DNA of 32,000 nucleotides from Candidatus Methanoperedenaceae archaeon (GTDB lineage Archaea > Halobacteriota > Methanosarcinia > Methanosarcinales > Methanoperedenaceae): NCBI GenBank assembly GCA_963753595.1, contig CAVWCX010000009.1:18013-50012 (forward strand), in the 5' to 3' direction. Positions 1-32,000 of this stretch are shown here, one piece after another (the first letter of the stretch is position 1; each line of letters opens with the position of its first letter). Made by a program: the position numbers and the translations under genes. The notes below the pieces were generated by a model. The model was not told the DNA's origin. It made no database searches and saw only the letters and a program-made list of their open reading frames with translations.

Positions 1-1554
1 GAAAATGAAGGAATTGATATTCTCATAAGCGGCGATAAAGTTTATTATCACAATACTGAAAAATCAATATCGGCTCTTGATGCACTTGATAAGGCCATAA
101 AAAAATATGATGAAGCAAGGCTTTTGTCATATGATGACCTGAATAATACTTTTCCTGTGTGGATCACCATAAACAATATCGCCCGTGAACAGGCTTTCCA
201 GGCGCCGTCAATTAATAAACTCCCTATGAATATGCCAGGGCAGGCCCCGGGAATAGATCAGAGCCAGGAGAGTGATAAATCCCGGGAATCATCAGTGGAA
301 CCGGCAGGCTCCGCGCCCGAACAAGGAACAGGAACTATCCCGGAAAAAGCAACCGGTAATATACAAATCCCTTCCATCAGGGAAATAACGGAAAATAAGA
401 TAATTTCACCCATTGATGAGCAAACTCTCGCAACGCCATCTCATTTTAACCCTTCTGTCCCTTTTAAATCCGTAGTCCTGAGTTTTATATTTATCTTCCC
501 GATTTTTTTTATCGCGCAGTTTTTTTCATCAAGCATAATGGATGAAAGGATAAAGAAAAAAGGTGAACTTTTGCTTGTTTCACCTGTTAGTCCATACCAG
601 ATCGTCCTTGGCAAGCTTTTACCTTATCTTCTGGGCTCAATTGCGCTTGTGGCCATAATGACATTTAAACTGGGGGGAAGCCCTTGGATAATCCTGACCC
701 TCCTGCCTGTTTCCCTGATGTTTCTCTCAACATCCTTCCTGGGTGCAATAATTGCACGCAGTTTCAAGGAACTCAGTTTTGTGCTTATTTTTCTTTCGGT
801 TTTCCTGTCCGGCTATATTTTCTTTCCTGCGATGTTCGCTAATATCCATGCCATAAGTATTATTTCCCCCATAACACTTGTTGTCAGACTTCTTGAGAAT
901 GAGACTGTTTCGATAAGCGATTACTTGTTTTCGACAACCCCATTTTACCTGTTATCAATTCTTATCCTGATATTTGGCATTTTCATTTACAGGGAAGAAG
1001 ACCTGTTCACACAAAAATCCATCAAAGAAAAACTTATTGATTCGATCCAGGAATTTATTAAACGAATTCCAGCCCCGCTATTCTCACTCAGCATCGCCCT
1101 TCTTCCCCTTGTTTTTTCGATCCAGTTGATGCTTATCGTTCTGATGTTTAATTTTCCTATCCGGATCGGGATTTTATTCTTTATTATTATTGCCGCTTTT
1201 GTTGAAGAACTGGTAAAATCAGTCGGGATATATACCGTATTTTCCAGGAAAATGTCAGATGTCACAACAGGTAATGCCCTTAAATTCGGGATATTATCAG
1301 GGTTTGGTTTTTTCGCAGGTGAAAAGATACTGCTTCTTGTTGTGATTGCCAGTATCGCAGGGTCTGCTTTCGGGTCAGTGATGGGGGTCGGGCTTCTTGT
1401 TTTTCCTTTGCTTTTACATGTCACTTCCACAACAGCAGCTTCATTAAGTATGAGATATCTCGGGCATCGGGAGTATCTTGCCTGCGTTGTCCTTGCATCG
1501 ATCGTTCATGCGGCTTATAATCTTTATCTGGTAAGGAGTGTTGTTTTTGGCTGA
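1..1554 (+). CDS. ABC-2-type transporter permease (5' end outside window) fused to a C-terminal PrsW/CPBP-like intramembrane protease-like domain
   Basis: Frame 1 is open from nt 1 (ENEGIDILISGDKVYYH...), so the track start at TTG 124 is probably internal. The middle carries the ABC-2 signature DERIKKKGELLLVSPVSPYQIVLGK followed by several TM helices. The last ~170 aa carry VEELVK (EExxK) and VHAAYN (HxxxN) inside hydrophobic helices, the motif pair of PrsW/CAAX-type proteases. Confidence 0.6.
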   Translation, partial: ENEGIDILISGDKVYYHNTEKSISALDALDKAIKKYDEARLLSYDDLNNTFPVWITINNIAREQAFQAPSINKLPMNMPGQAPGIDQSQESDKSRESSVEPAGSAPEQGTGTIPEKATGNIQIPSIREITENKIISPIDEQTLATPSHFNPSVPFKSVVLSFIFIFPIFFIAQFFSSSIMDERIKKKGELLLVSPVSPYQIVLGKLLPYLLGSIALVAIMTFKLGGSPWIILTLLPVSLMFLSTSFLGAIIARSFKELSFVLIFLSVFLSGYIFFPAMFANIHAISIISPITLVVRLLENETVSISDYLFSTTPFYLLSILILIFGIFIYREEDLFTQKSIKEKLIDSIQEFIKRIPAPLFSLSIALLPLVFSIQLMLIVLMFNFPIRIGILFFIIIAAFVEELVKSVGIYTVFSRKMSDVTTGNALKFGILSGFGFFAGEKILLLVVIASIAGSAFGSVMGVGLLVFPLLLHVTSTTAASLSMRYLGHREYLACVVLASIVHAAYNLYLVRSVVFG

Positions 1555-2608
1555 TACAGGGGTTATTGTGAAAAAGGAGGTTAAATCCCTCCTGTTTGAA
1601 AAAACACTAATACTGGCAATAATCGTACAATTGTTAATTGCCTCATTCTCATCTTTGATCGTTATTGGTCTTGCTTCATTTTTTGATCCGTCCTCTCTCA
1701 GTAATTATGACACTCCCAGGGCAAATGTGGGAATCGTGGGGCAGGGGGAATTAAGGCAATTCATTGAAAAAGGGCATATACATCCTCATTATTACAGGGA
1801 TGTTGACTCTGCACTTATTGATTTTTATAACAATAAAATCGATGCGGTCATCGTCATCCCGAAAGAAGGATCCGAAGGTAATGAAATTATCAACCTGGAA
1901 ATATATCTTCCAAAATCAGATATAAGGGGCACTTTCGTAACACTGGAGCTGAAGAAACCCCTGGAGGAATATGAAGGCTATGTCCAGGATATAAGGGGTA
2001 AAAGGATCGGTTTTGAACCAATAAAAGTCTATGTTGATAAAGTTCCGAAAAAAACATCCGCATATTTTGAATTCATATTCGGGATACTTATCCCCCTTCT
2101 TGTTTTCACCCCGGTTTTCATATCAGGCGGCCTGATAATCGATATGCTGACCGAGGAATATGAACGTAAGACCATGGATTTGCTGCTGGTAACACCAGTG
2201 TCCTTTTCCCAGGTTTTAAACGGCAAGATGATCACTGCCATCATTATTGTCCCGGCACAGGCATTTTTGTGGATTCTTCTTGTCAGGTTAAACGGAGTAG
2301 TTGTTCACAACATCGGATTAATACTTCTTCTTTCAGGAATAATAGCGGCGATCGTTGTTATTATCGGGGCGATCATAGCAGTCAAATATAAAAAGAGAAT
2401 GATCTCACAGTATTTGTATTCACTTGTGCTTATTTTGATGTTCCTCATGGGATATCTTTTCACAAATTCTCCTTTTAACCTTGTGACAAGGCTGTCAGCC
2501 GATTCTATTGGCGCTGTGGTGCTGGTTTATTGCGGGGCGTATGCCGCTGTTGCGATTGTACTTTATATGGCTATGATGAGATTCCAGGTTTCAGGAACGG
2601 ATAATTGA
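1538..2608 (+). CDS. ABC-2 family transporter permease (NatB-like, with a large extracytoplasmic loop after TM1)
   Basis: N-terminal TM helix, then a ~150-aa soluble loop, then TEEYERKTMDLLLVTPVSFSQVLNGK (ABC-2 signature) and 5 TM helices. It overlaps the upstream permease by 17 nt, so an operon is likely. GTG start at 1538; a TTG at 1547 is an alternative. Confidence 0.6.
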   Translation: MLFLADTGVIVKKEVKSLLFEKTLILAIIVQLLIASFSSLIVIGLASFFDPSSLSNYDTPRANVGIVGQGELRQFIEKGHIHPHYYRDVDSALIDFYNNKIDAVIVIPKEGSEGNEIINLEIYLPKSDIRGTFVTLELKKPLEEYEGYVQDIRGKRIGFEPIKVYVDKVPKKTSAYFEFIFGILIPLLVFTPVFISGGLIIDMLTEEYERKTMDLLLVTPVSFSQVLNGKMITAIIIVPAQAFLWILLVRLNGVVVHNIGLILLLSGIIAAIVVIIGAIIAVKYKKRMISQYLYSLVLILMFLMGYLFTNSPFNLVTRLSADSIGAVVLVYCGAYAAVAIVLYMAMMRFQVSGTDN

Positions 2609-2714
2609 TAATGATTATAATTTTATACAAATGGGCATGTTTTCCAAAAGTGTTATAAGATGCCACTACCATAAAAACCCGAAATCAATTATCACGATCA
2701 AATGAGGATTTTAT

Positions 2715-3119
2715 ATGACTGAAAAAATTGGAATACTTGCACTCGGACATGGAAGCAGACATCCGCATAACAAAGAGGTCGTCAGTGGTGTTGCGGAACT
2801 GATCGCCAAAAAATATAAGGATGTTGTAGTTAAGATCGGTTTTATGAATATGAACACCCCGACAATGAAGGAAGGACTCGATGGTTTCAAAGGGACGGGT
2901 GTCACCAAGATAGTAGCTGTTCCAATTTTCCTGGCGCACGGTGTACATACCATGGAAGATATTCCCCAGATACTTGGTATAAGCAGGGACTCGCGAAAAA
3001 CCATGATAAAACTTGACGGCAAAGATATTGCGCTTATTTATTCAGAGCCTCTCGGCGTTGATGAACTGGTCGCAGAGCTGGCATTCAAGAGAGTTAACGA
3101 AGCTATTTCCTCGAATTAA
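2715..3119 (+). CDS. cfbA: Small CbiX-type sirohydrochlorin chelatase (nickelochelatase CfbA of F430 synthesis, or cobaltochelatase)
   Basis: 134 aa. N-terminus IGILALGHGSRHPHNKEV and AVPIFLAHGVHTMEDIP are typical of CbiX(S). It sits directly upstream of, and overlapping, a Mur-ligase-like gene, as in cfb clusters. Confidence 0.8.
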   Translation: MTEKIGILALGHGSRHPHNKEVVSGVAELIAKKYKDVVVKIGFMNMNTPTMKEGLDGFKGTGVTKIVAVPIFLAHGVHTMEDIPQILGISRDSRKTMIKLDGKDIALIYSEPLGVDELVAELAFKRVNEAISSN

Positions 3120-4492
3120 TGCAAATCAATAGTTCCTCCAGGGTAGCAGTACTTGACCTGACACATGGAGGGGCTGTCATAGCCCGTAAATTTAAGAAGA
3201 TCACAGGATCAGTGACTGCCATAGATGTGTACAGGAAACTCGGTCCTGGATTATTGGATGAACTTGAAAGGGATGGGATCAAAACCTCAAGGGAACCCCT
3301 GAATGCATCGGATTTTGATTATATTATATCTCCGGTGCACCTTGATTCAAATTATCCGATGCTTCTGGATGCAGCAGCGAATAAGATCCCTGTTTTATCC
3401 CATCATCAGGCTGTGGGGCATATCTTATCAGGATACGAGCTTAAGAACAAGACACTTATCGAGCTGACGGGTACAAAAGCCAAAACAAGCACCGCGATCT
3501 TGCTGGCAGATATTTTATCAAGGGAAAAAAAAGTAGTCTCACATACAAGCAGGGGTCTTGAAGACTGGAGTACAGGAACAATGATCAGGAAAGGATTGAG
3601 CATAACGCCGGCAAGCATCCTTACCGCTCTTGATGCTGTTCACGAAGCGGGGGTAAAATTCGATGTGTTCATATCCGAGATCTCAATTGGCGGGACAGGT
3701 TCTGCCGACATTGGAATAATTACCACGATAGCCAATGATTATAAGATCGCCAATAACACAAAGCTTGCAAGTGAAGCTAAGCGCCGGATGATACTTGATG
3801 CAAGACCCGGAAGCATACTTGTAGTAAATAATGACGCTTTGAGGTTTTTCGGGGCATGCAGGAGGGATATTAATGTTATCTCATTTACTGATTCAGTGAA
3901 TGCAGCATGTAATGTCTATTATGAGAGCCTGGGTGCAAAAGGCGCAACATTAGCTTATTTTCTTGGAAAGGAACATGGCAGGATCCATATCCGGGAAGCG
4001 GCAGATTACGATATAACTTCTTATAAAACTGCCTTTGTATGTGCCACTGCTGCTGCTCTTGCCCTGGATATCAAAGCTCTGGCAATTGAGCGTGTATTAC
4101 AGGAATTTAAGGGTGCAGAAGGGCGAATGAAGAAGATCTCCCTTGACGGAAGGATACTGATCGACAACTCGAACTCAGGAATGGATATCAGGACAGCCGA
4201 AAAAGCGCTTGAATATTCAAAAAACGAGGGCAAAAGGATAGTCATGATACTTGGCGAAGAAGCAAAAGAAGTATGCGAAGGACTCGAACCATCTGGTGTT
4301 GGCCGGTTTATCAATAAGCATATAAACGAACTTGCGGCCCTCATACTTGTAGGGGAAAGGATGAAAACATTCATTGAAAATGACCCGGAAAAGATCCATC
4401 ATGCAAATGATCTTCCTGGCGGGATAGAGCTTGCAAAATCATTGACAAAGGAAAAGGATATCATTTTATCCTGTGTAAAGTGCTTCAGGTGA
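3119..4492 (+). CDS. cfbE: Mur-ligase-family protein, probable coenzyme F430 synthetase CfbE
   Basis: 457 aa. LTGTKAKTSTA is a Mur-ligase P-loop variant. The start codon overlaps the cfbA stop (ATGA-like coupling at 3119). The call comes from architecture and context; no search was run. Confidence 0.65.
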   Translation: MQINSSSRVAVLDLTHGGAVIARKFKKITGSVTAIDVYRKLGPGLLDELERDGIKTSREPLNASDFDYIISPVHLDSNYPMLLDAAANKIPVLSHHQAVGHILSGYELKNKTLIELTGTKAKTSTAILLADILSREKKVVSHTSRGLEDWSTGTMIRKGLSITPASILTALDAVHEAGVKFDVFISEISIGGTGSADIGIITTIANDYKIANNTKLASEAKRRMILDARPGSILVVNNDALRFFGACRRDINVISFTDSVNAACNVYYESLGAKGATLAYFLGKEHGRIHIREAADYDITSYKTAFVCATAAALALDIKALAIERVLQEFKGAEGRMKKISLDGRILIDNSNSGMDIRTAEKALEYSKNEGKRIVMILGEEAKEVCEGLEPSGVGRFINKHINELAALILVGERMKTFIENDPEKIHHANDLPGGIELAKSLTKEKDIILSCVKCFR

Positions 4493-4511
4493 AGCGGTAA
4501 ATGTGAACTGC

Positions 4512-4713
4512 TCAAAAGATAACTCGTGCAAGAATATGGAGCTTAATAAACCAATTATTCTCGCAAAAATTACAGAAAAAATGTCTGTTGCGGAGCTTAT
4601 GAATTCGTTTTCCGGCTGTGCTTTCGGAACAGGCTCGCATTTATGAAACTGTTGAAATATACCACGAAATATACATGACAGGGATTGCACAAAATTCTTC
4701 GGTCTTTAAACGA
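4512..4713 (+). pseudogene. Decayed tandem duplicate of the dys promoter-proximal region and first ~56 codons
   Basis: nt 4512-4713 align with 4714-4905 at an offset of 202 nt (tcaaaagataac...aagaatATGgagcttaataaaccaattatt...ggattgcacaaaattcttcgg). The upstream copy keeps its ATG (4536) but has a +1 insertion (ggctcgcattt vs ggccgcattt) that gives a TGA after 35 codons, plus a later -1 deletion. Confidence 0.85.
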
Positions 4714-4737
4714 TCAAAAGATAACTACTACAAGAAT

Positions 4738-5664
4738 ATGGAGCTTAATAAACCAATTATTCCCGCAAGAATAACAGAAAACATGTCTGTTGATGAGCTT
4801 GTGAATTCGTTTTCCGGCTGTGCTTTCGGAGCAGGCCGCATTTATGAAGCTGTTGACATATACCGCGAAATGATACATGACAGGGATTGCACAAAATTCT
4901 TCGGCCTGGCAGGGGCGATGGTACCTGCGGGGATGAGGCATATTGTTAGCGATATGATAAGGAACGGGGAAATCGATATTCTTGTAAGCACAGGCGCCAA
5001 CCTTGTCCATGACATGATCGAGTCCCTGGGACTTCATCATTACAAAGGAACTGACATAACAGATGATATCCAGTTAAAACACGAATCGGTCAACCGTATA
5101 TATGATGTATTCCTGCCTGAACATCATTTCACGGATCTTGAAACGAAAATGCAATCAATTTTTAAAGAGGTCCCTGAGAAGCTTTCGATCACCGAACTTC
5201 TATCGCACATCGGAGCAAGACTCGATGACAAAAACTCGATATTAAAAAGCGCATATGATATGGGTGTGCCTGTTTATTGCCCTGCCATCCAGGATTCTAT
5301 CATCGGATTGCAGGCATGGCTGTATAAGCAGACACGTCCTCTCAATGTGGATGTCTTTGCCGATATGAGGGGATTGATCGACAGGTGCTATGAGGCAAAA
5401 CGCGCCGGGGTTGTGATAATAGGCGGCGGTGTACCCAAGAATTTCATTTTACAATCAATGCTTGTTACTCCGCGTTCTTTTGATTATGCGATACAGCTCA
5501 CCATGGACAGGCCTGAGACCGGCGGACTTTCCGGCGCAACGCTTGACGAAGCGCGCTCATGGGGTAAGATCGGGGAAAATGCAAGGTCAGTGACAGTGTA
5601 TTCTGATGCGACAATCACGCTTCCCTTGATCGTTGCAGCGGCAAAAAGTGGGAAATCAAAATAA
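4738..5664 (+). CDS. dys: Deoxyhypusine synthase
   Basis: The MELNKP... start at ATG 4738 gives 308 aa. Motifs: FFGLAGAMVPAGMR, GGGVPKNF, ETGGLSGATLDEARSWGK. The track ORF start at 4618 reads through the decayed duplicate and is rejected. Confidence 0.9.
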   Translation: MELNKPIIPARITENMSVDELVNSFSGCAFGAGRIYEAVDIYREMIHDRDCTKFFGLAGAMVPAGMRHIVSDMIRNGEIDILVSTGANLVHDMIESLGLHHYKGTDITDDIQLKHESVNRIYDVFLPEHHFTDLETKMQSIFKEVPEKLSITELLSHIGARLDDKNSILKSAYDMGVPVYCPAIQDSIIGLQAWLYKQTRPLNVDVFADMRGLIDRCYEAKRAGVVIIGGGVPKNFILQSMLVTPRSFDYAIQLTMDRPETGGLSGATLDEARSWGKIGENARSVTVYSDATITLPLIVAAAKSGKSK

Positions 5665-5672
5665 GATCAAAT

Positions 5673-6221
5673 TCAGATAATCTTATTCTCTCCGATCAGT
5701 TTCTGGGTCGCTATCCAGAAGCATATTACAGTAAATGGATATGTTATGAACCCACCCACGCCAAGAGCTGCCCCCATACTATTGATCAATAGCAGGATAA
5801 CGCCGAGTATTATTGAGAATTCGAAATTATCTCTTCCGATCCTGTAGCTTTTTTTGAGTGAGTCTATAGCCCCAAGGTTCTCCCCGATCGCGATCGGGAT
5901 GGCATACTGGAAAAGGGCTATTAGTATCAGTCCCGGGATAATGAGAAGAATTAATCCGGCTACTATTGCCAGGGCGCCAACAATGACCATCACCCAGCTT
6001 ACGGCGAAATAATCAAAACCCTTGAAAACATCTTTTATTTCCACACTTTCCCCCCGGATGATCTTCCTTCCCATTATGTAGAGGCCAAAAAGCAGTGGAG
6101 GCGCCGTGATTATTAAGATCGAACCTATTGCTGCGACCACTGCGGCAACAATAAATATAGCGAATTGTTTCTTATAAATATCAAAACCTTCACTTAATAT
6201 ATCTTCAACCTTAAAATTCAA
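5673..6221 (-). CDS. Integral membrane protein of unknown function (about 5 TM helices)
   Basis: 182-aa ORF with alternating long hydrophobic helices and short basic loops. I recognised no catalytic motif. Confidence 0.55.
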
Positions 6222-6653
6222 AGGATCAACTCCAGATTAATATTATCCCTGACAAAATATATAGTTTATCCTTATTATATAATAAATTAAAAAGCTGTAA
6301 CAATAGAAAAATTGTAATAATGGAAAACTATATAAGTATACAAACGGTAGCCTATAGTCGGTCACACATATCCTTCATTTGAGTTATTCCTCAAGTTGGG
6401 TAAAAACACTGTAAACGTTGATTCGATATAAGAATCTGAAAACCAGATGAGGGATATGCAGGGACCAAAAAACCAAAGGAGAAAAGAAAATGGCAAAACC
6501 AATAACGCATAAGTTTCCGGCGTCGAGTATCATAAAAAGGCAAAATTGGCAAAGCAGGACAACTAAAAAGGATTAAATCACAACACAGAATGATTTATAA
6601 TAATAGATTGTAATAAAGAGAAAAAGATAAAGAAGGATAAGAAAAGACAAGTG

Positions 6654-7985
6654 ATGAATATGGGAATTACAAATGAAGATATATTAAGATCCATAGAGGA
6701 AAACAAGGTCAGGTTTTTAAGACTCCAATTTGTTGATATTGGCGGAATGGTCAAGAATGTGGGCATTCCTGTATCACAGGCAGAAAAAGCCCTTACATCA
6801 GGAATAGCATTTGACGGTTCATCTATCGAGGGATTTGTCAGGATCGAAGAATCTGACATGATCCTGAAACCTGATAATAACACTTATATGATTCTTCCAT
6901 GGGACGTTAGCGGGGGAAAGGTCGCAAGGATAATATGTGATGTTTACAGGCCGGACGGAAAGCCCTTTGAAGGCGACCCCCGCTATGTCTTAAAGAGAGC
7001 CATTGCAGCTGCTGCCAAAAAAGGTTTTGTAATGAACACAGGGCCTGAGCTTGAATTCTTTTTCTTCAAGAGAAAAGACGGACAGGCAACAGTTATCCCC
7101 CATGACTTTGGTGGCTATTTTGATTTTCCCCCGATAGACCAGGCCGAAAATATCCGGCAGGATATTGTAGTAGCCCTTGAGAACATGGGATTCAACATCG
7201 AAGCTTCCCATCACGAAGTTTCTATCGGGCAGCATGAGATAGATTTCAAATACAGCGATGCATTAAAGACAGCGGATAATGTCATTACCTTCAAGTTCGT
7301 AACCAAGACGATCGCGCAGAAAAATGATTTGCATGCGTCTTTTATGCCAAAACCTGTCTTTGGAATAAATGGTTCAGGTATGCATACAAATATTTCCCTC
7401 TTTAAGAATGGAAAAAATGCATTCTATGATGAATCAGACAATATGCAGGTCAGCGATACTTTAAGATATTTCATTGGCGGTCTGAAAAAACACGTCAAAT
7501 CCTTCACTGCAGTCACAAATCCTATAGTGAACAGTTATAAGAGGATCGTCCCGGGTTATGAGGCGCCAGTATATATTGCATGGTCAGGGGCCAACCGCTC
7601 ATCCATGATACGAATACCGGCAGCAAGAGGAATGAGCACACGCGTTGAACTAAGAAGTCCTGACCCGTCCTGCAACCCATATCTATCATTTGCAGTAATA
7701 CTGATGGCTGGACTTGATGGTATTGATAATAAGATCGACCCGGGTGAGCCGACAACACTTAACCTGTTCCATCTTAATGATGAAGAACGAATGAAAAACG
7801 GGATCGAATCACTCCCCGGAAGTCTTAAGGAAGCGCTGGATAACCTGGAAACCGACAGCATCATAAAAGATGCACTCGGAGAACATGTCTACCAGGATTT
7901 CATGAGACTTGGAAGGGCAGAATGGGATGCATACAGGATAAGCGTACATGGCTGGGAAATTGAGCGCTACCTGAATATTATATAA
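6654..7985 (+). CDS. glnA: Glutamine synthetase, type I
   Basis: VRFLRLQFVDIGG, GPELEFFFF, SHHEVSIGQHEIDF, NGSGMHTNISL, NSYKRIVPGYEAP and SMIRIP...RVELRSPD are classical GS-I motifs. Start is ambiguous: GTG 6651, ATG 6654 or ATG 6660. Confidence 0.95.
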   Translation: MNMGITNEDILRSIEENKVRFLRLQFVDIGGMVKNVGIPVSQAEKALTSGIAFDGSSIEGFVRIEESDMILKPDNNTYMILPWDVSGGKVARIICDVYRPDGKPFEGDPRYVLKRAIAAAAKKGFVMNTGPELEFFFFKRKDGQATVIPHDFGGYFDFPPIDQAENIRQDIVVALENMGFNIEASHHEVSIGQHEIDFKYSDALKTADNVITFKFVTKTIAQKNDLHASFMPKPVFGINGSGMHTNISLFKNGKNAFYDESDNMQVSDTLRYFIGGLKKHVKSFTAVTNPIVNSYKRIVPGYEAPVYIAWSGANRSSMIRIPAARGMSTRVELRSPDPSCNPYLSFAVILMAGLDGIDNKIDPGEPTTLNLFHLNDEERMKNGIESLPGSLKEALDNLETDSIIKDALGEHVYQDFMRLGRAEWDAYRISVHGWEIERYLNII

Positions 7986-8007
7986 CCAGGCAACATATAA
8001 AGACAAA

Positions 8008-8997
8008 ATGAACACAACAACTATAGACTCAATGGTTCAAAGAAAACTCATAGAGATACTGCGGATACTACATGAGAACCAGGATCCTATAGGGGCACGG
8101 CTAATTGCCGACAGGATGAATGACCGCGGATACCCCATAGGAGAAAGGGGTGTCCGTTATCACCTTCGCATCCTTGATGAGCGCGGTCTCACCAAGCGCC
8201 AGGGCTATGACGGAAGGACCATCACCGAGCGCGGGACAAAGGAACTTGAAAATGCACTTGTCGGGGACAGGATGGGTTTTATCATAACAAGAATTGAGAA
8301 ACTCATTTACGATACTACTTTCGATCTTAAGACCGGGCAGGGAAATGTGATCATCAATACATCGATAATCGATAAAAAAGATATTGATGAAACACTTGAG
8401 ATCATGCAGCATGTGATAAAAGAAGGTTATTGTTTCAGTCCTTTTGTAAAAATAATGGAGGAAGGGAGTCCCAATTATGATATCAATATCCCTGAAGGCA
8501 AAATTGGAATTGCCACCATGTGCAGCATAACGATCGACGGGATTTTGCTAAAAAATGGTATTCCTGTAACCCCTAAATATGGCGGATTGCTGGATGTGAA
8601 TAACAGGAAGCCAACAGGTTTTGAGGATATCATTGTTTATAATGGCACATCTATTGACCCTATGAAAATCTTTATCTCAAAGAAAATGACACATGTGCTT
8701 GATGCGGTAGATACGGGTTCGGGGAGTCTTCTTGCAAACCTTCGTGAGATCCCGATGTCATCTGTTCTGGAGGCTCAAAAAATTTTGAAATCTGCAATGA
8801 GCATGGGGATAGCGGATATTACACAGATCGGGGAACCCGGGATGTCGGTGCTCAAAGCGCCTGTTGATTCGGGAAAAGTCGGGGTCGTAGTATATGCGGG
8901 GACAAATATCATGGCAGCCGTTGAGGAAAGCGGGATCAATGTGGCAACATTCCCGATATCAACGATTATGGATTTCAAGGAATTGAAAGCGCTTTGA
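8008..8997 (+). CDS. nrpR: NrpR-type nitrogen regulatory repressor (wHTH plus one NrpR/DUF128 domain, NrpRI-like)
   Basis: N-terminal wHTH (KLIEILRILHENQDPIGARLIADRMNDRGYPIGERGVRYHLRILDERGL) followed by an NrpR-like domain. It starts 22 nt downstream of glnA. Confidence 0.8.
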   Translation: MNTTTIDSMVQRKLIEILRILHENQDPIGARLIADRMNDRGYPIGERGVRYHLRILDERGLTKRQGYDGRTITERGTKELENALVGDRMGFIITRIEKLIYDTTFDLKTGQGNVIINTSIIDKKDIDETLEIMQHVIKEGYCFSPFVKIMEEGSPNYDINIPEGKIGIATMCSITIDGILLKNGIPVTPKYGGLLDVNNRKPTGFEDIIVYNGTSIDPMKIFISKKMTHVLDAVDTGSGSLLANLREIPMSSVLEAQKILKSAMSMGIADITQIGEPGMSVLKAPVDSGKVGVVVYAGTNIMAAVEESGINVATFPISTIMDFKELKAL

Positions 8998-9124
8998 GGA
9001 TCGAGTAGTGCAATAATAAGAACGAGTCAATATTATCCACATATTTTAATAATTACCTCCCGAAACCTATTTATAGCAAATGTTTCAACAATTGTATGGA
9101 GTATCTATCTCCACAGGTGGAATT

Positions 9125-9331
9125 ATGGAAAAAAATGTTGGAACTATTGACCGTATTGTAAGAGTTGTTATCGGGATAATCCTGTTGTATGCAGCTGCGA
9201 CAGGTATGGTTTCGGGAATTTGGATGTACGTGGCCGGGATTCTTGGCATTGTGATGCTGGCTGCTGCAGCGCTTGCCTACTGCCCTCTGTATCCGGCAAT
9301 GAAAATAAATACTACATCAAAGTCAAAATAA
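9125..9331 (+). CDS. DUF2892 (YgaP-C-like) small membrane protein
   Basis: MEKNVGTIDRIVRVVIGIILL...AYCPLYPAMKI matches the DUF2892 pattern. ATG 9125 is preceded by a ggtgg SD-like element. The track start at 9080 adds an unsupported 15 aa. Confidence 0.65.
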   Translation: MEKNVGTIDRIVRVVIGIILLYAAATGMVSGIWMYVAGILGIVMLAAAALAYCPLYPAMKINTTSKSK

Positions 9332-9335
9332 ACAA

Positions 9336-9350
9336 TTTTTTTCTTTTTTT
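9336..9350 (+). terminator. Oligo-T tract (T7-C-T7), archaeal intrinsic terminator candidate
   Basis: tttttttcttttttt lies 5 nt after the stop of the DUF2892 gene. Oligo-T runs are the usual archaeal termination signal. Confidence 0.5.
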
Positions 9351-9408
9351 ATCTTTCACATATTGATACTGCGCAAGTATTTATGTTAAAAAAACGCATT
9401 CGACACAT

Positions 9409-10389
9409 ATGAAAATGAATGCGCAGATCAAAGCTGAACTCATTTCTATCGGGGCAATTGATATTGATCCATCTATTCTTGGAAGGCTGACCATCCCAAC
9501 GGCAGGACCGGGGGCCGGAGGCAAGGCTTTTTTCTTCAATTCCGGCGGTCATCGTGTGCGGCTCGTGGTGGATGAAGGCTCACCTCTACGCGCAATTAAA
9601 GATAATGGCGAGATCGTGATCATAAAAGGCGGGAAAGAGTTCGTGAGAGGAACGATCGAGGAAGAACTCATACACTGCCCGGAGCAGGCATATATTACAA
9701 TGAGTGAGCGCTGCATTTATGATTGCAAATTCTGCCCTGTCCCGAAACTGAATGGAAAGGTCAAATCTTCAGAAGAATTGCTGGCGCTTGTCGAAGAAGC
9801 ATTCAAATTGGGGAAGATGAAAGGAATTTCTATAACATCAGGGGTCGAAGTGTCACCTGAAAAAGAAGTTGAACGCGCTGCCGATTTGGTCAGTAAATTG
9901 AAGAAATACAATGTCACCATAGGTGTTTCTGTCTATCCAACAAAGGACTCATCCCGCATCCTGAAAGAAGCGGGAGCAAGTGAAGTCAAATACAATGTTG
10001 AGACCATGGACAGGGAACTTTATGAGAAATACTGCAAGAAGCCACCTCTTGATTTTACGCTCGAATGCCTGAAGGATGCTGTCAAAATATTCGGAAAAAA
10101 CAATGTTTTTACCAACTTCATTGCGGGGCTGGGAGAGACCGATGAAACAATTGAAACGAATTATGAGATACTTGCGAAAATGGGCGTGATCCCGATAATA
10201 CGCGCCGTTGGCGTGCATCCCCTGCGCTTTGGTGAACTGGAAGCAGAGAGACCAACAGCCCAAAGGCTGCTAAAACTTGCGAAAATGTCACGCAGGATAC
10301 TTGATAAATACGGGCTTGATGCAAGTAAGGCAAAGACCATGTGCCTGCCGTGTACGGGGTGTGACCTGAATCCGCATGTGGATTTATGA
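9409..10389 (+). CDS. Radical SAM domain protein (biotin/lipoyl-synthase-like core), specific function unknown
   Basis: CIYDCKFCPV is the CxxxCxxC radical SAM cluster motif at aa ~103-110. TIM-barrel-like alternation follows. The C-terminus has an extra Cys cluster (CLPCTGC). Confidence 0.8.
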   Translation: MKMNAQIKAELISIGAIDIDPSILGRLTIPTAGPGAGGKAFFFNSGGHRVRLVVDEGSPLRAIKDNGEIVIIKGGKEFVRGTIEEELIHCPEQAYITMSERCIYDCKFCPVPKLNGKVKSSEELLALVEEAFKLGKMKGISITSGVEVSPEKEVERAADLVSKLKKYNVTIGVSVYPTKDSSRILKEAGASEVKYNVETMDRELYEKYCKKPPLDFTLECLKDAVKIFGKNNVFTNFIAGLGETDETIETNYEILAKMGVIPIIRAVGVHPLRFGELEAERPTAQRLLKLAKMSRRILDKYGLDASKAKTMCLPCTGCDLNPHVDL

Positions 10390-10550
10390 TTGAGGAAAGA
10401 ATTCCTATATTTCAAGAAGTTTTGTTATGAGCATCTCTGGGCGCCAGGCTGTTACTATGGTTCTGTAGGGAATGGGATGTTGTAAGTAAATACATTGAAA
10501 CACAGGATTTACATCAATCCAAAAACGCTAGCTATAGGCCGTGTAATTAA
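10390..10550 (+). mobile_element. Remnant of the 3' end of an IS200/IS605-family tnpA (Y1 transposase), frameshifted and 5'-truncated
   Basis: Translation from 10390 gives LRKEFLYFKKFCYEHLWAPGCYYGSVGNGML*. After a -1 shift it continues DVVSKYIETQDLHQSKN.... The pattern (LRxEFP..., LW.P.Y..GSVG, ...YIExQ) is the conserved C-terminus of IS200-type TnpA as I remember it. An imperfect hairpin (ggggtttgtg...cagagcccc, 10554-10584) follows, as at IS200/IS605 ends. Confidence 0.55.
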
Positions 10551-10591
10551 GTCTGGGGTTTGTGACTGCTACGACAGAGCCCCATAATAAT

Positions 10592-13500
10592 TCATTCTAC
10601 CCAAGATTGTTGGTTAATGGCATCCATTAGGGAGAATATAACTGGACGGAGTTCTCCAACAACAAGATCAAAACCAACCTCTGGGCATTCTGAGTCACTT
10701 ACTTGACGATTTGCCTCCTCGATGCACCAAATTCTAAGTTCTGATGGCATGCCGCGTGAAGCACCAATCAACTTTGGAAATGTTGCCTTTTCAGATGGAT
10801 TTGAGTTATTCTGCAAATGCTTTATCAGCATTGCTGAGAAATTATCATCTGCCTGAAGTCTACGGAGGATGGGACGAGTGATTAACTGTGAATAATTTCG
10901 GTGAATGCGCTCATAATTTGATAACAATTTTAAGAGGGCCTTAAATATAAACTCACTTGAACTCTTTCGACAAATAAGTTGAAAATATGTAGCAAAAGAT
11001 AAGGGTCGTTTCTGTCTTGTTACAATTTCAAAAATGCTATTTAATTCTTCACTTTCTGGCCAACCTTCACAGAGTGTAAGAATTAATTTCTCATCAGCAT
11101 GATCTTTTGGACTTCCAGACATTAAGTGTGTTAATACATCACAATCCCCACCAAAATTCTTACTTATTAGTTCAGCTGCAACTACTGATTCATTCCATGA
11201 GAAATCGTTTCGATGATCTCCAATACAAAGTATTTTTAAGCAATATTCGAGAAGGATAGGACTTTTAGGACGTACTCTACTGAGAAAACGCAATATATTA
11301 GGTTTCGCATTTTGTTCGTTCCTACTTTCCAAAAAATGAAGCATTTCATTGCGAGGAGATGGGTATTCATCAGCAAACTGGCAAAGTTCGTCCCAAAGAT
11401 TTAATATGTCATAATTTGGCTTATTAAGCATTTTCCACAGTTCTTTACCGAAAGCAACCTTGATATCATCCCAATTTTGTAGAATATATCTCAATAGAGG
11501 AACATTTGGTGAAAGACTATTAATAATTGAAATAGCACAAGGTTCACTTTTTCCGATTGCCTCTTCAAAATTAATCATTACATCTAAGCGGCCTAATATT
11601 GCCAAACCACAGAACGCAGCTTGTTGGCGTTCCTCGTGGTCAAATCCATAACATCCAATACTTTGTGATAAGTATTCTATCGCAGACTTCATATCCTGAT
11701 TCAATGCTTTTAATCGCATATGATAGCTAATTGAGGCTTGCGTTTTAATCTCTTTATCTGGCTCATAATCATAAAGCCTTAATAAAGACATTGCGAACGT
11801 ATCATCAACACTCTTATCCTTCAAGTATGCTACAATAACTCCACGAAGCTGAGTGGGCAGGGGGCATGCAATTTCAATGATTTTTTTTCGCAACTCTTCA
11901 TCATTTCCAAAGGTCCACGCCACAGCCGCATAACTACCATCTCGTTTTAAAACCTCTTGTTTTGCAAAATCTTTTACACGCAGATCTGATGAATAGCATG
12001 CTATTAAACGGGCTATTATAGTATCTCTTTGCAATCCTTTTAGATCAGATAGTATGCTCAAGACAATATCGACAACTTCGGTATCACCCTGTGTATTTCC
12101 CAGAGTTTGTAGGCCAATCATTACGAAATCATGACGTGCGCATTCAGGATCTCGAAGTAATTCAATAAGCCTGCTCCGGCATATACTCTTATTTTCGATA
12201 ATCTGCGGAAGCAGATGTCCAATCCGAGATGCCTCAGATGCCGAACCGAATGCGAATTTAGTTAATCTATCGGCAACCTCAATATCTTGCATTCCCCAAC
12301 CTTCTATTAGCGCTCCTGCTGGCCAATGAGGAATAGATGAGTTGAGTGATGATAGTAGTTTTTGTTTAGCCTTTGGTGTGCGTCCTACTAATGCAGCCAT
12401 AGCAACTGCAGGTTCATGAAATTCTTGTTTTGGTAGCCATTCTTCGATTGCCATGATGATCCTAGGATGGTCTTTGAAGTTCTTGGCCAATAAACTCCAA
12501 GGATCATGATAGTGCATTGAAATAAATGGATATTTCTCGTTCTTAATCTGATTGATGCAGAACTCAGCTACTTCTTCATCTTGTGCATAATCATCAAGTA
12601 AAATTCTGAGAGCATATTCTCTATCTAGATTGATTTTATCTCGTCCAGCTTCCTTTAAAGCATCGAAGCAAGCTTTCTTAGTTTCGGATGAGTTTGGCCA
12701 TCCCCTCATAAGTGCCGATGCTACATCATTTTTCCACTGATAATCTAGGTTTGTACTCCATGAACCAATATGAATCAATTCTTTCCAATCCTCTTCAGTT
12801 TGGCAATTTCTTTGTATCCTACCTAAGATTGCGAGTAAACGCAATTCTGGACTCATTGAGCGTCGAGCTACTTCCAAAATATGTTCGATATTTTCATGAT
12901 TTGGCCAACCCCGCAACAAAGCTTCAATTGCCGCAGCCCTTGTTTTTGATTCTACAGCATTTTGGGCAATCCAAGAAATACGATTACCAATTTCTGAATC
13001 ACTAGCTGCAAGATCAGCTATAGCACTTGCTGCAGCTCGTTTGTTATCAGATTCTTCATCGTGTATACCTTTCCACAAGCATTCGATAACTTCAGCATCT
13101 CTTGGCCATTTAGCCATAGCACTGAAGATTCCCTCTCGCCATCTTGCTCTGCAAGGAAACCAATTTTTAAGCTTTAACTTAACCAACTCTTTTACTTTTA
13201 TAGAACGCAATCCATTCAGGATTTGCTTAAGGAGAAGCTCACGTTGAGGCATCCATGACCCCAGTTCAACTTGTTCGAATGACTCTCGTGCAAGTTCTCT
13301 GACAATGCCGACCGGGCAATTAAATTCGCCGAAAGCAGTTTCACATAGCAAGAGATCGATAGTGTAGCAGTCTATTGGATTAACAATCCTCCTTTTTTTT
13401 CGAATACATTCAATAAACTGTTTAGTGTCTTCTGCACGTTTGGTGATGTAGAATAATACTAGAATGATTTGACGCCACTGTGGGCTGGCACAGTGCATCT

Positions 13501-15535
13501 CTACGATTGATAATTGTTCGGCTAAAGGTAAACGAGATAGATGATATGCTGACAAATATTCCTGAAATACACGGTGAAAGAAACCAACATCTTTAGGAGA
13601 CCGTTTCACAAGGATACCTATAAAGTTTTCACCTACCTCTAAAATTTTTCGGGTAAATTGATAAGCTTCACGTTGCTCAAAGCCTAATCCAAAATCATCA
13701 TCTTTAATAAATTTCTCTACAATAATTATTGCTTCATTTTGATCTATCGATCCTTCTCCAAACTTCTCTTGGATTTGATAAGCTAAAAGTCCAAAAATTT
13801 TCTTAATATCGTCATCATTAAGTTCGATTGAATCGGTTGTTAGAGATGCAGCCCTTCTTCTTCTTTGCGGATGTGTAGAGATTAGATGCTCTATAAGTGA
13901 TTCGTAGGCTTTGAATCGACTTTGTGGAAGACTAGCATTATTAAATCTATGATAAATAAGTAGGCAAAGAAGTAGAGGTATTTTCGATAATTCTCGAAGG
14001 TCTGGTGACATTTGCAGTTCATCGAAAAAAACTTCGCTTTCAGCATCGGCTTGTCGTATAACTTCAGACTCTTCAATTGTCGAACTTTGATTTAGGTTCT
14101 TTATTCTATAGATGAACCAAATCTTCGATAACTGCTTTTGCTGCTCTTCAGAAAAATCACTTAGCTCTCCTAATTTCCATCCTATTTCTTGCATTCCAAG
14201 GCGATCAAAACCATGTGGTCTACTTGTTATTATTGCTGGAACATCACGTTGCTTTATGAAAACCTTAAGCTGGTCCAAGGCTATTTTTGCAGCTGACTCA
14301 TTTGTCCACTCATCCAGACCATCCACGAGTAATAAGAGTCTCTCATCTTCTAAGGCTTGTTCAAATAAGGGCCAAAGCCGCTCTTCATTCCAATTTTTTA
14401 ACCAATTGTGAACTAACTCACTCAGTGAACAAGTAGGAGTTGTTTGGTTTGAGATTAATTTTGTCCATAAAGCAAACGGCACCCAAACAGGAAGAAATAT
14501 GCCCCATTTTTGTGAGAGCAAAGTCAATCGTGGCGATTCATGTAATAGGTCGATAGCTATGAAACGCAATAGTGTACTTTTTCCACTTCCTGGTCCTCCA
14601 AGAATAATGTTGTGTTTTGCTATTGATAGCCACTTTTCAACCGATTGTCTTTTCTGATACGTAGAAGTTGATCGTGGCACTATAATTTTTTGTCTACTGC
14701 TTTCAAAAGCCTCATTTTCAAATTGGCTGCTCCCTAATTTGTCCTCATACTTTTCAGTTTCTGGCCTTCCTTCAGAATAAGGAGGTGTAATTAATCGTCG
14801 TTCGTAAATGTCAGGAATAACATATCTCTCCTCCAATGGCAAAACGTTGAGTTCACTCGTCGCGGTTATTGGCAAGCCAGGATCAAAAGTATTAAATACG
14901 TTCCTATAAAACGTTGCACACTTTTTTCGAAAATCAATAACATCTTTAATTTCTAATCTATTTTTCAATTCTTTTGCTTGCACTTCACCACAAAATGCGC
15001 TTACCCACGCTCTACCGAAAAAATCATCAACAAGTTTTGGAAGGTCTTTCAATTTTATGGATAGTTGATGACTATCCCAGGAAACCACTGTTATTCCCTT
15101 TTCTTTAAGTAGAGCTTGTTGTGATTCTAGTTCCTCCGCTCTATCTGTTGGAACTAGGCTTTCTTTTGTACATAAAATGAAAGTGTCTGTCTTGCCGACC
15201 CATTCTCCCTCTAAAAATTTCAAAACTGCGTTTCTGATCTTTGTGGGTCCAAAATCATTAACACGCTTGCATTGGTAGACCCAATATTTATCAGCGAACT
15301 TTTTTCGTGCGTAGATGTCGATACCCTCTTGCTTTTGACCACGTATACCATAAAGCTGACAGTGTTCAACGTTGGCTTCTAATCGTGCCATGCGTAGGCA
15401 CAATCTCTCAAAATCTTCCCAACTAAGCTCACCAAATGGAAGCTCTTGCTTTCGAGTTTCTACAGGAGGATTAACCTGAGATAGGGGGGGAGTTTCAAGC
15501 CATGATGGAATAGAAGTGTCAATTTGTGTGCTCAT
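10592..15535 (-). CDS. STAND NTPase: N-terminal Mrr-like PD-(D/E)xK nuclease, central NACHT, ~1150-aa C-terminal HEAT-like repeat region (NLR/Avs-like)
   Basis: Uninterrupted 1647-aa ORF. Nuclease core: WEDFERLCLRMARLE, GIDIYA (D73), YQCK (Q88/K90). NACHT: ILGGPGSGKSTLL (Walker A, aa 311-323), LLLVDGLDEW (Walker B, aa 401-410), IITSRP (aa 435-440). The C-terminal helical repeats have HEAT-like signatures (KRAAASAIADLA, TRAAAIEALLRGWPN, PELRLLAILGRI). Confidence 0.85.
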   Translation of the reverse strand: MSTQIDTSIPSWLETPPLSQVNPPVETRKQELPFGELSWEDFERLCLRMARLEANVEHCQLYGIRGQKQEGIDIYARKKFADKYWVYQCKRVNDFGPTKIRNAVLKFLEGEWVGKTDTFILCTKESLVPTDRAEELESQQALLKEKGITVVSWDSHQLSIKLKDLPKLVDDFFGRAWVSAFCGEVQAKELKNRLEIKDVIDFRKKCATFYRNVFNTFDPGLPITATSELNVLPLEERYVIPDIYERRLITPPYSEGRPETEKYEDKLGSSQFENEAFESSRQKIIVPRSTSTYQKRQSVEKWLSIAKHNIILGGPGSGKSTLLRFIAIDLLHESPRLTLLSQKWGIFLPVWVPFALWTKLISNQTTPTCSLSELVHNWLKNWNEERLWPLFEQALEDERLLLLVDGLDEWTNESAAKIALDQLKVFIKQRDVPAIITSRPHGFDRLGMQEIGWKLGELSDFSEEQQKQLSKIWFIYRIKNLNQSSTIEESEVIRQADAESEVFFDELQMSPDLRELSKIPLLLCLLIYHRFNNASLPQSRFKAYESLIEHLISTHPQRRRRAASLTTDSIELNDDDIKKIFGLLAYQIQEKFGEGSIDQNEAIIIVEKFIKDDDFGLGFEQREAYQFTRKILEVGENFIGILVKRSPKDVGFFHRVFQEYLSAYHLSRLPLAEQLSIVEMHCASPQWRQIILVLFYITKRAEDTKQFIECIRKKRRIVNPIDCYTIDLLLCETAFGEFNCPVGIVRELARESFEQVELGSWMPQRELLLKQILNGLRSIKVKELVKLKLKNWFPCRARWREGIFSAMAKWPRDAEVIECLWKGIHDEESDNKRAAASAIADLAASDSEIGNRISWIAQNAVESKTRAAAIEALLRGWPNHENIEHILEVARRSMSPELRLLAILGRIQRNCQTEEDWKELIHIGSWSTNLDYQWKNDVASALMRGWPNSSETKKACFDALKEAGRDKINLDREYALRILLDDYAQDEEVAEFCINQIKNEKYPFISMHYHDPWSLLAKNFKDHPRIIMAIEEWLPKQEFHEPAVAMAALVGRTPKAKQKLLSSLNSSIPHWPAGALIEGWGMQDIEVADRLTKFAFGSASEASRIGHLLPQIIENKSICRSRLIELLRDPECARHDFVMIGLQTLGNTQGDTEVVDIVLSILSDLKGLQRDTIIARLIACYSSDLRVKDFAKQEVLKRDGSYAAVAWTFGNDEELRKKIIEIACPLPTQLRGVIVAYLKDKSVDDTFAMSLLRLYDYEPDKEIKTQASISYHMRLKALNQDMKSAIEYLSQSIGCYGFDHEERQQAAFCGLAILGRLDVMINFEEAIGKSEPCAISIINSLSPNVPLLRYILQNWDDIKVAFGKELWKMLNKPNYDILNLWDELCQFADEYPSPRNEMLHFLESRNEQNAKPNILRFLSRVRPKSPILLEYCLKILCIGDHRNDFSWNESVVAAELISKNFGGDCDVLTHLMSGSPKDHADEKLILTLCEGWPESEELNSIFEIVTRQKRPLSFATYFQLICRKSSSEFIFKALLKLLSNYERIHRNYSQLITRPILRRLQADDNFSAMLIKHLQNNSNPSEKATFPKLIGASRGMPSELRIWCIEEANRQVSDSECPEVGFDLVVGELRPVIFSLMDAINQQSWVE

Positions 15536-15912
15536 TTTGTGGTTATCTATTTGTGAAAAGATGGATTTATTTCGGTTAATGATTTATGTTATCTCCTGTT
15601 ATATTACTTTTCGTTTATCCTCCCAAGTTAATGTAAATTCTTTTCCTATCCATTCATTCAGAACCGAAGAAGGACAAAAATAGAATATACTATTAACAAT
15701 TCTCCGTTACTGCGGGTAAACCGAACTCTCATGCACCCAAAAGGTGATAGAAAGCCAAAATAACTTTCATATAGTGTAAAATTGGTGCATATGATGGGTA
15801 TTGATTGATACATGAATTATATTTAGGATTTTCGATGAATCTAAATAGTATTGAGTTATGCTAAACTGTGGATAATTTCGAAGCAAGCTCAGTTAAAGAA
15901 GGTGAAGTAAAA

Positions 15913-16152
15913 ATGTATCGTTTCCTTGTAGTGATTGAAAAGGCAAATAAGAACTATTCGGCATATTCACCGGATTTACCGGGATGTGTGGCTACAGGCG
16001 CCACCCGTGAAGAAGCTGAGAATAATATGTATGAAGCTATTGAAATGCATATACAGGGATTACTGGAGGATAAATTTCCTATTCCAGAATCAAAGTCATT
16101 TGCGGAGTACATAGCTGTTGCTGAAAAATCAGGTGTGGAGCAAACGGCTTAA
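15913..16152 (+). CDS. HicB-like / UPF0150 family protein (antitoxin-type fold, no DNA-binding extension)
   Basis: MYRFLVVIEKANKNYSAYSPDLPGCVATGATREEAENNMYEAIEMHIQG is the typical HicB N-domain/UPF0150 pattern. ATG 15913 is preceded by aggtga. The track start at 15868 (GTG) is less likely. Confidence 0.7.
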   Translation: MYRFLVVIEKANKNYSAYSPDLPGCVATGATREEAENNMYEAIEMHIQGLLEDKFPIPESKSFAEYIAVAEKSGVEQTA

Positions 16153-16205
16153 TGACCAGCTCATATCCCAAAATATTTCTTTCTCTATTGAATTTCTGTA
16201 GCTGA

Positions 16206-16700
16206 ATGGATTCTGAAAAAATGGAACCGCAGATGAACGCAGATGAACGCAGATTAAATGTTTCGTATCAAGAAAAATCCAGGCTATTCAGCAGTTTAAG
16301 GATTGAAGAGCTAAGAATACCACACATAGAGCTTGATTTGATACAGGCGCAACTGGAAGAAAATAAACCATACGAAGCCTGCGGTGTTCTCATTGGAACT
16401 ATTGATGGAATGACCGCGCATGTCGAAAAAGCGCTTCCCATAACAAATGTTAAGCGGACGCATAGGAGTTTTGAGCTTGACCCGAAAGAGCATTATAATG
16501 CCTGGAATGAGGCCGAAAAGAACGGCAAGGAAATAGTCGGAGTTTATCACACACATCCTGCCTCTCGCGCTGATCCCTCTCATTGGGACGAGGAGACAAT
16601 GGAAAATGCCCCCTCAGTGTGGCTTATCGCAGGCGCTGATGGGATGAGGGCGTATGTGTGGGAGAATGGTTTGAAAACGGTAAAAATAACAGAGACATAG
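16206..16700 (+). CDS. JAMM/MPN+ metalloprotease (Mov34 family)
   Basis: EACGVLIG supplies the catalytic Glu. HTHPASRADPSHWD is an exact HxHx7SxxD JAMM zinc motif. The ~40-aa N-terminal extension contains a 10-bp tandem repeat, so the true start is uncertain (16206, 16221 or 16233). Confidence 0.8.
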   Translation: MDSEKMEPQMNADERRLNVSYQEKSRLFSSLRIEELRIPHIELDLIQAQLEENKPYEACGVLIGTIDGMTAHVEKALPITNVKRTHRSFELDPKEHYNAWNEAEKNGKEIVGVYHTHPASRADPSHWDEETMENAPSVWLIAGADGMRAYVWENGLKTVKITET

Positions 16701-16743
16701 GCGTTCTCCATAGAGGGAAACTATTTGAATTAATTTCCCTATA
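16634..16743. repeat. Direct repeat copy A (3' end of the JAMM gene plus its downstream hairpin)
   Basis: It aligns with 17382-17503. The core 16645-16743 vs 17405-17503 has about 11 differences per 100 nt by hand alignment. It includes the hairpin agggaaa-N13-tttccct (16714-16740). Confidence 0.85.
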
Positions 16744-17171
16744 GATAATACCATGATAAAACGGGACATGTGGATAGGGATAATAAAAGATTTCTCCGAA
16801 TAGGGCTTTCATCACAAATGACTGTAACTCTTTTTGAATGTCCTCTTGCATTTACAATATGATTCTATTTTTCAAACTTCATACGAATAGTTGTTCTGCA
16901 AGCCTCATAAAGATGTATTTATTTTTTTTCTGTTCATCTGAGTCAGGTTTATCAATTTCTTTTCCAGAGAAAACTGCTTTTATTGATTTCGTACTTTTTT
17001 CGGGAGTATCTAACATGAATCCTCAATATATGTCACTTATTTTTAATTCAACAATGTTGAAAAAGATATTAAAGATTCATGCGTCAAAAAATTAATATAA
17101 TAATTATTATTATCCTCTATTGACTTCTGTTTTTATGCTTCCCAGATAGGAAATAAAGGAATTTTGTGGGC

Positions 17172-17376
17172 TTTATTTCATCGCCTTTTCCAGCCCTTCC
17201 ATCGCGATCTGGTTTAGCTCTCTTGCCCTTTCCTCTGTTTTTCCCTCAGAGAAAATCCGCACTTTTGGCTCTGTCCCGCTGGCTCTGACGGGATTTTTTG
17301 TATCAGCCTATCAAGTATCGCATCTGTATTCGTGCCTACGGGCAGTGTCTTTGCATCCTTTATCTGGTGATATTTC
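17172..17376 (-). pseudogene. 3'-terminal fragment of a phosphohexomutase paralogue (internally deleted)
   Basis: The minus strand reads ...VRASGTEPKVRIFSEGKTEERARELNQIAMEGLEKAMK*, against VRASGTEPKVRIFSEGKTEDIAERLNKVAMEGLERAMVA* in the intact gene at 18978. nt 17311-17375 match 19185-19249 at 63/65. About 85 nt of the intact gene are missing between the two blocks. Confidence 0.85.
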
Positions 17377-17381
17377 GGTCT

Positions 17382-17503
17382 GGCTGATGGCATGTGTGGT
17401 GGGCAGAGGGCGTATGTGTGGGAGAATGGTTTGAAATCGGTTAAAAATAATAGAGGTATAGCGTTCTCCCTGGAGGGAAACAATTTGGATTAGTTTCCCT
17501 ATA
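17382..17503. repeat. Direct repeat copy B (orphan copy of the JAMM gene 3' end plus hairpin)
   Basis: See copy A. It encodes ...RAYVWENGLKSVKNNRG with no upstream gene body. It is joined directly to the mutase fragment on its left and ends 12 nt before the ATPase stop codon on its right. Confidence 0.85.
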
Positions 17504-17515
17504 ACCTTTTTTCTA

Positions 17516-18943
17516 TCATGGCCGCAGGGATTTGAAATCCCTTAAATCAAAAGCCAGATAACCTTTTTCCCTGAGCTTTTCTTTGCCTTCAATACTTTTC
17601 CCGATGATCCCAAAATATTCCACTCTGTCTTTGACTTCCCACAGAACAAATTTTGATTTCTTTTTTAAGATATCCAGAATTTTCTGGGCTTCACTGGACT
17701 TTAGCTCCTGCCACTTGCACTCAATAAAAAGACTTTCCTTTGAGGTTTCATTCAGGGCAAGAAGGTCGATTTCCACTGCTTTTTTTCCATCCTCGCCAGG
17801 AAAACTGCCCCACCATCTGCCTATTTTATCAAATCTGAATGGAAGAGAGCCTGCATAATTTCGTTTTACACAAAAATCTTTTGATATGTTCTCGAAAGCT
17901 CCTCCTACAAATGCCCCATAATTCTGTGAGAATATGTTTTTTAATTCATCCTCTCTCCCCTGCTCGTAGTAGGATTCATAGCGTTTAATAAATGCGAACC
18001 AGAATCTCAGAAAATTATCATTCAATCTGTATATCCCAAGTCTCGATTTTCGGGGATCTTCAGTGATCGGTGTTTCTCTTCGAACAAGCTCATATTCATT
18101 TCGCAGGGTGTCAAGATGTCTTGAGGCTGTTCCACTTTTCCCCTCAAATATATTTGCTATTTCACCAACAGTGGTCTTGCCGGAAGCAATGGCTTCAAGT
18201 ATCGAAAAGTAGATTTTGTATTCCCCGCCGAACTCGCTTATCAAAACAGATTTTCCTTCATCTTTCAAAACAGGCATTCTCTGGTCGAAAAACATAGCAT
18301 TCATGGCATTTTCGAAATCAAGTGTTTTGAATCGGTCTATATATTCATAATATTTCGGCACGCCGCCAAAAACTGCATAGAACTTGATCATTTCCGAAAT
18401 ATCCTTAATGCCAATATCAGAAAGCATCTGCATTACCGTGCTTATGTCCAGAGGAGGAAGTTTCATCATAATATCGGCGCGACCGTATAGAGGGTAAGAA
18501 TAATCACCAAGTATTTTTTTCATCATGGAAAAACTTGAACCGCTTACCAGAACGGATACATTTTTCGCTTTATGTTTATACTCATCGATCAATTTCTGGA
18601 AATCTGAGTAGATGCTCTTTTCCATATAATAAAAATTCTGGAACTCATCAAAAAAAACATATTTTTTTGTATCAAATAGATACCTAAGCAAGTCTTGTAC
18701 ACTCGTGAACTTTGGTATTTTTTCGCTTTGCGAAAGCTCATCAAGGAATAAATCCACGGTTTTATCCTTCGGCACGAAAACATAAGCATACTCTTTACCT
18801 GCCAAGAACTCCTGGACAAGTCTGGTTTTACCAATCCTGCGCCGCCCGTAGATGACTATGAACTTAAAACCCCCGGAGGATGTGAGTTTGTCCAGGAGAG
18901 AGAGTTCTTCCAGGCGGTCGTAGAATTTGAAATCAGTATACAT
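17516..18943 (-). CDS. Archaeal AAA+ ATPase (Arch_ATPase-type P-loop) with wHTH and a C-terminal DUF234 PD-(D/E)xK-like domain
   Basis: IVIYGRRRIGKTRLV is Walker A and YVFFDEFQ is Walker B. A wHTH-like segment follows (GKTTVGEIANIFEGKSGTASRHLDTLRNEYELV). The C-terminus VEIDLLAL...LFIECKW gives a D...ExK nuclease-like motif. Confidence 0.8.
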   Translation of the reverse strand: MYTDFKFYDRLEELSLLDKLTSSGGFKFIVIYGRRRIGKTRLVQEFLAGKEYAYVFVPKDKTVDLFLDELSQSEKIPKFTSVQDLLRYLFDTKKYVFFDEFQNFYYMEKSIYSDFQKLIDEYKHKAKNVSVLVSGSSFSMMKKILGDYSYPLYGRADIMMKLPPLDISTVMQMLSDIGIKDISEMIKFYAVFGGVPKYYEYIDRFKTLDFENAMNAMFFDQRMPVLKDEGKSVLISEFGGEYKIYFSILEAIASGKTTVGEIANIFEGKSGTASRHLDTLRNEYELVRRETPITEDPRKSRLGIYRLNDNFLRFWFAFIKRYESYYEQGREDELKNIFSQNYGAFVGGAFENISKDFCVKRNYAGSLPFRFDKIGRWWGSFPGEDGKKAVEIDLLALNETSKESLFIECKWQELKSSEAQKILDILKKKSKFVLWEVKDRVEYFGIIGKSIEGKEKLREKGYLAFDLRDFKSLRP

Positions 18944-18977
18944 GGTATGTAATATACATGTTATGTATACTAATAGT

Positions 18978-20381
18978 TTATGCTACCATCGCCCTCTCCA
19001 ACCCCTCCATCGCGACCTTATTCAACCTCTCCGCAATATCTTCTGTCTTTCCTTCTGAAAAAATCCTCACCTTTGGTTCTGTACCGCTTGCCCTCACAAG
19101 GAACCAGCCGTCTGCGTAATCCACGCGCACACCATCCATATCAGAGATCCTGTCATAATCTTTTGGTATCTCGGACTTTAACCTCTCAAGTATCGCATCT
19201 GTATTCGTACCTGCGGGCAGTGTCTTTGCATCCTTTATCTGGTGATATTTAGGATAAGTTGCAACGAGTTCTGAAAAAGTCATTTTTTCCTTCGATAAGA
19301 TCCCTGCCATAACTCCGGCAAGCATCGGTCCCTCGCGGCTCCATTCGATCAGCACTGAGCCATGCTCTTCAAGGCCAACCTGCGCGCCGCATAAGAGTTT
19401 TGCCTGCGCCAGGTACGGCTCGCCAACAGGTGTAAAGATCACTTCGGCGCCAAGGCTTCCGGCGACATCTTTTATGAGATTTGAGAATGCGATCGTCACA
19501 GCGATCTTTTTATGTTTATCTTTACATTGCCTCAGTAAATGGTCGGCTAATATTGCAGCAGTTACATCTCCCTGTACGAATTTCCCATTCTCATCCACAA
19601 ATGCGGTCCTGTCGCCATCACCATCATGTGCTACTCCCATATCAGCGCCTTCCTCTACCACAAGTTTCTTGAGTTTTTCAAGATTTGCATCTGTGGGTTC
19701 AGGATTTCTTTCCCTGAACATGCCGTCATATTTACAATTGAATCTTACCACTTCAAAACCCATTGCTTCAAGCGTTTCCGGTGTCACAGTTGATGCCGAT
19801 CCACCCCCGCCATCGACCACAATTTTCATTGGCGCTACCGGGAACATTTTTTTGACATACTGGATAATATGGGCGCGATACCTGTCGCTTGCCCCTGTGT
19901 CATTCAATCGTTTCCCTTTTTTTGCATGAAGTTTTAAGTCCCCAAAATATATTTTCTCAAGAGCAAGGTCTTCTTCAGGTGAAAAACCCATGCCGATTTT
20001 ATTTAAACATTTCATGCCATTATATTCAGGAGGATTATGCGATGCCGTTATCATTACACCCGCATCAGCCTGCCTTCCCACTTCCAGGGATAGCGTGTTC
20101 GGGGTAATGATACCCAGAGTTAGCGCATTGCAACCCTGTTCAATTATCCCTTCGATGAGTGCTTCTTCAAGCATGGGTGACGAGATCCTCGGGTCTTTTC
20201 CTATTGCTATTGTTTTCCCGGCGCCCAGATAATCGGCAAGAGCCGCGCCTGTACGTTTTGCTTTTTCGTCCCCCATCCCTTCATTGACAACACCACGGAA
20301 CCCGAATGTTCCGAATAATTTCTTAAGTTTACGGATCTTTTTATATTCATCAAATTTCGAAGTAAAATTTTCGCATGACAT
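18978..20381 (-). CDS. Alpha-D-phosphohexomutase (phosphoglucosamine mutase / phosphomannomutase family)
   Basis: ITASHNPPEYNGMK is the catalytic phosphoserine loop, GVAHDGDGDR is the metal-binding loop, and RASGTEPKVR is the phosphate-binding loop. Confidence 0.9.
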   Translation of the reverse strand: MSCENFTSKFDEYKKIRKLKKLFGTFGFRGVVNEGMGDEKAKRTGAALADYLGAGKTIAIGKDPRISSPMLEEALIEGIIEQGCNALTLGIITPNTLSLEVGRQADAGVMITASHNPPEYNGMKCLNKIGMGFSPEEDLALEKIYFGDLKLHAKKGKRLNDTGASDRYRAHIIQYVKKMFPVAPMKIVVDGGGGSASTVTPETLEAMGFEVVRFNCKYDGMFRERNPEPTDANLEKLKKLVVEEGADMGVAHDGDGDRTAFVDENGKFVQGDVTAAILADHLLRQCKDKHKKIAVTIAFSNLIKDVAGSLGAEVIFTPVGEPYLAQAKLLCGAQVGLEEHGSVLIEWSREGPMLAGVMAGILSKEKMTFSELVATYPKYHQIKDAKTLPAGTNTDAILERLKSEIPKDYDRISDMDGVRVDYADGWFLVRASGTEPKVRIFSEGKTEDIAERLNKVAMEGLERAMVA

Positions 20382-20479
20382 GCATTCGAATTTGTTTTGA
20401 ATATATTAAATACTTTGATAATTTAATTAGGTAATAACTCTGGTTAGTTATTATCATAAAATACATAACAAGAATAATT

Positions 20480-21115
20480 ATGAACGAAATACAAAATAAT
20501 ATAAATAATATTAAAAAAATTATCGATTCCAATAGGGATATTTCAATTCTTGCAGTTACAAAAACAAGAACCTTGGATGAAATAAATCTTGCAATTGATG
20601 GAGGGATATTAAACATAGGCGAGAACTATGTGGAAGAGGCTTATGAAAAATATCCATATATAACTTCAGTTAATGTAAAAAAACATTTCATCGGGCATCT
20701 ACAAAGTAATAAAGCTAAAAGAGCTGTTGAAATATTTGATGTAATTCAAACCATTGATTCAATAAAACTCCTGGAAAAGATCGATAGCTTAGGCAAGAAA
20801 ATAGATGTTATGTTCCAGGTAAATACTTCTTCGGATTCTAATTATCATGGAATTTATTTTGACGAATTTGATGATTTTTACAAAAATGTCCTGGAATTAC
20901 AACTTAAAAATGTGAATATTACAGGCCTTATGACCATTGCATCAAAGGATGATCCCAGGACTTGTTTTAAAAGACTTTTTAATATTAAACAAAAAACAAA
21001 ACTTGATGTATTGTCTATGGGAATGAGTCATGATTATGAAATAGCAATTGAAGAAGGCGCGACAATGATCAGGTTAGGAACTAAAATATTTGGAAATCGA
21101 AAAATCAATAAATAA
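20480..21115 (+). CDS. yggS: YggS/PLPBP-family pyridoxal-phosphate homeostasis protein
   Basis: ILAVTKTRT carries the PLP lysine. Also GILNIGENYVEE, HFIGHLQSNKAKRAV, LSMGMSHDYEIAIEEGATMIRLGTKIFG. The gene is very AT-rich compared with its neighbours. Confidence 0.8.
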   Translation: MNEIQNNINNIKKIIDSNRDISILAVTKTRTLDEINLAIDGGILNIGENYVEEAYEKYPYITSVNVKKHFIGHLQSNKAKRAVEIFDVIQTIDSIKLLEKIDSLGKKIDVMFQVNTSSDSNYHGIYFDEFDDFYKNVLELQLKNVNITGLMTIASKDDPRTCFKRLFNIKQKTKLDVLSMGMSHDYEIAIEEGATMIRLGTKIFGNRKINK

Positions 21116-21134
21116 TGAATAAATTAGATGTTTC

Positions 21135-21198
21135 AACAATGATTTTAACAATGACTTTTAACAATGATCTTTAACAATGATTTTTAACAATGCTCTTA
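21135..21198. repeat. Five tandem 12-13-bp direct repeats, consensus AACAATGAYYTTT
   Basis: aacaatgatttt / aacaatgactttt / aacaatgatcttt / aacaatgattttt / aacaatgctctta, read directly from the sequence. The array ends 15 nt before ATG 21214. Confidence 0.9.
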
Positions 21199-21213
21199 TA
21201 ATCTTTTGAGTAT

Positions 21214-22317
21214 ATGGAGAATTTGATGGAAGAGCTCTCAACGATAATAGAAAAAGTACAGTCATCGGAGGAACTTGATTTTGATGACGGTTTGCTTCTT
21301 ATGAGATCAAGGAACCTGTCAGTTATCGGTGCACTTGCGGACAATGTCCGGAAAAAAACAGTTGGCGACCAGGTCATGTTCGTTACGAACTGCCATATTA
21401 ATTATAGTAATGTATGCAACTCAAAATGTAAATTTTGCGCATATTTCAGGGAAGAAGGGCAAAACGGGGCTTTCACACTGGGTATTGATGAGATAATGGA
21501 AAAGGCAAAAAAAGCTAAAAATAGTGGGGCAACTGAACTCCATATCGTTGGATCACTTAATCCCAAACTGCCATTTGATTACTACGAGGATATCCTTATA
21601 AATATCCATGAAAAATATCCTGCCTTTTCTTTGAAAGCATATACCGCTGTTGAGATCGCACATCTATCCCGGATATCCGGGATGACTGTAAGGGAAGTAT
21701 TATTGCGCCTTAAGAAAGCCGGGCTCACAGGTCTTCCTGGAGGCGGGGGAGAGATATTCAATGAAAAAACAAGAAAACAGGTATGTCCTGATAAAATTAG
21801 CGGCGAAAAATGGCTTGAAGTCATGGAAACTGCACACGGGCTGGGAATAAAAAGCAATGCTACGATGCTTTACGGTCATATCGAGACCCATGAGGACATT
21901 GTAGATCATATCCTGAGATTAAGGGAATTGCAGAAAAAAACACACGGGTTCCAGGCATTCATACCATTAAGATTCCATCCCGACAATACTTATCTTTCGA
22001 AAAACGGGATCGTGACAGAAGGTCCAACGGGATTTGATGACCTTAAAACGATCGCTGTAGCGCGTCTTTTATTGAATGGACATATCAATAACATAAAAAG
22101 TTACTGGGTAATGCTGGGCGAAAAAATGTCACAGATCGCCCTTTCCTATGGCGCTAACGATATCGACGGCACGGTCATGGAAGAGCGCATCACTCATGCA
22201 GCAGGAGGCGCTGCGCCTGAATATATGCCAAAGGACAGGCTCATTTATTTGATCAGGAATGCGGGGAGGATACCGGTTGAGAGGACTTCCAATTATGAAA
22301 TTATCAGGGAGTATTAG
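21214..22317 (+). CDS. Radical SAM enzyme of the MqnC/MqnE (futalosine-pathway menaquinone biosynthesis) / CofH-like family
   Basis: HINYSNVCNSKCKFCAY is the CxxxCxxC motif. Also GATELHIVGSLNP, LPGGGGEIF, TMLYGHIETHEDIVDHILRLRELQ, GANDIDGTVMEERITHAAG. I cannot separate MqnC from MqnE by eye. Confidence 0.7.
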   Translation: MENLMEELSTIIEKVQSSEELDFDDGLLLMRSRNLSVIGALADNVRKKTVGDQVMFVTNCHINYSNVCNSKCKFCAYFREEGQNGAFTLGIDEIMEKAKKAKNSGATELHIVGSLNPKLPFDYYEDILINIHEKYPAFSLKAYTAVEIAHLSRISGMTVREVLLRLKKAGLTGLPGGGGEIFNEKTRKQVCPDKISGEKWLEVMETAHGLGIKSNATMLYGHIETHEDIVDHILRLRELQKKTHGFQAFIPLRFHPDNTYLSKNGIVTEGPTGFDDLKTIAVARLLLNGHINNIKSYWVMLGEKMSQIALSYGANDIDGTVMEERITHAAGGAAPEYMPKDRLIYLIRNAGRIPVERTSNYEIIREY

Positions 22318-22362
22318 GAAATATTTACAGTCCTGTACTACAATTCGAAACCAGGGAAATAT

Positions 22363-22608
22363 ATGTTGAATGTAACCGTATATTCAAAAAAAGAATGTCA
22401 TTTATGCGAGATCGCAAAAGAGGAACTTAAGGCTATCAGGCGTGAATTTGATTTTACCACAAAGGAAGTAGATATTGAAAAAGACACAATTTCTTATGAA
22501 AAATTCAAGCACCAGATACCAGTTGTGGAAGTGGATGGGGAGATCATCTCAAGTGGAAGATTGAACGCGAAAAAATTAATAGCCTTGCTTAAGCATCAAC
22601 TTCAATGA
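22363..22608 (+). CDS. Glutaredoxin-like thioredoxin-fold protein
   Basis: 81 aa. VTVYSKKECHLCE has the CxxC motif at the end of beta-1, and IPVVEVDGE is a cis-Pro-type loop. Confidence 0.7.
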   Translation: MLNVTVYSKKECHLCEIAKEELKAIRREFDFTTKEVDIEKDTISYEKFKHQIPVVEVDGEIISSGRLNAKKLIALLKHQLQ

Positions 22609-22771
22609 ATATTGGTACAATCCCTATTATTGCACCCAGGCCAAAAAAAAACAGGGCAAAATAATAATTGCCCTTTGATACATTATCTATACTCACAGCG
22701 AGCAGTATCAGGCCAATGAATTTAGATAATGTATCTATCTTATTATGTTTTGATCTTGGTAGTTTCATCAA
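22589..22771 (-). CDS. Small two-TM membrane protein, last gene of the Rieske/cytochrome b operon
   Basis: 60-aa ORF with two hydrophobic helices. Its ATG overlaps the stop of the upstream gene (ATGA at 22768-22771), which suggests translational coupling. Confidence 0.45.
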   Translation of the reverse strand: MMKLPRSKHNKIDTLSKFIGLILLAVSIDNVSKGNYYFALFFFGLGAIIGIVPIFIEVDA

Positions 22772-23226
22772 TGGTGGACAATACTAAAGTATGTGAAATA
22801 CAGAATTCCAATGAGTGCTATAACACCCATGGCAACTGCAAATTTTCTTTTCCTGATATCACTTGACGGATTCCTGTCTATGAAGGGCACCATAAAGAGA
22901 AGACCATACCACAATACCATAGGTAAAGTAACACCGATCACTTTCGCTTCTATTGGCCCGATATTCCAGGTCCAGAATTTGAGGAATCCGAAGACATAAA
23001 GGAAATACCATTCGGGATAGATAGGAGTTGGTGTATCGAACGGATCAGCCGGTTTTAGAAGACCTGCCGGGTAAAGTGAAGCCATCAATATGAGGCTTCC
23101 TGCAATGAGGCACATCACAACTACTTCACGAAGCAGGAAATGCGGGAAAAACGGAAGTCCGCGTATCCTGACAGGTTCATGTCTTTCTTCGTCTACCTCA
23201 TGTTTTTCAATTTCGATCAATGACAT
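22768..23226 (-). CDS. Cytochrome b C-terminal domain protein (subunit IV / PetD-like)
   Basis: PEWYFLYVFGFLK is the PEWY quinol-site motif, with 3 TM helices. ATG 23226 is preceded by gggagg and lies 1 nt after the cytochrome b stop. The track start at 23268 overlaps cytochrome b by 41 nt and is less likely. Confidence 0.8.
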   Translation of the reverse strand: MSLIEIEKHEVDEERHEPVRIRGLPFFPHFLLREVVVMCLIAGSLILMASLYPAGLLKPADPFDTPTPIYPEWYFLYVFGFLKFWTWNIGPIEAKVIGVTLPMVLWYGLLFMVPFIDRNPSSDIRKRKFAVAMGVIALIGILYFTYFSIVHH

Positions 23227-23227
23227 A

Positions 23228-23890
23228 TTAGAGCCTCCCTGAAATTCCCTGTATCCTGACCATGGCAAAATGCAGTATCAGGAGAATTGCAATGGTTAAG
23301 GGTAGGATCATTACATGTATGGCAAAGAAACGTGTCATTGTCTCAGCGCCGATGTCTGTCCCTCCTACCAGTATTAAGGAAATATATTGCCCTATGACCG
23401 GTATCGATCCTGCGATCCCTGTTCCTATTTTTGTTGCCCAGAACGCAAGCTGGTCCCATGGCAGCAGGTATCCTGAAAAACCAAAAGTAGTGGTGATCAA
23501 AAGGAGTGTTACACCAACAACCCAGTTCAATTCCCGCGGTTTCTTATATGCGCCCATAAAGTAAATCCTCATCATATGAAGCATTACTGCGGCGATCATT
23601 GTGTTTGCGGCCCAGTGATGGATGCTTCGTATCAGGCTTCCCATAGGAACTGCGGTCATGATATGTTCAACGCTCTTATAGGCTTCCAGTGGTGTGGGCT
23701 TATAATACATTGCCAGGAATATGCCCGTGCCAACAAGTATCAGGAAACACAGAAAAGCAATTCCTCCAAGACAATATAACGGATTTGTTACTGCATACTC
23801 CGGGGCAGGATGCTTGATTATCGGGGTGAGTAGTTCTTTTAACTTAAACCTCTCATCGAACCATTTGAATATCTTATCTTCAAGATTCAT
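23228..23890 (-). CDS. Cytochrome b N-terminal domain protein (b6/PetB-like, split cytochrome b)
   Basis: HHWAANTMIAAVMLH gives Hx13H and HVMILPLTIAILLILH gives Hx14H. These haem-ligand pairs and their spacing are typical of b6-type cytochromes. Confidence 0.85.
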   Translation of the reverse strand: MNLEDKIFKWFDERFKLKELLTPIIKHPAPEYAVTNPLYCLGGIAFLCFLILVGTGIFLAMYYKPTPLEAYKSVEHIMTAVPMGSLIRSIHHWAANTMIAAVMLHMMRIYFMGAYKKPRELNWVVGVTLLLITTTFGFSGYLLPWDQLAFWATKIGTGIAGSIPVIGQYISLILVGGTDIGAETMTRFFAIHVMILPLTIAILLILHFAMVRIQGISGRL

Positions 23891-23899
23891 ATTATCACC

Positions 23900-24394
23900 T
23901 CACGCAGCTCCGGCATAGAATGAAATGGTCTTCACATATGCAGGATCTTTCCATTTAAGGGCATATACCGCTCCTTCTTTCACGACTACATCAATTGCCG
24001 GTAAAGGAGATGGTGGGGGTCCTGATATTACAGCGCCTGTATTCGGGTCGAACTTTCCAAGATGGCATGGGCAGAACAGAATGTTTTCATCTTCCTTCCA
24101 GTAAGCGATACATCCAAGATGTGTGCAGACAGACCCGAAAGCCCGAAAACCTGCGGGCATATGAAGGAGTACTGCTGCTTTTCCGTTAAACATAAATTTC
24201 CGGACACTTCCTGTTGGCACTTCATCTGCATTTGCGATCTTCATTTCGACGGATTCACCTTTTGCGGCAGTCGCAGGCCAGAGGTATTTCAATATTGATG
24301 CCAAGGCACCTCCTGCAAAGAATAATGCAACAAGTCCCATAAAAAGTTCAGTAAGCTTCCTTCTTGTAATTGTAAAAGTTATTTTATCACTCAT
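23900..24394 (-). CDS. Rieske [2Fe-2S] protein
   Basis: CTHLGC and CPCHLGKF are the Rieske boxes. There is an N-terminal TM anchor. Confidence 0.9.
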   Translation of the reverse strand: MSDKITFTITRRKLTELFMGLVALFFAGGALASILKYLWPATAAKGESVEMKIANADEVPTGSVRKFMFNGKAAVLLHMPAGFRAFGSVCTHLGCIAYWKEDENILFCPCHLGKFDPNTGAVISGPPPSPLPAIDVVVKEGAVYALKWKDPAYVKTISFYAGAA

Positions 24395-24398
24395 GTTC

Positions 24399-24674
24399 TC
24401 ACTCCAGCGTTGTAACGTATTCGTCTTGCAGCAAACCTTTTACATATAGATATATGATAGCTGCCAGGTCAAACAGGAGATATGCAAGTAACTTTCCTAC
24501 ATCTTCGATGAATTGTCTTGTAGATGCAACCTCTGCATCGCTTGTTAAGATCCTCCAGAAGATCAAACTTGTAATTCCGGCTGCGACAAGTGTCAATAGA
24601 ATTATCAATGCAAAAGCAACCTGTGACCAGAAACCTTCTTTTTCCGGTCCGTATTCAATTTTCTCAATATGCAT
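24399..24674 (-). CDS. Small two-TM membrane protein in the Rieske/cytochrome b operon
   Basis: 91-aa ORF with two hydrophobic helices. It is tightly packed between the monohaem cytochrome and the Rieske gene (gaps of 8 and 4 nt). Confidence 0.5.
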   Translation of the reverse strand: MHIEKIEYGPEKEGFWSQVAFALIILLTLVAAGITSLIFWRILTSDAEVASTRQFIEDVGKLLAYLLFDLAAIIYLYVKGLLQDEYVTTLE

Positions 24675-24682
24675 GATTCACC

Positions 24683-25030
24683 TCACAACCTTATTACATA
24701 AACTATGGCAAGCACAAGCAGGATAAGTGCCAGCCCTCGCAGTCCTACATCCCATGTTGTCATATGAACTCCTATCTCGATCTCTTTTTCAGGTTCAGGA
24801 GTTGGTGTTGCCTTCGGTGTTGGAACATAACCCTGGGTAGAATGATTATGGGTCACATAATAAACACCAACCTCGTTGAGTTGCGGCGGACCATCCCTTG
24901 TGTGGCAATATGGACAATTCCTGCTTTCTTTTACTGCATATTCGGGTCTTGCCGAAGTAAAATCGGGTACAAATAGCAGGAGAACTAAGGCGACTAGCAA
25001 TATGATTACATTTATTCGTTTTTTGTTCAT
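24683..25030 (-). CDS. Membrane-anchored monohaem c-type cytochrome
   Basis: Signal/anchor helix, a single CPYCH (CxxCH) motif, a Thr/Pro-rich linker (PTPKATPTPEPE) and a C-terminal TM helix. Confidence 0.65.
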   Translation of the reverse strand: MNKKRINVIILLVALVLLLFVPDFTSARPEYAVKESRNCPYCHTRDGPPQLNEVGVYYVTHNHSTQGYVPTPKATPTPEPEKEIEIGVHMTTWDVGLRGLALILLVLAIVYVIRL

Positions 25031-25044
25031 TCTGATTCACCTCT

Positions 25045-25977
25045 TTATCTTCTGCGTATCAGCAGATATATTGAAATTATTCCTGTAATGGATAATATTG
25101 TTCCAAATCCGGGAGTTGAAGGCTTTGCTTGTGGGGGTAACCCCAGGTCTGTTTGTGCTTTCCTGGCAAACATAATACCATTCTCTGTTACATTTTGAAA
25201 GTTAGGAAGGTTAAAACTATGCCAGAGTATGGGAAGATTATCCCTGATGGCCAATGCTGAGTCAAGTTCTTTCTGGGCGGCTGTGACGTCTTTTCCCTGC
25301 TGTTTTGCCTGTTTAATAGCAGCATCTGCAATCCTTATTTCGTTCTTGAGCATTTCAGCATTGTCTATTGATTTCACAGCTTCGTCAGGAATGTCAGGGG
25401 CAATTTTCATGTCAATATTATGACAGCTGCTGCACAGATCCTGGAATTCACTGGAATTCAGCACTTTGAATTCATGTGGATTATGGCATGTATCACATGT
25501 AGGGGCCTGTTTTAGCGCCTTTAATCTCTGATAATGTAAGGAATCTTTGAACTGGTTCAATTCATTTGCATGACATTTACCGCATGTTTCAGGCACATTT
25601 CTGTAAAAAACGGTACTATTTGTCTGGGAAGAGCGTGAAACTCCCGCATGCGCTGTCTCCTTAATATCAGAATCGGGGTCGCCGCCATGGCAATTGTCGC
25701 AAGTGACATTGAACAGGGCATGTTTGGAATTTGTCCATTGCTCATAATTGCTTTTTGCGATCTTATCTAGAGTGGTGGCATGACATTCAAGAGAACAGGC
25801 AACATCCCTTTGCAGATGTTTTATCCGAACCTCATTAAGTTGTTTTTCTTGCTCATTGAAAGCTGTAAGTTTTTCATGGCAATCCAGACATGAATTGTCT
25901 GCTGCTGATATTGGCACGGCTAATACTGCAAAAATAAACATGAAACCGGCTAACACAATCGTTTTTTTTGTATACAT
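25045..25977 (-). CDS. Hexahaem c-type cytochrome with PGF-CTERM sorting signal
   Basis: Signal peptide. Five CxxCH motifs (CLDCH, CDNCH, CGKCH, CDTCH, CSSCH) plus one CX3CH (CSLECH). The C-terminus PGFGTILSITGIISIYLLIRRR matches the PGF-CTERM pattern. Confidence 0.9.
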   Translation of the reverse strand: MYTKKTIVLAGFMFIFAVLAVPISAADNSCLDCHEKLTAFNEQEKQLNEVRIKHLQRDVACSLECHATTLDKIAKSNYEQWTNSKHALFNVTCDNCHGGDPDSDIKETAHAGVSRSSQTNSTVFYRNVPETCGKCHANELNQFKDSLHYQRLKALKQAPTCDTCHNPHEFKVLNSSEFQDLCSSCHNIDMKIAPDIPDEAVKSIDNAEMLKNEIRIADAAIKQAKQQGKDVTAAQKELDSALAIRDNLPILWHSFNLPNFQNVTENGIMFARKAQTDLGLPPQAKPSTPGFGTILSITGIISIYLLIRRR

Positions 25978-26019
25978 TCAATCACCTTTGTTTCTATATT
26001 TAATTTATATGATTATATA

Positions 26020-26970
26020 TCAATGCCGTTTTAACAGATATGCTGCCAGGAGACCTGATACCATCAAGAACACTCCAAATCCTGGCGCTTTTGTCGGAAC
26101 CGCTGTTCCAGTTTGTTCAGGCATTGCTTTTTCTGCGTTCTGGGCATCTATTAAGCCTTTTTGCACTTCCGTATCAAAGTAAGTCAGGTTGAACCTGTGC
26201 CAGACAGAAGGAGTATTTTTAAGTATGGTCTTTGCAGATTCAAGGTCTGCTTCGGCTGCCGTAACATCCTTTCCCATTGCTTTTGCCGCAAGGACAGAAC
26301 TTCTTGCTTTTGATATCTCATGCTGCAATTCTTTTACAGAAGACAGGGCATTTTCTGCTTTCTTTGGCACTGCAGGATTGATCCCGGTAATTTGATTATG
26401 ACAATTACTGCAGAAATCCTCAATTTCAGCTGCAGTTAAAACTTTAACACTATGTGCCTGGTGACAGGTGATACATGCGGGCGCTGGTCCTTCCTGATTT
26501 GATTCCAATTTCTTGAAATGCTGGGAACTCTTGAATTCATCAAGTTCCGGCGCATGACATTTGCCGCACATTTCGGGAGTATCGGCACGTGAAATGCTTT
26601 TATTAGAAATACCCTTATGTGCTTCCTGCTTTAAAACTTTTGACGGGTCCCCCCCATGGCATTTTTCACATGTTACTTCAAATAAGGCGTGTGTGGATAT
26701 TGACCACATGGCGTAGGTGCTGGCCGTTGATTTATTGAGGTTATCCTCGTGGCAGACTATAGAGCATGAAATACCGCTTTCGAGATGCTTGATACGAATG
26801 TCGATGAATTGCCTTTGTGACTCTGAACTAAAAAGCAATTGACGGTGACAGTCAGCACATGTGTTGTTAGGTAAATCCGGTGCTTTTGCTGAGGCAACTT
26901 GAATTACCTGCAAAGTGATAAACACAAGAACTATTCCTATAATTACCATTGAATCGTTTTTTTGTCGCAT
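26020..26970 (-). CDS. Hexahaem c-type cytochrome with PGF-CTERM sorting signal (tandem paralogue)
   Basis: Signal peptide. CADCH, CEKCH, CGKCH, CITCH and CSNCH plus a CX3CH (CSIVCH) at the equivalent position. C-terminus PGFGVFLMVSGLLAAYLLKRH. Confidence 0.9.
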   Translation of the reverse strand: MRQKNDSMVIIGIVLVFITLQVIQVASAKAPDLPNNTCADCHRQLLFSSESQRQFIDIRIKHLESGISCSIVCHEDNLNKSTASTYAMWSISTHALFEVTCEKCHGGDPSKVLKQEAHKGISNKSISRADTPEMCGKCHAPELDEFKSSQHFKKLESNQEGPAPACITCHQAHSVKVLTAAEIEDFCSNCHNQITGINPAVPKKAENALSSVKELQHEISKARSSVLAAKAMGKDVTAAEADLESAKTILKNTPSVWHRFNLTYFDTEVQKGLIDAQNAEKAMPEQTGTAVPTKAPGFGVFLMVSGLLAAYLLKRH

Positions 26971-27097
26971 ATATGAATACTCCTTTCATTATCATCATTA
27001 TTGATATTATTAATAATGATGTATAGTTCAATCTAATCTGCAAAATATTTAAACTTATCCTTCAAAAATATTATATTAATTTAAAGATAAAATAATT

Positions 27098-29068
27098 TCA
27101 TTCTTTGAGCTCTCGCCGCCTATCGCTCCTGTATTCATCCACAAGCGACTTCAACCATTCTTCTTTTGCCGCCGCCCTGCGCTGTTGAGCTTTCTTATTC
27201 CAGTCTTCTATTGCGTTTTTCATTTCATCAGGATCGATCACCGCAAGCTCTTCTGTTGAGTCAAACTGGATATTTACATCCTTTGCCCTTAAAACAGGCA
27301 CACCAAGGATAAAAAGTTCTTCTTCCGCAGCATGCGACATATCATTGCATATAATGATCGCCCGGACACCAAAGTCAGCTAGCATTTTTGCGGTAATTGT
27401 CCCACCACCGCTTGAATCCTTCAACAGGATGATGTCATCTTTTTTTATTCCCACTGTTTCCCGGGTTTTGAGGATGCTGTCTTTAGTAAAAGAAAATATT
27501 ATCTTCACAGGAAGAACACGGCCGCTTATTTCAAGCCGTCGGACTTTTTTAAGTTTATGGATCCTTTCATTTAATTCAGAAATTTTCCTGTTTTTTTCAG
27601 ATATCTTGTCCTGCAATCGCTGGATATCCATATTCCGGATTTGCATTGTTTTGTCTTTTTTTAGTTTTTTGTATACATCCGATCGCTGCTTTTTTATCAG
27701 CTCTTCTAATTCCCGGATCTTTTCGTCCCTTATACCAAGTTCCTTTTCCAAAAATTCCTGTTTCGTCTTCATTTCATTGATTATATCTTCATATTTCCAG
27801 ATTGCTTCCCTCAAGTGAAATGCTTCATCATCTCTTTTTTCAGGAACTGCCTGGATATGAGGCTCCCTGGTTTGAGGTCTTGTCAATCCCAATATCACAG
27901 TTTCCACGGATTTCCCCCTCACTACCTGTGCTATCGCTTCGCCGGCATCTACTCCCGGAGGTATTTTCTTTTTGATCTGTTCGAACTTATTCTTGTTTTT
28001 CCGAAAAAACGATACAGCAGCAGCAATGGCATCACGTTCATGGTTGTTCGAATAGCCATATGGCGTTGCGAATCCGATCTTATCTTCAGCCGAGAGTACC
28101 TCAAAAGGAGAGCTTGATACGGAATTAAACGCCCTTCGGATCTTTTCAACCGCATTCGGGGTAGGGAATACATCACTTGCGATAACAAGCGGTCTTCCTT
28201 CCTGTGCGATCATTTCAATAACTTCAGGTATCGAAATAGTCCTTGAACTATGGATTTTCCGCAATTCTCCATCAAGTGTCAGAACGGCAATAGCTGTTGT
28301 AGTACCAGGGTCGATCCCAACGATGATATAATCTCTTTTTTTCACTTTAAGCGGCTTAAAAACCAGGGAATCGCGTTCTATACCTTTTACACTCACCTGC
28401 ACATCCCCGTATTTTCCCGAACCGATATGGATCTGGTTTCTTGGTGCATCCACAATGAATTCAGCTTTTGAATATCCTCCGAACCTCTCTGTTATATCCT
28501 GGGAAAATGTGAATCCCATGGTTCTTGACAGTCCATTCAGGGAATCTTCGATCTCTCTTGCTCTTTGCCTGACATATCCATGCATTTTACGCCTGTACCT
28601 GTTCTGGCTCCATCCCCCCCGGCCGGGCGAGCGGCCCCTGCTGACCTTGATCATAGTTTTATCCTCAAATGCCGATACTTCATAACCTACGCCCATTTGA
28701 GCAAGCCGGGCGCATATCAGGGCTTCTGCATTAGGGTCAAACCTGTCAAAGGATAGACCTTCCTGGCGGGCAAGTTTAGTTAGCGGCAAAAGCTGCTCTC
28801 CTCCTGTGACCTGGATAAGTTTCGTATTGGGGGGTAATCTCTGGAGAAACGAAATAAGGTCTTGCTTATCCGAAACGATCTCATAGATATTATCAACAGC
28901 TATCAACGATGGTTTTTCTTTCCAGGCCATCCGCATGAATTTATGGAGGCTTATCATTTTGTGATGCTCGACATCCCCATTCTTGAGTACCACTACGGCA
29001 TAAGCTGGTTTTTCTTTTGCACGTAAAGAACCTTTTGCGATGTCTATACCAAAAATTATTTCCGGCAT
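27098..29068 (-). CDS. DUF460-type archaeal protein: two RNase H/RuvC-like modules, a long coiled coil and a C-terminal alpha/beta domain
   Basis: IFGIDIAKGS at the N-terminus and YIIVGIDPGTTTAIAVL at aa ~247 are RuvC/YqgF-like GID motifs. aa ~415-510 are a K/E/R-rich heptad-like region. I assign it to DUF460/COG2433 from memory. Confidence 0.75.
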   Translation of the reverse strand: MPEIIFGIDIAKGSLRAKEKPAYAVVVLKNGDVEHHKMISLHKFMRMAWKEKPSLIAVDNIYEIVSDKQDLISFLQRLPPNTKLIQVTGGEQLLPLTKLARQEGLSFDRFDPNAEALICARLAQMGVGYEVSAFEDKTMIKVSRGRSPGRGGWSQNRYRRKMHGYVRQRAREIEDSLNGLSRTMGFTFSQDITERFGGYSKAEFIVDAPRNQIHIGSGKYGDVQVSVKGIERDSLVFKPLKVKKRDYIIVGIDPGTTTAIAVLTLDGELRKIHSSRTISIPEVIEMIAQEGRPLVIASDVFPTPNAVEKIRRAFNSVSSSPFEVLSAEDKIGFATPYGYSNNHERDAIAAAVSFFRKNKNKFEQIKKKIPPGVDAGEAIAQVVRGKSVETVILGLTRPQTREPHIQAVPEKRDDEAFHLREAIWKYEDIINEMKTKQEFLEKELGIRDEKIRELEELIKKQRSDVYKKLKKDKTMQIRNMDIQRLQDKISEKNRKISELNERIHKLKKVRRLEISGRVLPVKIIFSFTKDSILKTRETVGIKKDDIILLKDSSGGGTITAKMLADFGVRAIIICNDMSHAAEEELFILGVPVLRAKDVNIQFDSTEELAVIDPDEMKNAIEDWNKKAQQRRAAAKEEWLKSLVDEYRSDRRRELKE

Positions 29069-29071
29069 GAT

Positions 29072-29941
29072 TCAGGTTACAATAGTATTAATTAATTCCC
29101 CGATATCTCTTTTGATCCTGTATTTACGGTTAAAATATGATAATACATTATCAATATCCCTGTGAAGCAACTCCGTTGCATTCGGATGAGTTGATTTGAT
29201 GAATTGGGGCCAATCGATGATCTCACACCCGGCAGGATTAACAAAGATATTAAATTCACTCAGGTCACAATGGATGATCCCGAGTCCATATGCTTTTTTT
29301 ACCTGTGCCAATATCTCATCCAGATACCAGTCAGGTTCATCAAGCCTTGTATGGGCAAGCTGCTGCCCAAGTGCTTTGGACATCACGATCCCATGCCTGT
29401 TATGATCTATCGGTTCAGGAACGCTGACTTTTGGATAAAGAGCGACAAGGGCATCATATTCTTTTTTAGCGGCAAGACGCGCAGCATATAACCAGGAAAG
29501 ATGCCTTCTTTCCCCGATAGTTTCTCTTTTTATCCTGACGTGCCTGAAACTCATTTTTCCTTCCCTGTGGAGTTTAATTATAACATGCCGGTCAATGAGG
29601 CCGCCTGTAGCTTCATACACTTCCGATTCTTTTCCCCTTCCGATAATTTCACCCAGGGCATTCACAGATCCCCGCTTGACAAACGCATTCAGTGCAAGCA
29701 GGTCGTATGCTTCAAAATATATCCTGTATCCTTCATAAGCCTGGACATTCCTGTGAATAAGCTTTCTTTGCGCCAGATTTGAGAGAATATATTCCACATC
29801 CTTGCGGTCAAATGTGGTAAAATTCACGATCTCTTCTATGGGAACCCATTCATGAAATTTCATATTGTTCTCGATTGCAACAAGAACACGAAATTCCTTG
29901 TTCGTGATAGATAGAAATATTTCCGGAATATTTTCAAGCAT
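29072..29941 (-). CDS. rio2: RIO-type serine/threonine protein kinase Rio2 (N-terminal wHTH plus RIO kinase domain)
   Basis: The N-terminal wHTH (FRVLVAIENNMKFHEWVPIEEI...) is specific to Rio2. The kinase core has GKESEVYEA, IIKLHR and IIHCDLSEFNI (catalytic loop), with IDWPQ in place of DFG. Confidence 0.85.
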   Translation of the reverse strand: MLENIPEIFLSITNKEFRVLVAIENNMKFHEWVPIEEIVNFTTFDRKDVEYILSNLAQRKLIHRNVQAYEGYRIYFEAYDLLALNAFVKRGSVNALGEIIGRGKESEVYEATGGLIDRHVIIKLHREGKMSFRHVRIKRETIGERRHLSWLYAARLAAKKEYDALVALYPKVSVPEPIDHNRHGIVMSKALGQQLAHTRLDEPDWYLDEILAQVKKAYGLGIIHCDLSEFNIFVNPAGCEIIDWPQFIKSTHPNATELLHRDIDNVLSYFNRKYRIKRDIGELINTIVT

Positions 29942-29981
29942 TATTTACTATATGACACTGCTGACTATAAAAAAGGTTAAT

Positions 29982-29991
29982 AAAAAAAAAA
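29982..29991 (-). terminator. T10 tract on the minus strand downstream of the OB-fold gene
   Basis: The plus strand shows A10 at 29982-29991, about 16 nt after the stop at 30007 in the minus-strand direction. This is an oligo-T archaeal terminator candidate. Confidence 0.5.
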
Positions 29992-30006
29992 CAAAAAGAA
30001 GGAAAA

Positions 30007-30639
30007 TTACCTTCTCTTTCCTCCGCCTCTTTTATCCCTGGAATCCCGGCCGCGGTCTCTACCGCCAGCGCTGCTTCCTCCTCCGCGACCTCCGCCGGAA
30101 CCGCCTCTGCCCCCGCCAAATCCTCCTCCTCCGCCATAGCCGCCGCCTCCACCGCCGCTGCCGTACATACTGCCATAACCTCCGCTGCCGCCTCGGCCTC
30201 CGCTTCCACCGCTATATCCGCCTGTGCGTCTTGGCCTGTCGGGCATTTCCACATGCTTATCAGACATATTAAGTTCAGTGTTTACTTCAACAACCGGTTC
30301 TTCTGACAATAACATCTTCCCGTATTTTCCTATGTTCAATCTCATGGAATTCCTTACTACGGAAATATAGCCATTCTGGATAGAAATACTATCTCCTGCT
30401 GCAATTTTGCCGATCTGGTCATCCCATAAGGATAATAAGATGCTTGCTGTTCCATCTGCAACTTTTACTTCACAGACTTGTTTATCACCATATTGTGATT
30501 TTATGTCTTTGACCTCTCCTATCTCAATTACTTTTAGAGTGGCGTTAACATTCTTTGAATTCTCGGTCATATCCTTTACATTAAAATTTGTAGGGGTCGT
30601 TTCCATTGTAATACCTTGCTTTATTTTAACTTCCTGCAT
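30007..30639 (-). CDS. Single OB-fold nucleic-acid-binding protein (SSB-like) with a Gly/Arg/Tyr-rich low-complexity C-terminal tail
   Basis: aa ~30-125 (VNATLKVIEIGEVKDIKS...CEVKVADGTASILLSLWDDQI...ISIQNGYISVVRNSMRLNIGKYG) has the beta-strand pattern of an OB fold. aa ~140-210 are GG/RGG/GY repeats ending in a basic stretch. The start could be M1 or M12. Confidence 0.65.
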   Translation of the reverse strand: MQEVKIKQGITMETTPTNFNVKDMTENSKNVNATLKVIEIGEVKDIKSQYGDKQVCEVKVADGTASILLSLWDDQIGKIAAGDSISIQNGYISVVRNSMRLNIGKYGKMLLSEEPVVEVNTELNMSDKHVEMPDRPRRTGGYSGGSGGRGGSGGYGSMYGSGGGGGGYGGGGGFGGGRGGSGGGRGGGSSAGGRDRGRDSRDKRGGGKRR

Positions 30640-30773
30640 CCCTTTTCTCAGATGTCATTCACCTGTATTTTAAGTTAGAAGAAGTAAATATTAAATTGTA
30701 AACGTAGTTCATATACTTTCTGCATAATCAAATAACTGTTAAAATAAATTAATCAATTAATCTAAAAAATACA

Positions 30774-30992
30774 TTAATGTTTAAGAATTACGATCTTAAT
30801 ATGAGTCCCCATGTTTTTTATTTCCAATACCTCATGATGATGTGTCTTGCTCCAGCCCGATATTGTGTCTTTTGCCGTGGGGTCGTCTGTTATTACTTCC
30901 AGTTTTTCACCTACGGGTAATGTTTCAAGTTTTTTCTTTGTATGAAATAATACAAAGGGGCATACTTTACCCTGAAGATCAAGGCATTCCAT
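30774..30992 (-). CDS. TusA/SirA-like sulfur-carrier protein
   Basis: MECLDLQGKVCPFVLFHTKKKLETLPVGEKLEVITDDPTAKDTI fits the TusA pattern (the conserved Cys in a CP motif, and ...D.....DI). ATG 30992 gives 72 aa. The track extension to 31085 is hydrophobic junk. Confidence 0.65.
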   Translation of the reverse strand: MECLDLQGKVCPFVLFHTKKKLETLPVGEKLEVITDDPTAKDTISGWSKTHHHEVLEIKNMGTHIKIVILKH

Positions 30993-31145
30993 ATTGACTA
31001 TTATGAATGACTGGTATATTAAACTTTTATAAGGTTGGGTGAGTGATAAGCATACGTTAAACAGAATTGCCAATGCGAGAAGCACAGAGGGGAACGGCGC
31101 CGGAGCGCCCGTATCTGTTATTTCCGGCGCTGGAGTCGTAGTGGC

Positions 31146-32000
31146 TCATTTTGATAGAAATCCCTTCACCTTTCTTTGTTTCTCTCCAGTCAAATGAAGA
31201 TAATTTTCATTAGAAATTACGGATTTTCCTGTTTTTTCCTCAAGCTCTTTCCGTGTATTCTTTGCGATTGTGCCGCCTTCAACAGCAGAATCCTTGCATT
31301 CTTCAAATCCCAGGGAATCTTTAGAAATTGTAATATCCGTTGTTGCTTTTTCACCGACCATAGTAAGGATCAACTCCCAGTCCGTCATATGGTCTCTCAG
31401 ATTCTGGCCATCCCTTTCCAGGCTTTTGAATTCTTTGTATTCACCAACGGTTTTACCAAATGTTGCCTTTGATATCTCATTCGTGAGTATCGCAAAGTCT
31501 TTTTTCTCCTGAATTCCCCTTGTTCTCCATTCATCAGTTAAATCCTGCCTGATCGCTATGCCCCTTAGTCTTTTGTCGATCCAATCCTCTGGATAGCCTT
31601 TAAGTTCGTAATATTCCTTGACCCTGTCCTGTGCGAGTTCCGGATTTTCTATTTCCTGTATCCTTTCGTATCCGACTTTTGCGAGCCATCTTTTGAAGGG
31701 TTCAGCTTTTTTTGAAGGAATGGACTGGATTATCCTGAACATGGATTCGGTGTTGGCGCAGTCGGTTTCGTATTTCTTGCCGTCAGCAGATGGCAATTTC
31801 AGTTGTCGACAAAATGTCGATAACTCTATACCGCTCGACTCAGCTTCTCGTTTTTTAAGTCTATACCAGTAATCTTTTGGATCGGCACTTTCAGTCAAAA
31901 TACTTACAACATCAACAACTGAAAAATACCACTGTTCATCATACCATGTTCTTCTTATTTTAATTCCTTCAAAAACAACAAGCGCTTCTTTTGAGTCCAT
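31146..32000 (-). CDS. Bro-N domain protein (prophage antirepressor / DinD-like family)
   Basis: N-terminus VVFEGIKIRRTWYDEQWYFSVVDVVSILTESADPKDYWYRLKKR is a Bro-N-type motif. The ATG sits exactly at the window edge (32000), so the true start may lie further upstream. Confidence 0.65.
   Translation of the reverse strand: MDSKEALVVFEGIKIRRTWYDEQWYFSVVDVVSILTESADPKDYWYRLKKREAESSGIELSTFCRQLKLPSADGKKYETDCANTESMFRIIQSIPSKKAEPFKRWLAKVGYERIQEIENPELAQDRVKEYYELKGYPEDWIDKRLRGIAIRQDLTDEWRTRGIQEKKDFAILTNEISKATFGKTVGEYKEFKSLERDGQNLRDHMTDWELILTMVGEKATTDITISKDSLGFEECKDSAVEGGTIAKNTRKELEEKTGKSVISNENYLHLTGEKQRKVKGFLSK

Follow-up and report, generated by a model that had tools for sequence, protein, structure and literature searches.

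The window analysed here, a stretch of 32,000 nt from a Candidatus Methanoperedenaceae archaeon, carries what is probably the gene of an NLR-like, stand-alone immune sensor of bacterial-NACHT type, acquired horizontally and residing in a variable chromosomal hotspot of Methanoperedens. Its 1647-aa product combines a PD-(D/E)xK effector of Mrr type, a NACHT STAND NTPase and a helical-repeat sensor. This three-part plan had been proposed in a preliminary description of the region and is supported by profile searches, residue conservation and confident structural models. As also described there, the gene is a single unbroken ORF; it starts with ATG (Table 1). An identical protein has already been recorded (P0001), and the homologues recovered number over 1000 and are mostly full length. 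Comparison with a relative sharing 82% identity gave a dN/dS of 0.23 for the whole gene and of 0.12-0.31 for the individual domains, with a peak of 0.50 in the linker segment. The ORF is under purifying selection and, given this ratio and the number of homologues, corresponds to a real coding frame rather than to a chance one.

Table 1. Features of the Mrr-NACHT-HEAT gene and of the slot that contains it (nucleotide positions refer to the window)
Feature	Residues (aa)	Position (nt)	Strand	Basis
Whole gene, Mrr-like nuclease / NACHT / HEAT-solenoid protein	1-1647	10592..15535 (stop codon 10592-10594)	(-)	ORF list and translation
Proline-rich N-terminal leader, IPSWLETPP..PPV.TR.QELPFGEL	1-35	15431..15535	(-)	Many positions at least 90% conserved
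Mrr-type PD-(D/E)xK nuclease core	36-160	15056..15430	(-)	Mrr_cat matches of homologues, motif conservation, AF2 fold
Candidate catalytic residues	E43, D73, Q88, K90	E43 15407-15409; D73 15317-15319; Q88 15272-15274; K90 15266-15268	(-)	Conservation
Linker, helical (161-250) then poorly conserved and predicted disordered (251-298)	161-298	14642..15055	(-)	pLDDT, identity
NACHT nucleotide-binding domain	299-462	14150..14641 (Walker A 14573-14599; Walker B DGLDE within 14306-14335; sensor-1 R439 14219-14221)	(-)	Pfam NACHT
Helical domain 1, winged-helix domain, helical domain 2	463-760	13256..14149	(-)	AF2 model and Foldseek
Winged-helix histidine, motif FFHRxFQEYL	H654	13574-13576	(-)	Invariant
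All-alpha HEAT-class solenoid, ca. 50 helices, presumed sensor	761-1647	10595..13255	(-)	AF2 model, Foldseek
Variable slot/cassette of 5.1 kb with this gene only		10573..15704	.	Between radical SAM (9409-10389) and HicB-like (15868-16152) genes

Effector nuclease and NACHT module

The N-terminal leader, whose conservation was measured over 86 and 30 homologues, is in part ordered in the AF2 model and precedes a nuclease core of alpha-beta-beta-beta-alpha-beta topology (H39-53, E55-62, E71-77, E84-90, H97-109 and E116-123). The motifs WEDFERLCL (aa 39-47), GIDIYA with D73 and YQCK with K90 all occur where the preliminary description had placed them, and in the model E43, D73 and Q88-C-K90 are carried by H39-53, E71-77 and E84-90, respectively. 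That description had regarded a lack of conservation of the catalytic residues among homologues as an argument against its reading; E43, D73, Q88 and K90 are in fact conserved at 97-100% in sets of 117, 86 and 30 homologues. The Mrr-like nature of the domain is further indicated by the alpha-beta core and by Mrr_cat matches in 14 of 30 homologues (E<=1e-3, best E 3e-8), whereas the 1647-aa protein itself scores 18.9 bits with this profile, under the 21-bit cut-off of Pfam. The LmuA model of PADLOC also matches the nuclease region (E 7e-5). No Mrr_N-type DNA-recognition domain was detected in the protein with Pfam profiles which, together with its nuclease-NACHT-solenoid architecture, rules out Mrr proper, the type IV restriction enzyme. 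The second part of the linker that follows the nuclease shows pLDDT values below 50 (aa 252-290) and a mean identity of 0.19 (aa 251-300).

The middle of the protein had been described as a canonical NACHT NTPase, a view that our analyses confirm. The Pfam NACHT profile (PF05729) matches aa 310-474 with 33.7 bits against a cut-off of 26.7 bits, and it also matches all 30 of the 30 homologues searched. Walker A GGPGSGKST (aa 313-321), Walker B LLLVDGLDEW (aa 401-410) and IITSRP (aa 435-440) are found at the positions first given, and of the switch residues G316, G318, K319, D405, G406, D408, E409, R439 and H654 are invariant, conservation of the whole set, which also includes G313 and S320, never dropping below 96% (117, 86 and 30 homologues). 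In the AF2 model (pLDDT 85, pTM 0.83) the module displays, by Foldseek comparison, the NBD-HD1-WHD-HD2 fold of animal NLRs, the best matches being NLRC4 (4kxf, 4e-12), NLRP3 and NOD2 with 13-16% sequence identity. Avs4 (8dgf) is matched by the same model at 1e-6, with an alignment of 699 columns.

The HEAT-class solenoid

Because the NACHT module, including its helical and winged-helix subdomains, extends to ca. aa 760, the repeat region covers ca. 890 aa and not the ca. 1150 aa initially proposed. Its HEAT-like character was correctly recognized, since the AF2 model of aa 701-1647 (pLDDT 92.2, pTM 0.92) is a confident all-helical solenoid of HEAT class. The sensor had also been called unusually long, but its length is typical for its family. 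At the sequence level, HEAT_2 is not significant on the 1647-aa protein alone (E 0.93) and matches 13 of 30 homologues, while a search of the PDB with the single sequence gave no match and one with the family profile retrieved designed alphaRep repeats only, at aa 812-870. Foldseek searches of the PDB with the sensor returned generic HEAT/ARM solenoids alone (FANCD2, CAND1, karyopherins, mTOR and condensin CAP-G, with TM of 0.14-0.23), among which there is no Avs sensor and no specific solved relative.

The presence of FANCD2 and condensin CAP-G among these matches, together with the D-QxK motif of the Mrr-type effector, would be consistent with a restriction-like enzyme of type IV/McrBC-like kind, in which the Mrr-type domain or the solenoid reads modified or foreign DNA and the NTPase acts as a regulator or motor. 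We consider this improbable because the solenoid matches are generic and of the TM range given above, because the protein has no detectable Mrr_N-type domain and because NACHT modules work as molecular switches and do not translocate.

The sensor sequence is confined to the nuclease-NACHT-solenoid architecture. Across the family it is colinear, with 30-55% identity, and is not hypervariable; invariant GW motifs lie at aa 876-877, 945-946, 1079-1080 and 1491-1492. No swapping of effectors on the same sensor was seen among the top 150 representatives, all of which have the same architecture or are colinear truncations of it. Such strong sensor conservation without effector swapping is less typical of arms-race receptors.

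Genomic slot and family distribution

Homology to two Methanoperedens contigs (L095 and L100) stops at window positions 10572/10567 and restarts at 15705/15706, and the slot contains in these contigs either a 254-aa gene or DUF6978 plus DUF1829. In a third (L097), JAB comes directly after the radical SAM gene and the slot is empty, while a fourth (L098) has an 87%-identical copy of window positions 10583-15653 located between hemB-like and hemA-like genes. Slot cargo differs between strains of one sample. The radical SAM neighbour is 94-96% identical to proteins of Methanoperedens MAGs, which supports a Methanoperedens-like host, and the HicB-like gene belongs to the conserved flank, outside the cassette. 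When the cassette ends were searched for terminal repeats and for duplicated target sequence, only short conserved slot-edge motifs emerged, which are unconvincing as recombination sites. The gene has a GC content of 0.386 and a GC3 of 0.289 versus 0.464 and 0.477 for the radical SAM gene, in the direction reported from the hand-counted samples of the preliminary description, and GC3 is 0.41-0.48 in most flanking genes. The empty-site and alternative-cargo loci of close relatives indicate that the gene is accessory, a status already proposed and now strongly supported, also by the second-site copy and by the low GC3. Orthologues in conserved synteny and with core-gene-like composition had been cited as what would point to a housekeeping scaffold; instead, the orthologues are without synteny and the composition is atypical.

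A scarred region had been noted on the other side of the gene and is real: at 17179-17503 the 3' ends of PGM and JAB recur in degraded form. In contrast, the IS200/IS605 remnant said to abut the 3' end of the gene was not found in the 200-bp spacer (10390-10591). Six-frame peptides of this spacer have no Pfam match, Rfam detects no family in the whole window, spacer included, and no significant RNA fold is predicted (z-score 0.32), so that an IS200/IS605 element was rejected. The spacer corresponds to a ca. 180-bp sequence that occurs in two copies in a related Methanoperedens contig.

All-against-all clustering of the neighbourhoods of 77 loci from different species revealed no recurrent neighbour gene, in agreement with the single-gene system first suggested. 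The surroundings of the relatives include toxin-antitoxin genes, integrases and known defence genes and, in the case of the member borne by an IncHI2A plasmid of Enterobacter hormaechei, CBASS and TIR genes are found nearby. These observations bear on two further explanations. In the first, the protein would be a non-defence STAND regulator or scaffold, i.e. a housekeeping signalling NTPase, or one with a degenerate nuclease domain. Many STAND clades do lack a defence role (PMC13581612) and the gene is surrounded by chromosomal housekeeping genes, but its presence or absence in close relatives and its copy elsewhere, the orthologues without synteny, the atypical composition and the invariant catalytic residues make this very unlikely. 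In the second, the 5-kb unit would be a selfish, addiction-like cassette whose loss or disturbance is toxic and which spreads by its own mobility without benefit to the host. Its occurrence at two unrelated sites, with boundaries tight around the gene, and the existence of plasmid-borne members would fit; however, neither an antitoxin partner nor a mobility gene co-travels with it, HicB being in the conserved flank, and we give this explanation hardly any credence.

The family is a rigid, colinear one of ca. 1650 aa. A pattern scan, which gives a minimum, found it in at least 308 of 185,579 species-representative genomes, a low share that counts against the immune-sensor reading. Members come from over 20 bacterial phyla and from a small number of archaea (ANME-1, Methanothrix and Methanobacterium). 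Those of bacteria include Enterobacter, Bacillus, cyanobacteria and one candidate-phyla-radiation bacterium, and Hymenobacter and actinomycete members were also recovered in the family scan. In culturable bacteria, plasmid-borne members are found in Enterobacter hormaechei, Pantoea, Deinococcus and Bacillus thuringiensis. Members from culturable hosts include WP_063863497.1 of E. hormaechei, WP_098606231.1 of B. thuringiensis and one of Pantoea agglomerans. A DNA-level search of 5,426 complete E. coli genomes detected none. With this distribution, the rarity and ANME-particular character implied by the preliminary description prove wrong. Only four full-length matches occur among the 2.9 million contigs of IMG/VR and none in the phage GenBank collection; with the family nearly absent from viral collections, the link to Borgs or to Methanoperedens viruses that had been put forward is speculation only.

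Proposed mechanism and likeness to known systems

By analogy with NLRC4, with Avs3, Avs4 and Avs7, and with bNACHT25 and bNACHT32, the protein most likely functions as a ligand-triggered, oligomerisation-activated defence DNase. In its resting state it would be a closed, ADP-bound monomer in which H654 and the folded-back solenoid hold the NACHT module and the nuclease inactive. Binding of a ligand to the solenoid would open the module; the likeliest ligand is a conserved protein from a virus or other mobile element that invades the cell, or else a host factor perturbed by one. ADP would next be exchanged for ATP through Walker A K319, Walker B D405/D408/E409 and sensor-1 R439. The NACHT modules would then oligomerise and bring the nuclease domains (E43, D73, Q88-x-K90) into active assemblies, which are expected to cut DNA sequence-nonspecifically and to destroy invader and/or host DNA in an abortive infection.

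As to what the solenoid recognizes, it stays colinear, at 25-55% identity, between members as distant as those of Methanoperedens and ANME-1 on the one side and those of Enterobacter, Bacillus, cyanobacteria and a candidate-phyla-radiation bacterium on the other. This leads us to suggest, tentatively, that it may be a cross-domain pattern-recognition receptor, directed at one structural feature common to tailed viruses of archaea and bacteria or at a universal host factor. A guard-type sensor, having the same effector and switch and a solenoid that monitors a conserved host factor (such as a chaperone or translation factor) altered by infection instead of binding a viral protein directly, appears unlikely. 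A sensor so conserved in over 20 bacterial phyla as well as in archaea would more easily fit a universal cellular partner, and precedents exist in bNACHT25, which senses infection via DnaJ (PMC12169576), and in Avs7, which incorporates EF-Tu (PMC13581612). The gene neighbourhoods of the 77 loci, however, point to no partner. Moreover, conserved viral folds also span both domains, since the HK97 capsid, terminase and portal folds are found in viruses of archaea and bacteria alike.

NLR-like STAND sensors form a major class of prokaryotic immunity, of which nearly all tested examples come from Enterobacteria. Here an uncultivated methane oxidiser carries an intact, selected and horizontally moving sensor gene of this kind, from a family that is unusually uniform over two domains of life. 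Given this uniformity and the members on plasmids of culturable bacteria, the trigger could be found in a model host and the finding then transferred to archaea. Should the cross-domain receptor proposed above be real, the bacterial members could serve to identify the trigger and thereby open NLR-type immunity of methane-cycling archaea to functional study for the first time, with possible action against the large extrachromosomal elements of these organisms.

When compared to animal NLRs (NLRC4, NLRP3 and NOD2), the protein has in common the NACHT module, built of nucleotide-binding, helical and winged-helix subdomains, and the conserved histidine, but animal NLRs have leucine-rich-repeat sensors, CARD or PYD adaptor effectors and no fused nuclease. 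Avs4 (EcAvs4, PDB 8dgf) resembles it in joining a Mrr-type nuclease, a STAND NTPase and a long helical-repeat sensor in one protein of ca. 1500-1600 aa. The Avs4 sensor binds the phage portal, upon which the protein oligomerises and the nuclease is activated. Its NTPase belongs to another STAND clade, whereas the closest folds here are the NACHTs of animal NLRs. More generally, Avs families bind phage proteins via helical-repeat sensors and then oligomerise (PMC13581612). None of the PADLOC Avs1-Avs5 models matches the 1647-aa protein, and the E. hormaechei member matches Avs2 in the N-terminal effector only (aa 33-131, E 2e-5). Likewise, no antiphage model of PADLOC (2023) or NCBIfam (2026) matches outside the effector or the P-loop. 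Avs10/Erebus/bNACHT64 (EruA in NCBIfam), which detects the major capsid protein, is also an antiphage protein of NACHT type and has a large sensor at its C-terminus, but its NACHT is N-terminal, it is without Mrr domain and it falls in clade 20. Membership of EruA (NF058535) was rejected, since the equivalog model requires at least 1000 bits, whereas the present protein scores 17 and that of E. hormaechei 16, both on the P-loop only.

The protein has the layout that defines bNACHTs, namely a prokaryotic NACHT module that has an effector domain on one side and a sensor domain on the other. In bNACHT25 and bNACHT32 (E. coli, NACHT clade 6) an N-terminal PD-(D/E)xK DNase is likewise fused to the NACHT module; this effector is needed for defence and DNA is degraded upon activation (PMC12169576). 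Their winged-helix histidine mutant H506L is hyperactive, the counterpart here being the invariant H654. They differ in their length of ca. 750 aa, in a short NCH1 C-terminal domain in place of the solenoid and in sensing infection through DnaJ. The first 399 aa of bNACHT25, when compared to the family, align over just 85 columns around Walker A-B (hhalign probability 82%, E 1e-5; P-loop only by BLASTP). Length, C-terminus and this P-loop/Walker B-only alignment exclude membership of the clade 6 subfamily.

The defence-system literature and model libraries searched contain no experimentally characterised member of the family. The 'REase/Mrr_cat + NACHT' layout is nevertheless already present in clade 2 of the NACHT census of Kibby et al. 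Its 'REase+NACHT' and 'Mrr_cat+NACHT' entries, for instance those from Thalassomonas (WP_044834066.1), Hymenobacter (WP_157567192.1) and Kibdelosporangium (WP_125728006.1), have the same domain order and coordinates, with Mrr/REase at ca. aa 17-133 and the NACHT module at ca. aa 235-737, and most likely belong to the same family, as judged from domain order and coordinates. These entries carry no bNACHT number and hence were not among the proteins assayed in Kibby et al.; bNACHT20, the only clade-2 protein reported active, has a calcineurin-like effector, unlike the Mrr-type one found here. Since the architecture and the likely mechanism have been described before, as has the occurrence of NACHT proteins in archaea, the present case adds to knowledge without introducing a new principle: it is no new kind of system, and the Methanoperedens protein belongs to a family that is widespread and has been catalogued previously.

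A variable slot between conserved chromosomal genes

The 1647-aa NACHT protein is encoded by a real, intact and horizontally acquired gene for an NLR-like sensor. It is flanked by ordinary archaeal chromosome genes: on one side those for deoxyhypusine synthase, glutamine synthetase, NrpR and a radical SAM protein, on the other HicB-like, JAB, DUF234 ATPase, PGM/PMM, CofH-like and cytochrome b genes. Methanoperedens MAGs encode proteins 94-96% identical to the radical SAM protein, which backs the Methanoperedens-like host proposed earlier.

The accessory status suggested in the preliminary description was settled by comparison with three closely related Methanoperedens contigs and with one further contig, L098, which encodes the 82%-identical homologue P0002. 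L100, which comes from the window contig's own sample, shows full synteny at ca. 90% nucleotide identity, its homology to the window being interrupted at the slot, where it carries DUF6978 and DUF1829 genes. In the close relative L095, the slot holds a gene for a 254-aa protein with a faint CBS match and no PADLOC match; both alternative cargoes may be unrecognised defence genes. In the more distant L097 the slot is empty, with 184 bp between radical SAM and JAB. Finally, L098 has only the NACHT gene region in common with the window (86.7% nucleotide identity), flanked there by hemB-like and hemA-like genes. Since homology breaks in L100 and L095, the slot is empty in L097 and a second site is occupied in L098, the gene behaves, together with ca. 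120 bp upstream and 10 bp downstream, as a 5-kb cassette found in a variable slot in the window and at a different site in L098. No mobility gene travels with it. Its GC3 is 0.289 versus 0.41-0.48 in most neighbours, in agreement with the low GC first noticed in short samples. Comparison with the L098 copy gave an overall dN/dS of 0.23 (0.15 for the nuclease, 0.12 for the nucleotide-binding domain and 0.23-0.31 for the sensor); selection maintains the gene.

Short conserved motifs mark the slot edges in the window, L095 and L100 and are not present in the more distant L097; they may be recombination sites or may be mere ends of the conserved flanks. An IS200/IS605 remnant had been proposed to abut the 3' end of the NACHT gene, and no such feature was found in the 200-bp spacer by Rfam, RNA folding or other checks. 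What the spacer contains is a ca. 180-bp non-coding sequence downstream of radical SAM that recurs, inverted and at 78% identity, elsewhere in L095 beside a MULE-like transposase gene; the sequence gave no RNA-fold or Rfam signal and may be a small repeated element.

The scarred region described on the other side of the gene is real, yet it lies outside the cassette. It corresponds to a 625-bp insertion relative to L100, bordered by direct repeats of ca. 136 bp, each a copy of the 3' end of JAB and of sequence downstream of it, and containing a degraded duplicate of the 3' end of PGM/PMM (73-94% identical) and an 85-aa ORF with no Pfam or PADLOC match. Other features on this side include the HicB-like antitoxin gene (low GC3, 0.305), which is part of the conserved flank rather than of the NACHT cassette, has no recognisable HicA partner, is 98.5% identical in L095 and is missing from L097. 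For the DUF234/ATPase_2 protein, which combines an ArsR-type HTH with a PD-(D/E)xK-like C-terminus, PADLOC gave a full-length match to the candidate defence family PDC-S27 (E 1.9e-57); its gene is syntenic in L097 and L100, unlike the NACHT gene. The lowest GC of the window (0.289; GC3 0.231) is that of the Ala_racemase_N (YggS-like) gene, which lies within a region of GC 0.32-0.34 and is nevertheless syntenic in L100.

Coordinates of the features discussed (window nucleotides unless a contig or residues are named)
Feature	Position	Strand	Remark
~180-bp non-coding sequence	10390-10572		L095 counterparts 2745-2918 and 10988-11173
Left slot-edge motif	10555-10567		GGGGTTTGTGACT
Homology limits, L100	10567 / 15706		slot genes at 11362-12606
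Homology limits, L095	10572 / 15705		slot gene at 11456-12220
Region in common with L098	10583-15653		
NACHT gene	10592-15535	-	
Proline-rich leader	15431-15535	-	aa 1-35, IPSWLETPP.S.V.PPV.TR.QELPFGEL
WEDFERLCL	aa 39-47		nuclease region
GIDIYA			contains D73
YQCK			contains K90
GGPGSGKST	aa 313-321		Walker A
LLLVDGLDEW	aa 401-410		Walker B
IITSRP	aa 435-440		
Right slot-edge motif	15708-15721		(G/T)AC(T/C)GC(G/A)GGTAAAC
HicB-like gene	15868-16152	+	
Direct repeats	16608-16743, 17369-17503		
Insertion	16744-17368		
85-aa ORF	16838-17095		
Degraded PGM/PMM copy	17179-17378		compared with 18987-19253
DUF234/ATPase_2 gene	17516-18943	-	
Ala_racemase_N gene	20480-21115	+	low-GC region 20000-21500

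Nuclease, NACHT module and helical-repeat sensor

The gene is one unbroken ORF, 1647 codons long and starting with ATG, and translation placed every motif reported in the preliminary description at the residue and nucleotide positions claimed. The reading frame is real: an identical protein had already been recorded, and a protein search returned more than 1000 homologues at E<=1e-3, mostly full length.

Profiles, residue conservation and AF2 models with Foldseek searches together confirmed the three-part layout proposed at first, namely a nuclease, a NACHT module and a helical-repeat sensor, even though the protein's own Mrr_cat match falls slightly under the Pfam cut-off (18.9 versus 21 bits, aa 36-103) and its HEAT_2 match is not significant (E 0.93). 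NACHT scored 33.7 bits against a curated cut-off of 26.7 (aa 310-474), NPHP3_N also passed its own, and in 30 diverse homologues Pfam matched NACHT in all, Mrr_cat in 14 (best E 3e-8) and HEAT_2 in 13. Conservation was scored over sets of 117, 86 and 30 homologues. E43, D73, Q88 and K90 show 97-100% conservation; the pattern D...QxK is the form that the PD-(D/E)xK motif takes in Mrr-type nucleases. Walker A (G313..G316-x-G318-K319-S320), Walker B (D405-G-x-D408-E409), sensor-1 (R439-P440) and the winged-helix histidine H654 of the motif FFHRxFQEYL are invariant or almost so. The nuclease and the nucleotide-binding domain are the most conserved parts; the sensor, whose 50-aa blocks have mean identities of 0.39-0.56, is only moderately less conserved and has few gaps. 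The proline-rich leader N-terminal to the nuclease core is almost invariant family-wide, from archaea through Proteobacteria, and might serve as a peptide for autoinhibition or docking.

The AF2 model of aa 1-760 (pLDDT 85, pTM 0.83) has an alpha-beta-beta-beta-alpha-beta nuclease core (H39-53, E55-62, E71-77, E84-90, H97-109, E116-123), a disordered linker (aa 252-290) and a complete NACHT module. Because the latter, with its helical and winged-helix subdomains, extends to ca. aa 760, the repeat region comprises ca. 890 aa rather than the 1150 aa first estimated. In the PDB, the best Foldseek matches of the model of aa 1-760 were NLRC4 (4e-12), NLRP3 and NOD2, and Avs4 (8dgf, Mrr-STAND) aligned over 699 columns (1e-6). 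The very confident model of aa 701-1647 (pLDDT 92.2, pTM 0.92, ca. 50 helices) matched no solved Avs sensor and only generic HEAT/ARM solenoids (FANCD2, CAND1, karyopherins, mTOR), at low TM (0.14-0.23). The sole PDB matches of the family profile were designed alphaRep HEAT-like repeats (aa 812-870).

A uniform family across archaea and bacteria

Full-length homologues (1610-1680 aa) are colinear from end to end, with identities of 82% to ca. 25%. The nearest named ones occur in ANME-1 archaea (62-67%), followed by Methanothrix, Anaerolineales, Syntrophorhabdaceae, Cylindrospermum (55%), Methanobacterium congolense (45%) and Bacillus thuringiensis (43%), and farther by Nitrospira, Acidobacteriota, Planctomycetota, Myxococcota, Actinomycetota, Bacteroidota, Deinococcota, Verrucomicrobiota, one Paceibacterota genome and others. 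A pattern scan using one genome per species found members in at least 308 species. Searched exhaustively with HMMER, the sensor by itself gave 883 clusters (50%-identity level) at E<=1e-3, 434 of them at E<=1e-30; the best 150 of the 883 all had the ca. 1650-aa architecture or colinear truncations of it, so that the sensor does not occur with other effectors. Viral collections are almost devoid of the family, with no member in the GenBank phage collection and four full-length matches in IMG/VR, on viral or prophage-predicted contigs (L088/L091, L089, L090; 29-34% identity across the N-terminal 760 aa). In several bacterial genomes (L034, L041, L046, L085 and others) the gene occurs as two ORFs of ca. 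900-970 and ca. 670 aa, suggestive of frameshifted pseudogenes, and a few loci have another full-length copy within 5 kb.

Clustering of all ORFs within 5 kb at 77 loci revealed no recurrent neighbour, the biggest cluster (5 loci) being composed of fragments or second copies of the family gene itself; the gene therefore works without a partner. ANME-1 relatives adjoin RadC/DUF6398, MNT-type nucleotidyltransferase, PIN, HepT/MNT or integrase genes, each at a different place. On the Enterobacter hormaechei IncHI2A conjugative plasmid NZ_CP156945.1 (88997-109847), the gene for the full-length member WP_063863497.1 (1633 aa), a handy representative from a culturable host, adjoins a CBASS phospholipase gene, two TIR-domain genes and IS elements.

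Predicted mechanism and relation to known systems

The best-supported reading is that of a putative ligand-activated, oligomerising DNase for defence. The analysis itself showed the folds, the conservation of catalytic and switch residues, the organisation as a single gene, its mobility and its maintenance by selection; the course of activation is modelled on NLRC4, Avs3/4/7 and bNACHT25/32. At rest, the protein would be autoinhibited via an ADP-bound winged-helix histidine; binding of a ligand by the solenoid would open it, nucleotide exchange and then oligomerisation would follow, and induced proximity would render the nuclease active. In bNACHT25 and bNACHT32, defence needs the PD-(D/E)xK active site and DNA is degraded upon infection or trigger expression, and a histidine mutant of the NACHT module is constitutively active (PMC12169576; bioRxiv 10.1101/2022.07.19.500537). 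Many Avs families use helical-repeat sensors to bind conserved phage proteins and then oligomerise (PMC13581612). Because the sensor is unusually conserved across domains of life, the analysis suggests as ligand either a viral fold of very wide conservation or, in a guard model, a conserved host factor; the guard model is considered rather unlikely. The question of the trigger is approachable by experiment, given the uniformity of the family across two domains, the cassette-like mobility in a slot whose cargo is exchanged and the existence of culturable bacterial members.

The literature searched did not mention NACHT and Methanoperedens together, and a 2026 paper on ANME-1 variable hotspots mentions neither NACHT nor Avs. 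PADLOC returned no Avs model, only an effector-level LmuA match (E 7e-5) and P-loop noise, and membership in Avs1-5 was rejected on this profile basis. The protein is not bNACHT25/32, which belong to clade 6, have ca. 750 aa and carry an NCH1 domain, nor is it Avs10/Erebus/bNACHT64, which belongs to clade 20 and has no Mrr domain; the NCBIfam antiphage NACHT model EruA scored 17 bits against a cut-off of 1000. The census of Kibby et al. already catalogues archaeal NACHT-HEAT proteins with other effectors, for example in Methanosarcina, and lists in clade 2 a 'REase/Mrr_cat + NACHT' layout at matching coordinates, without a tested representative; from layout and coordinates, we infer that this is the same family. 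The architecture and its likely logic are as expected, and what is new here is an archaeal member, of predicted function, of an already known NLR-like sensor type.
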